Shown here: positions 1-64,000 of the stretch, piece by piece
Numbering within the stretch: position 1 is the first letter of the stretch
How the letters are laid out: each line of letters opens with the position of its first letter
Assembly (NCBI GenBank): GCA_016198585.1
Contig: JACQII010000016.1
Coordinates: 88,932-152,931, forward strand
Direction of reading: 5' to 3'
From: Candidatus Aenigmatarchaeota archaeon
Lineage (GTDB): Archaea > Aenigmatarchaeota > Aenigmatarchaeia > QMZP01
Length of the DNA stretch: 64,000 nt
Made by a program: the position numbers and the translations under genes
The notes under the pieces: model-generated
Told to the model about the DNA's origin: nothing
The model's input: only the letters and a program-made list of their open reading frames with translations
Databases searched by the model: none

Positions 1-862
1 CGAGGAAGAATCGCTGGACTCGTTCCCGCTGGGCCTTGCCCCAGGTTGCCCCAAGGACCTGGTACTCCTCTCCTGGCCGATAGCGATCGATCCGAGAGAA
101 GAAGAGTCTCGACACGTCCTCGAAACCGTGGTAGACCGTGACGTCCTGATCCCAGAGCACGCGGAAATAACCCCGGAAGCTGTCGGCGATTTGGCGGCTC
201 CCGATAAGGAAGGCTAGCGGTCGGTCTCCCCAGAGCACGATCGCGACGCTCTCACCGAAGACGTGCACTTCCCCTGGGGTGGAGAACTCCCGCGGAACGG
301 TCTTCACCTCGGTGAGGGGAAGCGAACGGTTCACCGAGATGAGATGACGGGCGCCTTCGTTGAGAATGATCCGGCCACGAACCCCCTTCCGTGCTCGCCG
401 CCGGCTCCACCCCTCGAGGAAGCGGCTGAACGGTTCGGCGACATCCGCGGCCACGAATACGATGTGCTCGTCCCCGGGTTGGAGTGCCCTGAGCATCATC
501 TCGAAGACCGTCCTCATCCCCTGTTCACCTTCGTAGACGGTGGCCTCGTGCCGCACCTTTGCAAGCTCCCTTTTCACTTGGAGGTGGGGAAGGAGCGAGC
601 GCAGATGATTCTCCCTCTCGCGCATCACATCAAGAAGGACTTCAGGGTCTGCAGCCTCGAAGTAACGCTTCTTTCCCTTGATGACCGAACTCGCAAGTCC
701 CTTCTCGATCAGCCGCTGGAGGAGGGCGTAGGCAGTAGCCCGGTGGAAACCTGTTTTCTTGATCACCGGACCGGCAGTCGTGGAGCCAGCCTCAAGGAGG
801 GCGAGGTAAGTCGCCGCTTCTCCCGCAGAGAGGCCGGCGTCCACCAAGGCGGACGTGTCCAT
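1..862 (-). CDS. TrmB-family transcriptional regulator, 3'-truncated by the window edge. The minus-strand ATG is at 860-862.
   Basis: My reverse-complement translation begins MDTSALVDAGLSAGEAATYLALLEAGSTTAGPVIKKTGFHRATAYALLQRLIEKGL... This is an N-terminal wHTH with the same architecture as the paralogs at 5663 and 24676. No stop is seen before position 1, which explains its absence from the ORF track. The upstream part of plus ORF 263..1939 is its antisense shadow. Confidence 0.65.
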   Translation of the reverse strand, partial: MDTSALVDAGLSAGEAATYLALLEAGSTTAGPVIKKTGFHRATAYALLQRLIEKGLASSVIKGKKRYFEAADPEVLLDVMRERENHLRSLLPHLQVKRELAKVRHEATVYEGEQGMRTVFEMMLRALQPGDEHIVFVAADVAEPFSRFLEGWSRRRARKGVRGRIILNEGARHLISVNRSLPLTEVKTVPREFSTPGEVHVFGESVAIVLWGDRPLAFLIGSRQIADSFRGYFRVLWDQDVTVYHGFEDVSRLFFSRIDRYRPGEEYQVLGATWGKAQRERVQRFFL

Positions 863-958
863 AGGGATACCTCGGGAAGCGTACTTAAATGTGTTGTCCA
901 TATCTGGACGACAAACATATTAAAGGAAGAACGTTTATGTCATCGGATAGGAGTGACA

Positions 959-1939
959 ATGAACAAGATATTCGTGGCCGTCATCGGCGTGATCCTCGTG
1001 GCGGGCCTGCTCGGCCTTTCAAGCGGTCCCGCCGCGGGACCGGAGCAGATGGTCCGCATAGGAGACCTGCCGATCGTCGACGGCCTGCCGCTCTACGTTG
1101 CCCTGGAGAAGGGCTACTTCGCCGAGGAGGGGTTGCATGTTGAACGAGTGCAATTCGAGGCGCCGAACCAGATCATCGACGCCCTGCTCCAGGATCGGAT
1201 TGACTTCGGGTCGCCGAGCATCGCGCTCGGGATCACCGGCATCGCCGACCACAAGAATCCCGGGAAGCTCAAGATCTATGCCGCCGCAGGCGGCTCCGTC
1301 GACCACCCGAAGGAGAACCTCTTGGTCGCTCCTGACAGCGACATCGTCTCGATCTCCGACCTGAGCGGCAAGAGGCTCGGGATCCTTGGCGGTATCCAAT
1401 GGCGGACGATCGCGAGGGAGCTGCTCGCCCAGCACGGCCTGGAGATGGACAAGGACGTGACCATCGTCGAGCTGTCGCCTGCCCTGCAGGTCCAGGCTCT
1501 CGCTTCCGGTCAGATCGACGCGTTGCTTGCCCTTGAGCCCATGTCCACGGTCGCCATCCAGCAGGGAGCCGGCAAGATCATGATCAGCGGCCCGGTAGAG
1601 AAGGGCATAGCAAATCCGTTCTATGGCGGCGCGGGCGTCGTACGGGCCGCGTTTGCCGAGGAATACCCGGAGCAGACGGCGAAGGTGTTGCGCGCATTCG
1701 AAAGGGCGATGGACGACATCGCGGCCGACCCCGCCGCTCACAAGCAGTATCTCCTCGGGTACACCCCTCTGAGCGAAGAGGTCGTTCAGGAGGTGCCGAT
1801 TGTCATGTTCAGGTCGTGCAGCGATTTCACGTCGGATGACATAGGGGCCATGCAGGCGTTTTACGACATCTTCACGAAATATGGGATTGTCGACGGGGAG
1901 ATCGACCCGCACACGCTCCTCTATTGCGAGACGGAGTGA
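959..1939 (+). CDS. ABC transporter substrate-binding protein of the NitT/TauT (SsuA/TauA/NMT1-like) family
   Basis: The internal ATG at 959 sits about 40 nt after a TATA-like 'ACATATTAAAGG'. The N-terminus MNKIFVAVIGVILVAGLLGL is a signal or anchor sequence. The periplasmic-binding-protein-like fold region (LPLYVALEKGYFAEEGL...) sits first in an operon followed by an ATPase and a permease. Confidence 0.75.
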   Translation: MNKIFVAVIGVILVAGLLGLSSGPAAGPEQMVRIGDLPIVDGLPLYVALEKGYFAEEGLHVERVQFEAPNQIIDALLQDRIDFGSPSIALGITGIADHKNPGKLKIYAAAGGSVDHPKENLLVAPDSDIVSISDLSGKRLGILGGIQWRTIARELLAQHGLEMDKDVTIVELSPALQVQALASGQIDALLALEPMSTVAIQQGAGKIMISGPVEKGIANPFYGGAGVVRAAFAEEYPEQTAKVLRAFERAMDDIAADPAAHKQYLLGYTPLSEEVVQEVPIVMFRSCSDFTSDDIGAMQAFYDIFTKYGIVDGEIDPHTLLYCETE

Positions 1940-1960
1940 CCTGTCGGATGGTTCTGAGAG

Positions 1961-2716
1961 TTGATTATGGGAATAACAATATCGGTCAGGGATGTGAAGA
2001 AGCGCTTCGGCCAGAAGGAGGTGTTTCAGGATGTGTCGTTCCGCGTCCGGAAGGGTGAGATCGTGGCCCTCTTCGGCCCGAACGGGTGCGGTAAATCCAC
2101 CCTACTCAACATCCTGTCACGGCTGGTAGAGAAGGACGGCGGAAAATGCGATGTGGACGGATTTTCATCCAGCCGCGTCAGCTATGTCTTCCAGAACTAC
2201 CGGGACTCCCTCCTGCCGTGGAGGAACGTCTATGACAACGTCGCCTTCCCCCTTGAACTCCAGGACATGAACGCTGACGACATACGGAAGCGGGTCCAAG
2301 AGGTGGAGAGCATCCTCGGCGTCCGCCTCGACCGTAGGAAATATCCATACGAACTGAGCGGAGGGCAGCAGCAGATGCTTGCGTTCGCGCGGGCCCTCGT
2401 CACCAGACCCCAGGTGTTCTTCATCGACGAACCGTTCTCGGCCCTGGACTACGAGAACAACCTCCTCCTGCGGAAGCGGTTGCAGGAGTACTGCGTGATC
2501 CACAGGCCAACGGTCTTGGTGGTCACCCACGACATCGAGGAAGCGGTGCATCTTGCAGGTAGGATCGTCGTCCTCTCGAAGCCGCCGGCACGGGTGGTCG
2601 ACGTCGTAGAGAATCCGTCCGCTTACCCCCGCGATCTTTCCTTCCTGGATTCGAAACAGTATCGGGACGTGAAGGGCAGGGTCTTCGCCGCGTTCCAGAA
2701 GGGGGCCGGCTTATGA
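1961..2716 (+). CDS. ABC transporter ATP-binding protein (NitT/TauT family)
   Basis: Walker A GPNGCGKST, ABC signature LSGGQQQM and Walker B FFIDEPFSALD are present. The gene overlaps the permease start at 2713 (ATGA overlap). Confidence 0.9.
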   Translation: MIMGITISVRDVKKRFGQKEVFQDVSFRVRKGEIVALFGPNGCGKSTLLNILSRLVEKDGGKCDVDGFSSSRVSYVFQNYRDSLLPWRNVYDNVAFPLELQDMNADDIRKRVQEVESILGVRLDRRKYPYELSGGQQQMLAFARALVTRPQVFFIDEPFSALDYENNLLLRKRLQEYCVIHRPTVLVVTHDIEEAVHLAGRIVVLSKPPARVVDVVENPSAYPRDLSFLDSKQYRDVKGRVFAAFQKGAGL

Positions 2717-3462
2717 AACACGGGAAGACCGTCCTCCTGGGGCCAGGACTCGCCCTCTTGGCATGGTATCTTATCGCCGAACTGCGCCTCGTCGACGCGT
2801 TCTTCCTCCCGGGTCCGATAGCGACCATCAGCGAGCTGCTCGAACTGGCCGTTGGAGGCGGCATCATCACTGATGCGCTCCTCACCCTTGAGCGGGTCTT
2901 CCTCGCGTTCGTCATCGCTGTCCTGGTCGGCATACCGGTCGGGCTGTTCCTCGGCACTTCGCGACGGGTGTATGAAAGCCTCGAGATGGTCATCGACTTC
3001 TTCAGGTCGATCCCGGCGACGGCGATCTTCCCCCTGTTTGTGGTGGTATTTGGGATTGAGGACAGCTCGAAGATCGCGGTCGCTTCGTTCGCCTCGGCGC
3101 TCATCATTCTCTTCCATACCGCCCACGGCGTCATGCACGCGAAGAAGTCGAGGACTTTGGCAGCCCGGCTCATGGGCGCTACGAAGCTCCAGGTATTCCG
3201 GTTCGTCTCCTTCTGGGAATGTTTGCCTCAGATCTTCGTCGGCCTCCGGACGGCGGTGAGCCTCTCCCTGGTCATTGTCGTTGTGACGGAGATGTTCATC
3301 GGCACCTATGCCGGCCTCGGACGCCGCCTCATCGATTTCCAGTACGTGTACAACATCGAGGGCATGTACGCGATCATCCTGCTGACGGGGATCATCGGCT
3401 ACCTGATCAACGCGGTCTTCATCCTCCTCGAGCGACGGGTCGTCCACTGGTCAGGGAAATAA
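2713..3462 (+). CDS. ABC transporter permease (binding-protein-dependent inner-membrane component)
   Basis: Multiple hydrophobic TM segments occur downstream of the ATPase and are translationally coupled to it. This is the typical TauC/SsuC-like organisation. Confidence 0.8.
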   Translation: MKHGKTVLLGPGLALLAWYLIAELRLVDAFFLPGPIATISELLELAVGGGIITDALLTLERVFLAFVIAVLVGIPVGLFLGTSRRVYESLEMVIDFFRSIPATAIFPLFVVVFGIEDSSKIAVASFASALIILFHTAHGVMHAKKSRTLAARLMGATKLQVFRFVSFWECLPQIFVGLRTAVSLSLVIVVVTEMFIGTYAGLGRRLIDFQYVYNIEGMYAIILLTGIIGYLINAVFILLERRVVHWSGK

Positions 3463-3560
3463 TATCTGATGGCAGGTGCCAGCCCCTTCACAGTCAACCG
3501 ACCCACGAGGCCGGGGCGGTCCTGACGCTGGAATTTAAGTTCTGACGGGAAAGATCTTCC

Positions 3561-4019
3561 ATGAAGGTCGCGCCGCTCTCGAAGCGACAGGAACCAGGGC
3601 TGAACCGCCTGCTGCGCGAGTACTGGGAGACCCGCGGGATGCGCTACTCTGCAGCCTACACCCGTCGCTACCTGCGGGAAGGCCATCGCATCGAGATCCT
3701 CGGCGACCGGTTCTTCGTCGCCGTTGACGGCCAGGAGGTCATCGGCTGCGCATCCGTGGTCTTCCAGGAACCTGAAGTGGCTGAGCTGCGCGACCTCTTC
3801 GTCCGGCCGGCCTGGAGGAACCGGGGAGTCGCGAACCAGCTGCTGCTGGCCAGCGTCGCCGCGTGCCGAACGCGGAAGGTTAGAAAAGTCTTCGCGCTCG
3901 TGTTTCCCGAGGTCGCGGACCTCTACCGCGCGCACGGATTCAGGGAAGAGGGGAGACTCAGGAGCCACTTCGCGCGCGGCGAGGACCTGCTCATCGTGGC
4001 GCGGTTCCTGCGGACGTAG
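3561..4019 (+). CDS. GNAT-family N-acetyltransferase
   Basis: 152 aa with the acetyl-CoA binding motif LFVRPAWRNRGVANQLL. A TATA-like 'GGAATTTAAG' lies about 25 nt upstream. Confidence 0.6.
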   Translation: MKVAPLSKRQEPGLNRLLREYWETRGMRYSAAYTRRYLREGHRIEILGDRFFVAVDGQEVIGCASVVFQEPEVAELRDLFVRPAWRNRGVANQLLLASVAACRTRKVRKVFALVFPEVADLYRAHGFREEGRLRSHFARGEDLLIVARFLRT

Positions 4020-4068
4020 CTGGACTGCAGCTTTTTATGTTTGCGCGCCCAATACAGAGTGGGTTTCG

Positions 4069-4416
4069 TTGGAACCCATCGAACGGCGCTACCGAACAGG
4101 CGACACGGTTTCTCTGCACTATGTGCATGATGTCGGTTTCCCGGCTGAGCCGCAGGCGTTCGAGCTGGTGGACATCCACGACGGTTACGTCACCGCCCAG
4201 GTGGCCGGCTGCCGGCCAACCTTCTACCCCCTCAGCGCATTCGCCGAGCTGCTGCGCACCGATGGCCACCAGCTCGTGGTCCGGGAGGACGCAGCTTTCC
4301 ACCGGTTCCTGCGGGTGCGGGGAGCCTATGCGACCGCCCAGGAGATCGCCCGGCGCTACCACGCCGCCGTGCTTGAGGCCGTCGAGGGCCTGCAGCAGCG
4401 CGAACAGCGCCGATGA
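4069..4416 (+). CDS. Hypothetical small protein. The start is uncertain: TTG at 4069 or GTG near 4123.
   Basis: The protein-like frame is ...EWVSLEPIERRYRTGDTVSLHYVHDVGFPAEPQAFELVDIHDGYVTAQVAGC...EAVEGLQQREQRR. A TATA-like 'GCTTTTTATGTT' lies at 4030-4041. The overlapping 4037 ATG frame is S/R/P-rich junk. Confidence 0.3.
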   Translation: MEPIERRYRTGDTVSLHYVHDVGFPAEPQAFELVDIHDGYVTAQVAGCRPTFYPLSAFAELLRTDGHQLVVREDAAFHRFLRVRGAYATAQEIARRYHAAVLEAVEGLQQREQRR

Positions 4417-4422
4417 GCGGCG

Positions 4423-5565
4423 CTACTTGCCGAACGTGAGGGAGAGCGCGCCCGCCTGGGTGCCGTCGGTGTAGAACGCGAGTTGCCCACCGATCCGCAT
4501 TTTTCCGAGCGTCGTGCGGATCCCCACGAGCGGACCCGACCGGGTGTCGTCGCCAAACGAGTCCATGCCCCAGCCGATACATAAACCGTCCCAACGCGAG
4601 GACTCACGATCGAACTGCCCGGGAAAGACAAGAGCGTCCCAATGCGTCGATGATGAGCCATCGGGGGAGGCGAGGCGCAGATATTGGATGTTGGCGAGAT
4701 CACCGAAAGCCCAAGGGTCAGCGACCCGATTGAAATTATACTCGTGGGTAAGCGAGGGATCGGTTGCGAACCTCGGGTCGGGATAGAGGATACCGATTGG
4801 CCCGAACAAGCGGCCGGCCCGCTTCTCGTGTCCGAAAAACCGTCCATGGTGGCCCAGCGAGAGCCCGGCCAGCGTGAACTGCGCGCCCGGCTCGTCGCCT
4901 ACCATGTTGTCTACGTGCAGCACGTCCAGGGCCGGCCGCAGCTGAAGGCTCTCGTCTAGTACAGGCAAGACTATCCCTGCCAGATAGCGAGCTTGCTCCT
5001 GCTCTCGCTGGTGGCCGACCGCGATCTCCCAGCCGCTGGACGCCCAGGTCGCGATGCCGCCCGCTCCGTAGGTGTCCGTGGTCTTACCGTCCTTCGCGAA
5101 GCCAGCAACAGCATAGGCGACCGAATCCTGTCCAGTGGTGGCCTTGTTGCGATACAGCAGCCGAGTGAAATCGAAGTCCGCGTCCCCGGGGAGCTCGACC
5201 CGGCCGCCGCCGACGCTCCACCGATCGTCCGGTTGGTAGGCTGCGGCGACGGTGTGCGCGTCCCGGCCAGCTGCCTGGTCGTCGAGGACGTGACCGGCAA
5301 CCACCACGTCGCCCTCAGCGGCCGGGAATCGGGCCATGAGGCTCACGTAGTCCAGGCGGTCATCACCGGACACGCGGCCGACGCCGGCCAGAAAATCCGG
5401 ATGGGTCACGGTGAGTTGGGTGTTCAGGTTGTCGCCAGTATGGTGTGTATATGATTCCGCAACAAGGGTGTCCCAGGGCGTCGCGGCAGCTTCCTGGACG
5501 GAAGCGGGCGCGCTGCAGGCTGTCGCCAGCGCCAGGGAACCCAGGGCATATCGGAAAGCGCGCAT
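4423..5565 (-). CDS. Secreted hypothetical protein (signal peptide, beta-rich)
   Basis: The internal ATG at 5563-5565 gives MRAFRYALGSLALATACSAPASVQEAAA..., an N-terminal signal peptide. No recognisable catalytic motif is present. It is divergent from the TrmB paralog at 5663. Confidence 0.5.
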   Translation of the reverse strand: MRAFRYALGSLALATACSAPASVQEAAATPWDTLVAESYTHHTGDNLNTQLTVTHPDFLAGVGRVSGDDRLDYVSLMARFPAAEGDVVVAGHVLDDQAAGRDAHTVAAAYQPDDRWSVGGGRVELPGDADFDFTRLLYRNKATTGQDSVAYAVAGFAKDGKTTDTYGAGGIATWASSGWEIAVGHQREQEQARYLAGIVLPVLDESLQLRPALDVLHVDNMVGDEPGAQFTLAGLSLGHHGRFFGHEKRAGRLFGPIGILYPDPRFATDPSLTHEYNFNRVADPWAFGDLANIQYLRLASPDGSSSTHWDALVFPGQFDRESSRWDGLCIGWGMDSFGDDTRSGPLVGIRTTLGKMRIGGQLAFYTDGTQAGALSLTFGK

Positions 5566-5610
5566 AGTCGCCTCGTAGGTGACCTGCCATTCCGCTCCTT
5601 TTAATAATAT

Positions 5611-5645
5611 GTGGTGCTGTACAAATACCACGCTTTTATATGCCC
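5611..5645. promoter_or_regulatory. Divergent promoter region with the palindrome GTGGT-N11-ACCAC (5611-5631) and the TATA box 'CGCTTTTATATGCCC' (5632-5645) for the TrmB gene
   Basis: The TATA box lies about 20 nt before the ATG at 5663 (leaderless). A second AT-rich box, 'TTTTAATAATAT' (5599-5610), is suitably placed for the minus-strand gene starting at 5565. The palindrome sits between the two boxes. Confidence 0.45.
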
Positions 5646-5662
5646 GAATCGCAAGAGGTCTC

Positions 5663-6403
5663 ATGGCGCTGGCGATCCTGCGGAAGATCGGGCTGTCGGA
5701 AGGCGAGGCGACCGTCTACACCGCCCTCCTCGAGGCAGGCCGCTCGCCGCTGAGCAGGATCCACGAGAGGACCGGCATCGAGCGGCGCAACATCTACGAC
5801 ATCCTGAACAAGTTGATCGAGCGCGGACTCGTCACGTACGTGACCGAGAACCGGCGGCGCTTCTTCCAAGCCGGTCACCCGAGCACGCTGGTCGGCTACC
5901 TCGATGCGAAAGGGGACGAGCTGGAGCGGACCAAGCGCGCTGTGCAGAAGGAGCTTCCCAGCCTGGTGGGGACGTTCCTCGCGAAACGGCCAGCCGTCTC
6001 GGCAGAAATCTTCCGCGGCCACGACGGGATGAAGGCGGCCTGGGAAGACATCCTCCGCGAGAAGGAAATCCGGTTCATTGGGTCGGGCCGGTACGTACCG
6101 AAGACCCTCCCGCGCTTCTTCCGCAGCTGGAACGCGCGCCGGATCGCGCGGCGCATGAAGCTCTTCAACCTGGTCCGGGCCGAGCTCCGGAAGGAGATCA
6201 GGAAGCCTTACCCGCTCGAGTACATCCGCTACCTGCCACCCGAATTCAGCGGCAACCCTGCCGTCGTCGCTATCTACGGCAACAAGACCACCCTGCTGCT
6301 CCTCGGGACTGAGTTCTTCGCCTTCGTGATCGAGAGCAAGGAGCTCGCCGACAACTATCGGGATTACTTTCGCTTTTTATGGTCAAATGTCGCAAAAAGG
6401 TAG
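5663..6403 (+). CDS. TrmB-family transcriptional regulator
   Basis: MALAILRKIGLSEGEATVYTALLEAGRSPLSRIHERTGIERRNIYDILNKLIERGLVTY is an N-terminal wHTH plus C-terminal sensor domain. It is a paralog of the regulators at 1..862 and 24676. Confidence 0.75.
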   Translation: MALAILRKIGLSEGEATVYTALLEAGRSPLSRIHERTGIERRNIYDILNKLIERGLVTYVTENRRRFFQAGHPSTLVGYLDAKGDELERTKRAVQKELPSLVGTFLAKRPAVSAEIFRGHDGMKAAWEDILREKEIRFIGSGRYVPKTLPRFFRSWNARRIARRMKLFNLVRAELRKEIRKPYPLEYIRYLPPEFSGNPAVVAIYGNKTTLLLLGTEFFAFVIESKELADNYRDYFRFLWSNVAKR

Positions 6404-6415
6404 CAGGAGCCTGAG

Positions 6416-8137
6416 GTGAGAGACATGAAGATGCGTTCCCCGATCCTGGTCGCGCTCGGCCACGTCGACCATGGGAAGACCACGCTGCTGGACAAGATTA
6501 GGGGAAGCGACGTCGCCCGGACTGAACCCGGCCTCATCACCCAATACATCTCCGCCAGCTACATCCCCACCAACACGATCCGCCAGCGATGCGGGCCGCT
6601 GCTCGACCGGTTGGGCATCACCCTCAACATCCCGGGCATCCTCTGGATGGACTCCCCAGGACACGAGGCGTTCACGACCCTCCGCAAGCGAGGCGGCGCG
6701 ATCGCCGACTTCGCCGTCCTGGTGGTCGACCTGATGGAGGGATTCCAGCCCCAGACCCGGGAGAGCGTGAACTTCCTCCGCCAGTTCAAGACCCCCTTCT
6801 GCGTCGCACTCACCAAGATCGACCGCCTGGTGGGCTGGGTGCCCCGGCCGGGGGAGCCGTTCGTGGCCTCGTTCGAGGACCAGTCCTCCCGGACAAAGGA
6901 GGCGTTCGATGACAAGTTCTACCGGATCATCGGCGAGCTCGGGAGGGAAGGGTTCTCTGCCGAGCGGTTCGACCGGGTGGAGGACTTCACCAAGCAGATC
7001 GCCATTGTCCCGCTCTCCGGCACGACCGGCGAAGGCGTCCCTGATCTGCTCGTCATCATCGCTGGCATCGCCCAGCGGTTCCTCAAGGGCAGCCTCGAAG
7101 TCCAGCCGGGGAAGGGCAAGGGCACGGTCCTGGAGGTGAAAGAGGTCGTCGGCCTGGGCTCGACCATCGACGCGATCATCTACGACGGCTCCGTGCGCAG
7201 GGGAGACTTCCTGGTGGTCGGCGGCAACGACCTGGTCCGCTCGCGCGTCAAGGCGCTGCTCGTGCCGGCTCCGCTGAAGGAGCTGCGCATGGAGAAAGGC
7301 TTCCAGCCAGCAGATGAAATCGCGGCCGCAGCCGGCGTCAGGATCGCTGGCCCGGGCCTGGAATTCGTGCTCGCGGGCTCGCCCTTCCGCGTCGTCAAGT
7401 CCGAGAAGGAGGTCACGGCCGCCGAGGATGAAGTCAGGGAAGAGGTCGAGGAGGTCGAATTCGCCTCTGCCCAGGACGGCGCCATCCTCCGGGCCGACAC
7501 CCTCGGGAGCCTCGAAGCCCTGATCAAGACCCTGCAGCCGGTCGTCCCGATCCGGAAGGCCGGGGTCGGGACCGTGACCCGGGCCGACGTACTCGAGGCC
7601 AAGACCCTGGGCCGCCCGATCTTCGCCTTCGGGACCAAGCGGCTCCCGGACATCGAGAAGTTCGCCAAGGACAACCAGGTCGCCCTGTTCGCCTCGGACA
7701 TCATCTACGCCATGGTCGAGGACTACCAGACCTGGGAGCTCGGCGCGAAAGAGCGCTCGCTGCAGCACATCCTGGATTCGGTCCCCCGGCCAGGCCAGGT
7801 GGCGGTCCTCAGGGGCTTCCTCTTCCGGCAGAAGGACCCTGCAGTGTTCGGGGTCGAGGTCGTGAAAGGCACGATCAGGCCTGGCGTCGTCCTGGTGAAC
7901 AAGGGGAAGAAGATCGGCGAGGTCAAGGAGATCCAGGACCAGGGAGAGTCCCGTCCAGAGGCCGTCAAGGGCCAACGCATCGCGATTTCCATGCCCGACG
8001 TGGTCTTCGGCAAGCAGGTCAACGAAGGCAACGTCCTCGAAGTCTTCCTTTCGGAGGCGACGCGCGAGGCCCTGGAGAAGGCCCGCAGCAAGCTGCGGCT
8101 GGACGAGCGCGAGCTGCTCGATGCGGCGGGATTTTAA
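6416..8137 (+). CDS. infB: Translation initiation factor aIF5B (IF2/eIF5B homolog)
   Basis: The GTPase G1 motif VALGHVDHGKTTLLDKIRG is present, with beta-barrel domains over about 570 aa. The start may be an ATG a few codons downstream. Confidence 0.85.
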   Translation: MRDMKMRSPILVALGHVDHGKTTLLDKIRGSDVARTEPGLITQYISASYIPTNTIRQRCGPLLDRLGITLNIPGILWMDSPGHEAFTTLRKRGGAIADFAVLVVDLMEGFQPQTRESVNFLRQFKTPFCVALTKIDRLVGWVPRPGEPFVASFEDQSSRTKEAFDDKFYRIIGELGREGFSAERFDRVEDFTKQIAIVPLSGTTGEGVPDLLVIIAGIAQRFLKGSLEVQPGKGKGTVLEVKEVVGLGSTIDAIIYDGSVRRGDFLVVGGNDLVRSRVKALLVPAPLKELRMEKGFQPADEIAAAAGVRIAGPGLEFVLAGSPFRVVKSEKEVTAAEDEVREEVEEVEFASAQDGAILRADTLGSLEALIKTLQPVVPIRKAGVGTVTRADVLEAKTLGRPIFAFGTKRLPDIEKFAKDNQVALFASDIIYAMVEDYQTWELGAKERSLQHILDSVPRPGQVAVLRGFLFRQKDPAVFGVEVVKGTIRPGVVLVNKGKKIGEVKEIQDQGESRPEAVKGQRIAISMPDVVFGKQVNEGNVLEVFLSEATREALEKARSKLRLDERELLDAAGF

Positions 8138-8159
8138 AGTGGCCGGCCCTAAAGATCTC

Positions 8160-8507
8160 ATGGGCATCCACTTCTACCAACGGACCGATCGCCACCGCGA
8201 CCAGCTCACGGGCCGCGAGCGCGAGGTCCAGCACGCAGTAGAGCGGGCCGCAGCCGGGATCGCGAAGCCGGTCGTGCGCGTCCACGCCAGCCACGTCCAC
8301 GTCTTCGCCTCGGTCCCGGAAGCGCGGGAACGGTTCTTCGCCAACCGCGTGCGGGCTGCACTGGCCGGCCTCCCTGATGTCCGGTGGGACGCCCACCACT
8401 ACCTCTTCCCGGTCGCCTCCCTGCGGCCGCGCGACCTGGACCGCCTGCTCGAGGGGATGCACCAGAACCGGTATGCGGACGCTTCTGGACTGCGGAGACG
8501 GCCATGA
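8160..8507 (+). CDS. Hypothetical protein (His-rich, 115 aa)
   Basis: A TATA-like 'GATTTTAAAGTGG' at 8130-8142 spans the infB stop codon. ATG 8160 lies about 20 nt downstream, so the transcript is leaderless. The stop overlaps the PAP2 start (ATGA at 8504). No family is recognised. Confidence 0.4.
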   Translation: MGIHFYQRTDRHRDQLTGREREVQHAVERAAAGIAKPVVRVHASHVHVFASVPEARERFFANRVRAALAGLPDVRWDAHHYLFPVASLRPRDLDRLLEGMHQNRYADASGLRRRP

Positions 8508-9004
8508 CCTTCCATCTCAACCCCTGGTTTCTCGTCACGCTCTTGGGTGAACCTGACCTCTGGCTGGTGATCGCGGTCGGGCTGGGCGTCTTCTCGCTCG
8601 TCTGGCGGCGGCTGCGGCCCAACCACCGCCTCCACGTCGTGCTCGAAGTCCTGATCCTCTCCCTCCTCATCGTCCTCGGCATCGTCTTCGCCACCAAGCA
8701 GGTGACCCAGATCGACCGGCCCTGCGGCCCGGAGAACCCGTACTGTCTCGAAGATTCTTCCTTCCCGTCGGGCCATGCGGCCAGCATCTTCGCCGCCTTC
8801 ACTGTCCTGCTGGCCTTCCTCCCGCGGCGCTGGCTGCCGTTGCTGGCCGTCCCCCTCCTGGTCGCGGCTTCCCGGGTGGCACTGGGCGTCCACACCTGGC
8901 TCGATGTGGCTGCTGGCGCTGTCCTCGGCATCCTGGTCGCCCTGGGCGTGATCGCCTCCTTCCGGAAGGCCGGCCGGCTGCAGAAATGGCCGTGGGAGCG
9001 CTAG
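8504..9004 (+). CDS. PAP2-superfamily membrane phosphatase (phosphatidic acid / undecaprenyl-PP phosphatase-like)
   Basis: TM helices are present along with the PAP2 motifs PSGH and SRVALGVHTWLDV (SRx5Hx3D). Confidence 0.7.
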   Translation: MTFHLNPWFLVTLLGEPDLWLVIAVGLGVFSLVWRRLRPNHRLHVVLEVLILSLLIVLGIVFATKQVTQIDRPCGPENPYCLEDSSFPSGHAASIFAAFTVLLAFLPRRWLPLLAVPLLVAASRVALGVHTWLDVAAGAVLGILVALGVIASFRKAGRLQKWPWER

Positions 9005-9082
9005 CTACTGCTGCTGGTTCACTTCAGAAACCGGTGGCAGTAAACATATATCCTTGAATATAGCTATTGCAGCATCGCAAGG

Positions 9083-9119
9083 TATTTAAACCTTAAATGT
9101 CACCACTTGTCAGTGATAT
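9083..9119 (+). promoter_or_regulatory. TATA box 'TATTTAAA' (9083-9090) plus the palindrome ATGTCAC-N9-GTGATAT (9097-9119), immediately upstream of ATG 9123
   Basis: The palindrome lies between the TATA box and the start codon, a classic repressor-operator position. The half-site resembles the Thermococcales glycolytic motif TATCAC-N5-GTGATA bound by TrmB-family regulators. Confidence 0.5.
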
Positions 9120-9122
9120 CCT

Positions 9123-9359
9123 ATGACGCGACGTGATGACGAGCTGGTCAATCGGGTGGTCGAGAAGGTCCTGAAGGACTTCGACTTCGAGATTGATGAC
9201 ATGCTCGAAGCCAACCAGGAGGAAGTTGTCCAGGCTATCAAGGACTCGATCCTGGAGCACCTGGATCAGGAGCCTCCGCACGTGGACTGGATCCAGCTGG
9301 TTGACCTCGACGAGGCCGAAGCGCACAAGAACAAGAACGGCGACTTCCTGGCTGCGTAA
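9123..9359 (+). CDS. Small acidic hypothetical protein (78 aa)
   Basis: MTRRDDELVNRVVEKVLKDFDFEIDDMLEANQEEVVQAIKDSILEHL... is strongly acidic. It has its own TATA box and operator, and is followed by a T-run and a hairpin. Confidence 0.5.
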   Translation: MTRRDDELVNRVVEKVLKDFDFEIDDMLEANQEEVVQAIKDSILEHLDQEPPHVDWIQLVDLDEAEAHKNKNGDFLAA

Positions 9360-9365
9360 GCACCT

Positions 9366-9419
9366 TTCCCTTTTTCCCTCGTGGGATTTCTCCTCCCCAA
9401 AGGGACGGCCGTCCCTTTG
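9366..9419 (+). terminator. T-stretch (9366-9375) and a perfect hairpin CAAAGGGACGG/CCGTCCCTTTG (9398-9419) after the 78-aa gene
   Basis: An 11-bp inverted repeat is seen directly. Archaeal terminators are often T-rich runs. A function as an attenuator or terminator is inferred. Confidence 0.35.
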
Positions 9420-9433
9420 AGGGAACCGATAAG

Positions 9434-9470
9434 TATTTAAATACTCTTATGTCACTATTAGGTAGTGACA
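9434..9470 (+). promoter_or_regulatory. Second copy of the motif: TATA 'TATTTAAA' (9434-9441) plus the perfect palindrome ATGTCAC-N9-GTGACAT (9449-9470), upstream of ATG 9475
   Basis: The architecture and spacing match the element at 9083-9119. Confidence 0.5.
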
Positions 9471-9474
9471 TACT

Positions 9475-9567
9475 ATGTCTGAAGACCTTTGGGAAAAGCT
9501 CTTGAAGAAGAACCGGGAAGACCTGTATCGGATGGAGATCGCGGACGAGGAGGTCCCGAATGATTGA
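9475..9567 (+). CDS. Tiny acidic ORF (30 aa) overlapping the start of the downstream gene
   Basis: MSEDLWEKLLKKNREDLYRMEIADEEVPND. Its stop at 9565-9567 overlaps ATG 9560 of the next gene. It shares acidic 'EI-D-EEV' character with the 78-aa protein. It may be a leader peptide or micro-protein. Confidence 0.25.
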   Translation: MSEDLWEKLLKKNREDLYRMEIADEEVPND

Positions 9568-11014
9568 TACGCTGACCGCAGCCTGGGAACAGAGGCTCTT
9601 CGAAGCAGACGGCCTCGGCCGCTACGGCATCACCCCCGAGGAGGTGGTCGCCGCGGCCGCAGAGAAGCTCGGCGCGCTGGCTAGTGGCCGGCAGCCCTAC
9701 GTCGTTGACGAGGACCTGCGCGAGCGGGAAGGCCGGGACGGCAAGTACCAGAGCCGGGTCACCTACCTCAGCGGATCGGCCCACCGGAATTCCGCCCTGC
9801 GGAACGATACGGTCACGCACGAGGCGATGCACGGCCTCTTCGAGGACCGCAACCCCGGCCAGGAAGACCATCCCGAGGCCTACATCCACCAGATGACCGG
9901 CATCGGGCTGCGCGGGAACCTCAGCCACCCAGACCCCGAGGTCCGGCGCGAGGCCGCGCGCGGCTACCGTTCCTACCGGCAGCGGTTCAGCGATCCCCGC
10001 TACCGAGAATCCCAGGGCGTCTCCGATATTGAGCACTCAGGCGGCTGGACCGACTCCTTGAACTACAGCAGAAGCTACGGGCTTGATGCCCACGACGCCA
10101 AGGACGAGAAGGGCCAAGGAAAGGGGAGGAAGGATCACGATACCGGTCACGGCGCTGCGCACGATGCCCACGGGAAGGCGGGGAACCAGGCCGCGGCTGC
10201 CGCGGCGACAGGCAGATACGAGCCGAAGAGTCTCCAAGACATCCTCATCGCGGGTGGCCGCGAGTTTGTGGGCGCGATAGCCCTCGGCGTACAGGACGGT
10301 GCCATTCGCGCGCTGCGGGAAAGCGGGAAGCCGGGCCAGTACCTGGCCGCGCTGATCGGGAACTACACCTACGCCGGCGCCCTCGACCACACCAAGCCCG
10401 ACACCATCGTCGCCGTCAAGAAGCGGGACATTCCGGGGTACTCTGTCTCGCTCGTCAAGACGCACGGCACGTACACCCTGACGGCAGATGACGTGACGGT
10501 GACCAACGGGACCATCACCCTCCCTGAAGGGCAGGGGTTCGAGCTCATTGGAGGGGACTGGGAGAAGGTCTACGACTACAACCTCTTCGAGAAGCTCGGT
10601 TCCGCCCAGACGTTCCCGGGCTTCCGCGAGATGCCGGAGCGGGAGATCCGGCGCCTGCTGGTCGAGGACACGGTGCGCTACCTCGTCAACCGGCCCTCTG
10701 ATTCGCAGCGGGTGGACGAACAAGGCCGGGTGATCCGGGTCGTGCGGCCGAAGAACTTCGACCTCGGGCTCGGCACCTACATCACCGCCCAGGGGCTCAT
10801 CGCCGAGCCGATCCTCGGCGGGTACAATCGTGCGGTCAAGATAGCGGAGAACGTGGTGACTGACGTGCTCCCCATGGTCGGGATTGCGCCGAAGCCGGTA
10901 GTCGGGAGGATGGAAGCGACCCGCGAGGCCTTCGTCAGGGAACTGACCGACCGGACGATTCGGACCGGCGCCGCGCTCTTCGACCTCGATTATCCCCTCA
11001 GGCTCGCGGCGTAG
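9560..11014 (+). CDS. Hypothetical protein with an HExxH (zincin-like) motif and a His/Ala-rich linker
   Basis: THEAMHGLFE carries the HEAMH zinc-metallopeptidase signature. A low-complexity segment HDTGHGAAHDAHGKAGNQAAAAAATG separates the N- and C-terminal domains. No named family is recognised. Confidence 0.5.
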   Translation: MIDTLTAAWEQRLFEADGLGRYGITPEEVVAAAAEKLGALASGRQPYVVDEDLREREGRDGKYQSRVTYLSGSAHRNSALRNDTVTHEAMHGLFEDRNPGQEDHPEAYIHQMTGIGLRGNLSHPDPEVRREAARGYRSYRQRFSDPRYRESQGVSDIEHSGGWTDSLNYSRSYGLDAHDAKDEKGQGKGRKDHDTGHGAAHDAHGKAGNQAAAAAATGRYEPKSLQDILIAGGREFVGAIALGVQDGAIRALRESGKPGQYLAALIGNYTYAGALDHTKPDTIVAVKKRDIPGYSVSLVKTHGTYTLTADDVTVTNGTITLPEGQGFELIGGDWEKVYDYNLFEKLGSAQTFPGFREMPEREIRRLLVEDTVRYLVNRPSDSQRVDEQGRVIRVVRPKNFDLGLGTYITAQGLIAEPILGGYNRAVKIAENVVTDVLPMVGIAPKPVVGRMEATREAFVRELTDRTIRTGAALFDLDYPLRLAA

Positions 11015-11071
11015 GCCCAGGAGCAGGCGCGCCTCGCAGCCCATTTAAGCTTCCCCCACCAAACATAGTGC

Positions 11072-11842
11072 ATGGTCGCGTTCGTGGACACGCTCATCGA
11101 CGTCCTCTGCCAGCAGAACACGGCATCGCAGTGCGGCCAGTTCGTCGCTGCCTATCCGGACGTCCCCCAGCAAGTCCTCTGGCTGGTCTTCTTCCCCTCG
11201 GTCTTCCTGATCCTCCTGATCTACCTGCTCTCGGAGACCGTCATCAAGAACATCGAGGGCGAAGGCAAGGGAAAGATCCAGTTCCTCGTGGCCATCGCCA
11301 TTTACCTGTTCATCGTCGTCCAAGGCTGGTATTACATCACGCTCAGCTTCAGCAAGGTCTGGTTCATCACCATCATCATCCTCACCGGCTTCTGGGTCCT
11401 GGTCCGCCGCATCGGCTGGACCAGCGGCTGGGGCAGCGGAAAGGGTGGCGGAGGAGGGGGAGGCGGCGGTGGCGGAGGAGGCGGGGGTAGCCACGGGTAC
11501 GCGGCCAGCCCGGGCGGCTACGTGGAAAAGCGGCTGCGAGCCAAGGCTTCAGGAACCGAGCGGTCCCTGGAGGACAAGATCCACAACCGCATCCGGACCA
11601 TGAGCTCCCTGCGGAACCGGATCAAGCACGGCGGTGACGCCCGGGGTATCGCCGCCCTGGTGCAGGAGTTCCGGGCCGAACGGAAACTGGCCGAGGACGA
11701 GATGCACGAACTCCAGGACTTGATGAACTTCGGACCGCTCAAGATCTCGTCGAAGAAGATCGACACCTGGTGGCGCGAGATCGAGCAGCTGACGCGCGAC
11801 ATTGAGACGGCTGACATCGAGCGCGAGCGCCGGGCGGCGTAG
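11072..11842 (+). CDS. Membrane protein with 3 TM helices, a 17-Gly linker and a C-terminal coiled-coil
   Basis: TM segments LWLVFFPSVFLILLIYLL, FLVAIAIYLFIVVQGWYYI and VWFITIIILTGFWVLV are followed by GKGGGGGGGGGGGGGGGGS and then a charged helical tail. Confidence 0.5.
   Translation: MVAFVDTLIDVLCQQNTASQCGQFVAAYPDVPQQVLWLVFFPSVFLILLIYLLSETVIKNIEGEGKGKIQFLVAIAIYLFIVVQGWYYITLSFSKVWFITIIILTGFWVLVRRIGWTSGWGSGKGGGGGGGGGGGGGGGSHGYAASPGGYVEKRLRAKASGTERSLEDKIHNRIRTMSSLRNRIKHGGDARGIAALVQEFRAERKLAEDEMHELQDLMNFGPLKISSKKIDTWWREIEQLTRDIETADIERERRAA
11438..11491 (+). repeat. GGN codon repeat encoding 17 consecutive glycines
   Basis: The run of GGN codons is visible directly in the sequence. The opposite strand gives a spurious Ala/Pro-rich ORF. 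Confidence 0.8.
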
Positions 11843-11844
11843 CC

Positions 11845-13989
11845 TTAGAGCGTTGCCTGTCTGTCGTGCTCGCGGTCGGCCAGGACCTGGTCTTTCACCG
11901 ACGCAGCCGCAGCCGGCCCGATGGCCCGGGCGACCGTGTCGAGCGGGGCCTGCCGCAGCGCGTGCAGGCTCCCCAGGCCAGCGGCGAACAGCCGGCGGGC
12001 ACGCACGCGGCCGACGCCCTTGAGCTTCACCAACGGCAGCAGCTCCTCCCTGATGCCGTACCGCAGGCGGAGCCGCGTCTTCCGGATCTGCCTGATCGCG
12101 TCGCGGTCGTCGCCCAGGAGGGCGAGTTCCTGGACGGCGTAGAGCAGCCAGTCCGCGATCTCCAGCCGGGCGCGCAGCTCCCCGGGCGTGACCCCGTACT
12201 GCTCGAGGAGCAGGTCTTCCCCCTTCTCCTCCATCCACTGCCCGAGCAGCAGCACGAGCTTCAGCCCGCGGAAGAAATCCTCGTACTCCAGGTCCCATTC
12301 TGCCGGCGGAGGCGTCACTAGTCCCTTTTCCTCGCCCGCGAGCAGGTCCTCGATGTCCTGGACGTCGCCCTTCCGGACTGTGAGCGGCGGCTTCATCTCC
12401 AGGCTGGAGGCGACGAGGTGCAGGACCGAGAACGGCGACTGCAGCTTCCCGAGCGAGCGGATCATGAGGTCGGCCGTCAGCGGGTCGACGTACAGTTCCG
12501 CGACGCGCTTCCCCAGTGGCGTCGCCTGCAGCAGCGCGTCCTGGTCCTCCCAGAAGTAGGCCTGGCGGAACTCGTCGTGCCGGCCGTGGTCGGTCATGGT
12601 GATGAACGCGCACCGTTCCAGGAGCCGCAGGGTCTTCTCCAGGTGGCCGCGCAGCTGGCCCAGGTCCTTGTACTGGTAAGCGTAGAACGTCCGGGAGAAG
12701 AACTCCTCGAGCCGGCGCGTGGTAGGCGCGAGGCCGCCCGCGATCAGCGCCAGGACGTGAGTCCGCAGGACCGGCTCGACCCCGAGCTTGGAGGTGATCC
12801 GCTCGGTCTCCCCGTTGATGTAGGTCTCCCAGCAGTGGTCAGCTTCCGCCTCAGTCTTCGGCAGCAGGATGGCCTCGCCCTCCGTGTCGTACGCAGGCCG
12901 TCCTGCGCGGCCGGCCATCTGCTGGATCTCCAGGGCAGGCAGGTAGTCCATCCCGCGGAACGAGGAGAAGCGCTTGAGGTCGCGGATGATCACCCGGTAA
13001 GCGGGCAAGTTCAGTCCCGCCGCCAGGGTCGGGGTCGCGCACACGACCCGGAGCAGGCCTTGCCGGAAGCCTTTCTCGACAGCCGACCGCTGGGGATGGG
13101 TCAGTCCGGCATGGTGGAACGCCGTCCCCTGGAGCACGCAGCGCGCCAGCCGGTCGCACTGGGCGGTCTTGTGCTCGAGCGCGCCCAGGACCTTGTCCGC
13201 GAGCGCGGTGAGCTTCTCGCGGTCGCCGGCCTGCACCCGCGCGCCGAGGGTCTTGCCCAGCTTCTCTGCCGCCGCTTCCGTTCCTTTCCGAGTGGAGATG
13301 AAGACGAGGGACTGCTTGTCGGTCGCGGCGAGTTCCTGCAGCGCGTCGCCGTCGACCGGGTAGCGCCGGTGGGGGGAGAAGAGGACCTCGTTCCCGTAGC
13401 AGACGCCGGTGTAGAGCTTCACCGGCCGGTAGTCGGACTTCACCGCGTCTGCACGCAGCCACCCGGCCAGCTCGTCGTGGTTCCTGATGGTCGCCGAGAG
13501 GCCGATGATGACCGGGTTGGCCTCCTGGAGGCGAGTCAGGACCATCTCCAGGGTCGGCCCGCGGCCCGGGTCGGTGAGGAGGTGGATCTCGTCGGCGATC
13601 ACCAAGCCGACCTGGTGCAACCAGGTGATCCCGTGACGCAGGAGCGAGTCCAGCTTCTCCGACGTCGTCACAATGAGGTCGTACTGGGCCAGCCAGGCGT
13701 CGGAGGCGTCGAGGTCGCCGATCGAGAGGGCGACCTTGAGACGAGGGTATTTCCTCGTGAACTCCTCGTACTTCTCCTGGGCAAGGGCCCGCAGCGGCAC
13801 GATGTAGACGGCCTTCTTCCCGCGCGCGACCGCCTTCAGGGCGGCAATTTCCGCAATCAGGGTCTTTCCCGACGCGGTCGGCGCGGCCACGACCAGGTTG
13901 CGGTCCAGCCCGCGCTCGACCGCCAGCCGCTGGACCGGGTTGAGGGCCGGGAAGCCCGATGCCTGCAGGACCTCGGCAACCTCGTCCAT
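11845..13989 (-). CDS. hel308: Hel308/Hjm-type ski2-like ATP-dependent DNA helicase
   Basis: Walker A AAPTASGKT and DEIH are present, along with helicase C, the ratchet domain and a C-terminal HhH, about 715 aa. The ATG is at 13987-13989; GTG 13995 is the ORF-track start. A TATA lies about 20 nt upstream. Confidence 0.85.
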   Translation of the reverse strand: MDEVAEVLQASGFPALNPVQRLAVERGLDRNLVVAAPTASGKTLIAEIAALKAVARGKKAVYIVPLRALAQEKYEEFTRKYPRLKVALSIGDLDASDAWLAQYDLIVTTSEKLDSLLRHGITWLHQVGLVIADEIHLLTDPGRGPTLEMVLTRLQEANPVIIGLSATIRNHDELAGWLRADAVKSDYRPVKLYTGVCYGNEVLFSPHRRYPVDGDALQELAATDKQSLVFISTRKGTEAAAEKLGKTLGARVQAGDREKLTALADKVLGALEHKTAQCDRLARCVLQGTAFHHAGLTHPQRSAVEKGFRQGLLRVVCATPTLAAGLNLPAYRVIIRDLKRFSSFRGMDYLPALEIQQMAGRAGRPAYDTEGEAILLPKTEAEADHCWETYINGETERITSKLGVEPVLRTHVLALIAGGLAPTTRRLEEFFSRTFYAYQYKDLGQLRGHLEKTLRLLERCAFITMTDHGRHDEFRQAYFWEDQDALLQATPLGKRVAELYVDPLTADLMIRSLGKLQSPFSVLHLVASSLEMKPPLTVRKGDVQDIEDLLAGEEKGLVTPPPAEWDLEYEDFFRGLKLVLLLGQWMEEKGEDLLLEQYGVTPGELRARLEIADWLLYAVQELALLGDDRDAIRQIRKTRLRLRYGIREELLPLVKLKGVGRVRARRLFAAGLGSLHALRQAPLDTVARAIGPAAAASVKDQVLADREHDRQATL

Positions 13990-14007
13990 ACACACAGATT
14001 GGGATAG

Positions 14008-14020
14008 GAATTAAAAACTA
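14008..14020. promoter_or_regulatory. Shared AT-rich box 'GGAATTAAAAACTA' between divergent hel308 and acylphosphatase
   Basis: It is positioned 20-25 nt from both start codons (13989 on minus, 14037 on plus). Confidence 0.4.
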
Positions 14021-14036
14021 ACGGTCAATCCATGGC

Positions 14037-14309
14037 ATGGATGCGCGAGCCCAGATCCTCATCTCGGGCAGGGTACAGGGAGTCTTCTTCCGTTCCTGGC
14101 TGCGCAACCACTCCAAGATCCGGAACCTCACCGGCTACGCCCGCAACACCGAAGACGGCAGCCTCGAGGCCGTCCTGGAAGGCCAGAAGGAGGCGATCCA
14201 GGAGATCATCGACCGCTGCCATGACGGACCCGGGACCGCTTCGGTCACCGAGGTGAAGGTCGAGTGGCTCGAGCCCACCAAGTCCTTCGAGAGCTTCGAG
14301 ATCCGGTGA
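14037..14309 (+). CDS. acyP: Acylphosphatase
   Basis: The signature GRVQGVFFR is present in a 90-aa protein. Confidence 0.85.
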   Translation: MDARAQILISGRVQGVFFRSWLRNHSKIRNLTGYARNTEDGSLEAVLEGQKEAIQEIIDRCHDGPGTASVTEVKVEWLEPTKSFESFEIR

Positions 14310-14311
14310 CC

Positions 14312-15352
14312 ATGGAACAGAAGCCCTTACTGCTGCGGAGCAGGTTCGGCGAACGCTTCGCCAACGACGTCTTCCACTACATCCAAGAGAAGTACGATGG
14401 CCTGTTCGAGCTCGGCGACGTCGAGATCACCGCCTTCCCCAACAAGGAGATCCTGCCCAAGATCGGGCCCAACGTCCGGCGGCGGCGGGTCTACCTGGTC
14501 CACGCCTTCGAGGGTCTCGGTCCCGTCGGCTCGCCGTACGACAACTATGACCCCAATTTCGGCTGGATGGCGCTCTACCTCATCAACGATGCTGCCCTGC
14601 GGGCATCAGCCGAGCGGGTGACCAACGTGCTGCCCCACATCCCTTACCAGCGCCAGGACCGCAAGGAGGAGGGACGGGTCCCCATCGGGGGGAAGGGAGT
14701 CGTCAAGCTCCTGGAGTGCGCAGGCGGCACCAGTTTCGAGCGCATCGTGACCGTCGAGATGCACTCCGGCCAGCAAGCCGGCTTCATCGAGCACCCGTAC
14801 GACAACCTCTACACGAACCGGCTCTTTGCCGGCTACCTGCGCAGCCTGGGCAAGGACTTCGCGGTCGTCTCGCCCGACCCGGGAGGCGGCAACCGTGCTC
14901 GGGCGTTGGCCGCGATGCTGGGAACGCACGCCGTCTACTCGGAGAAGGTCAAGCGAGGTCAGGAAAAAATCGATGTCCAGATCAAGGGATCGCTCGAGGG
15001 GAAGATCCCGGTCATCATCGACGACATGGTAGATTCAGGCAGCACGCTCGCGCTGACGGCGCGCAAGCTCCGCGAAGGCGGTGAGTTCGGCGGCGGCGGG
15101 CCTGGGGCAGAGGAGGTCTACGCCTGTGCGACCCACGCCCTGCTGAGCCCCAAGGACGGCCGGGCCGAGGACCGGCTCCGCAAGCTTATGAAGCTGGTCG
15201 TCACCGACACGATCCCCATGAGCGACGCCTATCGGGCCAGCCAGGAGGGCTGGATGACCGTCCTCCCGGTCGCGCCGCTGGTCGGCGACGCGCTCTACCA
15301 GATCGAGACCGCCGGATCGGTGAGCTCGCTCTTCACCAGCCCGGGCACATGA
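14312..15352 (+). CDS. prs: Ribose-phosphate pyrophosphokinase (PRPP synthetase), divergent
   Basis: HIPYQRQDRK corresponds to the Prs PYxxYARQDRK motif, and the PRPP-binding VIIDDMVDSGSTL is present. The internal ATG at 14312 directly follows the acyP stop. Confidence 0.75.
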   Translation: MEQKPLLLRSRFGERFANDVFHYIQEKYDGLFELGDVEITAFPNKEILPKIGPNVRRRRVYLVHAFEGLGPVGSPYDNYDPNFGWMALYLINDAALRASAERVTNVLPHIPYQRQDRKEEGRVPIGGKGVVKLLECAGGTSFERIVTVEMHSGQQAGFIEHPYDNLYTNRLFAGYLRSLGKDFAVVSPDPGGGNRARALAAMLGTHAVYSEKVKRGQEKIDVQIKGSLEGKIPVIIDDMVDSGSTLALTARKLREGGEFGGGGPGAEEVYACATHALLSPKDGRAEDRLRKLMKLVVTDTIPMSDAYRASQEGWMTVLPVAPLVGDALYQIETAGSVSSLFTSPGT

Positions 15353-15389
15353 GTTTTTATCCCCGGCAAGCCCAAAGGTGTCATACCCT

Positions 15390-18140
15390 ATGGACCTGCA
15401 CGCCGTCGAGAAGAAGTGGCAGCAGCGCTGGCAGGAAGCCCAGGCGTTCGTGCCGCTGCGGAAGGGGAAGAAGGTCTTCGTCACCGTGCCCTACCCCTAC
15501 ACCTCCGGGCCACTGCATATCGGCCACGCCCGGACCTACACCCTGGCCGACTTGTGGGCGCGCTACCAGCGCCTGCAGGGCAAGGCGACGCTCTTCCCGA
15601 TGGCCTTCCACATCTCCGGGACGCCGATCCTGTCCGTCGCCGACCGCATCCGCGAAGGCAGGAAAGAGACCCTCGACCTCTACCGCGACTACATCGGCAT
15701 CTATGAGCCCGACCAGAAGAAGGCCGAAGCGGTCCTCCGCTCGTTCACCGAACCCAAGGCGGTCGCCGACTTCTTCTCCCAGGTGATCGCGCGCGACTTC
15801 CAGTCCCTGGGCTTCTCGATCGACTGGACCCGGTCGTTCACGACCGGCGACCCGGCCTACAGGAAGTTCATCGCGTGGCAGTTCCTCCGCCTCCGCGACG
15901 CCGGCGTCATCACCCGCGGCTCCCATGCCGTGCAGTTCTGCACGCGGGACCAGAACGCCGTCGGCGAGGATGACATCCGCGACGGCGACCTGCTCGACAC
16001 CGGGATCGAGGCCTTCACCGCGGTCAAGTTCCCCTTCCGCGACGGCTTCCTGGTGGCCGCGACGCTGCGGCCGGAGACCCTCTTCGGCGCGACCAACCTC
16101 TGGATCAGGCCGGACGCGACCTACGTCAAGGCCCGGGTCGACGGCGAGATCTGGTACCTCTCCGCCGCGGGGTTCGCGACCCTCGGAGACCAGCACCACA
16201 CCGTCAAGGAGATTGAGCGCTTTCCAGGGAAGAAGCTCGCCGGCAGCGAGGCGCAGTCGCCCGTGGAGAAGCGGATACTGCCGGTCCTCCCCGCGGACTT
16301 CGTCGACCCCGCGTTCGCGACCGGCGTCGTCTTCTCGGTCCCTGCGCATGCGCCGGAGGACTACGTCGCGCTCCGCAACCTGGGCTTCCCGGTCGAGCCG
16401 ATCCCGGTCATCACCGTCCCCGGCTACGGCCCGGTTCCGGCCAAGGAGGTCTGCGACCAGCTCCACATCTCCAGTGCAGGCGACCGGGACCAGCTGAAGG
16501 AGGCGACCCGCATGCTCTACAAGGCCGAGTTCTACCAGGGCGTCCTCGCCCGGGCCGGGCCGTTCAGCGGGACGCCGGTGAAGGAGATCAAGGGCCAGGT
16601 CGCCGCCTGGCTGAAATCCAGGGGGAAGGCCCTGGACTTCTTCGTGCCCAAGACCCCGGACCTGGTCTGCCGCTGCGGCGCCCGCGTGGTGGTCAAGGTC
16701 CTGCCCGACCAGTGGTTCATCAACTACGGCGACCCGGCCTGGAAGGCCAAGACTCGGGCCTGCCTGAAGCAGATGGCCATCATCCCCGAGGGCAGCCGGG
16801 CATCGTTCGAGGCGGCGATCGAGTGGCTGCACGAGCGCGCCTGCGCGCGCCGCCGCGGCCTCGGAACTGCCCTCCCCTGGGACGAGCAGTGGACGATCGA
16901 GTCGCTGTCCGATTCGACCATCTACCCCGCGTTCTACCTGCTCGCTCACCTGGTTCGGGACCAGGACGCGGAGAAGCTGGTGCCGGCGGTCTTCGACTTC
17001 GCGCTCCTCGGGAAAGGAACAGCAGCGGCCGCGGCGAAAGCTTCCGGCCTTCCCCTGAAACTGCTGCAGTCCCTCCGGAAGGAATTCAGTTTCTGGTACC
17101 CGGTCGACCTGCGCCACACCGCGGTCCCGCACCTGACCAACCACCTGACCTTCTACCTCTTCACCCACGCGTTACTCTTCCCGGAGCAGCACTGGCCGAA
17201 GGCGATCTCCCTGAACGAGCTGCTCGTCCGGGACGGTCATAAGATGAGCAAATCCAAGGGGAACGTGATCCCTCTCGCCGACGTCTCCCGGCAGTACTCA
17301 GCCGACCTCTACCGCCTCTACATCGCCTCCGGCGCGGACATGAGCGCGGTGATCGACTGGACCCAGGAGGGCATCGAGACCGTGCGCAAGCGCCTGCTGG
17401 CGTTCATCGAGTTGGCGGAACGTGCTGGTTCGGGGAAGAGCCCGATGGACGCCTGGCTGCGGTCGCGCTTCCACACCATGCTGCAGGACCTCGGCCAGGA
17501 CATTGAGGGTTTCCGTTTCCGGTCGTACGCGCAACGGGCCTTCTTCGGGATGATGAACGACGTCGCGCACTTCTTCCGCCGCGGCGGGAAGGCAATCCCC
17601 GGCGACCTTCTGAAGGACTGGTTCATCGTGCTCTCGCCGCTGATCCCGCATGTCTGCGAAGAGCTCTGGGAGCGGCAAGACGGGAAAGGCCTGGTCTCCC
17701 TCGCGCGCTGGCCGCGGCCTGACCCGAAGGCCGTCGATCCCGCCCTGGAGGCCGGGGAAGACCTCGTCGGGCGGACGGTCCAGGACATCCGCGAGATCCT
17801 CAAGCTCGTCGATCGCAAGCCCGGGAAGGTCCACCTCTACGTCGCGCCGGACTGGAAGTACGTCATGCACCGCCGGATTGCGGACGGAGCAGACCTCAAG
17901 ACCCTGATGGCCGACCCCGCGATCCGTGCCCAGGGAAAGGCTGCCGCAGTCTTCTTCGAGCGCGCGAAGAAACTGCCTGCGGCTGCCGGCCCTGCCCAGG
18001 AGCTCGCGGCCCTGCACGGGGCGCGCACCTTCCTGGAGCGGGAGTTCGGCTGCCCGATCGAGGTGGTGAGCGCGCTGCAGGCCACCGGGGCCCGGGCGGC
18101 CAAAGCCGAGCCGGGCAAGCCGGGCATTGAAGTGGTCTGA
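15390..18140 (+). CDS. leuS: Leucyl-tRNA synthetase (archaeal type)
   Basis: HIGHARTY (HIGH) and KMSKSKGN (KMSKS) are present over about 916 aa. ATG 15390 lies about 28 nt after the TATA 'GAGTTTTTATCC'. The GTG at 15378 is the ORF-track start. Confidence 0.9.
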   Translation: MDLHAVEKKWQQRWQEAQAFVPLRKGKKVFVTVPYPYTSGPLHIGHARTYTLADLWARYQRLQGKATLFPMAFHISGTPILSVADRIREGRKETLDLYRDYIGIYEPDQKKAEAVLRSFTEPKAVADFFSQVIARDFQSLGFSIDWTRSFTTGDPAYRKFIAWQFLRLRDAGVITRGSHAVQFCTRDQNAVGEDDIRDGDLLDTGIEAFTAVKFPFRDGFLVAATLRPETLFGATNLWIRPDATYVKARVDGEIWYLSAAGFATLGDQHHTVKEIERFPGKKLAGSEAQSPVEKRILPVLPADFVDPAFATGVVFSVPAHAPEDYVALRNLGFPVEPIPVITVPGYGPVPAKEVCDQLHISSAGDRDQLKEATRMLYKAEFYQGVLARAGPFSGTPVKEIKGQVAAWLKSRGKALDFFVPKTPDLVCRCGARVVVKVLPDQWFINYGDPAWKAKTRACLKQMAIIPEGSRASFEAAIEWLHERACARRRGLGTALPWDEQWTIESLSDSTIYPAFYLLAHLVRDQDAEKLVPAVFDFALLGKGTAAAAAKASGLPLKLLQSLRKEFSFWYPVDLRHTAVPHLTNHLTFYLFTHALLFPEQHWPKAISLNELLVRDGHKMSKSKGNVIPLADVSRQYSADLYRLYIASGADMSAVIDWTQEGIETVRKRLLAFIELAERAGSGKSPMDAWLRSRFHTMLQDLGQDIEGFRFRSYAQRAFFGMMNDVAHFFRRGGKAIPGDLLKDWFIVLSPLIPHVCEELWERQDGKGLVSLARWPRPDPKAVDPALEAGEDLVGRTVQDIREILKLVDRKPGKVHLYVAPDWKYVMHRRIADGADLKTLMADPAIRAQGKAAAVFFERAKKLPAAAGPAQELAALHGARTFLEREFGCPIEVVSALQATGARAAKAEPGKPGIEVV

Positions 18141-18192
18141 TTGTGTGGGGGGAGCCACACACGTTTTTATGGCCGCCGGCCAATCCTTGCGC

Positions 18193-18507
18193 ATGATCAT
18201 CGCGATCCTGGGGATCATCGACCTCATCGCCGGCGGCGCCCTGATCCTCGGGCCGGCCCTCGCGCTGGAGGGGAGCAGCTTCCTCTTCTACTTCATGATC
18301 CTCTTCTTCCTGAAGGCCATCTATTCGATCCTGACGGCCGTCGCCGCGGGCTTCTACTTCGACCTGCTCGGCTACCTGGACTTCATCGCCGCGGTCTTCC
18401 TGCTGCTGCTCTTCTGGGGGATCTCACCGGCGTGGGTGTTCTGGATCGGCCTGCTGGTGATCATCAAGGGCATCTACTCGTTCGTGATCGGGTTCATCTC
18501 GACCTGA
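18193..18507 (+). CDS. Small hydrophobic membrane protein (about 104 aa)
   Basis: MIIAILGIIDLIAGGALILGPALA... has 3-4 TM helices. A TATA-like 'CGTTTTTATGG' lies about 20 nt upstream of ATG 18193. Confidence 0.45.
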   Translation: MIIAILGIIDLIAGGALILGPALALEGSSFLFYFMILFFLKAIYSILTAVAAGFYFDLLGYLDFIAAVFLLLLFWGISPAWVFWIGLLVIIKGIYSFVIGFIST

Positions 18508-18514
18508 ACCGGGC

Positions 18515-18697
18515 CTAGCCGAGCGACTGATCAATCTGGGCGAGAGCATCTTCGAGCTGGCCCACGTCGACCGAGACGTTCTGGAGGGTCTCCTGGGCTT
18601 CGTCGTCGGACTGGATCGCGTCCGGCGACGTGCAGCCGGAGACGGCCACGGTGAGCAGGAGCCCGACCAGCAGGACCAGGATCACGAGCGCGTGCAT
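18515..18697 (-). CDS. Small secreted/lipoprotein-like protein (60 aa) co-transcribed downstream of the Cys-rich giant
   Basis: MHALVILVLLVGLLLTVAVSGCTSPDAIQSDDEAQETLQNVSVDVGQLEDALAQIDQSLG has a lipobox-like VSGC. Its start lies 2 nt after the upstream gene's stop. Confidence 0.4.
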   Translation of the reverse strand: MHALVILVLLVGLLLTVAVSGCTSPDAIQSDDEAQETLQNVSVDVGQLEDALAQIDQSLG

Positions 18698-18698
18698 A

Positions 18699-21005
18699 TC
18701 AGAACCCTCCGCAGTCCGCGCACTCCGAGCATTCGCCCGGATCGCAGACCCCGTTGTTGAGGCAGCCCGAGCAGGCATTGCCGCCGCCGAAGCCCTCACC
18801 CTCGAACCCACCGCCCTCGCCAAAGCTGCCCGGAGGCGGTCCGAATCCGTCGTCCTCGAAACCCGGCGGGGGACCGAAGTCCTGGCCCTCTCCCTGGAAT
18901 CCCTGGTCGCCACCAGGACCGCCCGGTCCGTGGCCGCCGAAGATCTGGGCCAGCTTCTGGCAGAGCGGGAAATTCCCTGGCTTGAAGCACGCCTCGGCGC
19001 AGCTCTGCTGGTCCGTGCACCCGAGCTCCTGCATGATGGTCTGGGCCTCAGGAGGGGCGGCGCTCGCGAAGTTCCCGGTGCGGATCGCGTCGGCCATCGG
19101 GCCCACGCAGTTCCACTCGTCCATGGTTTGGGGGCCGGGGCCTTCCTCGCCCACCTGCATGCCCTTGGAGAAGTCGGCGATCTTGCACTCCATGGCGAAG
19201 TCCGGCTTCTCGGTCATCACCGCTTTCATGATGCAGCGACCCTGATCGTCGACGCCTTCGAGGCGGACTTCGACATTGTCGTCCGGCTGGAACGCGGCCG
19301 GTTCGCAGATGCGGAACGCCTTCTCGAAGGCCACGAAATCGTCGGTCTCCTCGACCCGTCCCTCCTCGAAGCTGCTGACGGCCTCCTCGCTCGAACTGAG
19401 CATGACATAGAGGATGTCCTTGAGGGTGACTTCCTTGAGGTGAGCGAGACCGCGCTTGAACTCCTCGATGTCTCCGGTGGTGAGGTCGTTCAGCTGCTGG
19501 CGGAGCCGGTCCTTGATCTGGTTGACCTCGTCCTTCGCATCGGTGAACATGGACGCGACCCGCCGGAAGCGGTTCTCGTCGGCCGAGCCGACCGAGGCAT
19601 AGTAGTCGGCGAGGGCGGTCGACTTCCGGGAGAGCTCGTCGATCTCCTTGATCAGCGCCTCCAGCTTGAAAGCGATCCCGAGCAAGGCAGAGGTCTCGGG
19701 AACCTTGTCGACCTTCTTGTATTCGACCCGGTTCGGATCGCCGCGGCGGATGCATTCGGAGAATGCCATGCACCCGCGGCCATCCTGCTGGACGACCAGT
19801 TCACCGCCTTCCTTCTCGCAGTGGGCATAGGCCTCCTCGGGCAGGGAACGCTGGCAGAACGGTTCCTCTTCGCAGCGCACGATCTTGCAGCCGCTGTCAT
19901 CATAATCAGGCCGGGGATAGCGCCCTTGGTCACTGCATTCTTTCGCCTCGGCCCGCACATCCTCGCACACTTGGCCGTGCTCGATGCACTTGCCGATCTT
20001 GCAGCCACCCTCGAAGACGATCTTCCCCTCGAGGCCGAGCTCGCTGCAGGCGTGCAGCTTGGTCTCGATGGCTTCGGGAGCCGGGCACTCGGGCTGCGGG
20101 CCGAAGAAACTGCGCTGCTCCTGGAAGGCGCATTCGACGATCTCACAGCCCTGGGAGTCGGTCCTAGCCTCGGGCCGGCCGCCTTCCTCCAGGCAGCGCT
20201 TCACCCGGTCGGCCGGCACAGCTGCACAGGATGACTTCTCGTTCTCGCAGAAGACGTGGGTGTAGCCGGACTCGTCCACCTGCTTGACACATTCGCCAGG
20301 CAGCGGACACTGACAGGAGCAGAAGTTGTCCTGCTTCTCGCAGGCCACCGTGCTGCCGTCCGGGCAGGAGATCTGGTCTGGGCACGAAAGAGTAGGAGGG
20401 GCGTCGCTGCACGGGCACGGACCTTTGCACTCGATGCCCGAGCCGGCCACGTCAGCCTCGCAACTGTTGCCGTAGGTCTGGCCGTTCTTGCCGCACACCG
20501 GCTCGTAGACCTCCGGGCAATCTCCTGGACAGTCGCTCAGGCAGGTTTCTTTCTCGCCGTCCTCGCAGATCCCATTCCCGCAGGCCGACGCGCTCGTTGT
20601 GGAGGTAGAGGGTGTGCAGTCGCTCGGGCACGTCTCCTTTTCGCTGTCGCTCGCGCAGATACCATCGCCGCAGGTGATCAGCGGCCCGGTCGAGGAGCCG
20701 CCGCCTGACCCGGTGTCGGAGCCGCCGCCGGAACCACCACCCGAGGATGGGCAGGAGGGCGTGCAGGACGAGCAGGTCCCGCCGCTGCAGGCGTTCTCGC
20801 AGGAGACAGTCGTCCCGTCCGCGCAGGTGATCGTCGTGGGCGAGCAGCTCACGCCCGCGCAGGGGTCAGTCGGACAGTCTGCGGGGCAGCTCTCCTTCTC
20901 GCCATCACCGCAGCTCCCGTCACCGCAGGTCTGGGCCGCGGCCAGAGTGGGAAGTGCCAGAATCAGGACTGCCGAGAGCAGGATCAGGCCGAGGGCGGCT
21001 CTCAT
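18699..21005 (-). CDS. Large secreted cysteine-rich protein with CGDGxC-type modules and a Kazal-type domain (768 aa)
   Basis: There is a signal peptide MRAALGLILLSAVLILALPTLAAA. Repeats CGDGSCGDGEKESCPADC, CGDGICASDSEKETCPSDC and CGNGICEDGEKETCLSDC occur. The Kazal signature is CPEVYEPVCGKNGQTYGNSCEADVAGSGIEC. There is a Gly/Pro-rich acidic C-terminus. Confidence 0.7.
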   Translation of the reverse strand: MRAALGLILLSAVLILALPTLAAAQTCGDGSCGDGEKESCPADCPTDPCAGVSCSPTTITCADGTTVSCENACSGGTCSSCTPSCPSSGGGSGGGSDTGSGGGSSTGPLITCGDGICASDSEKETCPSDCTPSTSTTSASACGNGICEDGEKETCLSDCPGDCPEVYEPVCGKNGQTYGNSCEADVAGSGIECKGPCPCSDAPPTLSCPDQISCPDGSTVACEKQDNFCSCQCPLPGECVKQVDESGYTHVFCENEKSSCAAVPADRVKRCLEEGGRPEARTDSQGCEIVECAFQEQRSFFGPQPECPAPEAIETKLHACSELGLEGKIVFEGGCKIGKCIEHGQVCEDVRAEAKECSDQGRYPRPDYDDSGCKIVRCEEEPFCQRSLPEEAYAHCEKEGGELVVQQDGRGCMAFSECIRRGDPNRVEYKKVDKVPETSALLGIAFKLEALIKEIDELSRKSTALADYYASVGSADENRFRRVASMFTDAKDEVNQIKDRLRQQLNDLTTGDIEEFKRGLAHLKEVTLKDILYVMLSSSEEAVSSFEEGRVEETDDFVAFEKAFRICEPAAFQPDDNVEVRLEGVDDQGRCIMKAVMTEKPDFAMECKIADFSKGMQVGEEGPGPQTMDEWNCVGPMADAIRTGNFASAAPPEAQTIMQELGCTDQQSCAEACFKPGNFPLCQKLAQIFGGHGPGGPGGDQGFQGEGQDFGPPPGFEDDGFGPPPGSFGEGGGFEGEGFGGGNACSGCLNNGVCDPGECSECADCGGF

Positions 21006-21019
21006 GCCATATACTATTG

Positions 21020-21087
21020 CCGCGTTTCCTTATATAGCCGGTGAGATCGACCCGCAGGGCATTTATGTCCTTCTGCCGAGTAAGCGC
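21020..21087. promoter_or_regulatory. Divergent promoter region with the palindromic TATA 'CTTATATAG' (21029-21038)
   Basis: It lies 24-33 nt upstream of the minus-strand ATG (21005) and about 50 nt upstream of the plus ATG 21088. Confidence 0.4.
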
Positions 21088-22407
21088 ATGACCCCGGCCC
21101 AGATCCTCGCGTACTATGCGCGGGAGGACGTGCAGCAGGCCCTGGTGGACGCGGGCCGCGACCGGGAGGTGGTGGGCGTCTTCAAGACCGGCGCCTTCGG
21201 CACGCGGCCGAACATGCTCCTCTACCCCGGCGACGTGCTCGCGCAGGCGCGCGCGGGCGCGATCGAGTTCCACTGCTCGCTCGAGCGCTGGGAACGGCCG
21301 ATGCTGCTCCAGACCGAGGAGCGGAAGGGCTTTGACCTGGTCTTCGACCTGGACGGCAAGGACGTCGAGCACGGGAAAGCAGCTGCGCAGGCGCTGGTCA
21401 CCGCTCTGGAGCGGCATGGCATCCGCCATGTCTCGGTGAAGTTCTCCGGGAACCGGGGGTTCCACCTTGGGATTCCCTGGGAGTCCATCCCCAAGGAGGT
21501 CGGCCTGGTGCCGACAGCCCGGCTGTTCCCCGATGCTGCCAGGAAGGTCTCCCTGTACCTCCGCGAGTCGATCCGCGACGACCTGACTGCGCGCCTCCTG
21601 AAGCGCTGGACAGTCGAGCAGCTGGAGGAGATCGCCGGCAGGCCGGTCGCCACCAAGGAGGGCATCGATCCGTTCAAGGTCGTCGACATCGACCCGATCC
21701 TCATCTCCCCGCGCCACCTCTACCGCATGCCCTACTCCTTGAACAAGAAGTCGTTCCTGGTCTCGCTCCCGTTGCGGGCGCGCGACCTCGAGGGGTTCGA
21801 GAAGTCCCAGGCCGACCCTGCAACGGTCCAGGTCAGCGCCCGCTTCCTGGAACGAGGGGAAGAGGGCGAGGCCGACGCGCTCTTCGCGGAAGGACTGGAC
21901 TGGTTCGCGAAACGGAAGCAGGAGCAGCGCAAGCCAGGAGGGAAGCGGACCGGCCTCACGAAGAAGGTCCCGGAATCCATGTTCCCGCCCTGCATGAAGA
22001 CCATCCTCCTCGGGATCCGGGACGGCAAACGCAGGTCCGTGTTCGCGCTGGTCAACTTCCTCTCGGCCATGAAGTGGAGCTGGGAGGACATCGAAGTCGG
22101 CCTCCTCGCGTGGAACCGCAAGAACACGCCGCCACTCCAGGAGACGTACCTCACCCAGCAGCTGCGCTACTACCGGGACAAGAAGAAGTTCCCGCCCCCG
22201 AACTGCACCCAGGAAGGCTGGTACGACGCCATGGGGGTCTGCGCGCCCGACAAGGTCTGCGTCGCCCGGGAGAACATCAAGAACCCGGTCAACTACCCGT
22301 TTCGCATCCTGCGCGCCCGGGCGCGCGACGCCCGCCAGGCCCCCAAGCGGCCCACCCGCGAGCCGCAGGGGCCGCGCGCCGAGCGGGACGAGCGCGAGCC
22401 GCTCTAG
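21088..22407 (+). CDS. priS: DNA primase small subunit PriS fused to a PriL-CTD-like Cys4 (Fe-S) domain
   Basis: The AEP motifs are LVFDLDGKD (DxD), FSGNRGFHL (SGxRGxH) and VVDIDPILISPRHLYRMPYSLNKKS. The C-terminal 130 aa carry MFPPCMKTILLG...PNCTQEGWYDAMGVCAPDKVC. 'FPPCM' and four Cys are reminiscent of the PriL 4Fe-4S domain. Confidence 0.7.
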   Translation: MTPAQILAYYAREDVQQALVDAGRDREVVGVFKTGAFGTRPNMLLYPGDVLAQARAGAIEFHCSLERWERPMLLQTEERKGFDLVFDLDGKDVEHGKAAAQALVTALERHGIRHVSVKFSGNRGFHLGIPWESIPKEVGLVPTARLFPDAARKVSLYLRESIRDDLTARLLKRWTVEQLEEIAGRPVATKEGIDPFKVVDIDPILISPRHLYRMPYSLNKKSFLVSLPLRARDLEGFEKSQADPATVQVSARFLERGEEGEADALFAEGLDWFAKRKQEQRKPGGKRTGLTKKVPESMFPPCMKTILLGIRDGKRRSVFALVNFLSAMKWSWEDIEVGLLAWNRKNTPPLQETYLTQQLRYYRDKKKFPPPNCTQEGWYDAMGVCAPDKVCVARENIKNPVNYPFRILRARARDARQAPKRPTREPQGPRAERDEREPL

Positions 22408-22450
22408 TCCTTCCCCGCACCCCCGGAGGGTAGGCATTGCGAAGAAGGTT

Positions 22451-23731
22451 TCAGAGATTCCCCACGACGCGAGCAGCCTCTATCTGGTCAAGTGAAAAGT
22501 CACCTACCAAGGGCAGAGACACGACGGCATGGGTTCGCGTATCGATAATCGCCATCTTCACTGGACTACTGGTGCCGTAATAATACGCGAAGAGGGATCC
22601 ATCCTTTGACAGTGCATTGTCCTGAGACCATCCCCCCGACTGGGCTTCAAGGGGGAGGGGGAAATGCATGAACGAGCAGCTTGACACGTTGACTTCATTG
22701 AAACCGAACGAGCCTTCCGCATACGCCCGTTCACCATTCGGGCTGAAGTGGAAATAGCCGAGTTGCGTGTCAGGGATGAGCGTTTGGCAGAGTGTGGCCG
22801 CACCCTTCACCACGGTTACCATGTTGTGTGTAAGGTTCTCTACCCGGGCCATGACGAGTGTGTCCGTGCGATCACGGTGAGCGAATGTTTTGAGATAGTT
22901 GCTTCCTATGTCGATATCCGTGTACGTCAGGTTGCTATACCCGCGGCGAAGGGCAATGGTGTATGGGGGATGAAAGGAGGACTGCCCGGCGAAGCCGGAG
23001 TCCGTGATGCCCCAATAGGCGCCTGTGGTGGTCGCGGTGAGCCAGCCGATGGTGTGGAGCGTCTTGTCCGGTCCGGTCGAGAGCTCAAATCCCGCCGGTA
23101 TCTGACCGAGGGACGTGAGTGTGTCCAGGTCAATCACGTGGACCGCATTTTGGATTCCTCCTGTCAGGACGTACACCGTTGTTCCGTCCGGGGAGATGGA
23201 CATCATTGCGGACCCGGGAACGGTCAACGTGGCTGCCACGGTGTTCAGCCTAAGGGCATAGAGCAGCAAAGTCGAGGGGCTCGCGAGTGCAACGAGGTAC
23301 TTCCCATCAGGGGTGACCTCAAGCCCGATGATGGTGCCGGTGGCAGGGGGCAATGTCCCGACGAGCTGGAAGGCCCGCGTATCGATGATCGCGATTTCCC
23401 CGAACCCTTGGCTCACGTAGGCGATGTCTCGGAATGGGTGTGCCTCTACTCTGCCTATTGATCCCATGCTGGTTATTCCCGACGGAATGAAAACAGCAGA
23501 GAGGTTGGGGTCAGGATACACCACAAAGAGCCCACGCTGCCCACCCATCATTCCTGACTTGATGAAATAGGTCGGCAGATCAAATGGCGTCTTCCCCGCA
23601 AGGCCGTTGTTGGGTGAGATGCTGATGGAAGGGGGGAACATTGCGAGTGCTTTTCCCACGTGAGGGAGGGTAGACGTGACAATCAGCGCCATCGCTAAGG
23701 AGATAACGATGAATGCATAGCGGGAAACCAT
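22451..23731 (-). CDS. Membrane-anchored YVTN-type beta-propeller repeat protein
   Basis: An N-terminal anchor MVSRYAFIVISLAMALIVTS is followed by repeats such as EVTPDGKYLVALAS and ISPDGTTVYVLTGGIQNAVHVIDLDT. The GC is slightly lower than the local background. Confidence 0.6.
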   Translation of the reverse strand: MVSRYAFIVISLAMALIVTSTLPHVGKALAMFPPSISISPNNGLAGKTPFDLPTYFIKSGMMGGQRGLFVVYPDPNLSAVFIPSGITSMGSIGRVEAHPFRDIAYVSQGFGEIAIIDTRAFQLVGTLPPATGTIIGLEVTPDGKYLVALASPSTLLLYALRLNTVAATLTVPGSAMMSISPDGTTVYVLTGGIQNAVHVIDLDTLTSLGQIPAGFELSTGPDKTLHTIGWLTATTTGAYWGITDSGFAGQSSFHPPYTIALRRGYSNLTYTDIDIGSNYLKTFAHRDRTDTLVMARVENLTHNMVTVVKGAATLCQTLIPDTQLGYFHFSPNGERAYAEGSFGFNEVNVSSCSFMHFPLPLEAQSGGWSQDNALSKDGSLFAYYYGTSSPVKMAIIDTRTHAVVSLPLVGDFSLDQIEAARVVGNL

Positions 23732-23861
23732 GCAGATCTATAAGATGTTAGTTTTTTAAACCTGGACTGCAGACTTCACTTTTTTCACAATTACGCGCCC
23801 TCCTGAAGACTGCGGCAAACGGTCGCACCAGACTCCCGTCTCCAGATAAAGGCTGCGCACG

Positions 23862-24617
23862 TTAGGCCTGCGCGAGCTCCCGCGCGCGCTCCTTGACGCG
23901 GAGCGGCGGCGCCGCGGGCTCGTAGAGACGGCCAAGCAGCCAGTCTGCGTATTCGGTGAATTCGTTGAGCACCTCACCGGCTCCCCGGGCCTTCAGGCCG
24001 TACTCGACCGCCGCGCGGTCCCCGTCTGTCCCCGGCCGGCCGATGCACCGGATCGCGCCGTCGACCTGCCGCAGGAGGATGAACTCTTTCTCCTTGTCGG
24101 GAGGGGGGTTCCAGCGCCATTCGCGAAGCAGCAACGAGCGGCCATGCTCGCCGTGGCCTTCCTCGTCGGCGACCATCCCCTCGGCTGCCCCAGCATATGC
24201 CCACAGAGGACAATAGGGTGGGCTTCGTGCGGTCCTCGCAACATTGCGCAGCACGAGGAGACCCGCGTAGTCGTTCAGTGCCTGGGCCAGCAGGAACTCG
24301 ATCCAGCTCCCGGGCGGCGGGATGCCGTCCGGGCCTTTCACCATGCGCTCCACGACCCCGGGCACGATGTCCATCCTGACGTGGCCGGAGATGTAGTAAT
24401 CGCGGGCATGCGCGTATTCCCAGTCGACTCGCAAGCAGCGTTCGTAGTGCTGCATCTCCTCCACCAAGACCTGCTGCACATGTGCGCGATCCTCGGGCAA
24501 CGGGGCCATCTCCAAGACGGGCCGGTAGGCTTCCGTCGCCCAGAGCTCGCGGTAGGCGTGGCTGACCAGCATCTTCCGCTGCAGGTTCGCCATGTGCGCT
24601 ATACGCTCAGGATCCAT
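23862..24617 (-). CDS. Hypothetical protein, possibly ferritin-like diiron four-helix bundle
   Basis: E...ExxH pairs occur twice (ELWATEAYR...EEMQHYE and IEFLLAQ...ADEEGHGEH). This is inference only. The gene is divergent from the TrmB paralog at 24676. Confidence 0.35.
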   Translation of the reverse strand: MDPERIAHMANLQRKMLVSHAYRELWATEAYRPVLEMAPLPEDRAHVQQVLVEEMQHYERCLRVDWEYAHARDYYISGHVRMDIVPGVVERMVKGPDGIPPPGSWIEFLLAQALNDYAGLLVLRNVARTARSPPYCPLWAYAGAAEGMVADEEGHGEHGRSLLLREWRWNPPPDKEKEFILLRQVDGAIRCIGRPGTDGDRAAVEYGLKARGAGEVLNEFTEYADWLLGRLYEPAAPPLRVKERARELAQA

Positions 24618-24675
24618 ACTGATGGGGACGCAGCATAGCTTTTATATCTTTGTCGTCAAGAAGATAACGACAATT

Positions 24676-25398
24676 ATGGAAAATGGGCTGCGCGCGGCCG
24701 GACTGACGGAGCGGGAGGCGAAGGTCTACCTCGCGCTGCTCCGGCGGGGGCCTTCCGCCGTGCACGAGATCGCGGAGGAAGCCGGGATCTACCGGACGTA
24801 CGCATACGAGGTCCTCCGTTCGCTCCGACGGAAAGGCCTGGTCTCCTCCCTCGCAAAGGATGGGAGGCGCTGTGTTGAAGCCGCTGACCCGGAGAAACTG
24901 CTGAGCGCCATGAAGGAGCGGGAAGCCCAGGTGCGGGCAGCCATGCCCGCCCTGCGGCAACTCTCCCGCTCTCTCCCCCAGAAGCCCCGCATCGCGGTCT
25001 TCGAAGGGAAGGAGGGGCTGAGAACGATCCTCGACGACATCATCCGGACCGGCCAGGACATCATGGTCATCGGTTCCACCGCGCGGCAGTTGGAGGTCCT
25101 CCACCACTCCTTCCCGGCCTTCATACGGCAGCGGGTGAAGGCCGGCCTGCAGACGAGGGTCATCACGGAGCGATCGCGCCTCACCCTCGCGAAGCAAAGG
25201 CAAGGCCGCGCCGAACTGCGGGAGGTGCGCTTCTTCCCCCGTGACACCGACTTCCCCGTCGCCGTCAACATCTACGGGAGGAAGGTGGCGATGCTTGCGA
25301 TGGGCAGGAACCCTGTCGGCATCATCATCGAGGACGAGGGGATCGCGAAGGCCCACGCATTCATGTTCAGCATGCTCTGGGGGAGCGCAGAGAGGTAG
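24676..25398 (+). CDS. TrmB-family transcriptional regulator (third paralog)
   Basis: MENGLRAAGLTEREAKVYLALLRRGPSAVHEIAEEAGIYRTYAYEVLRSLRRKGLV is a wHTH with a C-terminal sensor domain. A TATA-like 'GCTTTTATATCTTT' lies at 24638-24651, about 25 nt upstream. Confidence 0.75.
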   Translation: MENGLRAAGLTEREAKVYLALLRRGPSAVHEIAEEAGIYRTYAYEVLRSLRRKGLVSSLAKDGRRCVEAADPEKLLSAMKEREAQVRAAMPALRQLSRSLPQKPRIAVFEGKEGLRTILDDIIRTGQDIMVIGSTARQLEVLHHSFPAFIRQRVKAGLQTRVITERSRLTLAKQRQGRAELREVRFFPRDTDFPVAVNIYGRKVAMLAMGRNPVGIIIEDEGIAKAHAFMFSMLWGSAER

Positions 25399-25435
25399 CG
25401 GAACCCCTTTTAAAGCTCCGATTCAATCCCACATC

Positions 25436-25909
25436 ATGCTCACCTACGATGTGCTGCGGTCCTTCCTGGACCAGGAGAAGGCCGCGACCGGGCTGGTGCG
25501 GCTGCCGGACGATTTCTTCGACCAGGTTGCCGCATACTTCCGCGGCAAGGCCGACCTCCAGCGGGATGCAGACGCAGCAAAGCGGCTGCTGCTGGACCTG
25601 CTCGAGGTCCGCGAGCGCAAGCTGCTGACGGCGGCCGTGTTCGCCGTCCGCTCAGGAGTGGAGCCGGACGTGCTCCCCGAGGAGAAGGCCTTCCTCTCCG
25701 CGCTCCGCGAAGCTGTCCAGACCTTCGGCGACAAGAAGAAGTTCCTCCTCGCCGGCGGCCAGGTGGAGGTCCTCCAACCGGTTCCCGCCTTCCTGGGGAC
25801 GGACCTGAAGACGTACGGCCCGCTCGAGCCCGGCCAAGTCGTCGCGCTCCCGCCCCAGGTCGCGAGCCTGCTCGTGGAGAAGGGCGCAGCGAAGCCGGCC
25901 GGCGCGTAA
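25436..25909 (+). CDS. GINS complex subunit (Gins51/Gins15-like)
   Basis: A helical A-domain (LPDDFFDQVAAYF...LLLDLLEVRERKLLTAA) is followed by a beta B-domain (VEVLQPVPAFLGTDLKTYGPLEPGQVVALPPQVASLLVEKGAA). A TATA-like 'CCCCTTTTAAAGC' lies about 20 nt upstream. Confidence 0.55.
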   Translation: MLTYDVLRSFLDQEKAATGLVRLPDDFFDQVAAYFRGKADLQRDADAAKRLLLDLLEVRERKLLTAAVFAVRSGVEPDVLPEEKAFLSALREAVQTFGDKKKFLLAGGQVEVLQPVPAFLGTDLKTYGPLEPGQVVALPPQVASLLVEKGAAKPAGA

Positions 25910-25913
25910 CCCG

Positions 25914-26315
25914 CTACGTGATCTCGTCGAGCGCGCGGTTCACGAGAGCATCAGCCCGTCGGATCATCGGATGCGTGCGCACCACGTGCCGGTAGGCGAT
26001 CGACCCGAACGACCGCTCCCGTTCCTTCAGCTCGGCATGCAGCTTCTTCAGGCCCGGGTCGCGGATCCGGTACGCTCCGGTCACCTGGCGCACGACCAGC
26101 TCGCTGTCCATGGTGCAGACGACTGAACTCCCATAGCGCCGCGCGAGCTCGAGGGCCTTCAGCAGGGCCCGGTACTCGGCCTGGTTGTTCGTCGCGCGGC
26201 CGATGCGCTCCTTGTGCTCGAGGATGATGCGGTCGCCGTCGGCGATGACGACGCCGATCGCCGCTGGGCCGGGATTGCCCCGCGATCCGCCGTCCGAGTA
26301 GGAAAAGAGGGTCAC
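25914..26315 (-). CDS. rnhA: Ribonuclease HI (type 1 RNase H)
   Basis: The motifs YSDGGSRGNPGPAAIGVV, TNNQAEYRALLKALELA and DSELVVRQ are present in a 133-aa protein. Confidence 0.85.
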   Translation of the reverse strand: MTLFSYSDGGSRGNPGPAAIGVVIADGDRIILEHKERIGRATNNQAEYRALLKALELARRYGSSVVCTMDSELVVRQVTGAYRIRDPGLKKLHAELKERERSFGSIAYRHVVRTHPMIRRADALVNRALDEIT

Positions 26316-26368
26316 AGTCTTCTGTTAGTTCCGGCGGCTTTTAAGCGTCATTTTTTTCTCTGTTCTCG

Positions 26369-26833
26369 TTAGAGGTCATGAGCAATGAGGGTGTAGACGA
26401 GTATACTCTCCGCGATCGGAGGTGCCTCGCACAGGAAGCCGACATAGGGTAGGCCGCCTTCCCCGTAGATGACGCTCCGCATCGGACACTGCATTCTCTT
26501 TTCAAGGCCTTCTTCCGAGAAGGGGGTCGCCGCTTCGCCGATCACGGTTGCGGTGGTGACATAGAACGGCTCCAAGACGCGGAAGCTCGTGTTTTGCCCG
26601 TCCGGGCACCAGCCGACGTTCCCCACTCCCTCCACGAACGTGCACTCCTCTGCCGCGATGACGACGTGCAGGACCTCGGGCTGGCTATCCAGCAGCAGCT
26701 GCAGGCTCCCGATCGCGTCCCAGAGGGAGGCAAGCTGCATCCGCACCCAGCTGTCAGGGGCGGCCTGGGCCACCGAGAGCAGGCCCGCGAAGACTATGAC
26801 CACGGCGCCAAGGACGACGAAGGTCTTGTGCAT
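26369..26833 (-). CDS. Secreted hypothetical protein (signal peptide, Cys-containing)
   Basis: MHKTFVVLGAVVIVFAGLLSVAQAAP is a signal peptide. No known motifs are present. Confidence 0.4.
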   Translation of the reverse strand: MHKTFVVLGAVVIVFAGLLSVAQAAPDSWVRMQLASLWDAIGSLQLLLDSQPEVLHVVIAAEECTFVEGVGNVGWCPDGQNTSFRVLEPFYVTTATVIGEAATPFSEEGLEKRMQCPMRSVIYGEGGLPYVGFLCEAPPIAESILVYTLIAHDL

Positions 26834-26916
26834 ACTCCTCCTGGGAAACTGGATTTAAAAGCCTGGATGTCAGAGGGGAGGGGCAATGGTTTTAATTCTT
26901 TAAGCCAATTGTTGGC

Positions 26917-28179
26917 ATGGTCGTAAGTAGTAATAAGCACCTCTGGACTTTACCTATCTTGTTCTTCTTTCTAGTAATACCAACCGCACAAGGAAGTTGG
27001 GTTGGTGTTCATCCTTCTGGGAATTTTAGTGTCGATTTTCCGTTCTGGGAAGCGGTCAGAATAGTACAGTGGAAGGATGAAAGCACTCTAGACAGGACCA
27101 ATTATCAAGATTTGTTGGTTGCTGCAGAATTCGAACTACAAATTAATAGGAACTTATCAGGAGGGAAGGTAAACATAACATATTACACGTTGGAGGCTTC
27201 AAGGAATAATGACGCTACTAATTTTATATCCAAGGTCTGCAGCGACAGATATTGCAATCATACCATTTTTTCTGGGAGTTCAGTATCGATAGGCAGCAAT
27301 ATCTTTACATTTACTCTGCCTATACCTGAGCTGGAATCAGACACCGTTTTTAATGTTTTCATTGAGTACAGAATTCCTAATTTTATCGAGAAGAAAGGAA
27401 TATACTATGTAGCAAAGTTTAACGCCGTGTGCCAGACTATCGATTTCTGCCCACCTGAGCATACGATGATGCGAACATTCATAATACCATACGAAGATAC
27501 AATCATAGAGAAATTGATACCCGAGAGTATCGAGTCGGCTACCTTTCATGAGAAAGATGAGCAGTACCTGACATTTTCAGAAAGTTATAAAGAGATATGG
27601 TTTTCAAGAATCTCAGAAACCAATTTTTGGTTGCCTTTCCTTTGGCAGTTCTTGGGGGCAGTATTGGGCGCCTTTCTAGCTATTTTGGCAGCCGAAAGTT
27701 GGAAATTCGTTAGAAGAAGAGGATCAAAGATACCGCAGGAGAAAGTCGCAAGAAAGAGTACAGATATGAGAAATCCGAGGGTTAGTAGAAACGACGATAA
27801 ACGTTTTTTGATAAAAGTATATCAGAATAATAGAGATTATCACGCAACGATGGCAACTCAAGGTCTTACAATACTACTTACACTTGCAACATTAATTGTT
27901 GCCATTCTTACTCTCATCAATGTTGCTTATTCATCTGTCGTTAGCCCATGGCTAAGCACATGGTTCCCTATCATGAATCTTGTCATCGTTGCTGCCATTA
28001 TAATAACTTGGATATATGTCTACAAGGTCAGAATTTCGCCTGATAAACGGAGTGCATCGAACTTTCATCTACAGTATAAAATATTTTTATCAGAACTCTA
28101 CCCTCGTCTTTTTCAGCTGTCAGAGAATGACAACAAAAGGATATATGACAGGGAGTTGCGAAAAAAACCAAACTTCTAA
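26917..28179 (+). CDS. Low-GC (~38-40% GC) membrane/secreted hypothetical protein (420 aa)
   Basis: A signal peptide TLPILFFFLVIPTAQG is present with internal TM helices and many N-x-S/T sequons. The composition contrasts strongly with the ~63% GC background. The gene ends 62 nt from the tRNA-Gly 3' end. Confidence 0.5.
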   Translation: MVVSSNKHLWTLPILFFFLVIPTAQGSWVGVHPSGNFSVDFPFWEAVRIVQWKDESTLDRTNYQDLLVAAEFELQINRNLSGGKVNITYYTLEASRNNDATNFISKVCSDRYCNHTIFSGSSVSIGSNIFTFTLPIPELESDTVFNVFIEYRIPNFIEKKGIYYVAKFNAVCQTIDFCPPEHTMMRTFIIPYEDTIIEKLIPESIESATFHEKDEQYLTFSESYKEIWFSRISETNFWLPFLWQFLGAVLGAFLAILAAESWKFVRRRGSKIPQEKVARKSTDMRNPRVSRNDDKRFLIKVYQNNRDYHATMATQGLTILLTLATLIVAILTLINVAYSSVVSPWLSTWFPIMNLVIVAAIIITWIYVYKVRISPDKRSASNFHLQYKIFLSELYPRLFQLSENDNKRIYDRELRKKPNF

Positions 28180-28240
28180 TCCGATCATTCAAGCCGAGGA
28201 TCAATTGTTGAACTTGTCTTGATGTGGTGGTTCGAATGGA

Positions 28241-28354
28241 TGCGTCGGGCGAGAGTCGAACTCGCGTTACAGCCTATTTGCCCGGCGTTTCTGGGTGCAG
28301 CCTCTTTTGAAGAGGTGCTGGCAAGGCCGCGTACTACCACTATACTACCGACGC
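28241..28354 (-). tRNA. tRNA-Gly(GCC) with a 43-nt intron after position 37
   Basis: The acceptor stem is GCGTCGG/CCGACGC. The D-arm is GTAT-AGTGGTA-GTAC. The anticodon stem CGGCC/GGCTG has the loop TTGCCA with anticodon GCC. The T-arm is GCGAG-TTCGACT-CTCGC. The discriminator is A, and CCA is not encoded. The 43-nt insertion 3' of the anticodon matches the canonical archaeal intron position. Confidence 0.7.
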
Positions 28355-28362
28355 GTCGCGGG

Positions 28363-28482
28363 TTATTTCCCGCTGAGCTTTTTAACGTTGATCCCACGGC
28401 ACTGCGGGCACAGCCTCGTTGCGGGCTCCATGAAGAGCGGCTTCCCCTGCCAGCCGCAGCTCGTGCATTCGTAGCGGGCCAT
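28363..28482 (-). CDS. Small zinc-ribbon protein (39 aa; CxxC...CxxC), possibly RpoP-like
   Basis: MARYECTSCGWQGKPLFMEPATRLCPQCRGINVKKLSGK. A TATA 'CCTTTAAAAGG' lies about 28 nt upstream. The gene ends 8 nt before the tRNA-Gly 5' end. Confidence 0.4.
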   Translation of the reverse strand: MARYECTSCGWQGKPLFMEPATRLCPQCRGINVKKLSGK

Positions 28483-28527
28483 GGATGGTCTTTGGCGCCG
28501 GCCTTTAAAAGGGTTACCGCTCGCGAT

Positions 28528-29847
28528 CTAGCCGGTCATCCCGAACTGGCGCGCGATGTTGGCGAGCGGCCCGCGCTTCAGGCCCTTCCCGCCCTTCGCG
28601 AGCTTGACGACCTGCTTCGCCTGCTTGTAGTACTTCAGCAGCTCGCGCACGTCGGCCTCGCTCGTCCCCGATCCCTTCGCGATCCGCACTATCCGCGAGG
28701 CCTTGATGAGGTCAGGGTCAGCGCGTTCGGCCGGGGTCATGGACTGGATGGTGAACTTCCACTTCTTCATCTTCCCTTCCTGGACGTCGAGCATGCCCTT
28801 CGGGATCTTCGCCTTGCTCAGTCCCGGGATCATGTCCACCATCTTCGACAGCGATCCCATCCCTTGCATGGACTGGAGCTGGTCAAAGAAGTCGTCCAGG
28901 GTGAACGACCCCTCCAGCAGGCGCTTGCCCACCTTGTCCGCGCCGGCCTCTTTCGCTTTCTCCAGCAGGCCTTGGAGGTCGCCGTAGCCGATCAGCCGGG
29001 AGACGAACCGCTGCGGGTCGTAGGCCTCCAGGTCCTCGGGGCGCTCGCCGACCCCGATGAACTTGACCTTGGCGCCGGTCGCGTTCGTCGCGGCCAGCGC
29101 GCCGCCGCCCTTGGCGGTTCCGTCGAGTTTGGTAATGACGACGCCGGTGATCCCCACGAGGCGGTTGAACTCCTCCGCCTGCTTGCGGGCCGCCTGGCCG
29201 ATGTCCGCGGGCAGCACGAGCAAAACCTCGTCCGGCTTGATCTCCTGGCCGAGGGTCTTGAGTTCCTTGGCGAGATCAGCATCGAGCGCGTCGCGGCCCG
29301 CCGAGTCGAAGATCAGCACGTCCTCCTTCATGGCGAGTCCTGTCTTCGCCACGGCCACGGCGTCGGTCCCCTCGGCCACGACCCGGGCCTCGACTTTCTT
29401 CCCGACCTGGCGCAGCTGCTCCTGCGCAGCCGGTCGGTGGACGTCGCAGCCTACCAGCCCGACCGACAGGCCGCGGGTCTTGAACCACTTGGCGAGCTTC
29501 CCCGAGAGCGTCGTCTTCCCGGACCCGAAGAGGCCGACCAGGAGGATGCGCTGCTTCCGCAGCTGGACCTCCCCGCGCTCCGCTCCCAGGAAGGCTACCA
29601 GCTCGTCGTACAGGACCTTCAGGAAATGCTCCTTGAGCGTCATCCCCGCCGGCGGCGGGCTGCCGAGGACCTGCTTCCTGATCCGGCTGGACAGGTCAGC
29701 CACTAGGGCGACGTCCGCGTCAGCCTGGAGGAGGCTCCGCTGGAGGTCGCGGACGACCGCGTCGACCGCCTCCTTGTCCACCACGCCGAGGCCGGCAATC
29801 CGGCGAAGGGCGTCTTTCAGGCCAGAGCCCAGGTTCTCGAGGACCAT
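28528..29847 (-). CDS. srp54: Signal recognition particle protein SRP54
   Basis: An N domain, an SRP GTPase domain (GLFGSGKTT, DTAGR-like, TKLDG) and an M domain are present over 439 aa. Confidence 0.9.
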   Translation of the reverse strand: MVLENLGSGLKDALRRIAGLGVVDKEAVDAVVRDLQRSLLQADADVALVADLSSRIRKQVLGSPPPAGMTLKEHFLKVLYDELVAFLGAERGEVQLRKQRILLVGLFGSGKTTLSGKLAKWFKTRGLSVGLVGCDVHRPAAQEQLRQVGKKVEARVVAEGTDAVAVAKTGLAMKEDVLIFDSAGRDALDADLAKELKTLGQEIKPDEVLLVLPADIGQAARKQAEEFNRLVGITGVVITKLDGTAKGGGALAATNATGAKVKFIGVGERPEDLEAYDPQRFVSRLIGYGDLQGLLEKAKEAGADKVGKRLLEGSFTLDDFFDQLQSMQGMGSLSKMVDMIPGLSKAKIPKGMLDVQEGKMKKWKFTIQSMTPAERADPDLIKASRIVRIAKGSGTSEADVRELLKYYKQAKQVVKLAKGGKGLKRGPLANIARQFGMTG

Positions 29848-29941
29848 ACCTACACTTTCCCTCCCCTCTTAAGAAGGCTTCCGGGCCCCCTAGAGGCCGA
29901 TCACCGCCTTGGCGATCCTTATTAAAGCTTCCTCCTCATCA

Positions 29942-30937
29942 ATGAATGAAACAATGGCAAACACCGCACTCATCATCGGCATTGTTGTGGTCATGGTGAT
30001 CGTCGCAGCGGTCGCCATGTACACCGGCATCCTCTCCCCGGCGGGAGAATCCTACGCAGCGGCAATCAAGAAGAACACGACCCACCTCGAGTGCGTGAGC
30101 AACACGTGCACGAAAGTCAGCGGCGCGGGGACGAACAAGTGCTCGCCCCTCGGCTCGGCGTGCGGCAATCAGACACACCTGGAGTGCATCAGCAACACGT
30201 GCACCGCTGTCAGCGGCCCGGGAACCAACCAGTGCTCGCCTGCTGGAGCGGCATGCGGCAAACCCGATCTTACCATTCCCGACGTTATCTATTTCGTGAA
30301 GGACTTCGATGGAAAGAATGCTACCATCCTATTATCTGCAACCGTCAAAAACATCGGTGACGCACAGACGGGAACGCCATGGACCATCGCCACGTTTGCT
30401 CTGTCGGCTGGAGGGTCAACGAAATTGTACAACGGAACGGCCTTTGGCAGCCTTCTTCCTGGCATGAATACCAGCGCGTCGGTGATCGCTACGATTGCTG
30501 CCAGCACGACATATATTGTGATTGTTACGGCGGATAGCGCCAATGCCATCGCAGAGTCCAACGAGTCAAACAATCAGAAATCGATCATGTTTATCATAAA
30601 TAATTCCACGCTCCCCGACTTGACCGTTACGAACCTTATCTACAATGCGACTCCGTCGAATTCGACATCAAACGCAGCGCTTTCAGCGACAGTCAAGAAC
30701 ATCGGGCAAGCAGGAGCGTGGTCGTCAGGTTATGAAAACATGAAATTCCTTGTATCTCCAAACAATCTCTACTTCACCTCTACCCCTATCATTCCTGCGG
30801 GAGGGGAATTCACAATCAATGCGTACTATAATCTCACTCCAGGAGTGTACAACGCCACCGCTACTGTCGACTACCAGAAAAAGGTGAATGAAACAAACGA
30901 CGCTAACAACGAGCTTACGGTTACTTTCGTCGTCTAG
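29942..30937 (+). CDS. Membrane-anchored surface protein with duplicated Cys motifs and two CARDB-like domains
   Basis: An N-terminal TM MANTALIIGIVVVMVIVAAVAMY is present. Repeats HLECVSNTCTKVSGAGTNKCSPLGSACG and HLECISNTCTAVSGPGTNQCSPAGAACG occur. 'TVKNIG' is present twice, ending in SNESNN/TNDANNEL. There are many N-x-S/T sequons. TATA 'CCTTATTAAAGC' lies about 20 nt upstream of ATG 29942. Confidence 0.55.
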   Translation: MNETMANTALIIGIVVVMVIVAAVAMYTGILSPAGESYAAAIKKNTTHLECVSNTCTKVSGAGTNKCSPLGSACGNQTHLECISNTCTAVSGPGTNQCSPAGAACGKPDLTIPDVIYFVKDFDGKNATILLSATVKNIGDAQTGTPWTIATFALSAGGSTKLYNGTAFGSLLPGMNTSASVIATIAASTTYIVIVTADSANAIAESNESNNQKSIMFIINNSTLPDLTVTNLIYNATPSNSTSNAALSATVKNIGQAGAWSSGYENMKFLVSPNNLYFTSTPIIPAGGEFTINAYYNLTPGVYNATATVDYQKKVNETNDANNELTVTFVV

Positions 30938-30974
30938 CTCTTTGACTCATGGCGCGTTCGACGACAATATTCTT

Positions 30975-31730
30975 CTATTCCTGCAGCGTGAACGCGCCTT
31001 CGCCACCGGCCTTCTCGATGGCCTTGACCAGTGAAGCTGCTTCTTCCTCGATCGCGGCCCGGAGCTTCTTGACGTCGTTGCCCGTCGCCACGAGACGGTA
31101 GGTCGGGGCTGAGATGTACGAGACCTGGAAGCCGCGCTTCTCCACGCCGGCGAGCAGGGACTTGATGACCGCGATCCCGTCGGGCTGGTAGCACCGCAGT
31201 TCCAGGTCGCCCTTCAGGACATAGGTCTTCCCGCCAAAGCGCTTCTGGACGACCTCGGTGATCGCCTTCGCCCAGGCCGGGGGGACGCCCTTCGTCTTCA
31301 GGAGGTCGGGATTCTTGACCGCCAGGTCGAAGGCCTTGGTGAGCGACCCGAACTCCTCCTGTAACAGGAAGCCGACCTCCTGGTAGGCCTGCTCGAGGGA
31401 CTTCTTCATCGTCTTGGCGATTTGCTCGAGGATGTTCTCGGCCTTGCGCTCCCGCTTGAACTCGTTCATGGCCTTGCTGGTGTCCTCGTGGCGGACCCGC
31501 TTCATGGAGACCGAGATCGTCTCGCCCTCGACCCGGACGACCCTGCACACGACGTACTGGTTCTCCTTGAGGAACTCACGGATGTCGCGGACCCAGCGCG
31601 ACGCCACTTCAGAGACGTGCATCATCCCCGGCCGGTTGTACTCCAGCAGCTGGACCGTGGCCGAGTTGGGGAAGAGCTTGATGACTCTGCACACGACCAG
31701 CTCGTCCCGTTCCGGAAGACCGCGTTTCAT
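30975..31730 (-). CDS. eif2a: Translation initiation factor aIF2 alpha subunit
   Basis: An S1 domain (CRVIKLFPNSATVQLLEYN...MHVSEV) is present in a 251-aa protein. It sits in the conserved L44e-S27e-eIF2alpha operon. Confidence 0.85.
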   Translation of the reverse strand: MKRGLPERDELVVCRVIKLFPNSATVQLLEYNRPGMMHVSEVASRWVRDIREFLKENQYVVCRVVRVEGETISVSMKRVRHEDTSKAMNEFKRERKAENILEQIAKTMKKSLEQAYQEVGFLLQEEFGSLTKAFDLAVKNPDLLKTKGVPPAWAKAITEVVQKRFGGKTYVLKGDLELRCYQPDGIAVIKSLLAGVEKRGFQVSYISAPTYRLVATGNDVKKLRAAIEEEAASLVKAIEKAGGEGAFTLQE

Positions 31731-31732
31731 AG

Positions 31733-31900
31733 CTATTTCGCCGTGCCGATGACCTTGCCCTTGGCCTCACCTTTGCCGCCGCGCGGCACCATGAGGACCT
31801 CGTGGCAGACCAGGCAGGTGACGGCCTGGGCAGGCTTCTCGAAGACGGTCTGTTCGTTCTTGCACTTCTCGCACTTCACGGTCACGAATTTTCCTGGCAT
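31733..31900 (-). CDS. rps27e: 30S ribosomal protein S27e
   Basis: This gene was missed by the ORF track because it is under 60 aa. My translation is MPGKFVTVKCEKCKNEQTVFEKPAQAVTCLVCHEVLMVPRGGKGEAKGKVIGTAK. It is a C4 zinc finger with the typical S27e pattern. Confidence 0.85.
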   Translation of the reverse strand: MPGKFVTVKCEKCKNEQTVFEKPAQAVTCLVCHEVLMVPRGGKGEAKGKVIGTAK

Positions 31901-31904
31901 AGCA

Positions 31905-32201
31905 TCACGTCTTGAACCTCTTGAGCTCTTTCGGAGTGCGCGCCGGCGCGGACAGGGCCGCCTCGGCCATCTGCGTCAGCTGCACGGCCATCGTCCGCTC
32001 GGTGACGTACTTCCCGCTCTCGTCGTTCATCCACGAGCCATTCCCGTTGTAGCGGAACTGGACTTCTCTCGGCGGATTGGTATCGAGGGGGTAGCGGATC
32101 ACATGACCGAGGGGAATCTGGGAAGAGGCCGCCTCGCGGAAGCCGTAGACACGGGAGGCGACATCGTGGAACTTCATGCCTTCATCGTCACTCCTGGGCA
32201 T
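31905..32201 (-). CDS. Hypothetical protein inserted between rpl44e and rps27e
   Basis: 98 aa: MPRSDDEGMKFHDVASRVYGFREAASSQIPLGHVIRYPLDTNPPREVQFRYNGNGSWMNDESGKYVTERTMAVQL... It is tightly packed, with 4-5 nt gaps on both sides. It is coding-like, and no family is recognised. Confidence 0.45.
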   Translation of the reverse strand: MPRSDDEGMKFHDVASRVYGFREAASSQIPLGHVIRYPLDTNPPREVQFRYNGNGSWMNDESGKYVTERTMAVQLTQMAEAALSAPARTPKELKRFKT

Positions 32202-32205
32202 CCGC

Positions 32206-32499
32206 TCACCCCGCCACCAGTTCGAACTTCTTCACGCGGAACCCGACCTTGGTGTGCATCTTCTTGCACACCTTGCACTGCAGGCGCAGGTCGAGCTTCT
32301 GGGTGGGCTTCTTGCTCACCGCAGGCTTGGAATACTTCCCATGGCCGCCGTGGCCCCGCTTGTGGCGGTCCTTGGCCCGGTTGGCCTTCGAGTTCGGGTG
32401 GGCCGACCCGCGGGACCGCTGCTTCACGACCTTGACCGTGTGCACGGTATGCTTGCGGCAGGTCGGACACAGGGTGTTGATGGTTTTCGGAAACTTCAT
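32206..32499 (-). CDS. rpl44e: 50S ribosomal protein L44e
   Basis: MKFPKTINTLCPTCRKHTVHTVKVVKQRSRG...CKVCKKMHTK. The internal ATG is at 32497-32499. Confidence 0.85.
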   Translation of the reverse strand: MKFPKTINTLCPTCRKHTVHTVKVVKQRSRGSAHPNSKANRAKDRHKRGHGGHGKYSKPAVSKKPTQKLDLRLQCKVCKKMHTKVGFRVKKFELVAG

Positions 32500-32641
32500 A
32501 CGCCCACTATGAGCATGAGGCTTTTTAAAGCATCGCAAGCCTGCAGGCGGCTCATGCGGAAGACGGCGGCAAAGAGGAAAAGCGGCCGCCTCACGCCAGC
32601 AACCTTTATAAGGAACCGGGCCAATAAGATGCAGATATCTC

Positions 32642-33154
32642 ATGAAGGCTGCGCATGTCGTCATCGGCATCGTGATGTTCATCCTTTTCTGGGCTTACCA
32701 AGCAGGCTACGCAGCCTCGCTGGGACCGGCTGCATGGTTCGTGGCCGCACTGGTGTTTTCAGTCCTGCTCATGGCCATGGGGAAAACCTCCATGGAGAAG
32801 CCCCAGCCCGACATCAAGTCAGCCTGGCAGTTCTCCATTGCCTTCGTCCTGATCTCTACGCTGATCATCTCCTTCGCTGGTCAGTCCCTCGGGGCGGTCG
32901 TGCCTGCGGATCCCTCCGCATGGACACCGATGCTCCTGAGCTTCTGGCTCGTCGTCTTCGGCGGCGCCATGCTCGTGACCGGTTGGAAAATCGACTCGCC
33001 GCTCACCACCCTGGTGGGCATCATCTGGCTCTTCTCGGCGCTGCACTTCGTCACTGCGGTCGGCACCGGAGCGAACTCGTACCTGCACTTCGGCCTGGTG
33101 ACCGGCCTGACCACCATCCTCGCCGGCCTGTTCGGAAAAGCCCCGAAGGCGTAA
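32642..33154 (+). CDS. Hypothetical membrane protein (4-5 TM)
   Basis: The hydrophobic helices include VVIGIVMFILFWAY, WFVAALVFSVLLMAM, AFVLISTLIISFAG and LLSFWLVVFGGAMLV. Confidence 0.5.
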   Translation: MKAAHVVIGIVMFILFWAYQAGYAASLGPAAWFVAALVFSVLLMAMGKTSMEKPQPDIKSAWQFSIAFVLISTLIISFAGQSLGAVVPADPSAWTPMLLSFWLVVFGGAMLVTGWKIDSPLTTLVGIIWLFSALHFVTAVGTGANSYLHFGLVTGLTTILAGLFGKAPKA

Positions 33155-33203
33155 CTCGTTCTTGTCCATCCACAGGTAGGTAAGGGGAGCCGCTGTCTCC
33201 GGT

Positions 33204-33998
33204 TTAGCGGCTTCCCGCAAGGGCGATCTTCCTGCCTCGCCGTTCCACTAACCCGTCCCGCTCCAGACCGACAAGCACCTGATCCAGCCGCGGGTCGGTG
33301 AGCGCGCGTTCAATGCTGGGGATGGTCTGCGGGCCGGCGAGGAGCAGCCGCAGCAGCCGCCCCCGCAATTGCCGGTCAGACCCTTCAAATCGGGATTGCC
33401 TGGTCAGCGGCCGGATCCCGGTCTGCCGCGCGGTCAGGACAGCCGCGCCGTAGTCCATGAGGGCGTTGTGCCAGTCCCGACTGCGCCCCCGTGGGAGGCA
33501 GCGCTCGGCAAGCGCAATCAGCTCATGGTCAGGGACGCTCTCGGGGAGGGCGAACTCGTGAATCAAGATCCGCCGGATATTCGTATCGACCGTGACGATG
33601 TCGGCATTTGCCGCGAATATCTGGACAGCCCGGAAAGTGTACGGCCCGATGCCCGGCAGCTTCTGCTCCCGGACCGACCGCAGCACGTCCCCTCCCCCGG
33701 CGGCGATGGCCTGGGCTGCTCGGTGGAGGAACACGGCGCGCCGGTTGTAGCCGAGGCCTGACCAGGTTGCCAGGACGTCGGCGAGCCTCGCCCTCGCTAG
33801 CGCCTGGACCGTCGGCCAGCGGCTGATCCACGCCCGGTAGTAGGGGATGACCCGGTCGGCCTGGGTCTGCTGGAGCATGACCTCAGAGACGAGGATCGCG
33901 TACGGATCGGTCGTCGCGCGCCAGGGCAGCAGCCGCCGGTGGCGCTCGTCATGCGCCAGCACCTTGCGCTGGAAGGCGCGGACGCGAGCCGGATCCAT
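33204..33998 (-). CDS. HhH-GPD DNA glycosylase (MutY/Nth-like N-terminus) lacking the Fe-S Cys4 motif, with a C-terminal wHTH-like tail
   Basis: LLPWRATTDPYAILVSEVMLQQTQADRVIPYY and the HhH LPGIGPYT are present. No C-x6-C-x2-C-x5-C motif is seen. The C-terminus is LRGRLLRLLLAGPQTIPSIERALTDPRLDQVLVGLERDGLV. Confidence 0.65.
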   Translation of the reverse strand: MDPARVRAFQRKVLAHDERHRRLLPWRATTDPYAILVSEVMLQQTQADRVIPYYRAWISRWPTVQALARARLADVLATWSGLGYNRRAVFLHRAAQAIAAGGGDVLRSVREQKLPGIGPYTFRAVQIFAANADIVTVDTNIRRILIHEFALPESVPDHELIALAERCLPRGRSRDWHNALMDYGAAVLTARQTGIRPLTRQSRFEGSDRQLRGRLLRLLLAGPQTIPSIERALTDPRLDQVLVGLERDGLVERRGRKIALAGSR

Positions 33999-34081
33999 GC
34001 CAGATGAAAGGAGACAGAACATAAAAGGCTGCTCCCTCATCCGCGCCGCAGGGATTTAACCCGCGAGACCCAATACAGGAT

Positions 34082-35056
34082 ATGCACACCATCGCCGTGC
34101 TGCCAGGCGACGGCATCGGCCCCGAGGTCACTGCCGCGGCAGTCCAGGTCCTGGCTGCGGCGCAGCGCGGTTTCACGCTCGAGTTAGTCTTCGCCGACGC
34201 GGGCGCGGGCGCAATCGAGAAGCACGGCACCAATCTCCCCGCCGCCACCCAACGCATCCTCAAGCGTGCTGATGCGTGTCTCAAAGGGCCCATGACGACG
34301 CTCGAAACCCCAGGTGCGCCGGTCTCCGCGGCCGTCCGGATCCGCAGGATGTTCGACCTCTATGCCAATGTCCGCCCGTGCCGGGGAAATGGGGTGGACC
34401 TGGTCATCGTGCGCGAGAACACCGAAGGCCTCTACGCCGGCCGCGAGCGACCAGTTCCGGGAGGCGCGGTCGCGGAGCGGCTCGTCACGTCGCGGGCGTC
34501 GCGCCGGATTGCCGCCCACGCCCTCGCCCTGGCCAACCGGCGGAGGAAGAAACTTACTTATGTCCACAAGGCAAATATCCTTCGGATGACTGACGGGGTC
34601 TTTGTCCGGGCTGTCCTGTCCCAGGCGAAGCGGTATCCGCGCGTTGCCGTGGAAGGGATGCATGTGGATGCGGCGGCGATGCAGCTGGTGAAAGCGCCGC
34701 ACCAATTCGACGTGCTCGTGACGACGAACCTCTTCGGGGATATTCTTTCTGACGAGGCCGCCCAGGTCGCTGGAGGGGTTGGACTCGCGCCTTCCGCGAA
34801 CATCGGCGACCGGTATGGGATGTTCGAGCCTGTCCATGGGTCTGCTCCCAAATATGCCGGGAAGGGGATCGCCAATCCCGTGGGCATGATCCGCGCGGCT
34901 GCGCTGATGCTCGACTTCCTTGGCGAGGCCCGCGCAGCGGCGCGCATCGAGCGGGCCGTCCAGGTCGCTCTCGCCAGCGGCAAGGCACGCACGCGCGACC
35001 TCGGAGGACGCGCGTCGACTCAACAGGCCGGCAAGGCCATCGCTGAGGTCCTATGA
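34082..35056 (+). CDS. Isocitrate/isopropylmalate/homoisocitrate dehydrogenase family protein (324 aa)
   Basis: VLPGDGIGPEV, NLFGDILSDEA and GSAPKYAGKGIANP are present. It is first in an operon with citrate synthase and overlaps it (ATGA). Confidence 0.75.
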   Translation: MHTIAVLPGDGIGPEVTAAAVQVLAAAQRGFTLELVFADAGAGAIEKHGTNLPAATQRILKRADACLKGPMTTLETPGAPVSAAVRIRRMFDLYANVRPCRGNGVDLVIVRENTEGLYAGRERPVPGGAVAERLVTSRASRRIAAHALALANRRRKKLTYVHKANILRMTDGVFVRAVLSQAKRYPRVAVEGMHVDAAAMQLVKAPHQFDVLVTTNLFGDILSDEAAQVAGGVGLAPSANIGDRYGMFEPVHGSAPKYAGKGIANPVGMIRAAALMLDFLGEARAAARIERAVQVALASGKARTRDLGGRASTQQAGKAIAEVL

Positions 35057-36168
35057 TCGCCAAAGGTCTTGAAGGGGTCGTGATCGCGGACTCTGCCATT
35101 TCCCTGGTGGACGGGAAGAACGGCCGTCTCCTGTACCGCGGCTATGCCATCGGGGACCTTGCGCGCTTCTCGACGTACGAAGAGACTGCCTACCTGCTGT
35201 TGTTCGGTTCCCTCCCTTCGCGTGCGCAGCTGGCCTCCTTTTCCCGGGTCCTGCGACGCTCCCGGAGACTTTCCAAGCCGCTGCTCGAGGTCCTGGCCGG
35301 TCCCTGCAGGCACCTGTTGCCAATCGACGCGCTGCGGACCGCGGTTTCCCTTTTGGTGCAGGACGATCCGTGCCCAGGAGACCGCTCACTGGAAGCGGTT
35401 CTGGAACGGGGCATCCGCCTGATCGCGCTCTTTCCCTCCATCGCCGCGACCCACTATCGGCTCAGCCAGGGCCAGAAGCCCATCGCCCCGGACGCCACGC
35501 TCGGCCATGCGGCCAACTTCCTGTGGATGCTGACCGGCAAGAAGCCCCCTGCCGAGGAGGCCAGGCTCGTGGACCTCGACCTCATCCTCCACGCAGAGCA
35601 CAGCCTGAATGCCTCCACGTTCGCTGCCCGGGTGACGGCCTCCACGCTCTCTGACCTCTATGCGGCGGTCACCACCGCCGTGGGCACATTGAAAGGCCCA
35701 CTCCACGGGGGCGCGGCCTCTGCTGTGGTCGCCATGCTCGACCAGATCGGCAGCGAGAGCCGCGTGCGCGCCTACATCCAAGAAACGGTCAGGACCCACG
35801 GCCGGGTCATGGGTTTTGGCCACCGCGAGTACAAGGTCCTCGACCCGCGCGTGCCGGTCATGCGCGACGTCGCCAGCCGGCTCGAGAAGGGCCGCCGCTA
35901 CTACGAGATCTTGCGCGCCCTGGAACGGGAGATGGCCCCGCTGGGGAAGAAGGGGATCTTCCCGAATGTAGACCTCTATTCCGGAACGGTGTACCACAGC
36001 CTCTCCATCCCTCAGCCGCTGTTCGACCCGCTCTTCGCCCTCGGCCGGATCGCAGGCTGGGTGGCCCACGTGCATGAGCAGCTCGCCGACAACCGCCTCA
36101 TCCGGCCCCGGTCAGCCTACACCGGTCCGAAAGCCCGGCGGTACGTGCCGCTGGAGGAGCGCCCATGA
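35053..36168 (+). CDS. gltA: Citrate synthase
   Basis: GFGHREYKVLDPR is present, with fold-like motifs throughout, in a 371-aa protein. Confidence 0.85.
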   Translation: MIAKGLEGVVIADSAISLVDGKNGRLLYRGYAIGDLARFSTYEETAYLLLFGSLPSRAQLASFSRVLRRSRRLSKPLLEVLAGPCRHLLPIDALRTAVSLLVQDDPCPGDRSLEAVLERGIRLIALFPSIAATHYRLSQGQKPIAPDATLGHAANFLWMLTGKKPPAEEARLVDLDLILHAEHSLNASTFAARVTASTLSDLYAAVTTAVGTLKGPLHGGAASAVVAMLDQIGSESRVRAYIQETVRTHGRVMGFGHREYKVLDPRVPVMRDVASRLEKGRRYYEILRALEREMAPLGKKGIFPNVDLYSGTVYHSLSIPQPLFDPLFALGRIAGWVAHVHEQLADNRLIRPRSAYTGPKARRYVPLEERP

Positions 36169-37064
36169 AGATCACCGTCGTCGGCGCAGGGAAAGTCGGC
36201 TCGACCGTGACCCAGCTCCTGGCGATGGCAGCCCTCGGAGAGGTCGTCCTGGTCAACCGGACCGCGGAAAAAGCCCAGGGCATCGCGCTCGATCTCCAGG
36301 AATCCGGCGTCGACGTCCAGGTCACGGGGACCGGTCGCTACCAGCAGACCGCCGGATCGGACCTGATGATCATCACCGCCGGCCTTCCCCGCAAGGAGGG
36401 GATGAGCCGGGATGAGCTGCTCCGCGCGAATGCGGGCATCGTGACCGACGCCGCCAAGCAGCTGGCTCGTCACTCACCGGACGCGGTCATGATCGTGGTC
36501 ACCAATCCCCTCGATGTGATGGCCGCCGCGGCCTGGAAGGCCAGCCACTTCCCTCCCAAGCGCGTGGTTGGCATGGCGGGCGCCTTGGATTCATCCCGGT
36601 TCCGGTCGTTCATCGCCCAGGAGCTCGGGGTCTCAGTCCGGGACGTGCAGGCGCTCGTCCTGGGAAGCCATGGCGACCTCATGGTCCCCCTCCCCCGGCT
36701 CACCACGGTCCGGGGCATCCCGCTCCCTGACCTGCTCCCGGCGAAGAAGATCGCGCAGCTCGTACAGCGCACGGTCGATGCGGGCGCGGAGATCATTGCG
36801 CTGGAGAAAGATTCCGCATTCTACGCACCTGCAGCTGCGGTCGTCGAGATGGTCGAAGCCATACTCCTGGACCGGAAGCGGATCGTGCCGTGCTCGACCC
36901 TGCTTCGCGGCGAGTTCGGGATCAAGGGCGTCTTCCTGGGTGTGCCGGTCGTTCTGGGTCATGGCGGAGTGGAACGCATCGTCGACCCGGGCTTGACCGT
37001 CGGCGAGAAGCGGGAGCTCCAGGCCGCAGGTCGGAAGGTTGCGGCCATGGCGAAGGGGGTCTGA
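36165..37064 (+). CDS. mdh: Malate dehydrogenase (LDH-like MDH)
   Basis: MKITVVGAGKVGSTV is the NAD-binding motif. LDH/MDH family residues are present over 299 aa. Confidence 0.85.
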   Translation: MKITVVGAGKVGSTVTQLLAMAALGEVVLVNRTAEKAQGIALDLQESGVDVQVTGTGRYQQTAGSDLMIITAGLPRKEGMSRDELLRANAGIVTDAAKQLARHSPDAVMIVVTNPLDVMAAAAWKASHFPPKRVVGMAGALDSSRFRSFIAQELGVSVRDVQALVLGSHGDLMVPLPRLTTVRGIPLPDLLPAKKIAQLVQRTVDAGAEIIALEKDSAFYAPAAAVVEMVEAILLDRKRIVPCSTLLRGEFGIKGVFLGVPVVLGHGGVERIVDPGLTVGEKRELQAAGRKVAAMAKGV

Positions 37065-38773
37065 TGGCCTGCGACGTGCTGGTCATCGGGTCGGGAGGAG
37101 CTGGCCTGCGCGCGGCGATCGAGCTCGCTGATCGCGGCGTCGACGTCCTGGTGGTCGGGAAGTCCAAGAAGCGCGACGCGCACACCATCCTCGCCACCGG
37201 CGGGATCAATGCCGCCCTCGGGAACATGGACCCGCAGGATTCCTGGCCGCTCCATGCCGCCGACACGATCCGCGACGGCGGGTGGATCAACGACCCTCGC
37301 GGCGTGGAGCTGCTGTGCAAACACGCGCCCCGGGCCGTTCAGGAGCTTGCGGAGTGGGGCGCGCGGTTCCACCGCGAACCGGGGGGGAAGATCACCCAGC
37401 GGTTCTTCGGCGCGGCAACCTACCGCCGCGCCTGCTTCAGCGGCGACCACACCGGCCAGGAGATCCTGAACGTCCTCGTGGACCAGGCGGAAGCCCGCAA
37501 GATTCCCTTCCGGAGCGAAGTCTACATCTTCTCCCTGCTCCAGTCCAGGGGCCGGGCGAACGGCGCGGTCGGCCTGGACCTCCGGACCGGGAAGATCCTG
37601 ATCTTCCAGGCAAAGGCCGTGATCCTGGCGACGGGCGGTCACTCCCGGATGTTTGAGCGTAGCAGCTCGCGGTTCTGGGAGAACAACGGCGACGGCATCG
37701 CGCTCGCCCTGCAGGTCGGCGCGCGCTTCCAGGACATGGAAATGTTCCAGTTCCACCCGACGGGCATGGTCCACCCTCCCAGGGCGGCAGGCGTCCTGGT
37801 GACGGAGGCGGTCCGCGGCGAAGGGGGCATCCTCACGAACGCCCGCGGCGAGCGTTTCATGAAACGGTATGATCCGGCCCGGATGGAACTCTCCGCGCGC
37901 GACCTGGTTGCCCGGGCCATCTACACGGAAATCGAACACGGCCACGGCACCCGCCACGGAGGCGTCTGGCTGGACATCAGCCACCGCCCGCTCCCGTACA
38001 TCAAGAAGCGCCTGCCCACGATGTACCGGCAATTCCTCGCGCACGCAGGCGTTGATATCTCCCGGCAGAAGATGGAAGTCGCCCCCACGGCGCATTATTC
38101 CATGGGTGGTGTTCTGATCGACCACACGACCGGCGAAACCGGGATTCGTGGCCTCTACGCGATCGGGGAGGTGACCGCGGGCATGCACGGCGCCAACCGC
38201 CTCGGCGGCAACAGCTTGGCAGAGATCATGGTGTTCGGCCGCCTGACCGGCGCACACGTCGCCCGTCGCATCAAGAAACAGAAGCTCCACCCGCTTGACC
38301 AGCGCCAGGTGGCAGGCGCCATCGGCAGCCTTCTGGACCGTCTGGCTCCGGCAGGGAAAGACCCGCTCGCGGTGAAGCGGCAGATCCAGGAGCTGATGTG
38401 GACCCATGTCGGCGTCGCGCGCCGGGAGAAGGAGATGCAGCACGCTCTTCGCGCCCTCGGCCGTTTCCGGGCGCTGCGGTTGCAGACCGGGACCTCCCTG
38501 GCGCGGAATCAACGGCTGGTCGCTGCCCTCGACGTCTTGAACATGTTGCCGACCTGCGAGATGATCGTCCGGTCTGCCCTCCTGCGCCGTGAGTCGCGGG
38601 GAGCGCACTACCGGACTGACTTCCCCACGACCCAGAAGCAATGGAAGAAGAACATCATCTGCACGCCCACCAAGGCCGGGGTCCGCCTCTCGACCCGGCC
38701 GATCCCCCCGATCCCGAAGCGGATCCGCCTGCTGGCCGAGCGGCCCAAACCCTCTGCCCATCTGCTCGAGTAG
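37064..38773 (+). CDS. Succinate dehydrogenase/fumarate reductase flavoprotein-family protein (SdhA/FrdA/TfrA-like, or L-aspartate oxidase), orphan
   Basis: VLVIGSGGAGLRAA (FAD), FQFHPTG and RESRGAHYRTDFP are present. The ATG at 37064 overlaps the mdh stop. No SdhB/C/D genes are adjacent. Confidence 0.7.
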   Translation: MACDVLVIGSGGAGLRAAIELADRGVDVLVVGKSKKRDAHTILATGGINAALGNMDPQDSWPLHAADTIRDGGWINDPRGVELLCKHAPRAVQELAEWGARFHREPGGKITQRFFGAATYRRACFSGDHTGQEILNVLVDQAEARKIPFRSEVYIFSLLQSRGRANGAVGLDLRTGKILIFQAKAVILATGGHSRMFERSSSRFWENNGDGIALALQVGARFQDMEMFQFHPTGMVHPPRAAGVLVTEAVRGEGGILTNARGERFMKRYDPARMELSARDLVARAIYTEIEHGHGTRHGGVWLDISHRPLPYIKKRLPTMYRQFLAHAGVDISRQKMEVAPTAHYSMGGVLIDHTTGETGIRGLYAIGEVTAGMHGANRLGGNSLAEIMVFGRLTGAHVARRIKKQKLHPLDQRQVAGAIGSLLDRLAPAGKDPLAVKRQIQELMWTHVGVARREKEMQHALRALGRFRALRLQTGTSLARNQRLVAALDVLNMLPTCEMIVRSALLRRESRGAHYRTDFPTTQKQWKKNIICTPTKAGVRLSTRPIPPIPKRIRLLAERPKPSAHLLE

Positions 38774-38774
38774 T

Positions 38775-39023
38775 TCAGGATCCCCAGCGCCATCGCGGAC
38801 GCTCGCCGGTCTTCCAGCAGATGACGAGGAGAAAACCAGTAAGAACGGCCACGACAATGAAGTACCCCACGACCGCCTCCCATGACGGTTCCTGATCGGA
38901 GAGGAGGCTCAGTGATGCGGCAACCAAGCTAGCGACGTACGCGAGCGTCACCGCTGCTCCCTGCCAGGTCACCGGATACCATCCCCAGCCATAGCGCTTG
39001 GCCTTGAACCAGAGACGCTGCAT
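38775..39023 (-). CDS. Small membrane protein (82 aa)
   Basis: It is Trp-rich at the N-terminus with 2 TM helices (AAVTLAYVASLVAASLSLL and YFIVVAVLTGFLLVICW). Confidence 0.4.
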   Translation of the reverse strand: MQRLWFKAKRYGWGWYPVTWQGAAVTLAYVASLVAASLSLLSDQEPSWEAVVGYFIVVAVLTGFLLVICWKTGERPRWRWGS

Positions 39024-39045
39024 AGGTTTTTCTTGGGAGGGCCGC

Positions 39046-39567
39046 TTAAGTAGTCTTTCGCTTTCCAGGCTCCCACGGGAACTTCCCGTGCCTCTTGTGG
39101 TAGGCGGCGAGGCCGCCCGCGGCTTCGAGGTCGCGCAGGAAACCGGTCAGCGGCGCAGCCTGGAAAGTCTTCTTGGTGCGCAGGTTGGTCAGCGTACGCT
39201 TCCGGAGATCAACCGCGACAGCATCTCCTGCTTTCACCTGCTTCTGGATGCCGGGAATCTCGAGGGCTGGCAGCCCGATGACGAGGGCGTTGCGGAAGAA
39301 GATGCGCGCGAAGCTGTCCGCCACCACAGCTCCGATTCCGGCGTACTTGATCGCGACCGGCGCCTGCTCTCGCGAGGAGCCGCCGCCGAAGTTCACGCCC
39401 GCCACGATCACGTCGCCTTTGCTGACCTTCTTGGGAAACTCGCGATCGATCCCGTACATACAGTACTTCGCGAGCTCGACGGGGTCGTTCGTGCGGGCTT
39501 TGAAGCGGAAGGGGATGATCAGATCTGTGTTGACGTAGTCCCCGAAGACATGGGCCTTGCCGTTCAT
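39046..39567 (-). CDS. 3-isopropylmalate/(homo)aconitate hydratase small subunit (LeuD-like)
   Basis: The LeuD/aconitase swivel domain is present ([13 protein letters not shown]...[14 protein letters not shown]). Confidence 0.75.
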
Positions 39568-40823
39568 AGGTACTTCCTCGGGTCCGCAATCCTACCCTCC
39601 ACCGCTGAGGCGGCGACCGTCGCCGGCGAGGCGAGGTAGACCTGGGCGGAGAGCGACCCCATGCGGCCGGTGTAGTTCCGGGGGGAACAGGAGATCGCCA
39701 CTTCGTTCTCGCCCAGGACGCCCATATGCGTCCCCACGCACGCCCCGCACGTGGAGTTCGTGAAGACTGCCCCAGCCTGCATGAAGGTGTCGACCAGTCC
39801 ATCTCGAACGGCCTGCAGGAAGATGCGCTTCGATGCGGGCGTGATCACGAGCCTGGTCCCGGCCTTCACCTTGCGACCCTTGAGGATGTGCGCGGCGACC
39901 TGGAGATCCTCGAGCCGGCAGTTCGTCGACGACCCCAGGAAGCCTTCATGGATCGGGGTTCCTTCTGCCGCGGAGAGCGGCTTGACGCGGTCCACGTGCT
40001 CGGGAAGCGTGACCTGCGGCTCGAGGTCAGCAAGATCGATCGTCTTCTCTTTGATCGTTGCCTGCGCGCCTGACTGGATGTCCAGCATCGGCTTCCGGCC
40101 GCGCGCCCGGAGATACTGGACCGTGAGCTGGTCGGGTGCAAACACGGAGTTCTTGGCTCCGCACTCCACTGAATTGTTGCAGATGCATGCCCGGGAGTCG
40201 ATGCTCAACCTGGTCCCGGTCCACTCCAGGCTGGTGTAGTTGGCACCGTCCTCGCCCAGCTGCCCGATGAGATGCATGATGATGTCCCGGGCGAAGACGC
40301 CTTTGGCCAGCGTGCCCTCAAGCGTGATGCGCAGCGTCTCGGGGACGCGCAGCCAGGTCTTCCCGCTGGCCCAGACCGAGGCAATCTCGGTCGAGCCCAG
40401 ACCAGTCGCGAACGCGCCAAGGGCGCCGGCTTGGTTCGTGTGCGAGTCCGCTCCCACCAGCAGCATACCCGGGACGACCTGCTCCTCGAGCAGGTGCTGG
40501 TGCGAGATCGTGCCCTCCACCACGTTGCAGGCATGACGCGCGCAGAAATCGCGCACCATCGTGTGCAGGGTGGCCACCTTCTCGTCGGCGGCCGGATAGG
40601 TGTGGTCGAGGAAGATAAACACTTTCCGGGGATCGAAGATCTTCTTCAGTCCCATCTCCTGGAACGACCGGATCGCCAGCGGCCCGGTCGAATCCTGGGC
40701 GAGCGTCAAGTCGACGTCCACCACGGCAACGTCGCCCGCCCGGACCTCCCGGCCTGATTTGATGGAGAGGGCTTTCTCCGCGAACGAGAGCGAGGGATCG
40801 GTGAGAATCCTGCGAGCCTCCAT
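39564..40823 (-). CDS. 3-isopropylmalate/(homo)aconitate hydratase large subunit (LeuC-like, aconitase family)
   Basis: Aconitase-family Cys ligand regions are present (GADSHTNQAG; NSTCGAC; CSPRNYTGRMG). It overlaps the small-subunit gene. Confidence 0.8.
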   Translation of the reverse strand: MEARRILTDPSLSFAEKALSIKSGREVRAGDVAVVDVDLTLAQDSTGPLAIRSFQEMGLKKIFDPRKVFIFLDHTYPAADEKVATLHTMVRDFCARHACNVVEGTISHQHLLEEQVVPGMLLVGADSHTNQAGALGAFATGLGSTEIASVWASGKTWLRVPETLRITLEGTLAKGVFARDIIMHLIGQLGEDGANYTSLEWTGTRLSIDSRACICNNSVECGAKNSVFAPDQLTVQYLRARGRKPMLDIQSGAQATIKEKTIDLADLEPQVTLPEHVDRVKPLSAAEGTPIHEGFLGSSTNCRLEDLQVAAHILKGRKVKAGTRLVITPASKRIFLQAVRDGLVDTFMQAGAVFTNSTCGACVGTHMGVLGENEVAISCSPRNYTGRMGSLSAQVYLASPATVAASAVEGRIADPRKYL

Positions 40824-40885
40824 GGACTATAGTGGGCAGCACGCTATAAAAAGCACTTATTAGCGGGACCAGCCCAACATAAAGC

Positions 40886-42262
40886 ATGCGGATGAGGATC
40901 GAGCGCGATTCCCTGGGGCCGGTCCGGGTGCCTGACCAGGCCTACTACGGCGCGCAGACGGCCCGGGCGGTCGCAAACTTCCCGATCAGCGGCGTCCGCC
41001 AGCACCTGGAGCTCATCCACGCGTACGCGACCGTGAAAAAGGCAGCTGCGACCGCGAATATGCGCATCCATGCCCTGGACCGGCGGCGCGGCCAGGCCAT
41101 TGTCCGGGCCGCGGACGAGGTCGTCCGAGGACGGCACGACCGGGAGTTCGTGGTCGACGTCTTCCAAGCGGGAGCAGGGACGTCAACGAACATGAACCTC
41201 AACGAGGTGATCGCGAACCGGGCAGAAGAGTTGCTCGGCGGCAAGAAGGGCCGCTACCGGCTCGTGCACCCGAACGACCACGTGAACCGGTCGCAGTCCA
41301 CGAACGACACCTACCATGCTACGGTCCACGTCGCCAGCAGGCTCGAGACTGAGAAGCTCCTGCGGGCCCTGCGACTCCTGCAACGGACACTGGAGGCAAA
41401 GGCGCGCGAGTTCAAAAGTGTAGTGAAGATCGGCCGCACGCACCTGCAAGATGCCCTGCCGATCACCCTTGGCCAGGAGTTCTCAGGCTACGCGGCCGCG
41501 CTGGGGAAGGGGATTCGCGTCGTCGCGCAGATGAACGACCTCCTCCTCGAGCTTCCCCTCGGAGGGACGGCCATCGGGACCGGCGTGAACGCGCCAAAGG
41601 GATATGCGCAGGCCGTGGTCCGCGAGACGTGCAGGCTCACTGGCCAGCGGTTCCGCGTGGCCCGCAACTACTTCAGCTGCCACCAGAGCCCCAACGCCGA
41701 GGCCGAGCTCAGCGGGGCGTTGCGGGCGGTCGCGATTGAACTGGGCAAGATCGTCGATGACCTGATCCTGCTCTCGTCCGGGCCAAACGCCGGTCTGCGC
41801 GAGATCATTCTCCCAGCCGTGCAACCGGGTTCGTCGATCATGCCCGGGAAGGTCAACCCCGGCATCGCGGAGATGGTGAACATGGTCAGCTTCCGCGTCC
41901 TGGGGAACGACCTGGCAGTCTCGCAGGCCGCCGCAGCCGGGCAGCTGGAACTGAACGTCTACACGCCCGTCATCTCCTACAACCTCCTGGAGTCCATCAA
42001 GCTCCTTACCCATGCCAGCCTCGTGTTCGAGGAGAAGTGCCTGCGTGGTGTGCAAGTCAACTACCTGCGCATCCGGTCGTACCTGGAAAGGAACCCCATC
42101 ATCGCCACGGCCCTCACTCCCCGGATCGGCTACGAGCGGGCGGCCCAGGCCGTCCGCATCTCCTATGAGAAAGGCCTCCCGGTCCGCGACGTGGTCGTGC
42201 AGAAAGGCTGGCTCTCGCGGCGGGAGGCCGACCAGCTACTGCGCGATGCAGAGCCCCGCTAG
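40886..42262 (+). CDS. Fumarate hydratase class II / aspartate ammonia-lyase family protein
   Basis: GSSIMPGKVNP is the fumarate-lyase signature. The N-terminus is DSLGPVRVPDQAYYGAQTARAVANFPISG. Confidence 0.8.
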   Translation: MRMRIERDSLGPVRVPDQAYYGAQTARAVANFPISGVRQHLELIHAYATVKKAAATANMRIHALDRRRGQAIVRAADEVVRGRHDREFVVDVFQAGAGTSTNMNLNEVIANRAEELLGGKKGRYRLVHPNDHVNRSQSTNDTYHATVHVASRLETEKLLRALRLLQRTLEAKAREFKSVVKIGRTHLQDALPITLGQEFSGYAAALGKGIRVVAQMNDLLLELPLGGTAIGTGVNAPKGYAQAVVRETCRLTGQRFRVARNYFSCHQSPNAEAELSGALRAVAIELGKIVDDLILLSSGPNAGLREIILPAVQPGSSIMPGKVNPGIAEMVNMVSFRVLGNDLAVSQAAAAGQLELNVYTPVISYNLLESIKLLTHASLVFEEKCLRGVQVNYLRIRSYLERNPIIATALTPRIGYERAAQAVRISYEKGLPVRDVVVQKGWLSRREADQLLRDAEPR

Positions 42263-42327
42263 ACGGTGCTTCGGTATTTTCCGAAGAGAAGTGATCGGCC
42301 TTTTAAGTCCTGCCGGGAAGGGAGGTC

Positions 42328-42885
42328 ATGGACGAAACCGTGACCCTGGACCGGCAGACGTTCAAAGTCCTGGCGTCCGAGACGCGGGTGGGGATGCTCA
42401 AGCTGCTCGCCCAGCGACGGATGACGCTGACCGAACTCGCGACCAGGCTCGGTCTGGCCCCGTCGAGCGTCAAGGAGCACCTGGACGCCTTAGTCGCTTC
42501 CGGACTCATCGCCCAGGCCGACGAGGGGCACAAGTGGAAGTACTATGCGCTCACCGAAAAGGGCAAGGACATCCTCCACCCCGCGGAGAAGAGGGTCTTC
42601 ATCCTGCTCGGGCTCGGGCTCGTGATTGGGATCGCCAGCCTGGCCTCGCTCGCCGCGAACCTCCCCGCCAGCGAACGTTTTGCCGCGACCGATCTCGTCG
42701 AGATCCCGCAGGTGGCGGCCCCTGCCACCACTCTGCCGGGTGCACTCCCTGAAGATGCTCCTGATTCTGCGCCCTTCCCCACCACGACACTGAGCATCGC
42801 CCTGGCGGCGCTGATCATAGCCGGAGGATGCGCCGGCTACCTCCTGGGGATACGGCGCGGCGTGCGGTTCGGGATGTCCGCGTAA
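42328..42885 (+). CDS. ArsR-family wHTH regulator with a C-terminal membrane anchor
   Basis: The HTH is VLASETRVGMLKLLAQRRMTLTELATRLGLAPSSVKEHL. TM segments are VFILLGLGLVIGIASLASLAA and LSIALAALIIAGGCAGYLL. Confidence 0.6.
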   Translation: MDETVTLDRQTFKVLASETRVGMLKLLAQRRMTLTELATRLGLAPSSVKEHLDALVASGLIAQADEGHKWKYYALTEKGKDILHPAEKRVFILLGLGLVIGIASLASLAANLPASERFAATDLVEIPQVAAPATTLPGALPEDAPDSAPFPTTTLSIALAALIIAGGCAGYLLGIRRGVRFGMSA

Positions 42886-42904
42886 TCTCCCGGACGGGGA
42901 GGCG

Positions 42905-43912
42905 TCACCCGAACGTGAAGCTATAGGCCTGGACACCCGGGGTGAACTGAAGTTCAAGGACGTGAGGGCCAGGTACAGGGGAAGCCACGAGGCGGTAGAG
43001 GCGCTCCCCGCTGACGGCGATGTTGCCATTGATCACGTCTTCGCCGGCAACGTCTGCGTCGACGGGTTGACCATCGAGCAGGACGGCAACCGTTCCTGAC
43101 CCGCCCAGGACCATGTGGACCTTCTGGGCGCTATAGATCAGTTCCACCGCTGCGTCAGCCCCGGCGAGCATGTGGTCCGCCTTGTTCGTCCAGCTGCCCG
43201 CGAGGTAGAGCGTGTTTGGCAGCGTCGCCGGGATCGCGTCATAGGTGACGACAGCCTCGGGCTGGATGCCTTCGGCGTTCCCGAGGGGAGCGCGGATGAA
43301 TGCGTAGCCGAAATACAGCTCAGGGGTCTGGATCGAACCGAAGGTCACGTTCTCGGCCGTGACGGCTGCTCCTGGACCAGGCGCGCCAAGCAGCTGCTGG
43401 ATCACGGCCTCCGTTTCCTGGTACGCACCCTCCCCGATGTGATCGTAGCGGATGTTGCCCTCGCGGTCGATGAGGTATTTCCGAGGCCAGTAGCTGTTCC
43501 GGTAGGCGCGCCAGGTGGCGAAGTCGTTGTCCAGGACGACGGGATAGGTGATGCCGTACTTCTCGACCGCGGCCTGGACGTTTTCGTAGTCGTGCTCGAA
43601 GGCGAACTCCGGAGCATGCACGCCGACGATGACTAGGCCCTGGTCACGGTATGCCGCGTCCCACGCGACGAGGTAAGGGAGTGTCCGAATGCAGTTGATG
43701 CAGGAGTAGGTCCAGAAGTCGATGAGGACGACCTTGCCGCGCAGCTCCTCGAGGGTGAACGGCTCGGCGTTGATCCATCCGGCGATCCCTGCGAGTTCGG
43801 GGGCCGGGCCGTAGCTGGGAAGGTCGCCCGTGGCGACCGGCGGAGGCGACAGCGCGAAGAGGAGCCCGAGGAGCAGGATCGCGGCCACGGCAGCCGGGAT
43901 CACCGGACTCAT
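42905..43912 (-). CDS. TlpA/ResA-like thioredoxin-fold thiol:disulfide oxidoreductase with an N-terminal anchor and a C-terminal beta-rich domain
   Basis: An anchor MSPVIPAAVAAILLLGLLFAL is present. The redoxin motif is WTYSCINC (CxxC). ATG 43912 overlaps the ccdA stop (ATGA). Confidence 0.65.
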   Translation of the reverse strand: MSPVIPAAVAAILLLGLLFALSPPPVATGDLPSYGPAPELAGIAGWINAEPFTLEELRGKVVLIDFWTYSCINCIRTLPYLVAWDAAYRDQGLVIVGVHAPEFAFEHDYENVQAAVEKYGITYPVVLDNDFATWRAYRNSYWPRKYLIDREGNIRYDHIGEGAYQETEAVIQQLLGAPGPGAAVTAENVTFGSIQTPELYFGYAFIRAPLGNAEGIQPEAVVTYDAIPATLPNTLYLAGSWTNKADHMLAGADAAVELIYSAQKVHMVLGGSGTVAVLLDGQPVDADVAGEDVINGNIAVSGERLYRLVASPVPGPHVLELQFTPGVQAYSFTFG

Positions 43913-44619
43913 AGCATGAGGTCCACGAAGAAGAAGGTGGACAGGTAGTTGATGTAGCCGGTGAAGACCAGGATGCCGATCGCAATCAGCAGCAGGCCCA
44001 TGATGATGCGGAACGGCCGCATGAAGCGTTCGCTCCGCTTGATGAAGGTCGAGGCCTGCGAGGTGAACAGTCCGACCGCGAGGAACGGCATGCCGAGGCC
44101 GGCGGCATAGGCCAGCAGCAGGTTGAACGCCGCCCCCGGCGTGACGATGGCGAGGGTGAGGATGCTCCCCAGGACCGGGCCGACGCAGGGTGTCCAGCCA
44201 GCGGCGAACGCGACGCCGAAGACGAACGAGGTCAGATACGTCCACCGGAACTTGCGGGGCTTGAGCTTGTGCTCGCGCTCAAGGAAGCCGATCTTGAACA
44301 GCCCAAGCAGGTAGACGCCGAAGAGGACGATCACGATCCCGCCGATCCATCCCAGCCAGAGGCGGAGTCCATAGGCGACGGTCGACAGGACCGTGTTCAG
44401 CAGCACGCCGAGGAGAGCGAAGATGAGGGCGAACCCGACCACGAAGCTGACCGCGTTGAGGAAGATCGTCATCCGTGCGCGTTTCGGGCTCGCGGAGATT
44501 TCGCTCACGCTGATGCCCGAGAGGTAGGAGATGAACGCCGGGACCAGGGGAAGGATGCAGGGCGACAGGAACGAGACAATGCCCGCGATGAAGGCGATCA
44601 GGAGGGTGATGTCGGCCAT
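43909..44619 (-). CDS. ccdA: Cytochrome c-type biogenesis protein CcdA (DsbD transmembrane domain)
   Basis: Six TM helices are present with a conserved Cys in FLSPCILPLVPAF and a second Cys-containing helix. Confidence 0.8.
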   Translation of the reverse strand: MADITLLIAFIAGIVSFLSPCILPLVPAFISYLSGISVSEISASPKRARMTIFLNAVSFVVGFALIFALLGVLLNTVLSTVAYGLRLWLGWIGGIVIVLFGVYLLGLFKIGFLEREHKLKPRKFRWTYLTSFVFGVAFAAGWTPCVGPVLGSILTLAIVTPGAAFNLLLAYAAGLGMPFLAVGLFTSQASTFIKRSERFMRPFRIIMGLLLIAIGILVFTGYINYLSTFFFVDLML

Positions 44620-44622
44620 GGG

Positions 44623-45384
44623 TCACCCACCGGCTGCGATCAACCGGCTCTCGATCTCACCCGCGGGCAGGGCAGACACGGCCTTGCTCGACAGTGTTCC
44701 ATCCGGCCGGATGAAGAGGTGGGTGTGCTGGTAGGCGACACCGTAGGTCTGGGCCAGAGCAGCATCGTCCTGGTTGTTCTGGCCGTCGTTCCAATGGGAC
44801 TCGAAGCCGACAGCGTTGGTGAGCTCCAGACCGTCGAAGGTCGCCAGGATGTTGGGCCGCTCTGCCGCGCAGATGGGACACCAGGTAGCGTACACGTAGA
44901 CATAGACTGCCTTCCCGTCCGCGAGGGCCTGGTCAAAGTCAGCCTTCGTATAGCGGAGGTAGGGGGTGGTTGAACCGGCGATCAGCTCGCCGGTGTAGTC
45001 GGCCGAGGCTGCAGGCGGCGGGGTGACCGTCCCATCGGGCGCGACCATGGTGCCGTCCGGCTTCACCATCGTGCCGTCAGGCTTGACGATGGTGCCGTCC
45101 TCCTGGAGGGTGGTGCCTTCCGGCGCGACCATGGTCCCGTCGGGTAGCACCATGACGCCGTTCGGCTTCACCATCGTGCCGTCAGGCTTGATCATCGTGC
45201 CGTCCGGTTTAATCATCGTCCCGTCGGGCTTCACCATGGTCCCGTCAGGCTTGATCATCGTGCCGTCCGGCTTCAGGATCGTTCCATCGTCCTGCACGAC
45301 ATCTCCCTGGACGCCACCCGGGATGGCGGAGGTGCATCCCGCCACGGCCACGATCGCAAGGAGCGCGAAGGCGAAAAGCTTCAT
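44623..45384 (-). CDS. Lipoprotein-like secreted thioredoxin with a long 'KPDGTM[IV]' heptad-repeat linker
   Basis: MKLFAFALLAIVAVAGCTS is a signal peptide with a lipobox-like AGC. About 12 heptads (DGTMIKP/DGTMVKP) occur. The C-terminal thioredoxin fold has WCPIC. TATA 'CTTATAAACC' lies about 22 nt upstream. Confidence 0.65.
   Translation of the reverse strand: MKLFAFALLAIVAVAGCTSAIPGGVQGDVVQDDGTILKPDGTMIKPDGTMVKPDGTMIKPDGTMIKPDGTMVKPNGVMVLPDGTMVAPEGTTLQEDGTIVKPDGTMVKPDGTMVAPDGTVTPPPAASADYTGELIAGSTTPYLRYTKADFDQALADGKAVYVYVYATWCPICAAERPNILATFDGLELTNAVGFESHWNDGQNNQDDAALAQTYGVAYQHTHLFIRPDGTLSSKAVSALPAGEIESRLIAAGG
45030..45300 (-). repeat. Tandem 21-nt coding repeats (about 12 copies) encoding the KPDGTM[IV] heptads
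   Basis: Units such as CCGTCCGGCTTCACCATCGTG, CCGTCAGGCTTGATCATCGTG and similar are visible directly. Confidence 0.8.
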
Positions 45385-45502
45385 ACTACCGGTGGTCCGC
45401 GGCATCTTATAAACCTAATCCAAGATCCTTCCAGAGTGTTAGTCGCCATTTGTCCAACCGAGAGTCCTTTCTTGGTGTCGGAGCGTTAAGGTTGGTACGG
45501 GG

Positions 45503-45535
45503 CCGCACACCCCCTCGCGCCTGAAGGGGGTCTGC
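45503..45535. repeat. Hairpin-containing repeat copy 1 (CGCACACCCCCTCGCGCCTGAAGGGGGTCTG)
   Basis: It is about 80% identical to the copy at 46204-46237, and each forms a CCCC(C)...GGGG(G) hairpin. It lies 60 nt downstream of the YdeI-gene stop. Confidence 0.5.
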
Positions 45536-45593
45536 AAGGGCATATTAGGATTCATAGGCGCAATCCCTCGAAGTACGGCCACGTATTTCATAC

Positions 45594-46172
45594 TTATTTT
45601 CCTTCTTTTACGAAACCGATGCGTTTATTTTGTGCGGTCATTGTAACAAGATTCTTGAGAGCTTTTTGGTAGATCGCTATGCCATGACGTTTTCTGCTTT
45701 CAACATATGCCACCCGAATTCTTTTATACGATTCTGGCATTTTCTGAAAGTTTTTCCAAGCGTCTTTATCAGCCCTTAGTGCTTTCAAGATTCCGGGAGG
45801 AATTATAAATTCTTCTTTCTTGTCGGTCTTTGGATCATACACATGGGCGATAGCGACAAGTCCGGCTTTAGTCATTTTCTTCTGCGCAATAAGCTCGCGG
45901 ACACGCTCCTTGTTCATTTGAGACAAGACACTGTTTGACTTTCTGGGAGAGAACCGTTGGACAAAACTCTCGTTATCAAGTTTTTTGACAATACTGTCTA
46001 TCCAGCCATAACAAAGCGCTTCAAGAACGGCATCGTCGTAACTTATTCTTGGTTTGCCTGAATCCTTTCTGTAAAAAACAAGCCAAATCTCGTCAGCGGT
46101 TTTGTGGTGTGTTGATAACCAGGCGCGCCATGTCTTTCTTTCTGTGACATACAAAGTTTTACCAATATCCAT
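45594..46172 (-). CDS. YdeI/OmdA-family protein (DUF1801-like), low-GC
   Basis: The internal ATG at 46172 gives MDIGKTLYVTERKTWRAWLSTHHKTADEIWLVFYRK... The WR.WL..NH and IWL.FYKK motifs are typical of the YdeI family. GC is about 40% against the ~63% background. TATA 'CATATACAAAAGG' lies upstream. Confidence 0.55.
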   Translation of the reverse strand: MDIGKTLYVTERKTWRAWLSTHHKTADEIWLVFYRKDSGKPRISYDDAVLEALCYGWIDSIVKKLDNESFVQRFSPRKSNSVLSQMNKERVRELIAQKKMTKAGLVAIAHVYDPKTDKKEEFIIPPGILKALRADKDAWKNFQKMPESYKRIRVAYVESRKRHGIAIYQKALKNLVTMTAQNKRIGFVKEGK

Positions 46173-46203
46173 AGTTAACTTATTACACCTTTTGTATATG
46201 AGG

Positions 46204-46237
46204 TCGCACACCCCCTTGCGCTGAGAGGGGGCCTCTG
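46204..46237. repeat. Hairpin-containing repeat copy 2 (CGCACACCCCCTTGCGCTGAGAGGGGGCCTCTG)
   Basis: See copy 1. It lies upstream of the YdeI-gene promoter and downstream of the convergent small membrane-protein gene. Confidence 0.5.
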
Positions 46238-46340
46238 ACCCCGTCACTGTGTGCAGTTTATTCCAGGAATCAATAGACGAGGGCCTTTTTGGCTCCTGCA
46301 TCTTTTGCGTGTCTGGATGCAGACGGAGAGGAGCAGACCT

Positions 46341-46619
46341 TCACTCCCAGCTGATCCAGAGCAGGATGGCGAGGCCGACGGCCTTGACGGCCTGGAGCGT
46401 GAGGGCAGCCGCCTCGGCGGCGAGCGAGGTGTACATCACCATGCTGACGGCGAAGGATATGCTCATTGCGGTCTCGGCGATCATGAAACCGATGAAGAAC
46501 ACCAGGCCGGCCGTGTACTTCGACCTGAGCCGCCGGTAGTTGGCAAGGTATATCACCAGCAGCGCGACCAGCAGGAGGAGTGTCAGGCCGTGAATGCCCA
46601 GGGAGAGGAGGTCGGCCAT
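46341..46619 (-). CDS. Small membrane protein (92 aa, 3 TM)
   Basis: MADLLSLGIHGLTLLLLVALLVIYLANYRR... Its start lies 5 nt after the stop of the upstream wHTH regulator gene. Confidence 0.4.
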   Translation of the reverse strand: MADLLSLGIHGLTLLLLVALLVIYLANYRRLRSKYTAGLVFFIGFMIAETAMSISFAVSMVMYTSLAAEAAALTLQAVKAVGLAILLWISWE

Positions 46620-46623
46620 AGCT

Positions 46624-46941
46624 TCATTCACTTCCCCGGCTCTTAAAAGCCTTATCCAACATCGCGGCGATCTCGTCCAGAACGGACCGGTTCGCGTCCA
46701 GCAGCGGGGAGAGGAAATAGACGCTGCCATACCTCTTCCGTTCAGGCGCGACCAGCCCTGACTTCTCGAGGACGCGGGCGTGGTACATCATCGTCGTGTA
46801 ATCCATGCCGAGGGCCCGGGAGAGCTGGTTCAGGTTCCGCGGCCGCTCCTTGAGCAGCAGCAGGATCCGCAGGCGCGCGATCCCGCCCCGGGTCCCGCCC
46901 ACGTAGAGCCAGAGGATCCGCCGGATGTCAGGGGTGAGCAC
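46624..46941 (-). CDS. Winged-helix transcriptional regulator (ArsR/PadR-like)
   Basis: IARLRILLLLKERPRNLNQLSRALGMDYTTMMYHARVLEKSGLVAPERKRYGSVYF is a wHTH. The gene is in an operon with the small membrane protein. Confidence 0.5.
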   Translation of the reverse strand: MLTPDIRRILWLYVGGTRGGIARLRILLLLKERPRNLNQLSRALGMDYTTMMYHARVLEKSGLVAPERKRYGSVYFLSPLLDANRSVLDEIAAMLDKAFKSRGSE

Positions 46942-47024
46942 ATCACAGACTGGGACGGCGGCCTTAAGAGGCTGCCGGCCGCCGCGGAAACAACCTTTTT
47001 TAACCCGTGCGCCAAGAAAATGAC

Positions 47025-47567
47025 ATGAAGAAACCGCTCCCGCCCGCGCCGCGGAAGTTCGCGGAACCCGCGCCGATGGCCGCGCCGGAGCCCCTGCGGT
47101 TGCCGATGGCGCCGCAACGCCAACTCCCTGCCGGACCTCCCCGGACTCCGTTCCCGCGGCCGACGCCTGAAATGCGCCCGATGCACGACTCGCCAGGGGA
47201 ACTGCCTCCCCTCCCGTCCCCGCGGAGCAAGGGCCCGCCCCTCTTCATCAAGCTCGAGAAGTACCAGGACGTCGTCAACACCCTCCACAAGATGAAGACC
47301 TTCTCCCTAAGCCTGCGCGATGCCCTGGACGCGCTCGCGGACGTCGAGCGGGAACTGCGGAACGGCATCGGCGTCACCCACAAGGCCCTCGACGCCTTTA
47401 ACGCCTCAATCGCCTCGCTGGACGCCAAGATCTCGCGGCTGCCCCCCGAGGTAGAGATGGACCCGGCCCAGCGGGCGGAGATCGACGAGCTCGACGACTA
47501 CGTGAAGGGCCTGCACGACCAGGTCGAGAAGATCCGGAACGAGCTCAAGTCCGCTGCCTTGCCGTAG
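47025..47567 (+). CDS. Hypothetical protein with a Pro-rich N-terminus and a C-terminal coiled-coil
   Basis: MKKPLPPAPRKFAEPAPMAAPEPLRLPMAPQRQLPAGPP... is followed by helical heptads. TATA 'CCTTTTTTAACCC' lies about 22 nt upstream of ATG 47025. The ORF-track start at 47007 is a GTG. Confidence 0.4.
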   Translation: MKKPLPPAPRKFAEPAPMAAPEPLRLPMAPQRQLPAGPPRTPFPRPTPEMRPMHDSPGELPPLPSPRSKGPPLFIKLEKYQDVVNTLHKMKTFSLSLRDALDALADVERELRNGIGVTHKALDAFNASIASLDAKISRLPPEVEMDPAQRAEIDELDDYVKGLHDQVEKIRNELKSAALP

Positions 47568-47597
47568 CCTTTTAAGCACGCCGCCGAATAACTCCTC

Positions 47598-47736
47598 GCG
47601 GGGATACCCAAGCGGTCAACGGGGCAAGACTCAAGTTCCTGATGGGCGATCTTGTGGCTTAGTGCCTTCGCAGGTTCGAAGCACCCTTTTGGGAAAAGGC
47701 TGCACCCAAAAGCGAGCGAAAATCCTGCTCCCCGCA
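47598..47736 (+). tRNA. tRNA-Leu(CAA) with two putative introns: a 13-nt intron 3' of the anticodon and a ~42-nt intron in the T-loop (59/60)
   Basis: The acceptor stem is GCGGGGA/TCCCCGC with discriminator A. The D-arm is CCC-AAGCGGTCAAC-GGG. The anticodon stem CAAGA/TCTTG has the loop CTCAAG|intron|A, giving anticodon CAA. A long variable arm GGC-TTAGT-GCC is present. The T-stem GCAGG/CCTGC has the loop TTCGAA|intron|T. The mature length is about 84 nt, typical of class-II tRNA. A TATA-like 'CTTTTAAGC' lies about 25 nt upstream. Confidence 0.55.
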
Positions 47737-47737
47737 C

Positions 47738-47752
47738 GATATTTAAATACCA
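47738..47752 (+). promoter_or_regulatory. TATA box 'GATATTTAAATACC' for rpl18e
   Basis: It lies about 20 nt upstream of ATG 47769. The same TATTTAAATA consensus is seen at 9083, 9434 and 48969. Confidence 0.5.
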
Positions 47753-47768
47753 TGCGTGAAGAATACCT

Positions 47769-48119
47769 ATGCGTTTGCGGGACAAGAACCCGGTGGAGAA
47801 GAGGCTCCTGGTGTCGCTGGAGCGCGCCGGACGGAAGCACCAGGTCTGGAAGGCCGTGGCCCTCCAGCTGAACCGGCCGCGCCGGATCCGCGCCGAGGTC
47901 GCCGTCGCCCAACTCGACCAGTACGCGGGCAGCGGCATGCTCCTCGTCCCCGGCCGAGTCCTCGGGACAGGAGAGGTGACCAAGCCCATTACTGTCGCTG
48001 CTGTTGGATTCTCGGGAACGGCCCGGACGAAGATCGAGCAGGCCGGAGGGAAGGCGCTTAGCATCCCCGACCTGGTCACGCAGAACCCGCAGGGAAAGGG
48101 CATCAGGATCATCGGATAG
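47769..48119 (+). CDS. rpl18e: 50S ribosomal protein L18e
   Basis: The 116-aa protein carries NRPRRIRAEV...LLVPGRVLGTGEV...VAAVGFSGTARTKIEQAGG. Confidence 0.85.
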   Translation: MRLRDKNPVEKRLLVSLERAGRKHQVWKAVALQLNRPRRIRAEVAVAQLDQYAGSGMLLVPGRVLGTGEVTKPITVAAVGFSGTARTKIEQAGGKALSIPDLVTQNPQGKGIRIIG

Positions 48120-48122
48120 GTT

Positions 48123-48533
48123 ATGGACATCATATTGGACGCGGATCATTGCATCGCTGGCCGGACCGCGAGCCGGGCGGCCAAGGAGCTGCTGAAAGGG
48201 AAGACCGTGGCCATCGTGAATGCGGAGAAGGCCGTGATCTCCGGTAGCCCGCGGGCCACGATCGTGGCCTACCGGGAACGCGTCGACCGGGGAGACCCCT
48301 ACCACGGGCCGTTCTACCCGCGGACGCCGGAGCGGATACTCAAGCGTATGGTCCGCGGCATGCTGCCGTACAAAAAGACCATGGGCCGCGACGCGCTCAA
48401 GCACCTGCGCGTCTTCGTCTCGGTTCCCGCTGACCTGCAGTCGCTGCCGACGGTCAAGGCCAAGGACCTGCCCCACGGGCAGAAGGCGATCACGTTAGGC
48501 GAACTCGCCCTGCATCTGAGGATGAGAGCATGA
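48123..48533 (+). CDS. rpl13: 50S ribosomal protein L13
   Basis: DADHCIAGRTASRAAKELLKGKTVAIVNAEKAVISG is the typical archaeal L13 N-terminus. Confidence 0.9.
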   Translation: MDIILDADHCIAGRTASRAAKELLKGKTVAIVNAEKAVISGSPRATIVAYRERVDRGDPYHGPFYPRTPERILKRMVRGMLPYKKTMGRDALKHLRVFVSVPADLQSLPTVKAKDLPHGQKAITLGELALHLRMRA

Positions 48534-48937
48534 AACAGGAAGCGAAGCCGTTCACCACGGGAAAGCGCAAGCGCGCCGTCGCGCGGGCCTGGATCACCAA
48601 AGGGACCGGGATCGTGAAGGTCAACGCCGCCCCGCTGGAGACCCTGACCAACGATCTGGTCCGCATGAAGATCCGCGAGCCGCTCATCCTGGCGGGCGAC
48701 GCCACGAAGGGTTTCGACATCCACGTCTCGGTCCGCGGGGGCGGCATCATGGGCCAGGCCGACGCAGTCCGCCAGGCCATCACCCGGGCGCTCATCAGCC
48801 AGGTGCCGACGCTGAAGGAGCGCTTCATGCACTATGACCGCTTCATGGTCGTCTACGATCCCCGGCGGACAGAACCGCACAAACCCCCCAGGTCTTCCCA
48901 GGGTCCGCGGCGTCACAAGCAGAGAAGCAAGAGATAG
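48530..48937 (+). CDS. rps9: 30S ribosomal protein S9
   Basis: TGKRKRAVARAWITKGTGIVKVN is present with the basic C-terminus RRHKQRSKR. It overlaps the rpl13 stop (ATGA). Confidence 0.9.
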   Translation: MKQEAKPFTTGKRKRAVARAWITKGTGIVKVNAAPLETLTNDLVRMKIREPLILAGDATKGFDIHVSVRGGGIMGQADAVRQAITRALISQVPTLKERFMHYDRFMVVYDPRRTEPHKPPRSSQGPRRHKQRSKR

Positions 48938-49016
48938 CCTCGCCTCCAGACCGGCAGCCGCTTGCCGACTATTTAAATACTCTGGGATCAAATAGACCTT
49001 GTTCGTGGAGACGGCT

Positions 49017-49352
49017 ATGGAATACGCGCGTGTCAAGCTTGCGGGACGGAATTATGACGAGTTGCTGGGCATCTGCGAGGAGATCCGCGAGATCGCCAAG
49101 AAGCATGGCGTCTCCTGGCGCGGCCCCATCCCCCTCCCGACCAAGAAGTTGCGCGTGCGGACCCTGAAGACGCCCTGCGGCGACGGGACCGGCCACGGCA
49201 ACGCCACCTGGGACCGCTGGGAGATGCGCATCCACCGCCGGGTGATGGACATCGGCGCCAACGAGCGCGCGCTCCGCCAGGTCGTGCGGCTGAACATCCC
49301 TGAGGGCGTCAAGATCGACATTGAGCTCAAGGAAAAGTACGAGAGCAAGTGA
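49017..49352 (+). CDS. rps10: 30S ribosomal protein S10
   Basis: RVKLAGRNYDELLGICEEIREIAKKHGVSWRGPIPLPTKKLRVRTLKTP matches S10. TATA 'CTATTTAAATAC' at 48969-48980 lies about 35 nt upstream of ATG 49017. The ORF-track start at 48999 is a TTG. Confidence 0.8.
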   Translation: MEYARVKLAGRNYDELLGICEEIREIAKKHGVSWRGPIPLPTKKLRVRTLKTPCGDGTGHGNATWDRWEMRIHRRVMDIGANERALRQVVRLNIPEGVKIDIELKEKYESK

Positions 49353-49354
49353 CG

Positions 49355-49645
49355 CTATCGGTCCGGGAAATCGAACCCCAGGCTGTCCTCTTCTATCGCC
49401 TCGATCTTCTCGGCGACGTCCTGATGGTCAGGATGCTGGCGGTAGCGGTCGAGAGCGGCCTGGTCCCGAGCCACCACGACGACGCCGTGGGTGAATCCCT
49501 TGGCGTCTGGGTGGGTGTTCTGGCCGCAGAAAATGTCAATCCCGTCGCAGACGTCTTGCAGGCGCCGGACGCGCTCAAGCGCCTGGTCGACCGCCGCGTT
49601 GGGGATGTCAGGCTTCCAGCGGAACAGCGCGAGATGGATGATCAT
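49355..49645 (-). CDS. Dabb-family stress-responsive protein (dimeric alpha/beta barrel)
   Basis: The 96-aa protein begins MIIHLALFRWKPDIPNAAVDQALERVRRLQ, typical of the Dabb domain. Confidence 0.65.
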   Translation of the reverse strand: MIIHLALFRWKPDIPNAAVDQALERVRRLQDVCDGIDIFCGQNTHPDAKGFTHGVVVVARDQAALDRYRQHPDHQDVAEKIEAIEEDSLGFDFPDR

Positions 49646-49652
49646 ACCGACG

Positions 49653-50072
49653 CTACTTCTTCTCTGGCGGGTTCATCGCGGCCTGGAGTTGGCTGCCGAG
49701 CTGGTTGATGTGGCTCGCCACGGCCATCAGCTCCTGGCTCAGTTTCGCGGACTGCTGCTCGACCTCGCTCTTCTGCTTCTCCACGAGGGCCGTCGCTTCT
49801 TTCTGGGTCTTCTTCACGAGGATGCCTGCGCCGATGTCCATGAGCAGCGGCTCCTTCGCCTGGCCGGAGCCGTGCATGAAGACGCCGCTCCCGAGGGGAA
49901 GCAGGATCTCTCCTGCAGCGGCCATGGACTCGGCCGCTTCGAGAGACTGCCGCGTCGCCTCGAGTTCGGTGTACCGGTTCTGGAGGAAGGCGGCCTGCCT
50001 CTGGAGCTGCTCAAACTGGTTCTGGAGCAGCTGGTACATCACGAGGGCGTTCTGGAGGTCCTTCTCGTCCAT
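49653..50072 (-). CDS. pfdA: Prefoldin alpha subunit
   Basis: Two coiled-coils flank a beta-hairpin region (LLPLGSGVFMHGSGQ...EPLLMDIGAGILVKKT) in a 139-aa protein. Confidence 0.8.
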   Translation of the reverse strand: MDEKDLQNALVMYQLLQNQFEQLQRQAAFLQNRYTELEATRQSLEAAESMAAAGEILLPLGSGVFMHGSGQAKEPLLMDIGAGILVKKTQKEATALVEKQKSEVEQQSAKLSQELMAVASHINQLGSQLQAAMNPPEKK

Positions 50073-50118
50073 ATAGGATTAGAGAGAAGAGACGGTTTAA
50101 ATGCTTGCGGGCGCGCGG

Positions 50119-50457
50119 CTACAGGAGCTTCAGCTTCCCCGTGAGCCGGTCCGCTTCCTGGTCCGGGCAGGGCCCGATGCCGACGGCTGTCGCCGTCCCC
50201 GGAGCGGTCTGGGTGAGGCCAGCGTCGCGGATCAGGGCGCACGGCAACCCCTGGCTCCGCGCCTTCCGGTAGTGGTCGATCAGTTCAGCTTCAGAGGCGA
50301 CCGCGACGACGACCTTCTTCGACCCTTCCTCTTCCCAGGCCGTCCGAGCCGTAGCGGACGCGGCCTTGTAGGCCTGGAGCGACGCATGGGCAGATTGCGC
50401 GGCAATCTTGCCCTTGCCCATCTTGAGGTCCTTGCGGATGAGGATGACCTGCTTCAT
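50119..50457 (-). CDS. pth2: Peptidyl-tRNA hydrolase (archaeal Pth2)
   Basis: KQVILIRKDLKMGKGKIAAQSAHAS...IRDAGLTQTAPGTATAVGIGP is present in a 112-aa protein. Confidence 0.85.
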   Translation of the reverse strand: MKQVILIRKDLKMGKGKIAAQSAHASLQAYKAASATARTAWEEEGSKKVVVAVASEAELIDHYRKARSQGLPCALIRDAGLTQTAPGTATAVGIGPCPDQEADRLTGKLKLL

Positions 50458-50505
50458 GCAAGCTAGTTGGTCTCGTGTGCTTAAGAAAAGCCGCGGGCAC
50501 AGGCC

Positions 50506-50928
50506 TTAGATGACTTTCACCGTGTCGCCGCGGATGAGGTCCTGGACGCCCGGACACTCCTGGGACTGGATGGTGACTTCCTGGACCTGGGCGAGGTCGG
50601 TCCCGAAGGTGAACTGCACGATGTCCTGCTCCGGCACCAGGACGTCCCCGGCGACCTTGCTTACGGTCCCGTTGATCGCGGTGAGGAGGACCGTGAAGGA
50701 CAGGTCGACGTCGCCGAAGTTGTGGATGTTCAAGGTGAGGTCACTGTTCGCGGTCTGGTAGACGCCGCTCAGGATGAGGGCCTTCGCGCCCGTGCAGTAC
50801 TGGATGGAAGCCCGCTGCTGCTGGGTGAACTGGGTGACCATGGCCCCCAGGATGCCCGCCACCAGCAGGGTGAAAGCGATGAGCATGACAACGGCGACGA
50901 GGGGCGAAATCCCTTTGCGGTGCTTCAT
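50506..50928 (-). CDS. Archaeal type IV pilin-like protein (class III signal peptide)
   Basis: MKHRKGISPLVAVVMLIAFTLLVAGILG carries a prepilin-peptidase site after RKG plus a hydrophobic helix. Confidence 0.6.
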   Translation of the reverse strand: MKHRKGISPLVAVVMLIAFTLLVAGILGAMVTQFTQQQRASIQYCTGAKALILSGVYQTANSDLTLNIHNFGDVDLSFTVLLTAINGTVSKVAGDVLVPEQDIVQFTFGTDLAQVQEVTIQSQECPGVQDLIRGDTVKVI

Positions 50929-50981
50929 AGGCTAGTAATTAATTGGCGCCGGTCTTATAAATTAGCCTGCCCCGCAGGCGC

Positions 50982-51467
50982 CTAATAGACGGTTACCGAG
51001 TCGATCGAGGCCGAAACCGCCTCACAGGCGTCGTTGCGGACCGTCAGCTTCGTTGCGGACTTGGCCAGCCCGATCAGTTCCCCGGAGCCGGTCGAGGCAT
51101 TGGTGAAGTTGAGGGTCATGATCGCCGACTGCTCGCGCTGTAGGGCCTTGGCGGAAGTGACCTGGTTGATGATCAGCTTGCTGTCCGAGGCGATGGTCTG
51201 GATGTTCGTGACGTTGAAGAGGACGAAACTGAAGCCGTGGATTGCCTGGTCGCCCTTGTTCGTGATGCGCACCAGGAGTTCGTCCTTGCCCGAGTAGTTG
51301 AACTTGACGTCGTCGATCACATAGTTGGTCTTGATGGCGCAGGCGATGGACGAGGAGGTGGTCTGGTCCGTCACCCACTTCGTGGCGAAGTTGGTGACGA
51401 AGACGCCGATGGCGATGGCGACGGCAATCATGAGAACGACGGCGATGATGTCGGAAATCCCTCTCAT
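50982..51467 (-). CDS. Archaeal type IV pilin-like protein (class III signal peptide)
   Basis: MRGISDIIAVVLMIAVAIAIGVFVTNF is the class III signal. There are several N-x-S/T sequons. Confidence 0.6.
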   Translation of the reverse strand: MRGISDIIAVVLMIAVAIAIGVFVTNFATKWVTDQTTSSSIACAIKTNYVIDDVKFNYSGKDELLVRITNKGDQAIHGFSFVLFNVTNIQTIASDSKLIINQVTSAKALQREQSAIMTLNFTNASTGSGELIGLAKSATKLTVRNDACEAVSASIDSVTVY

Positions 51468-51551
51468 AGCAGTATCTTGTCCCCGTGGAGATATATAGCT
51501 TCCAATGGTCGCCCGGCCGTGGAGGTTGCAATCAGCTTCTCCCGGCCGGCG

Positions 51552-52391
51552 TCAGATCAGCCGGATCTCGATCTGCGAGGCGAAGGAGAAGATGGTGTAG
51601 CCGACCACGATCAGGAGGATCGAGTGCTTGAGCCCGGCGGCCAGCGACCCTTCGGCCATCTTCCCTGCCACCAGGCCGGCGAAGAAGCCCTGGACGAGGA
51701 TGAAGTTGATGAAGCTCTGGGCGAAGATGGACTGGACCGGCGTGGCCAGCCCCTGGGTCCCGGGCAGGCTGGGCAGGTTCTGCGGCAGCAGCGAGGGGAT
51801 CAGGAAGATCTGCAGGACCACCAGGATCAGGATGAAGACGAAGTAGATGAGGTACGAGGTGACCAGCTGGGAGTAGACCGAGGACGTCCGCTCTTTCTTG
51901 ATGTTCTCGATGGTGAGCAAGGTCTTGCTGATCGCGTCGAGGGTGTCGGCGATCTTGCCGCCGACCTTGTAGGTCTGCAGGATGGTCTTGACCGCGCGGC
52001 CGACCGGGACCGAATCGGTCTTGTGGGCGAAGATCTCCAGGGCCTTCGGGAACGGGATGCCCCAGTCCACCTGCGACGACAGCGAGGACACCAGGGAGGT
52101 GAGGTCGCGGTAGTCCCGCTTCGAGACGGTCTGGAGGGCGAGGGGGAGGGTCATCCCCGAGTTGATCGCCTGGGTGAGGTCGGCGATGAAGACCAGGAAC
52201 TGCTCCTCGATCGTCCGGCGGCGGCGGAAGCGGCGATAGAAGAACGTGACCGCCGGGATGACCGCCACGAGGGCGCCGACCAGGTTTAGCATGTCGCCCA
52301 GGAGCGGAACGCCGATGAGGAAGTTGAGGTTCAGGGCGATGATCAACAGGCCGATGATCGCGAAGAGCAACTCATAGAAGTACGCGAACAT
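51552..52391 (-). CDS. Type II secretion system F-domain (TadC/FlaJ-like) pilus-assembly membrane protein
   Basis: A polytopic membrane protein is found immediately upstream of two pilin genes. The T2SS-F-like topology is inferred. Confidence 0.55.
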   Translation of the reverse strand: MFAYFYELLFAIIGLLIIALNLNFLIGVPLLGDMLNLVGALVAVIPAVTFFYRRFRRRRTIEEQFLVFIADLTQAINSGMTLPLALQTVSKRDYRDLTSLVSSLSSQVDWGIPFPKALEIFAHKTDSVPVGRAVKTILQTYKVGGKIADTLDAISKTLLTIENIKKERTSSVYSQLVTSYLIYFVFILILVVLQIFLIPSLLPQNLPSLPGTQGLATPVQSIFAQSFINFILVQGFFAGLVAGKMAEGSLAAGLKHSILLIVVGYTIFSFASQIEIRLI

Positions 52392-52438
52392 ACTTTAGTA
52401 TTGGCGTCGCCCTAATAAAGCGCGGGCCATGCCAGAGG

Positions 52439-52669
52439 CTACTTGAGTTTAGGCAGCTTGATGAGGACCTTGCACTGCTCGCAGCGGACCGCCAACGGCC
52501 GTTTGAAGGCCTGGCGAACCTTCCCGCTGGACAGGCATTCCGGGCAGGTGTACTCGCCCTCGAGCAGGTCCGACCCGGTCTTCACGGCGACCTTGACCCT
52601 TCCGGTTTCCTTGCCGGCCTTGCTCAGGCAGGTGCGGTTGCTGACGTAGCGGTAGACGCTCATAGCCAT
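52439..52669 (-). CDS. Small zinc-ribbon protein (76 aa)
   Basis: CPEC...CEQC pairs are present in a basic protein. No family is assigned. Confidence 0.4.
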   Translation of the reverse strand: MAMSVYRYVSNRTCLSKAGKETGRVKVAVKTGSDLLEGEYTCPECLSSGKVRQAFKRPLAVRCEQCKVLIKLPKLK

Positions 52670-52702
52670 CCTCTACCGCGTTGAAGCGCCTCTATAAAAA
52701 GA

Positions 52703-53635
52703 TTACGGCCCCACTTTAAATAGTCCCGGCTTGACCCGGACGGTCATGAAGTCTCGGGCGGCGATGGAGTCAGGAAAGATGGCCCGGGCTTTCTTCTCCA
52801 GGTCGGTGACGTCCTGGTACCGGCGGGAGAAGTGGGTGAGGATCAGATGCTGGACACCCGCCTCTTTGGCCGCGCGGGCAGCTTCTTCAGCGCCCGCGTG
52901 CATCTTGGTCTCGTCCTCCGATTCAAAGGTCGAGTCGTGGATCACTACATCTGCCCCGTGGGCGATGGTCTGGAGGTTCGGGCAGGCCCGGGTGTCGCCG
53001 GTGTAGACGGCCTTGACGCCCTTCTTGACCACCGCGACCTCGTCGAGCCGGACGGTCTTGCCCTTGACCGTGACCGATCCCTTCTCCTTGAGCTGGCCCA
53101 CCAGCCTGCCCTGCGTCAGGCCGTAGAGCTTCTGGGCCTTCTCGATGTCCACGTTGATCTTGTCCCGCTCCTTGAAGCAGTACATCACCGCGGGGACCGA
53201 GTGCCGCGCGGGGATCGAGAGGATCTCGAAGTCCTCGGTCTGGTAGAGCGTCGTGACCTCTTCGCCCTCGAACGGGACGTCGACCGGCAGCACGCGGAAC
53301 CGCGGGGCCCAGTAGCCGAGCTCGAGGATGTTCTCGACAAACCGATCGGCTTCCGGCCCGTAGACGCGCAGCGGCTCCTTCCTGCCCTCAAGGTTCATGG
53401 TCTGGATCAGCCCGATCAGTCCGGCCCAGTGGTCAGCGTGCCAGTGGCTGATGAAGATCCGCTCGAGCTTCATGAAGCTGAGCCGGGCCTTCATCATCTG
53501 CAGCTGCGTGCCTTCGCCGCAGTCGAAGAGGAACGGTTCCGCGCGTTCGCTCGCGTAGTGCATCCAGATGGCGGCCAGGCTGCGCGTCTTGGAGGGAACG
53601 GCGCTGCCGGTCCCCAGGAACACGATCTCCAGCAT
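52703..53635 (-). CDS. rnz: Ribonuclease Z (tRNase Z)
   Basis: MLEIVFLGTGSAVP is the start. The metallo-beta-lactamase motif HWHADHW (HxHxDH) is present, with C-terminal His motifs. The internal ATG is at 53635. Confidence 0.85.
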   Translation of the reverse strand: MLEIVFLGTGSAVPSKTRSLAAIWMHYASERAEPFLFDCGEGTQLQMMKARLSFMKLERIFISHWHADHWAGLIGLIQTMNLEGRKEPLRVYGPEADRFVENILELGYWAPRFRVLPVDVPFEGEEVTTLYQTEDFEILSIPARHSVPAVMYCFKERDKINVDIEKAQKLYGLTQGRLVGQLKEKGSVTVKGKTVRLDEVAVVKKGVKAVYTGDTRACPNLQTIAHGADVVIHDSTFESEDETKMHAGAEEAARAAKEAGVQHLILTHFSRRYQDVTDLEKKARAIFPDSIAARDFMTVRVKPGLFKVGP

Positions 53636-53696
53636 ACCCTGATATGGGATCCGCGGCCTTAAAAGGGGTGGTTGGCGCCAGCGCGGGTCGGGACGC

Positions 53697-56021
53697 TCAC
53701 GCCAGCTGCACGGCAGGCTCTCCCCGCGCGACCTGCTGGACCCCGTGCGTTTCCACAAGCTCTTGCTCGATCGACGCGAACGCCGCGGGGACCGTCAGAA
53801 GCGCGACCGGCGCCTTCAGGGAGAGGCCGCGGTCTTTCTTGGCCTTCCAGATCATGCTATCCAGTTGCAGGAGCTGGTCGGTGGTGAACGGCAGTTTCCT
53901 GGCAGCGGGCGGTTTCGGGAACGGCTGCCCCGTGACCGGGCTGCCGTAGAGTTCGCGATGGAGGTAATCGGTGATGAACGGCGTGATTGGGGAGAGCAGC
54001 TGCAGCAGCGCCCGCAGGCAGGTGTGGAGGGTCTGGATCGCGGCGGCGTCGCCCCGGTAGGCCCGCACCTTGGCCAGCTCGAGGTAGTGCGGCGCGAAGA
54101 CGTTCCAGAGGAACGTGCGGATCGCGGTCGCGGGGACGAAGAAATTCAGGTCGTCGTACCCGGCCTTGCACTGCTTCACCAGGCTGGCGAGTTCGTTGAG
54201 GATCCATTGATCGAGCGGCCGGACTGCTGCAGGTTCCTTGGACTGGAAAGGCGCGATGAACCGGACCGTGTTCCAGAGCTTGGTGAGGAACTTGCCTGCG
54301 CCCACGATCCGGTCTTCAGAGCAGCGGAAGTCTGACCCGAGCGACGTTTCCTGGGCGCACCAGAAGCGGAACTGGTCAGCCCCGTACTTCTCCAGAATGG
54401 GGATCGGGTCGATGACGTTGCCCTTGGACTTGGACATCTTCTCTCCCTTCTCATCGACGCCGTAGCCCATGATCCAGGCCCGTGCGAACGCCCGCTTCCC
54501 CGTCAGCTGGTGGCACCGCAGCAGCGAGTAGAACAGCCAGGTCCGGATGATGTCCTTGGCCTGCGGCCGGACGACTGTCGCGGCGAGCTTGCGGTGCAGG
54601 CCCTTGTCGGTGAAGTAGCCGGTCACCACCAGAGGAGAGATGGAAGAGTCCATCCAGGTGTCGAACGTCCGGTCCTCGCCCACGAAGCGGTCGTTGCCGC
54701 ACTTCGTGCAGGCCGCGAACGGGGCAGTGTCCTTCCAGGGTTGGACATAGCTCCCGGGTGTGGGGAGGTGCGGATGCCGGCAGGCAGCGCAGTACCAGAT
54801 CGGGATCTCCGTCGCGTAGAAGCGGCGCCGGGAGATCGGCCAGTCCATGGTCACCGCAGCGATCCAGTCGAGCAGGATCTGGCGGTGCGCTTCCGGGTGG
54901 AAGCCCATCTCCTGCGCGTACTGTTTCAGGACCGGGAGGAACTCGACCTGCTTGAGGTAGTACTCGGGCATGGCGATGTACTCGATCTCGTGCTTCGACC
55001 GCTCGCAGACCGGCGTCTGGTGGTTGATCTGCTCTTCCTTCGCCAGGACGCCGAGCTTCCGGAGCTCGTCGCTGATGCGCTCGCGGGCCTTCCGGACCGA
55101 GAGCCCGACCAGAGGGCCGGCCTTGTCGTTCATCCTGCCTTCCTCGGTGATGCAGACATCGTAGGGGATGCCCATCTCGCGCAGGAAGCGGACGGCATTG
55201 AGGTCTCCTGCGGAGCGGGACATGTACATGAGGCCGCTCCCGAAGGCTGGGTCGGCGATCGGGTGGGAAATGATGGGAATCTCGAGGTTGTAGAACGGGA
55301 CCAGGGCAGTCTTCCCTTCCAGGGAGTGGTAGCGCTCGTCGCGGGGGTTGAAGACTACCAACGCAGCGGTGCAGAGGAGCTCAGGCCGGGTGGTGGCGAT
55401 GGTGATCTGTTGGCCGGTCTCCTTGACGCGGAACTCGACGTGGTTGAGGAAGGTCGGGATCTCCTTGTAGCCGACTTCATTGTCCGACACCGTCGTCATG
55501 CAGCCCGGACACCAGTTGTTGAGGCGGGAGTCCTCGTAGATCAAGCCGCGCTTCCAGAGGTCGATGAAGGTCGCCTGCGTCCGTGACCGGTATTCAGGGC
55601 TGTCCGTCCGATAGACGTGGGCAAAGTCGCCGGAGAGTCCCATGGTCTTCATGATCGAGAGCATCTCGGCTTCCAGGTCGTCCAAGGCTGTCCTGCATGC
55701 CGCGACGAACTGCTCGCGCGGCGTCGTGTGGAGGGAAATCCCGAGCTTCTTCTCCGTGTACATCTCGACGGGGACACCGTTCCGGTCGATGCCGATCGGG
55801 AAGCGCACATTCCACCCCAGCAACCGGGAGGCGCGGGCGATCATGTCAATCTGCGCGTAATGAGCCGCTGCGCCAATGTGCCAAGGCCGGCCGCTGGGAT
55901 ACGGAGGGGGGGTGTCGATCGTGAGGGTTTTCCCCTTTCTCTCGGGATGTGGCTCGCGCTGCCACCGCTGCAGCATTTCGGATTCGAGGGATTTGCTCCA
56001 AGCCTTCGCGGTCAACTCCAT
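53697..56021 (-). CDS. valS: Class I aminoacyl-tRNA synthetase, most likely valyl-tRNA synthetase
   Basis: PPPYPSGRPWHIGAAAHY is a HIGH-like motif and KMSKSKGNVIDP is the KMSKS motif. At 774 aa the length and domain order fit archaeal ValRS. LeuRS is already present elsewhere in the window. Confidence 0.65.
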   Translation of the reverse strand: MELTAKAWSKSLESEMLQRWQREPHPERKGKTLTIDTPPPYPSGRPWHIGAAAHYAQIDMIARASRLLGWNVRFPIGIDRNGVPVEMYTEKKLGISLHTTPREQFVAACRTALDDLEAEMLSIMKTMGLSGDFAHVYRTDSPEYRSRTQATFIDLWKRGLIYEDSRLNNWCPGCMTTVSDNEVGYKEIPTFLNHVEFRVKETGQQITIATTRPELLCTAALVVFNPRDERYHSLEGKTALVPFYNLEIPIISHPIADPAFGSGLMYMSRSAGDLNAVRFLREMGIPYDVCITEEGRMNDKAGPLVGLSVRKARERISDELRKLGVLAKEEQINHQTPVCERSKHEIEYIAMPEYYLKQVEFLPVLKQYAQEMGFHPEAHRQILLDWIAAVTMDWPISRRRFYATEIPIWYCAACRHPHLPTPGSYVQPWKDTAPFAACTKCGNDRFVGEDRTFDTWMDSSISPLVVTGYFTDKGLHRKLAATVVRPQAKDIIRTWLFYSLLRCHQLTGKRAFARAWIMGYGVDEKGEKMSKSKGNVIDPIPILEKYGADQFRFWCAQETSLGSDFRCSEDRIVGAGKFLTKLWNTVRFIAPFQSKEPAAVRPLDQWILNELASLVKQCKAGYDDLNFFVPATAIRTFLWNVFAPHYLELAKVRAYRGDAAAIQTLHTCLRALLQLLSPITPFITDYLHRELYGSPVTGQPFPKPPAARKLPFTTDQLLQLDSMIWKAKKDRGLSLKAPVALLTVPAAFASIEQELVETHGVQQVARGEPAVQLA

Positions 56022-56027
56022 GGATCC

Positions 56028-56468
56028 TCACCGCTGGGCGTACTTCTTGAGCAGGCGGTCAGCCTCATCCTTCAGGATCCCGGCGCGGACCTGGAGGCGC
56101 CGACCGATGCCGTTCTGCTCGAGAATGGAGAACGTTTCGGTCACGCCGTACTCCCGGTGCTGGGCCCCGTAGACGACCTTCCCGATCTTGGCGTAGAGCA
56201 GCGCCTGGGCGCACATGAGGCAGGGCTCGACCGTGGTGTAGAGCGTGCAGCCCGTGAGAAAGCGCGATTGCAGCCGGCGGCAGGCGTTGCGGATGGCTAT
56301 CATCTCCCCGTGCTGCGTGGGATCGTTCTCCGACAGGACCTCGGACCAGCCGCTGCCTACGATCTCGCCGTTCTTGATGATGACTGTCCCGGCGGGGTAG
56401 TTGCCTTCGGTGAGGGCTTTGCGGGCCTCTTGCATGGCGAGGCCCATGAACTCCTCATCTTGGTCCAT
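56028..56468 (-). CDS. CMP/dCMP-type (TadA/guanine deaminase-like) zinc deaminase
   Basis: The zinc-binding motifs HGEMIAI (H[AC]E) and PCLMC are present in a 146-aa protein. Confidence 0.7.
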   Translation of the reverse strand: MDQDEEFMGLAMQEARKALTEGNYPAGTVIIKNGEIVGSGWSEVLSENDPTQHGEMIAIRNACRRLQSRFLTGCTLYTTVEPCLMCAQALLYAKIGKVVYGAQHREYGVTETFSILEQNGIGRRLQVRAGILKDEADRLLKKYAQR

Positions 56469-56558
56469 GCGAATACTTCACCCATGACCTTAAGAATGTT
56501 GCTGCGGCCGTCCCGGAGATCGGCGGGCTCTTTTTAATCCCGGACGCCAATCCGATGC

Positions 56559-56963
56559 ATGGCTACCATCCGGCAGACCGTCAGCTTCAAGGCCAGCCCG
56601 CACGCCGTGTATGAAGCCCTGATGGACACCAAGCAGCACGCAGCCTTCACCGGCGCTCCGGCCAGGATCAGCCGCAAGGTCGGCGGGAAGATCTCGGCCT
56701 ACGACGGTTGGATCGAAGGCAGGAACCTGGAGCTGGTCAAGGACAAGAAGATCGTCCAGGAGTGGCGCGGCGCAGATTGGCCTTCTGGAGTGGTCTCGAC
56801 CGCTACCTTTTCATTGGCCCGCGCGCCCGGCGGCACGAGGCTGACGTTCGCCCAGACCGGCGTGCCCCGCGAGCAGGCGCAGGCCATCGCCGACGGCTGG
56901 CATGAGCACTACTGGCACCCGATGAAAGCGATGCTTGAGAGGGACGCATCCCATGGACCATAA
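56559..56963 (+). CDS. SRPBCC (AHSA1/polyketide-cyclase-like) family protein
   Basis: The 134-aa protein begins IRQTVSFKASPHAVYEALMD... and shows the fold signature. Confidence 0.55.
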   Translation: MATIRQTVSFKASPHAVYEALMDTKQHAAFTGAPARISRKVGGKISAYDGWIEGRNLELVKDKKIVQEWRGADWPSGVVSTATFSLARAPGGTRLTFAQTGVPREQAQAIADGWHEHYWHPMKAMLERDASHGP

Positions 56964-57378
56964 GCAGGCAGCGGAGAAGAGAGCGCGAACGTTGCTGCAG
57001 AACAACACGCTCTGCGTCCTGGCGACTGCCACGCTCCGCGGCAAGCCTGAGGCTGCGACGGTCCTCTATGCAGAGGGCCGGGACATGAACGTGTATATCC
57101 AGACCTCATTCGAGCATCGGAAGTATGCGCATCTGAAGGCAAATCCGCAGGCCAGCGTGGTGGTGACCGAGGCCCCGTACACGCTCCAGATGGACGGGAG
57201 CATGCAGGAACTCTCAGGACCCGCCGCCGAAAGGGCTAAGACCCTGCTCATTGCGAAGCGCGGTCCCAGCAGATTCGATGCGTCCCCGCGGGCATACTTC
57301 CGCTTCACGCCGAACTGGATCCGAGTCCTTCTGGATCCGAAAGCGTGGCCTCCCCTCTATGTCGTGATAAAGGGATAG
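56953..57378 (+). CDS. Pyridoxamine 5'-phosphate oxidase-family (FMN-binding split-barrel) protein
   Basis: LLQNNTLCVLATATLRGKPEAATVLYA is a typical PNPOx-like N-terminus. Confidence 0.55.
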   Translation: MDHKQAAEKRARTLLQNNTLCVLATATLRGKPEAATVLYAEGRDMNVYIQTSFEHRKYAHLKANPQASVVVTEAPYTLQMDGSMQELSGPAAERAKTLLIAKRGPSRFDASPRAYFRFTPNWIRVLLDPKAWPPLYVVIKG

Positions 57379-57429
57379 CTTGCCGTGCCGCGTTGAAGAA
57401 AACAAAAATAAAGAAGAAAAAAGAACCGC

Positions 57430-57810
57430 TTACTTCTTGATGGTCTCCCAGAGGCCGACCTCGTTGCCTTCCGTGTCCACGAAGCGCGCGTAGAAGCCCA
57501 TGTCGCCGACCGTCTGTTTCGGCAGCGTCACCCGGCCGCCTGCTGCCTGGACCTTCTTCAGGTAGGCGTCGACCGACTTGACGTCGATGATCACCACCGG
57601 TCGCTCGCCGCCCTGGCGCTTGAAGAACCCGCCGTTGATCGCGCCCGGTTCCTTGGGCATCCGGGTCTGCTTGTCGACGTCCACCGTCGTGGCCATCCAG
57701 TATGGCATCCCGGGAACCTCGTCCACTTTCCAGCCGAAGGTCTTCTCGTAGAACTTCTTCGCCCGCGCGGGATTGTCCACGGGAATCTCGAAATGCACAA
57801 CCTTATCCAT
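57430..57810 (-). CDS. VOC-family (glyoxalase/bleomycin-resistance) protein
   Basis: VVHFEIPVDNPARAKKFYEKTFGW is present in a 126-aa protein. Confidence 0.7.
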   Translation of the reverse strand: MDKVVHFEIPVDNPARAKKFYEKTFGWKVDEVPGMPYWMATTVDVDKQTRMPKEPGAINGGFFKRQGGERPVVIIDVKSVDAYLKKVQAAGGRVTLPKQTVGDMGFYARFVDTEGNEVGLWETIKK

Positions 57811-57876
57811 AATTCACCTCCCGTCCTTTTCTCTCCATTCCATGCTATAAAAAGATTGCGGATGCACCGGGCCGGA

Positions 57877-57893
57877 GGGGCCGCTTGCGGCCC
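57877..57893 (-). terminator. Perfect hairpin GGGCCGC-TT-GCGGCCC downstream of the Lrp-like gene
   Basis: A 7-bp inverted repeat is seen directly, 20 nt after the minus-strand gene end at 57914. A terminator role is inferred. Confidence 0.3.
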
Positions 57894-57913
57894 TTGGACC
57901 TGTCTGTGGGCTT

Positions 57914-58849
57914 TCAGAGGGGCATGAGGTCGATCGAGACGTCCTCGAAGATGGGGATGATCTCGTAGTTGTCTATGAGGTCGAACTTGTCCCGCAGGTC
58001 GATGATGAGCTGCTGCAGACTCTCATTGTCCTCTATCCGCACGTGCACCAGGAGGTTCCATACGCCGAACATCCTGACTGCCTGCGTGACCGATTCAGTC
58101 CTTTCGAGGTAGTGGATCAGCTTGTTCTCTCTTTCCTTCGCATAGTCCTTGAAGGAGAAGAGAACGAGGAAGGGCTTCCTATCTTCCGTTCTCATGAACA
58201 TCCGATAGCCGAGGATGACATTCGCCCTTTCCATCGCCTTGACCCTATTTATGATCGTCTTGTAGGATACCTGTTTTTCGCGGGAGATCTCCAAGGACGA
58301 TAATCTGCAATTCTCCTTCAGCTTGCTGAGGATGAAATGGTCGAGGCCATCGATATCTGTATGCTTATCCTGGTATCCGTAGGTCATGGTGTGGTAGTCT
58401 TTGCTGAGAAATTTGTGCCGGTAGACGTAATGATTCAAACCATAGCAACTGGTATAGTTCTTGACCAGCCCGGGAAATCGTGCATTGAACTTTTCCATGA
58501 AGTTGTCGAATGCCGCAAAGTCGAAGACGAATAGCACGACGTGCAGATCGTATGCGCCACCAGTCCGCGCGGACCAGTAGACCCCTTTCTGGCCGCCCAG
58601 GTAGTCAAAGACCTCCTTGCTGGAGTAGGTGCTCGAATTGAACGTGAAAAACACCCTGTAGTGTTCCTGCTTCAGGGCCTTGAGGTTGATGATGGCTCCT
58701 ATTTTCGTGATGCGTTTCTCGACGATCATCCTCCTTATCCGGTAGTCTGCAACCTGCTGGGAAATGCGTAACTTTCTCGCGAGCTTTGCGACCGGCGTTC
58801 GCGGATGGGAGTCCAGTTCAGCCAGAATCTTCGTATCAATTCTGTCCAT
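57914..58849 (-). CDS. Tandem-duplicated Lrp/AsnC-family transcriptional regulator (two HTH_AsnC + RAM-like modules), low-GC
   Basis: HTH 1 is MDRIDTKILAELDSHPRTPVAKLARKLRISQQVADYRIRRM. HTH 2 is LDHFILSKLKENCRLSSLEISREKQVSYKTIINRVKAMERANVILGY. There is a RAM-like C-terminus. GC is about 45%. Confidence 0.6.
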   Translation of the reverse strand: MDRIDTKILAELDSHPRTPVAKLARKLRISQQVADYRIRRMIVEKRITKIGAIINLKALKQEHYRVFFTFNSSTYSSKEVFDYLGGQKGVYWSARTGGAYDLHVVLFVFDFAAFDNFMEKFNARFPGLVKNYTSCYGLNHYVYRHKFLSKDYHTMTYGYQDKHTDIDGLDHFILSKLKENCRLSSLEISREKQVSYKTIINRVKAMERANVILGYRMFMRTEDRKPFLVLFSFKDYAKERENKLIHYLERTESVTQAVRMFGVWNLLVHVRIEDNESLQQLIIDLRDKFDLIDNYEIIPIFEDVSIDLMPL

Positions 58850-58940
58850 GCATGAGTTGGAATATTTTTCTTTAAAAAGGTTCTTATATACAAAAATAGA
58901 GACCCTACATTCCTATAAAATAGGAACGCCTATTCTGGAC

Positions 58941-59597
58941 ATGAGAATCAGGGTTCAAAACGTGGAATATGAATTGGGCGGCGGGGATGTACGATCGGGT
59001 GGGGTTGTACGACCGTTTAGGGTGAGTTTTGACACAGGAGACCGATATTTCCGTCTGAAATTATCTGCCACAGGCTCTCTCTACGTCAATAATGAAGGCC
59101 GGTTCTCAGATAAAAGAAAGGGCAAAATGCGGTACAGCGATGATCCAGGATTGAACGATGGTAGTCTCCTCTCAAACCCTTATTTGGAACTAAAGCTCTC
59201 TGATTTCTCCCCACACGAAGAGATGACCGCACACTGGAAGAGTGTTCGTTCACACTTTGTGGAAGATAAGGACTCCTCAGAACCGATACGTGGAAAGTCT
59301 CTTGACAGAAGATTCCCCTCTGAAGGATGTCTCTATGTCGATGGGCATCCATGGGAACAGCACTACAAGCATGGCAGGCATCATTATTATCTAAGAAAGG
59401 ACGGGCTACTGATCGAGGATACAAAGACGATACAGCTTCTGGAAAGAGAGCAGCCTGAGACTGTTCTGGAACTGATGAAATTCATAGCGGCGGCGAGACC
59501 TCCGCGGGAGGCTCTGGAGTCCATTCGTATGAGGAGATGGAAGATGTCGAGCGCTGAGACTTTGAGTCTAGGAGTGGGGAGCAGGCTGGTGTCGTGA
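58941..59597 (+). CDS. Hypothetical protein, paralog A of a tandem pair (218 aa)
   Basis: MRIRVQNVEYELGGGDVR...NPYLELKLSDFSPHEEMTAHW...RFPSEGCLYVDGHPWEQHYKHGRHHYYL...QPETVLELMKFIAAARPPREALES. No family is recognised. AT-rich TATA-like boxes lie upstream ('TTCTTATATACA' and 'CCTATAAAATAGG'). Confidence 0.5.
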   Translation: MRIRVQNVEYELGGGDVRSGGVVRPFRVSFDTGDRYFRLKLSATGSLYVNNEGRFSDKRKGKMRYSDDPGLNDGSLLSNPYLELKLSDFSPHEEMTAHWKSVRSHFVEDKDSSEPIRGKSLDRRFPSEGCLYVDGHPWEQHYKHGRHHYYLRKDGLLIEDTKTIQLLEREQPETVLELMKFIAAARPPREALESIRMRRWKMSSAETLSLGVGSRLVS

Positions 59598-59603
59598 TAT
59601 CCT

Positions 59604-60272
59604 ATGCAAATCAGAGTTCAGAATGTCGATTATGAATTGAGCGGCGGGATCGTAAGGCCGTCGAGGGTCCACCTTCATGTCGGTGGATTGTATCAATTCA
59701 GCATGAGTCTGACCGGAGACGGTTCACTACATGTAAACAATGGACACCTCATCCCAAAGAAGAGGAAGGGCGAGATACAGTTTGACGACCAGGACTGGAA
59801 TGACGGCAGAGGCTTCATGTGCAACCCGTACCTTGAGCTGCAGCTGTCTGACCTGCCTCCGTTTGAAGAGGTGATTGAACATTGGAGAACCGTTCGCCCA
59901 CACTTCCTAGAGCGGAGACCCTACGGCGTTCCTATGGGTGGCCATATCTCAACAACGTACACCTATCCGGACGGGAGGAGTGTCAGGCGCGACGCAAAAG
60001 GGGACCCGACGAAGCTGATCAGAGGGAGGCCATTTGACACGAGATTCCCCTCCGACGGATGCACGTACATAGAAGGCCATCCGTTTGAACAGCACTACCG
60101 GCACGGCAGGCACGATTACTATCTGGAAAAGGGATCGGTGATGGTCGAGGACGAGAGAACGATCCAAGATCTGGAAGGGGAGCAGCCGGAGGCTGTCCTG
60201 GAGCTGTTGAAGTTCATCTCGTCGGCAAAGACTCCCCGCGAGGCCCTCGAATCGTTCGTTGTTCCGCGCTAG
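59604..60272 (+). CDS. Hypothetical protein, paralog B of the tandem pair (222 aa)
   Basis: MQIRVQNVDYELSGGIVR...NPYLELQLSDLPPFEEVIEHW...RFPSDGCTYIEGHPFEQHYRHGRHDYYL...QPEAVLELLKFISSAKTPREALES. It is about 50% identical to paralog A and starts 7 nt after it. Confidence 0.5.
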   Translation: MQIRVQNVDYELSGGIVRPSRVHLHVGGLYQFSMSLTGDGSLHVNNGHLIPKKRKGEIQFDDQDWNDGRGFMCNPYLELQLSDLPPFEEVIEHWRTVRPHFLERRPYGVPMGGHISTTYTYPDGRSVRRDAKGDPTKLIRGRPFDTRFPSDGCTYIEGHPFEQHYRHGRHDYYLEKGSVMVEDERTIQDLEGEQPEAVLELLKFISSAKTPREALESFVVPR

Positions 60273-61690
60273 TACGCCTTCGCGAAGTAGACCTGGATCC
60301 CGGGCTTGCCGCAGATCACGCAGTCCTGGGAGATCGGTTCGAACGGAACCACCCGGATGTCGGCCCCGGTCTTGTCCTTGACATGGTCTTCGCATGTCCT
60401 GGACTGGCACCATCCAGCAACGAGGAAGCCCCGCTTCTCCTCGAGCGTCTTCTCGAGGTCTTTGAACGACTGGACATGGTGGGTCTGGTCGGCGAGCAGC
60501 TTCTTCGCGCGCTTCAGGAGGGCGTGCTGGATGTCCTCGAGGATTTCGGCCACCGCTGCATGGAGCGTGGCGAGCGGGACCGCGGATTTGGCGCCGGTGT
60601 CACGCCGGACCAGGACCGCTTGTCGCTTCTCCAGATCCTTGGGCCCGACCTCGATCCGCAGGGGGACGCCCTTCATTTCCCACTCGTTGAACTTCCAGCC
60701 CGGACTGTACCCGTCGCGGTCGTCGACGTGGACACGAACTGCCAGGGTCTCTGCCAGTCGCCGCGCCTCCTTGAGGACCACCGCTTTCGTGTCATCTTTG
60801 AAGATCGGCACGATGACGGCCTGGTACGGTGCCACCGCAGGCGGGAGGATGAGACCCCGGTCGTCGCCGTGCGTCATGACGACCGCGCCGATGAGCCGGG
60901 TGGAGACTCCCCATGAGGCCTGCCACGCGAACTGCCGCTGCTGGTTCTGGTCCAGGAACGCGATATCGAAGGCCTTGGAGAAGTTCTGGCCCAGGTGGTG
61001 GGAGGTCCCCATCTGCAGCGCCCGGCCGTCGGGCATCATGGCCTCGATGCACGTCGAGGTGGCCGCGCCCGCGAACTTTTCCCGCTCGGTCTTCCTTCCG
61101 AGGACGACGGGCACGGCCAGGACCTCCTCCGCGAGCTGCCGGTAGAGCTCAAGGACGGCCAGGACTTCGCGCATCGCCTCGTCCTCGGTCGCGTGGACGG
61201 TGTGGCCCTCCTGCCAGAGGAACTCGCAGGTCCGCAGGAAGAGCTTCGTACTCTTGATCTCCGCGCGGAAGACCGAGTTCCAGTAGTTGTAGAGAATGGG
61301 CAGGTCTCTCCAGGAGCGGACCCACTTTGCGTACGCGTCGTAGATCACCGTCTCGCTCGTCGGCCGGAGGACCAGCCGCTCGTCGAGCTTCCCGCTGCCC
61401 GATTCGGTCACCAGGAACATCTCCGGTGCGAAGCCCTCGACATGCTCTTTCTCCTTGCGGAGGAACCGCTCAGGAATCAGCGCAGGGGCGTAAGCGTTGA
61501 CGTGGCCGGTCCTGAAGAGCATCGCGTTGAACACGGCCTGGATCTGCTCCCAGATCCCGTAGCCGTACGGCCGGATGAACATGAACCCTTTGACCGCGGA
61601 GAAGTCAGCGAGACCGGCCTTGAGCACGGCTTCGTTGTACCACTCGGAGAGGTCGGCCTTCTTGCAGGTGATGCCCTCTTGTTCAGCCAT
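60269..61690 (-). CDS. proS: Prolyl-tRNA synthetase (archaeal/eukaryotic type)
   Basis: Class II motifs are present with a C-terminal zinc-binding domain ending ...VICGKPGIQVYFAKAY, in a 473-aa protein. Confidence 0.9.
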   Translation of the reverse strand: MAEQEGITCKKADLSEWYNEAVLKAGLADFSAVKGFMFIRPYGYGIWEQIQAVFNAMLFRTGHVNAYAPALIPERFLRKEKEHVEGFAPEMFLVTESGSGKLDERLVLRPTSETVIYDAYAKWVRSWRDLPILYNYWNSVFRAEIKSTKLFLRTCEFLWQEGHTVHATEDEAMREVLAVLELYRQLAEEVLAVPVVLGRKTEREKFAGAATSTCIEAMMPDGRALQMGTSHHLGQNFSKAFDIAFLDQNQQRQFAWQASWGVSTRLIGAVVMTHGDDRGLILPPAVAPYQAVIVPIFKDDTKAVVLKEARRLAETLAVRVHVDDRDGYSPGWKFNEWEMKGVPLRIEVGPKDLEKRQAVLVRRDTGAKSAVPLATLHAAVAEILEDIQHALLKRAKKLLADQTHHVQSFKDLEKTLEEKRGFLVAGWCQSRTCEDHVKDKTGADIRVVPFEPISQDCVICGKPGIQVYFAKAY

Positions 61691-61734
61691 AAGGGTACTG
61701 GCATCTTTTTGTACTCCGACATCTTAAATGCGGT

Positions 61735-62337
61735 ATGCAACAGCCCACCCAAGGCGCTGAAGCCGTCCTCACCGTTGAGGGCGGGGATGTGGTCAAGGAC
61801 CGGCAGCCGAAACGCTACCGGCTCCCTGCGCTGGATACGCAGCTCCGGCGCCGGCGCACCCGGGCGGAGGCCTCGATCATGGCCGACGCGGCCCGGGCAG
61901 GCGTCTTGGTGCCGCGCATCCGTGACGTCCAGGAGTCCGTGATCCGCATGGAGCGGATCGCAGGCCCGCGACTGAAGGAGGCGCTGGACGCGCTCCCCGA
62001 AGCAGCTCGGTACGAGGCCGTCCGCCAGGTAGGCGAGACCGTGGCCCAGTTGCACGCCGCAGGCATCATGCACGGCGACCTAACGACCTCCAACATGATT
62101 TATAAGGACGGACGCCTCTATCTCATAGACTTCGGACTGGCAAAGCGGACGGCGAAGGTCGAGGACCTCGCCAGCGACCTCTTCCTCCTCCATGAAGCCC
62201 TCACCGCGAGCCATGTGGCCCTCGGGGAGGCTGCCTGGGAAGGGGTTTTAAAAGCTTATAAGAGAAAATATCCGAATGCCAGCGCCGTGCTGGCCCAACT
62301 GGAGAAGATCCGCAAGCGGCGACGATATAGGGAATGA
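61735..62337 (+). CDS. bud32: Bud32/Kae1-associated kinase (KEOPS subunit, RIO-type)
   Basis: QGAEAVLT, the catalytic loop HGDLTTSNMI and LIDFGLA are present in a 200-aa protein. Confidence 0.8.
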   Translation: MQQPTQGAEAVLTVEGGDVVKDRQPKRYRLPALDTQLRRRRTRAEASIMADAARAGVLVPRIRDVQESVIRMERIAGPRLKEALDALPEAARYEAVRQVGETVAQLHAAGIMHGDLTTSNMIYKDGRLYLIDFGLAKRTAKVEDLASDLFLLHEALTASHVALGEAAWEGVLKAYKRKYPNASAVLAQLEKIRKRRRYRE

Positions 62338-62339
62338 CT

Positions 62340-63044
62340 ATGGAACGGAGACGTGGCAGAGATCGCAGGCGGGATGACCGCCGACGGGATCGCGAAGAGG
62401 TGAAGCCCTGGACCCCCAGGACTGACCTGGGCCGCGCCGTCCAGAAGGGCGAGATCACTTCGGTCGTGGATATCCTGAACAAGGGCGGGGTCATCCTCGA
62501 GCCCGAGATCATCGACGCGCTCATTCCGAACCTCAAGGAAGAGGTCATCTACATCGGCGGCTCCCCGGGAAAGGGCGGCGGCATCCGACGGACCGCGACC
62601 AAGCGGACCGTCCGCATGCACAAGTCCGGCAGGCGCTACACGCTCTCCGCGGTGGTCGCAGTCGGCGACGGCCTGGGCATCGTCGGCCTGGGCAAGGCCG
62701 CCTCGAAGGAGCACCGCACGGCCCTCGAGAAGGCGACGCTCCAAGCGAAGCTCAACGTCATCCACGTCCGGAAGGGCTGCGGTAGCTGGGAATGCGCCTG
62801 CGGCAGCAGCCACAGCATCCCGTTCCGCACTGAGGCTTCCTGCGGATCGATCCGGGTCGCACTCCTCCCGGGACCGAAAGGCCTCGGCCTGGTGGCCAAC
62901 CCCACCGTCCGCCAGATCCTCAGCCTCGCCGGCATCAAGGACATCTGGGTCAAGACCTCCGGCAACACCGGCGCGCGCGGCAACCTGGTCTACGCGGTGT
63001 TCGACGCGCTGAACAAGCTGAACGGGACCAAGGGGGATATCTGA
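62340..63044 (+). CDS. rps5: 30S ribosomal protein S5
   Basis: There is an Arg-rich N-terminus. The S5 dsRBD and C-terminal domain are present (GRRYTLSAVVAVGDGLGIVGLGKAASKE...GSIRVALLPGPKGLGLVA). Confidence 0.85.
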   Translation: MERRRGRDRRRDDRRRDREEVKPWTPRTDLGRAVQKGEITSVVDILNKGGVILEPEIIDALIPNLKEEVIYIGGSPGKGGGIRRTATKRTVRMHKSGRRYTLSAVVAVGDGLGIVGLGKAASKEHRTALEKATLQAKLNVIHVRKGCGSWECACGSSHSIPFRTEASCGSIRVALLPGPKGLGLVANPTVRQILSLAGIKDIWVKTSGNTGARGNLVYAVFDALNKLNGTKGDI

Positions 63045-63373
63045 TGTTCGCCATCGTCCGGATCCGGGCCACCGTGAACCGCAACCAGCGAATCGAAGAC
63101 ACCCTGCGGATGCTGGGCCTCCACCGGGCCAACCGCTGCGCCCTCCACCCCGACACCCCCACCGTCCGGGGGATGATCAGGAAGGTTGAGAATTGGGTGA
63201 CCTGGGGCGAGGTCGACCGCGAGCTGGAGAAGACCCTCGAAGCGCGCGGCGGCCGCAACATCCGGCTCCCGCCCCCGTCCAGGGGCTACCGCTCCATGAA
63301 GTTCATGTTCCCGAAGGGCAGCCTCGGCTACCGCGGGGAGAAGATCAACGACCTGCTCCGGAGGATGGTATGA
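63044..63373 (+). CDS. rpl30: 50S ribosomal protein L30
   Basis: MFAIVRIRATVNRNQRIEDTLRMLGLHRANRCAL is a typical L30 N-terminus. Confidence 0.85.
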   Translation: MFAIVRIRATVNRNQRIEDTLRMLGLHRANRCALHPDTPTVRGMIRKVENWVTWGEVDRELEKTLEARGGRNIRLPPPSRGYRSMKFMFPKGSLGYRGEKINDLLRRMV

Positions 63374-63834
63374 AGGACGCGACCCTGTGCTACATCATGG
63401 ACCGCGACCGCATCCTGCTGCAGAAGAAGGCCGCGGGCTTCGGCGCAGGCAAATGGAACGCCCCGGGCGGGAAGATCCGTCCAGGGGAGTCGCCTGAGCG
63501 GGCCGCCGTCCGCGAGGTCCAGGAAGAGACCGGCCTCCGCGTGGATGGAATGGAGCAGATGGGCGTCCTCAACTTCCTCGAGAAGGACGGCGACGCCATC
63601 GGCCACTTCTTCACCGTCCACGTCTTCAAGGTCGACCATTTCTCCGGCCAACCCCAGGAGAGCCGGGAAGGCCCGCTGGAGTGGTTCACACAGGACCACC
63701 TCCCCTACGACCAGATGTGGGAGGACGACCGGATCTGGCTGCCGGCTATGCTCCGCGGGGAGAAGTTCCGCGGCGATTTCCTCTTTGACAAGGGGTTCCA
63801 GAAGATGCTGGACCATCACCTGGTGAAAGTATGA
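63370..63834 (+). CDS. NUDIX hydrolase (MutT-like) embedded in the ribosomal operon
   Basis: The Nudix box is GGKIRPGESPERAAVREVQEETGL. The start overlaps the rpl30 stop and the stop overlaps the rpl15 start. Confidence 0.8.
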   Translation: MKDATLCYIMDRDRILLQKKAAGFGAGKWNAPGGKIRPGESPERAAVREVQEETGLRVDGMEQMGVLNFLEKDGDAIGHFFTVHVFKVDHFSGQPQESREGPLEWFTQDHLPYDQMWEDDRIWLPAMLRGEKFRGDFLFDKGFQKMLDHHLVKV

Positions 63835-64000
63835 GAGGCAAGCGCGAAGGCATGCGGGGACGGCGGACACACGGCCACGGCAGCCACAAGAAGTGGCGCG
63901 GCGCGGGCAGCCGCGGTGGCCACGGTTTCGCCGGGTCATTCAAGCACAAGCGCCTCTGGGTTCTCCGCCACCATCCCGAGCACCTCGAGAAGAAGAAGTT
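63831..64000 (+). CDS. rpl15: 50S ribosomal protein L15 (N-terminal part, truncated by the window end)
   Basis: MRGKREGMRGRRTHGHGSHKKWRGAGSRGGHGFAGSFKHKR... is a Gly/Arg-rich L15 N-terminus. Confidence 0.75.
   Translation, partial: MRGKREGMRGRRTHGHGSHKKWRGAGSRGGHGFAGSFKHKRLWVLRHHPEHLEKKK

Follow-up and report, generated by a model that had tools for sequence, protein, structure and literature searches.

An operon on the minus strand of the analysed stretch of DNA (the window, 64,000 nucleotides from a Candidatus Aenigmatarchaeota archaeon) probably encodes an extracytoplasmic reducing relay of the DsbD/DipZ type, whose parts are separate polypeptides in this DPANN archaeon; we put the probability of this reading at about 0.65. 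The operon (45384..42905) consists of three tightly packed genes in the order A, B and C, which were read as ORFs from the window (Table 1). A reading of the sequence alone (the sequence-only reading) had described three overlapping genes for extracytoplasmic thiol-disulfide chemistry. An overlap exists for B and C (4 nt, ATGA), whereas A and B are separated by 3 nt; the reading as a co-oriented, translationally coupled operon for this chemistry, with a CcdA conduit and two ectoproteins of the thioredoxin fold, is supported. The archaeal host agrees with the source label (Candidatus Aenigmarchaeota MAG) and with archaeal markers inside the window (Hel308 domain 4, an archaeal-type ProRS C-terminal domain, an archaeal pilin and an intron-containing tRNA).

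Table 1. Positions of the operon, its parts and neighbouring features in the window.
Feature	Position	Strand	Basis
TTTATAA (TATA-like box), 26 nt before ATG 45384	45407..45413	-	read from sequence
Gene A, lipobox-anchored, stalked, atypical thioredoxin-like protein	44623..45384	-	ORF; AF2; Foldseek
Signal peptide of gene A ending in lipobox VAGC (Cys24)	45334..45384	-	sequence
13-heptad array of gene A, 91 aa	45022..45294	-	TRF; unit table; Pfam DUF6799; AF2
Thioredoxin-fold domain of gene A, ~aa 135-260	44626..45003	-	AF2, Foldseek, PDB profile matches
WCPIC active-site motif, W175-C179	44869..44883	-	homologue alignment
Gln226-His227 at the thioredoxin cis-proline position	44725..44730	-	alignment
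Gene B, CcdA-type membrane thiol conduit, 236 aa	43909..44619	-	Pfam DsbD_TM
Gene C, TM-anchored DipZ-type ectodomain, 335 aa, ATG 43912	42905..43912	-	PDB 2hyx/5cyy, Pfam
'Thioredoxin_10' PF17991 CBM-like C-terminal domain of gene C	42908..43327	-	Pfam E=1e-31, profile 1-142 of 142
ArsR-type HTH regulator, upstream context	46624..46941	-	Pfam HTH_5 E=2.2e-8
Small DUF8036 membrane protein, forming a pair with the HTH gene	46341..46619	-	precomputed Pfam in loci L005, L002
ArsR/SmtB-type HTH protein, convergent, hydrophobic C-terminal tail	42328..42885	+	Pfam HTH_5 E=1.7e-10

The product of gene B matched Pfam DsbD_TM (PF02683) over residues 5-219 (E=4.7e-14; 52.6 bits, cut-off 27.1). It contains multiple hydrophobic segments and only two cysteines, Cys21 (44557-44559, SPCILPL) and Cys145 (44185-44187, WTPCVGP); like the beta-domain of CcdA/DsbD, it spans the membrane several times and carries a single cysteine in each of its two Pro-Cys motifs. 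The score above the threshold and the two canonical cysteines confirm the earlier naming of this protein as CcdA. Its putative function is the transfer of electrons from a cytoplasmic thioredoxin to an acceptor outside the membrane. E. coli DsbD additionally possesses alpha and gamma domains, which are missing in gene B; here, the partner domains are separate proteins.

In gene C, one N-terminal TM helix is followed by a redoxin domain with the motif CINC (43691-43702) and a WP cis-proline motif, which were found in 61/61 and 60/61 of the homologues, respectively. Pfam assigned Redoxin/AhpC-TSA and PF17991. Nearly the full length matched DipZ of M. tuberculosis (Rv2874; PDB 2hyx/5cyy) with E=1.5e-69; this DsbD-like protein shares the SCINC sequence, the YWP cis-proline motif and PF17991, which can be aligned with the chain of the DipZ crystal structure. 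The earlier description as a TlpA/ResA-like redoxin held for the CINC motif, but the scores (ResA 68 bits, cut-off 170, E=9e-19; TlpA 19, cut-off 230) led to its rejection in favour of the DipZ ectodomain. In DipZ, a CcdA-like membrane domain corresponding to gene B and the ectodomain form one fusion, as in related CPR loci (e.g. L063, 578 aa), whereas two overlapping genes are present here. Since the CcdA part is encoded separately in the window and fused forms occur elsewhere, B and C are, judged by these similarities, a split version of M. tuberculosis DipZ. The beta-rich C-terminal domain, which had been regarded as an extra of gene C, is indeed present but is no novelty, because in a split DipZ it corresponds to the known CBM-like domain of that protein. 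The archaeal host and the stalked thioredoxin-like lead gene also differ from the DipZ system.

In the topology that we infer, a cytoplasmic thioredoxin would reduce both membrane-embedded cysteines of CcdA, which in turn would reduce the CINC disulfide of the membrane-anchored ectodomain of gene C. The occurrence of both parts in a single polypeptide in DipZ and in some CPR relatives argues for this transfer from B to C. The CBM-like domain of gene C probably docks the protein to a glycan or to a surface partner, and the reducing equivalents would reach surface substrates, including gene A or by way of it. The WCPIC domain of gene A would be held by a lipid anchor and projected off the membrane by the stalk, to which every one of the 13 heptads would add a short beta-strand. 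It is likely that in this way cysteine-rich surface or secreted proteins, or the Cys-Cys-His site of gene A itself, are kept reduced or properly paired in the oxidising exterior. A plausible client is a secreted Kazal-like protein (768 aa, 64 cysteines), encoded in the window 24 kb from the operon; gene context linked no client to the relay. As to the complete electron relay from the cytoplasm to the cell surface that had been proposed, the CcdA conduit and the two ectoproteins are in place, but the position of gene A is uncertain.

The ORF of gene A (45405..44623) comprises 260 aa, and residue numbers refer to this form, which starts at an alternative ATG (45405). Translation probably starts at ATG 45384, which gives 253 aa and is also used in the NCBI entry MBI4021657.1 ('thioredoxin family protein', Ca. 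Aenigmarchaeota MAG; 100% identity). Because the TATA-like box lies at the given distance from this ATG, a promoter of its own and a leaderless transcript are suggested for gene A, judged by the spacing that is general in archaeal promoters. The N-terminus agrees with the lipobox pattern [LVI][ASTVI][GAS]C (...AIVAVAGC, residues 17-24), which points to a putative lipoprotein with predicted lipidation at Cys24. A lipobox was found in 22/37 archaeal homologue loci but in 0/43 CPR loci, which possess an N-terminal TM anchor instead. The type of anchor thus follows the host, which fits an outward-facing protein. With signal peptide, lipobox, heptads and WCPIC in this order, gene A corresponds to the lipoprotein-like thioredoxin described before, although as a thioredoxin it is atypical.

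The AF2 model of gene A reached a mean pLDDT of 88.5 (thioredoxin domain >93), and its domain matched solved thioredoxins in Foldseek with TM up to 0.82. The Pfam Thioredoxin score (20.5 bits) was below the cut-off of 23.5, and every NCBIfam match was far under its cut-off. W175, C176 and C179 are invariant in 112 aligned homologues. WCP[ITVL]C occurs in 116/120 and WCxxC in 119/120 of the gene A homologues, and a domain-only search yielded WC[PS]xC in 145/145 cluster representatives (WCPxC 143, WCSxC 2). A lack of conservation of the CxxC motifs had been named as a result that would refute the proposal; together with the CINC of gene C, these counts show the opposite.

[quoted passage not shown] Q-H was counted manually in ~139/145 representatives (126 YQH[TS] and 13 other QH), and proline at this position in 0/145. 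Canonical thiol-disulfide oxidoreductases use the cis-proline, so that its absence from gene A speaks against the relay. Since a histidine replaces it and the closest solved relative of the domain has been described as a poor insulin reductase, the position of this atypical thioredoxin within the relay is uncertain. Among the PDB matches listed, Edwardsiella Trxlp, reported to act as a virulence effector inside host cells, was closest to the family profile (5zpv, E=3.7e-16; 5zf2, E=2.3e-15). The best match of the single sequence was MPT53/DsbE of M. tuberculosis (1lu4, E=4.7e-6). MPT53 is described as an oxidant rather than a reductant, which is a further point against the relay. The WCPxC motif is common to all three proteins. 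Trxlp also has no cis-proline, but shows Gln-Ser instead of Gln-His and has no stalk; MPT53 retains the cis-proline, and neither protein has a methionine-rich tether. Furthermore, weak sequence and fold matches to the pneumococcal Etrx chains 4evm and 4hqs were obtained. The pneumococcal CcdA-Etrx lipoproteins and the ScsB/C/D copper tolerance proteins combine a CcdA/DsbD-type reductase with tethered extracellular proteins of the thioredoxin fold. This likeness is one of architecture alone, and the operon has neither an MsrAB partner nor ScsA/ScsC homologues.

The tether of gene A had been described as about 12 near-perfect KPDGTM[IV] heptads at 45030-45300, encoded by 21-nt DNA tandem repeats. 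The array exists, but it comprises 13 heptads at 45294..45022, and only 7 of them are exact; the variants are QDDGTIL, KPNGVMV, LPDGTMV, APEGTTL, QEDGTIV and APDGTVT. An N block, KPNGVMV, a PEG break and a C block follow each other, and this layout is common to relatives of 43-49% overall identity. The period of 21 was found by TRF (also 42; 11.4 copies, 45044..45282), but with 72% matches the DNA is not near-perfect. Units coding for the same peptide differ by a mean of 2.3 synonymous nt. The longest exact repeat has 29 nt and recurs at a 63-nt offset, which indicates a block duplication.

The array matched Pfam DUF6799 (E=3.3e-12, profile positions 24-63) with 46.4 bits (cut-off 26.8), a score summed across the repeats, of which no single stretch passes by itself. 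A full-length DUF6799 domain occupies the same position in relatives from Woesearchaeota and Gottesmanbacteria (E ~1e-16 to 1e-17); the array in the window is an expanded, idealised and methionine-bearing version. Some homologues carry the precomputed Pfam label PF27023 ('6BHPP'); no literature was found on either '6BHPP' or 'DUF6799'. The AF2 model of the repeat alone (pLDDT 95.7, pTM 0.77) shows a 2-residue strand per 7 residues and predicts a rigid single-layer beta-ribbon, although AlphaFold is possibly over-confident for idealised repeats. We infer a stalk length of ~6 nm (13 strands of ~0.48 nm). The best PDB fold matches of this predicted structure were the single-layer beta-sheets of the CPAP G-box/TCP10 type, with a modest TM of 0.37-0.41, and Pfam Tcp10_C matched a relative of the repeat. 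The suggested function as a molecular ruler or spacer fits the confident prediction of a rigid ribbon, but it does not explain the enrichment of methionine; in this respect, a pure spacer role also weighs against the relay.

Methionine makes up a median of 9.5% of the tether but 0-1% of the thioredoxin domain. More than half of the heptad-free tethers are likewise Met-rich (13-25%), whereas ~45% are not, including some Pro/Ser/Thr linkers. The enrichment is seen in tethers of three unrelated styles, namely heptads, the domain DUF6799 and low complexity of the MMEKKD type. For the low-complexity CPR tethers, no curated match to a repeat family of the MXKDX type was obtained. Methionine follows DGT in 73% of 634 thioredoxin-linked heptads, but the share is only 4% among the 70 heptads of comparable arrays that lack a thioredoxin domain. 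The latter set was taken from a repeat-only homology search, which gave just 17 matches, probably because of composition filters.

The methionine bias might be explained if the operon handled thiophilic metals such as Cu(I) and gene A were a metal-capture or chaperone protein of the surface rather than a general reductase. Ions resembling Cu(I) would be gathered by the methionine ladder of the stalk and handed on to a Cys176-Cys179-His227 site. The role of CcdA and the DipZ-type protein would be limited to keeping this site reduced, and regulators of the ArsR type would control expression. The invariant histidine beside the CxxC fits this idea, as the cis-proline is reported to block metal binding by CxxC (Su et al. 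2007, as cited in PMC2757866); so do the weak reductase activity of the closest solved relative, the Met-rich heptad-free tethers, the ArsR/SmtB-type HTH genes flanking the operon in the window and in relatives, and an FTR1 metal permease near 7/79 loci. However, the PDB matches listed gave no sign of a relation in sequence to any known copper protein, Sco, CopC and CusF included, with no Sco chain in the best 60 of 75 sequence matches (E<=1) or the best 60 of 152 family-profile matches (E<=0.001) of gene A. The Cys-Cys-His idea is the sole analogy to the Sco-type copper chaperones, which have CxxxC and a distal histidine instead of CxxC. Moreover, many heptad-free tethers are not Met-rich, CPR loci carry regulators of the XRE rather than the ArsR type, neither a copper ATPase nor a multicopper oxidase is recurrent near the 79 loci, and His227 could as well tune the thiol pKa, so that we regard metal handling as rather unlikely. 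Alternatively, the tether could sacrificially take up reactive oxygen or chlorine species at the surface, with repair electrons supplied by the thioredoxin domain and CcdA/DipZ, in analogy to periplasmic Met-rich peptides mended by methionine sulfoxide reductases. The pneumococcal CcdA-Etrx-MsrAB2 system, Neisseria PilB and Azospira MrpX with YedY are precedents. The spread of methionine over unrelated tether styles, MsrA within ~1.5 kb in 7/79 loci and the reported reliance of CPR and DPANN of oxic groundwater on thioredoxin-type antioxidant genes (PMC9938205) are in accordance with such a shield, but it appears distinctly improbable: the MsrA encoded near these loci lacks a signal peptide and is therefore probably cytoplasmic, the operon contains no Msr gene, MsrA is absent from 72/79 loci, and thioredoxin alone is unable to reduce methionine sulfoxide. 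The wider proposal that the Cys-Cys-His site on its Met-rich tether captures thiophilic metal ions or oxidants at the surface and is charged by the split DipZ is doubtful. If true, it would represent an unrecognised module of envelope defence or metal acquisition in ultra-small episymbionts, passed between two domains of life.

Two further explanations are highly improbable. CcdA with a ResA-like redoxin is the classic layout of system II, and the weak ResA match would agree with a ResA/CcmG/TlpA-type relay that reduces the CxxCH of apocytochrome c; but the match is far below the ResA cut-off, CxxCH occurs in 0 of the 67 ORFs of the window, and no ResB/ResC/Ccm-like or ccs/ccm gene recurs around the 79 loci. 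The host lineages (CPR/DPANN) are reported generally to have no electron transport chains (PMC7507113), which makes cytochrome c maturation unlikely. There is equally little to suggest that the array arose as an artefact of assembly, or that it serves as a fast-switching contingency locus without a structural role. A tandem repeat of 21 nt in a short-read metagenome assembly and the block duplication would be compatible with this, but the independent Logan assemblies of the different runs SRR12113383 and SRR12113384 encode the identical 260-aa protein, and at the DNA level they agree with the window to 99.9%, without gaps across the array. This agreement of three assemblies from different runs and different software, together with the degenerate DNA, argues against an artefact, which had been considered a possible refutation. 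The conservation of the peptides despite units that are only 72% alike indicates purifying selection on the protein, and the layout is kept in the distant relatives. The linker, which had been thought length-variable, does vary between species (0 to 15 heptads; arrays in >100 homologues). Within the strain, only identical copies were found among the three assemblies and the 90% cluster of gene A, whose two members differ in the start codon alone, and the degenerate array DNA argues against rapid slippage.

The conserved combination of all three genes speaks for the split reducing relay. The order A-B-C on one strand was found in 56/69 informative loci, i.e. those with enough flanking DNA (archaeal 24/32, CPR 32/37), and the best 80 genome matches all belonged to DPANN archaea or CPR/Patescibacteria. 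Among these best matches, gene A appears to represent a thioredoxin-fold family confined to the two groups. A three-gene surface redox kit would be common in ultra-small archaea and bacteria with tiny genomes, mostly without respiratory chains, and its retention in spite of the small genomes suggests importance for life on another cell or in oxic groundwater. The relay of the DipZ/DsbD type and the PF17991 domain were already known; the Gln-His pair, the Met-rich tethers even without heptads and the predicted beta-ribbon go beyond the sequence-only reading. The small soluble domains offer a tractable entry to the maintenance of surface protein thiols in CPR and DPANN, and the gene A family is a natural test case for the function of the cis-proline in thioredoxins. 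Since DipZ is poorly understood in M. tuberculosis, the split version, being minimal, may be of use in defining the partners of DipZ. Stalks tunable from 0 to 15 units might also be of interest to protein engineers.

Homologues of the upstream HTH gene recur upstream of gene A homologues in 20 loci, and the cluster of the small DUF8036 membrane protein recurs in 21 loci. The convergent HTH protein reached 53.6 bits with NCBIfam HTH_metalloreg, slightly below the cut-off of 55; it belongs to the context, and its functional tie to the operon is putative. In a neighbour-joining tree of gene C homologues, which is crude and in practice unrooted, the archaea form mostly one block with ~4 nested among CPR. 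Six label switches occurred, and the nearest neighbour came from the same domain of life in 57/62 cases, which suggests a few inter-domain transfers of gene C.

The three consecutive ORFs read on the minus strand of the window from 45405 to 42905 encode a stalked thioredoxin-like protein (gene A), CcdA (gene B) and a DipZ-type ectodomain (gene C). A reducing relay of the DsbD/DipZ type is the best-supported reading of this putative operon, judged from its sequences. In such a relay, a cytoplasmic thioredoxin would reduce CcdA, which in turn would reduce the ectodomain encoded by gene C. This second transfer is backed by the occurrence of CcdA and the ectodomain as fused proteins. The reducing equivalents would finally reach clients at the cell surface, with the product of gene A serving as one of these clients, as a second acceptor or as a specialised effector.

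Features of the operon and of other genes in the window
Feature	Coordinates	Strand	Remarks
Gene A ORF	45405..44623	-	most likely start ATG 45384
TTTATAA box	45413..45407	-	26 nt upstream of ATG 45384
13 heptads of gene A	45294..45022	-	unit-by-unit reading
Gene B (CcdA)	44619..43909	-	starts 3 nt past the gene A stop
Gene C	43912..42905	-	ATG start within ATGA overlap with the gene B stop
ArsR-type HTH and DUF8036 pair	46941..46341	-	recurrent neighbour; also at the homologous loci L002, L003 and L005
768-aa secreted protein	21005..18699	-	64 cysteines, Kazal-like segment

Gene B was identified as CcdA (Pfam DsbD_TM, E=4.7e-14), and its only two cysteines lie in the contexts SPCILPL and WTPCVGP. 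The product of gene C possesses one N-terminal transmembrane helix, a redoxin domain with the motifs CINC and YWP, and a C-terminal PF17991 domain. It had been regarded as TlpA/ResA-like in the sequence-only reading; this assignment was rejected, as the scores of both models were far below the curated cut-offs. Instead, it matched the ectodomain chains 2hyx and 5cyy of Mycobacterium tuberculosis DipZ over almost its full length (E=1.5e-69), including SCINC and the C-terminal domain. The extra beta-rich domain described previously is thus present, but it is the already known CBM-like PF17991 domain of DipZ. Since DipZ is a single fusion of a CcdA-like membrane domain and this ectodomain, whereas the two halves are encoded by overlapping genes in the window, genes B and C are, by homology, assigned as a split DipZ. 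Fused CcdA-DipZ proteins were detected in some related CPR loci (e.g. 578 aa at positions 5417-7153 of L063, a locus around a gene A homolog). With fused and split members, the family represents a natural fusion/fission series.

Gene A, read from ATG 45384, encodes 253 aa and is identical to the deposited MBI4021657.1, annotated as 'thioredoxin family protein' of a Candidatus Aenigmarchaeota MAG. The distance between the TTTATAA box and this start is the usual archaeal TATA-to-start distance, and a leaderless transcript is therefore plausible. The protein consists of a signal peptide with the lipobox VAGC, the heptads, a short Pro/Ala linker and a thioredoxin-fold domain with WCPIC. An AlphaFold model based on 112 homologs reached a pLDDT of 88.5 overall and of more than 93 in the C-terminal domain, which can be superposed on classical thioredoxins as well as the gamma domain of DsbD. 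The sequence itself is marginal against the curated thioredoxin models. Among the matches listed, two solved structures come nearest to the domain, namely Edwardsiella Trxlp with a family-profile E of 3.7e-16 and MPT53 of M. tuberculosis with a single-sequence E of 4.7e-6.

Residues A173, W175, C176, C179, Q226 and H227 (numbering of the 260-aa ORF from ATG 45405) are invariant in the family alignment, and H227 takes the place of the cis-proline in alignments with MPT53 ('QP') and PDI ('GYPT'). A search of 1.84 billion cluster representatives with the domain only yielded 430 clusters at E<=1e-10, and the best 150 of these contained 145 new representatives. The conservation of the CxxC motif, on which the previous proposal depended, was confirmed by WC[PS]xC in all 145 (WCPxC in 143, WCSxC in 2). 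In the same sample, Gln-His occupied the cis-proline position in about 139 sequences, as counted from the listing, and proline in none. According to PMC2757866, the cis-proline is more conserved over the thioredoxin fold class than CxxC itself, and its proposed role is to stop CxxC from binding metal (citing Su et al. 2007). Trxlp likewise lacks the cis-proline and is a poor insulin reductase (PMC6636751). Gene A thus encodes an atypical member of the thioredoxin fold, whose chemistry should not be assumed.

The heptads of gene A read QDDGTIL, five KPDGTM[IV], KPNGVMV, LPDGTMV, APEGTTL, QEDGTIV, two KPDGTMV and APDGTVT. The 21-nt period was confirmed (also 42), but the DNA is not near-perfect, as TRF found 11.4 copies with only 72% matches. 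Heptads of the same peptide differ by a mean of 2.3 synonymous bases, and the longest exact repeat, 29 nt at an offset of 63 nt, is the trace of one block duplication. It is unlikely that the array is an assembly artefact or a contingency locus. The former was ruled out, because the identical 260-aa ORF was found in two Logan assemblies built from separate runs, whose DNA is 99.9% identical to the window and free of gaps over the array. Together with the degenerate DNA, this shows that conservation acts at the peptide and not at the DNA level, and points to an old, selected repeat rather than a slippage hot-spot.

Homologs found with the whole protein contained 0 to 15 heptads (median 5), which places the 12-13 of the window near the top. 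The relatives share a KPNGVMV unit, a PEG break and three C-terminal units; the N-terminal block of the window array has 3-4 more units. In a model of the array alone (pLDDT 95.7, pTM 0.77), the M[IV] pair forms a two-residue strand that recurs with a period of seven residues. Its best PDB matches were the single-layer beta-sheets of the CPAP/TCP10 G-box and of MORN repeats, and a small non-thioredoxin relative of the heptad repeat matched Pfam Tcp10_C. If this prediction is right, the stalk would be a rigid ribbon of roughly 6 nm (~13 x 0.48 nm). The proposed function as a spacer fits such a ribbon, but a spacer alone leaves the methionine-rich composition unexplained.

Median methionine content amounts to 9.5% in the tethers of the gene A family versus 0-1% in the thioredoxin domain. 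More than half of the heptad-free tethers are also methionine-rich; these are DUF6799 domains of full length (GFEMKDGKMLMV..., with E values of about 1e-16 to 1e-17) in some cases and low complexity of the MMEKKDGE type in the others. Methionine follows DGT in 73% of 634 thioredoxin-linked heptads, but in 4% of 70 heptads in comparable PDGT arrays from small proteins that lack this domain, where Ile/Val is found instead. Taken together, methionine seems to be under selection when linked to a thioredoxin domain. The sample obtained with the domain only is less biased; in it, heptad arrays were rare (3 of 145 sequences) and methionine-rich tethers reached 38%, so that the latter are common, not universal.

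These features also bear on what gene A does. Its Cys-Cys-His site and methionine ladder, as well as the ArsR neighbours, speak for metal handling as a rival to the reducing relay; a further rival is an oxidant shield. A non-canonical function of this kind, such as metal or oxidant capture, is rather improbable, but would be considerably more interesting if true. A link to cytochrome c maturation, raised in the sequence-only reading, is unlikely: no cytochrome c synthesis gene occurred among the recurrent neighbours in 79 related loci, no ORF of the window contains CxxCH, and the CPR/DPANN lineages generally lack electron transport chains (PMC7507113). For the reducing relay, a plausible client, unlinked to the operon, is the cysteine-rich 768-aa protein. 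It contains repeated 'CGDG(I/S)C...EKE(S/T)CP(A/S)DC' modules and had no Pfam match at 1e-5.

The components are of known kinds (CcdA, DipZ, thioredoxin fold, DUF6799), and database entries under generic names already exist for the proteins. The novelty lies in their combination, in which a split DipZ occurs together with a thioredoxin-like protein that is stalked, Met-tethered and devoid of the cis-proline, and which is conserved over CPR and DPANN; no literature on this combination was found. A search of one genome per GTDB species revealed 384 relatives. The best 80 of these belong to DPANN archaea (Aenigmatarchaeota, Micrarchaeota, Woesearchaeota, Nanoarchaeia) and CPR/Patescibacteria, including six loci with odd automated labels (three 'Gammaproteobacteria' and three 'Methanosarcinales'; L056, L072, L078, L028, L041, L081), which may be mislabelled bins. 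Of the loci with sufficient flanking DNA, 24 of 32 from archaea and 32 of 37 from CPR have the order A-B-C on the same strand. A lipobox occurred in 22 of 37 archaeal gene A homologs and in none from CPR, which have an N-terminal transmembrane anchor instead. Most archaeal gene C homologs form one block in an approximate tree and a few are nested among CPR, a pattern consistent with a small number of transfers between the two domains.

About 20 mostly archaeal loci contain an ArsR-type HTH protein and a small DUF8036 membrane protein near gene A; the CPR counterpart is an XRE HTH with a different small membrane protein (137 aa). These may be membrane-coupled regulator pairs of the operon. MsrA and FTR1 permease were each found in 7 of 79 loci. 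An additional 144-aa thioredoxin lies between the A and B homologs of the Azambacteria locus L001 (4905-5339), with two glutaredoxins, an AhpC-type redoxin and a DUF3179 gene upstream, in all a larger redox island. In the window, the gene of an ArsR/SmtB-like HTH protein (42328-42885, +) converges on gene C and ends 19 nt from its stop; the protein has a long hydrophobic extension at its C-terminus, an unusual membrane-tethered regulator architecture. Between the conserved HTH and DUF8036 pair and gene A lies an OmdA/YdeI-like gene (45594-46301, -), which looks like a recent foreign insertion (42.8% GC, GC3 0.45 versus 62.8% GC in the window). Other ORFs with low GC3 are 26917-28179 (0.40), 32176-33183 (0.51) and 58764-59597 (0.50).

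The window has a GC3 of around 0.85, and its GC content seems high for a DPANN archaeon; the Aenigmarchaeota assignment of the contig comes only from the source label. The host is archaeal; the window encodes Hel308 domain 4, a ProRS C-terminal domain of archaeal type, an archaeal pilin and a tRNA that probably contains an intron. A 114-nt tRNA match (28241-28354, -; Rfam, 53 bits), missed by ARAGORN probably on account of an intron, overlaps the start of the ORF 28219-29706.

Follow-up and report, generated by a model that had tools for sequence, protein, structure and literature searches.

Gene content and layout of the locus

The segment at positions 57914-60272 of the window (the whole 64-kb stretch of DNA that was analysed) is bounded by a VOC (glyoxalase-family) gene and the gene of prolyl-tRNA synthetase (ProRS). 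It carries a fused double Lrp/AsnC regulator gene, divergent from two tandem paralogs, par1 and par2, and the regulator and par1 are separated by a short AT-rich control region (Table 1). The preliminary description of this DNA had reported the same gene content, that is, a double-length regulator divergent from paralogs of 218 and 222 aa, and its coordinates proved exact in an ORF check.

The start of par1 at 58941 fits the family alignment, in which the homologs begin M-x-I/Y-x-V/I at this point; the public record for the gene gives 249 aa from 58848 (P0067), versus 218 aa here. For par2, the public record holds only 189 aa (P0001), and the start at 59604 is backed by the family alignment.

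Table 1. Features of the regulator-paralog locus (positions are those of the window)
Feature	Position	Strand	Remarks
Fused double Lrp/AsnC regulator gene ('Lrp2x')	57914-58849	-	311 aa
Regulator module 2	57917-58378	-	aa 158-311; HTH + RAM-like domain
Regulator module 1	58379-58849	-	aa 1-157; HTH + RAM-like domain
Divergent control region between regulator and par1	58850-58940		91 bp, 32% GC
11-mer GGAATATTTTT	58859-58869	+	unique in the window
Inverted pair, first arm TATTTTTCTTT	58863-58873	+	pair overlapped by GGAATATTTTT
Inverted pair, second arm TATTTTTGTAT	58888-58898	-	
Conserved promoter box of the regulator family, TTTTTGTATATAAGAACCTTTTTAAAGA	58869-58896	-	28 bp; PWM
Segment TTTTTGTATATAAGAA within the regulator box	58881-58896		
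Putative par1 promoter, palindromic TATA element CCTATAAAATAGG	58910-58931	+	read from the sequence
Paralog 1 (par1)	58941-59597	+	218 aa; within longer ORF 58764-59597
Paralog 2 (par2)	59604-60272	+	222 aa; begins 6 nt past the par1 stop
Beta-rich insertion of par2 between the two beta4-alpha repeats, 'GGHISTTYTYPDGRSV...'	59910-60026	+	aa 103-141; TCP10/YD-like hairpin
Most conserved family block, 'G..FD.RFPSDGC.YI.GHP.EQHY.HGR.DYYL'	60024-60128	+	par2 aa 141-175; first strands of repeat II
CTAG, stop-stop overlap of par2 with the convergent ProRS gene	60269-60272		4 bp; right edge of the low-GC segment
ProRS gene, convergent with par2	60269-61690	-	

A fused double Lrp/AsnC regulator

In the Lrp/AsnC regulators E. 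coli AsnC (2CG4) and Lrp (2GQQ), Pyrococcus PH0140 and the 150-aa Sulfolobus tokodaii protein (2EFO), an HTH_AsnC domain is followed by a RAM (AsnC_trans_reg) domain, as is also found here. However, the present protein holds two complete modules in one 311-aa chain, whereas the solved relatives are all single-module proteins of ~150-180 aa. Pfam detected the HTH_AsnC-type domain (PF13404, 4.4e-17) and the AsnC_trans_reg (RAM) domain (PF01037, 8.1e-11) in two stretches each, with the best stretches at residues 1-41 and 242-294, respectively, in agreement with the two HTH+RAM modules noted earlier. The HTH of the second module lies around residues 166-212. In addition, the NCBIfam AsnC/Lrp models match residues 160-294 (AsnC, 1e-16 on 162-294), and AsnC 2cg4 matches residues 166-302 among the PDB sequences. 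Between the two modules the identity is only 21%. Sixty-three full-length homologs with 49-65% identity are present in DPANN MAGs, and the mean column identity of the regulator alignment (A3) is 69%. Two diverged Lrp/AsnC modules are fused in this one chain of 311 aa, and the family of the protein is conserved across DPANN archaea. We found no description of a double Lrp/AsnC architecture in DPANN in the literature. In PADLOC, the regulator had only weak HTH-level matches. The genomic neighbours of the homologs vary from genome to genome. The ORFans adjoining the regulator homologs were considered as distant relatives of the paralogs and rejected, since BLAST among them gave self-matches only and a search with the family HMM placed no member in the vicinity of those regulators.

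It is extremely improbable that the double protein is an AhbA/AhbB (NirDL-type) sirohaem decarboxylase-like enzyme and not a regulator. Fused forms of sirohaem decarboxylase exist. The subunits of this enzyme are structural homologs of Lrp/AsnC proteins, and AhbA and AhbB resemble the present protein in having paired Lrp/AsnC-like modules that act together; they make up an enzyme, however, rather than a DNA-binding regulator (PMC4145669). The NCBIfam AhbA model does match the protein, but very weakly (E 0.045), against 1e-12 to 1e-16 for the AsnC, Lrp and LysM models. Haem-pathway genes are absent from all the regulator-homolog neighbourhoods examined, and the conserved promoter box of the regulator family suggests autoregulation.

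Divergent control region

The box was defined by a PWM that represents the sequences upstream of 19 regulator genes. It combines an operator-like element on its upstream side with BRE/TATA and ends 19 nt before the regulator ATG; the predicted regulator mRNA is leaderless. Eighteen of the 19 genes score 19-33 bits, with 21.1 bits in this window and a shuffle maximum of 10.1, and the box is the sole PWM match above 8 bits in the 64 kb. A weak match to the core of the box at 46189-46204 lies inside a coding region and was dismissed. As with other Lrp/AsnC regulators, the gene is divergent from its putative target gene and has an AT-rich, pseudo-palindromic candidate operator.

The 11-mer GGAATATTTTT also opens the conserved promoter element of the family genes in two other contexts (L001 and L112). 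The family genes of L001, L029 and L112 share a promoter element beginning (G)GAATATTTT[TG][GA]TCA, which is similar to the 5' half of the box of the regulator. Its 12-nt core occurs 14 times in 1.95 Mb, and three of the occurrences are at family promoters.

TATA-like boxes are present on both strands of the intergenic region, as had been described. On the par1 side, a second palindrome, ATAGGAACGCCTAT, overlaps the TATA element; the centre of this element is ~26 nt from the ATG, a spacing that would make the par1 mRNA leaderless. The regulator box is not present in the par1 TATA region itself. A scan for sigma-70 promoters and intrinsic terminators gave nothing above shuffles; these models are not applicable to archaea.

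A very rare paralog family

The two paralogs are 48% identical (E 7e-71), close to the ~50% first estimated, and they were sisters in all of the 200 NJ bootstraps. They represent a lineage-specific tandem duplication within a very rare DPANN family of roughly 25 members (clusters). The preliminary description could place them in no known family, and the searches lead to the same result: Pfam gave no match to par1 or par2 at E<=1 and no PC4, PurA, Whirly or DUF2128 family in four other members, NCBIfam and PADLOC had no match for either paralog, PHROGs gave nothing significant (one match at E 0.28), and a search of PDB sequences with the family profile gave none at E<=10. No relatives were found by a pattern-based search of GTDB genomes, IMG/VR and JGI metagenomes, or by tblastn of the family against 50,697 phage and 72,556 plasmid records, and no description of the family was found in the literature.

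Both paralogs are soluble proteins, and neither has a TM helix or a signal peptide, with a maximum 19-aa Kyte-Doolittle hydropathy of 0.43 in par1 and 0.47 in par2. A signal peptide was detected in only one of the ~25 family members: in the homolog P0003, RRDFLK together with a hydrophobic region makes up a convincing twin-arginine signal (Pfam TAT_signal, E 0.002), and a TATA box lying 27 nt ahead of the ATG backs this start. The signal implies export in that organism.

The sequence blocks previously called strictly conserved are so between par1 and par2, but not across 23 homologs (alignment A2), in which D145 and P160 alone are invariant, and conservation is 90% or higher at G124, G141, C153, Y155, Q163, Y165 and L174. 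The conserved Cys/His residues had been suggested as a possible metal or catalytic site; both Cys and His are replaced in the divergent members P0084, P0085, P0087 and P0089, and this lack of invariance across the family argues against an obligatory site of either kind. The pI of most family members is in the acidic to neutral range of 4.8-6.9, and the conserved repeat-II strands of par2 are aromatic- and His-rich with a net charge of -6; this pI range and charge are atypical for nucleic-acid binders.

Predicted structure of the paralogs

The AlphaFold model of par2 reached a pLDDT of 89.9 with 23 homologs and only 38 with four sequences. DSSP assigns to repeat I of the model the strands 3-13, 16-26, 32-37 and 42-46 followed by the helix 81-100, and to repeat II the strands 153-156, 159-167, 170-174, 178-182 and 187-191 followed by the helix 194-207. 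The modelled protein has the secondary structure by which the PC4-like/Whirly/Pur-alpha fold is defined (PMC7549692), and it superposes significantly on members of this fold. The predicted paralog fold resembles the Pur-alpha/Whirly (PC4-like) nucleic-acid-binding fold. The closest fold relatives are the PUR repeats I-II of Pur-alpha (PDB 3K44) and the type-I PC4-like fold, and the other closest systems are Whirly (p24/PBF-2, StWhy2) and the trypanosome MRP1/MRP2. The cyanobacterial structural-genomics proteins 2IT9 and 2NVN differ from the paralogs in having ~120 residues and no insertion, and share no sequence similarity with them. Foldseek against PDB and BFVD returned nothing at E<=0.001, with a teneurin YD shell, a polo-box and OspA at the top (TM 0.15-0.2). 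At the sequence level, no link of the paralogs to PurA, Whirly, PC4 or DUF2128 appeared in Pfam or PDB sequences, and an hhalign comparison of the N-terminal with the C-terminal repeat for internal duplication gave no signal (probability 2%).

The insertion between the repeats of par2 comprises the model strands 103-109, 113-120, 126-130 and 138-141. A beta-hairpin segment of ~28 aa is present in par2 and most homologs and missing from par1, which has lost the beta-hairpin insertion of the repeat linker. Positions 102-146 of the family profile match 18 repeats, corresponding to Pfam Tcp10_C, in the long repeat proteins P0081 and P0083. A common function with these giant proteins was considered and rejected, as the matches are motif-level and to Tcp10_C-type repeats only.

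Genomic contexts of the family

In a second genome (L018), the regulator is likewise divergent from a family gene. Among the ten other family contexts, the regulator is not adjacent in nine and the family gene is always single-copy; two copies in one place occur in this window only. The idea of a regulator-controlled two-gene module is supported by the shared divergent promoter region and by the pairing in L018. In most contexts the neighbours are housekeeping genes (ProRS, Cdc6, L31e, RPA and riboflavin kinase). In L030, the family gene (6001-6732) is convergent with a ProRS gene (6729-8198) in the same overlap geometry as par2 and ProRS, and in L031 the same stop overlap joins a family gene with Cdc6. 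The homolog P0077 immediately precedes an RPA-like OB-fold gene that is read in the same direction, and RadA is found ~5 kb away; the distant homolog P0089 (L010) lies among ORFans. The locus had been put forward as a candidate for an undescribed system; it is better read as a small regulator-plus-target unit and is not a new multi-component system, with a transcription factor beside the duplicate of a gene that is single-copy elsewhere.

Base composition and origin

The segment is a low-GC patch within the high-GC genome of a DPANN archaeon; its GC content is 50.7%, versus 63.8% in the flanks. The discontinuity and the flank value reported earlier (~45% against ~63%) are borne out, but ~45% does not apply to the whole segment: 45-47% is reached only by 300-bp windows between 58150 and 59350. 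Among 2.4-kb windows (mean GC 0.627, sd 0.04) only the segment and one other region fall below 0.56, and in tetranucleotide distance the segment exceeds the mean by 3.9 sd. The GC3 is 0.74 in the regulator, 0.66 in par2 and lowest in par1 (0.51), and the native/flank range is 0.76-0.94. The regulator is near the native genes PNPOx (0.757) and Bud32 (0.771), and its low GC lies mostly in codon positions 1 and 2. All relatives of the regulator and of the paralog family are on contigs of 27-55% GC labelled Nanoarchaeota, Woesearchaeota or archaeon. The likeliest source of the low GC is an origin in DPANN relatives of lower GC, foreign or unequilibrated, and this is clearest for par1.

It is possible, though doubtful, that the whole 2.4-kb segment, with the regulator and both paralogs, arrived by a recent horizontal transfer as a self-contained module under the control of its regulator. 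This reading agrees with the deviating composition, the low-GC contigs of the relatives, the regulator-family pair in L018, the very patchy distribution of the paralog family, and the fact that none of the 80 nearest ProRS loci (the best ProRS relatives being <=59% identical) carries the regulator or a family gene. However, the GC3 values of the three genes are strongly unequal, with the regulator close to native values, and par1 and par2 differ in GC3 even though their duplication is old (63% nucleotide identity, 41% at third positions). In addition, no integrase-like ORF lies between the flanking VOC and ProRS genes, no tRNA lies within 29 kb of the segment, and the att-like flanking direct repeats amount to short, chance-level matches only. 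The par2/ProRS stop overlap, meanwhile, is repeated in L030, where the ProRS is only 37% identical. The horizontal acquisition first proposed is thus upheld in its compositional part but not as a one-step event, and a single recent transfer of the whole segment is only partly supported. A source in a metagenome-assembled genome and the sharp contrast with the flanks might also be taken to indicate a chimeric join, through assembly or binning, in the MAG contig. We regard such an artefact as exceedingly unlikely, because the right junction falls inside the overlapping stops of par2 and a ProRS gene of native composition, the GC climbs gradually through par2 (0.52 to 0.58), nothing unusual marks the left junction, a 103-bp intergenic spacer of 57% GC, and the independent contig L030 has the same family-ProRS join.

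Possible function of the locus

We tentatively read the locus as a transcription factor with its target, in which the Lrp-type regulator co-controls the duplicated PC4-like pair, an account that we consider plausible but a little short of probable. The regulator would bind the 28-bp box as well as the inverted TATTTTT[C/G]T pair close by, and this binding would autoregulate its gene; since the two promoters stand back-to-back within 91 bp, the regulator would also co-regulate the par1-par2 operon. This control would probably respond to a small-molecule ligand sensed by the RAM domains, by analogy with other Lrp/AsnC proteins. The par1 and par2 proteins might act as oligomers, conceivably as a heteromer like MRP1/MRP2, and the conserved sheet of repeat II, rich in His, Tyr and Arg, might be their ligand-binding surface; judging from the fold and the one RPA-adjacent homolog, the candidate ligand would most likely be single-stranded nucleic acid. 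The points against this regulator-target model are the lack of a sequence-level link to the PC4, PUR or Whirly families, the low pI of most family members and the negative net charge of the repeat-II strands of par2, the twin-arginine signal of P0003, and the absence both of the regulator box from the par1 TATA region and of an adjacent regulator from nine of the ten other contexts. A wider version, in which the fused regulator and its box form a DPANN-wide regulon that includes the paralog family even where unlinked, and the family is an unrecognised archaeal PC4/Pur-alpha-like branch of single-stranded nucleic-acid-binding proteins with par1/par2 as a heteromer, appears unlikely; the suggestion that unlinked family genes belong to the regulon comes from the resemblance of the L001, L029 and L112 promoter elements to the 5' half of the box.

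The paralogs may alternatively be modules that bind a ligand, a metal or a protein through the conserved Cys/His/Tyr/Arg sheet and are able to work extracellularly, for example in DPANN-host interaction. This seems rather unlikely to us, because a signal peptide is so rare in the family and absent from par1 and par2, the Cys/His residues are replaced in four members, and the fold matched none of the known families that bind metals or ligands. That the pair is mobile-element cargo, an anti-virus defence or a toxin-antitoxin module is very improbable. Low GC, small tandem genes without annotated function beside a regulator, and the position of P0089 among ORFans would fit such a role, but PADLOC has no match for the paralogs and PHROGs none better than E 0.28, the family is absent from the phage and plasmid records and from IMG/VR, its neighbours are mostly housekeeping genes, and a toxin-antitoxin module would not consist of two paralogs from the same family.

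The genomes of DPANN archaea are very small and rich in unannotated genes, and to our knowledge almost none of their transcription factors have been characterised. The present locus overturns no current view. It provides two testable handles: a 'pseudo-dimeric' Lrp/AsnC regulator that is one single chain, is conserved across Nanoarchaeota- and Woesearchaeota-like lineages and has a candidate operator of sharp conservation, and an orphan family of roughly 25 clusters that is now confidently modelled and, by its predicted structure, placed with the PC4/Whirly/Pur-alpha fold. If both the regulatory link and the nucleic-acid binding are true, a regulator with its target and a further, new family of PC4-like proteins would be added to what is known of archaea.

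Gene content and composition of the segment

The three ORFs placed at 57914-60272 by the preliminary description were confirmed by an ORF check, and the feature is genuine rather than artefactual. Archaeal housekeeping genes flank the segment, among them those for an archaeal-type prolyl-tRNA synthetase (ProRS), a class I aminoacyl-tRNA synthetase, a Bud32/RIO-like kinase, a cytidine/dCMP-type deaminase, and the ribosomal proteins S5 and L30. The drop in GC is genuine (50.7% in the segment vs 63.8% in the flanks), but it had been overstated, as 45-47% is found only in the centre; the 91-bp intergenic region between the regulator gene and paralog 1 has 32% GC. The tetranucleotide distance of the segment is 3.9 sd above the mean. 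There is only one other low-GC patch in the window, which has 62.8% GC overall. Aenigmarchaeota MAGs are reported to have 25-48% GC (PMC8407114), far below this value; either the DPANN lineage is an unusual one with high GC, or its taxonomic label is coarse.

The second patch (25400-28200, ~49% GC, tetranucleotide distance +4.4 sd) ends beside a tRNA gene, and so may be what is left of an integrated element. The tRNA, which presumably contains an intron, was detected by Rfam, unlike by ARAGORN, which reported no tRNA over the whole window. A CARDB-domain protein encoded at 29909-30937 is likely a surface protein.

Features of the segment, its control region and other parts of the window
Feature	Position	Strand	Remarks
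RNase H/RVT_3-like gene	25914-26315	-	in patch 25400-28200
154-aa protein, signal-like N-terminus	26369-26833	-	in patch 25400-28200
420-aa membrane protein	26917-28179	+	in patch 25400-28200; no Pfam match
tRNA, 114 nt	28241-28354	-	Rfam, 53 bits
342-aa protein	29909-30937	+	N-terminal membrane anchor; two CARDB domains (1.6e-22); Asn/Thr-rich
Double Lrp/AsnC regulator	57914-58849	-
GGAATATTTTT	58859-58869		91-bp intergenic region; single occurrence in window
Regulator box	58869-58896	-	sole match within the 64-kb window
Inverted pair TATTTTT[C/G]T			91-bp intergenic region; copies 25 bp apart
Palindromic TATA element CCTATAAAATAGG			91-bp intergenic region; centre ~26 nt upstream of paralog 1 ATG
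Paralog 1	58941-59597	+	218 aa
Paralog 2	59604-60272	+	222 aa
ProRS	60269-61690	-	convergent with paralog 2

The double Lrp/AsnC regulator and its promoter

As previously claimed, the regulator is a fused double protein, with two AsnC-type HTH and two RAM domains in 311 aa. The solved Lrp/AsnC relatives are all single-module, in contrast to the two modules in one chain found here. The double architecture is present in every one of 63 full-length homologs (49-65% identity, all ~310 aa), which are labelled Nanoarchaeota, Woesearchaeota or plain "archaeon", and species-representative genomes contain 17 further regulator loci. The alignment is strongly conserved (mean column identity 69%), and the regulator is no peculiarity of the window's genome. 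Its two modules share only 21% identity, which makes the fusion an old one with two non-equivalent HTH domains.

The neighbours of the regulator vary among genomes, and the divergent one is mostly an unrelated ORFan; the pattern is a constant regulator with a changing divergent neighbour. In three homolog loci (L003 3971-4881, L006 3842-4903 and L008 4410-4907), the divergent genes are three different small ORFans with no Pfam match and no mutual similarity. In a Nanoarchaeota MAG (L017), a second, divergent double-length Lrp-like gene (3141-4115, minus strand; 2.7e-38 and two domain hits with the regulator HMM) lies directly downstream of the conserved regulator.

When the upstream regions (160 bp) of 19 regulator genes were aligned, a ~28-bp element emerged, the regulator box (consensus TTTTTGTAAATTAGAAATATTTATAAAC). 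It occurs in 18 of the 19 regions at 19-33 bits (maximum in shuffled controls, 10.1 bits), in most cases with its end 19-31 nt ahead of the start codon. This spacing is consistent with a BRE/TATA element and leaderless mRNA, plus an operator-like half upstream. The regulator may bind the box, GGAATATTTTT, the inverted pair and the TATA palindrome of the intergenic region. The promoters of three genes of the paralog family (L001, L029 and L112) share the element (G)GAATATTTT[TG][GA]TCA[CG][GA]AGC[TG]TAT, whose 5' half resembles that of the regulator box; in the 1.95 Mb of sequence retrieved, its 12-nt core is present 14 times, three of them exactly at family promoters. The resemblance is a hint, though no proof, of a regulatory connection even between unlinked regulator and family genes.

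The paralog family

The two paralogs share 48% identity (E 7e-71), close to the ~50% first estimated; neither has a hydrophobic segment, in line with the reported lack of signal peptides and TM helices, and their placement outside known families holds, nothing significant being found in Pfam, NCBIfam, PADLOC or PHROGs. The family profile matched no PDB sequence at E<=10. Among 5.8 billion proteins, a word-indexed search gave three matches; a profile search, run exhaustively over 1.84 billion cluster representatives, gave 28, two being the window's own paralogs as publicly annotated. No relatives were found by pattern search of GTDB representatives, IMG/VR and JGI metagenomes, or in phage and plasmid collections. 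Two of the 28 matches were rejected as giant repeat proteins matching the hairpin segment only: P0081 (1211 aa) and P0083 (1683 aa) consist of a ~60-aa unit (GGDGSSTWTYADGTKVDRNAAGD...SFDRF) repeated ~18 times, which Pfam assigns to Tcp10_C and which resembles the archaeal family's hairpin insertion, and one ends in a WXG100-like domain.

The publicly annotated gene starts are probably wrong: the model of paralog 1 (249 aa, 58848-59597) starts too early, inside the 32%-GC promoter region, and that of paralog 2 (189 aa, 59703-60272) starts too late and lacks 33 N-terminal residues. Starts at 58941 and 59604 are preferred because the homologs begin at corresponding positions of the family alignment. 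Conservation is concentrated in blocks (HW..I...F; G.x.ST.Y.FPDG; G.S.D..F.S.GC.YI...P..QHY.HGRFD.YL; QPE..LELL.FI), but only D145 and P160 are invariant family-wide, and the Cys/His residues singled out earlier are replaced in divergent members.

AlphaFold failed with 4 sequences (pLDDT 38), whereas 23 sequences gave pLDDT 89.9 and pTM 0.86. The model comprises four strands and a long helix (1-100), a four-strand insertion (103-141), and five strands with two helices (153-219); Foldseek returned no significant match. By the definition of Janowski and Niessing (PMC7549692), the predicted structure is a type-I PC4-like fold with an insertion in the linker. Paralog 1 has lost ~28 residues of this insertion. 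No internal sequence repeat is detectable, as is usual for the PC4-like fold.

Genomic contexts and origin of the segment

Ten family contexts were found outside the window. The family gene is divergent from the same double regulator in L018, and from an HTH-CBS regulator in L112, where an RPA-like OB-fold gene follows it immediately and RadA is ~5 kb off. It is convergent with ProRS in L030 (the ProRS proteins of L030 and the window are only 37% identical) and with Cdc6/Orc1 in L031, lies between riboflavin kinase and L31e genes in L001, adjoins an SDR gene in L011, is surrounded by ORFans in L010, and is on short contigs in L002, L029 and L114. A 4-bp stop-stop overlap with the convergent housekeeping gene recurs in the window (60269-60272), L030 (6729-6732) and L031 (6645-6648). 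In the L001 member, P0003, the N-terminus is extended in frame by 35 residues (5668-5772) that contain a textbook twin-arginine signal, DRRDFLKLAGIAAGAAGA; the ancestral start has become a TTG (Leu) codon at 5773, and use of the new ATG is supported by a TATA box 27 nt upstream.

The family gene is single-copy in all these contexts, and every one of 200 bootstraps groups paralogs 1 and 2 as sisters; therefore, the tandem pair is a lineage-specific duplication. With 63% nucleotide identity between the copies, and 41% at third positions, the duplication is old.

The horizontal acquisition proposed earlier is partly supported. The deviating composition, the occurrence of all relatives on contigs of 27-55% GC, the patchy distribution, and the absence of both genes from 80 of the 80 nearest ProRS loci argue for transfer. 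However, a single recent event bringing in all three genes is at odds with their unequal GC3 (0.74 in the regulator, 0.51 in paralog 1, and 0.66 in paralog 2, reaching 0.71 in its 3' half), with the low GC of the regulator lying mostly at codon positions 1 and 2, with the lack of the mobility signatures looked for at the segment, and with the family-ProRS adjacency seen again in L030. Paralog 1 is likely of foreign or unequilibrated origin, and such an origin, though an older one, is probable for the regulator and paralog 2.

Proposed function

The regulator would bind the shared control region and thereby control its own gene and the paralog operon, while the paralogs may assemble into oligomers whose conserved repeat-II sheet binds a ligand. 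The leading candidate for this ligand is single-stranded nucleic acid, because of the predicted fold and the RPA, Cdc6 and RadA neighbourhoods. However, the mostly acidic pI of the family and the Tat-exported homolog weaken this explanation, and we therefore rate it as a whole at slightly less than an even chance; that the paralogs bind a non-nucleic-acid ligand or a metal seems rather unlikely. The segment, named at first as the window's best candidate for an undescribed system, is not a categorically new one; it holds a conserved fused Lrp regulator and, beside it, a protein family that is uncharacterised but can be placed by structure.
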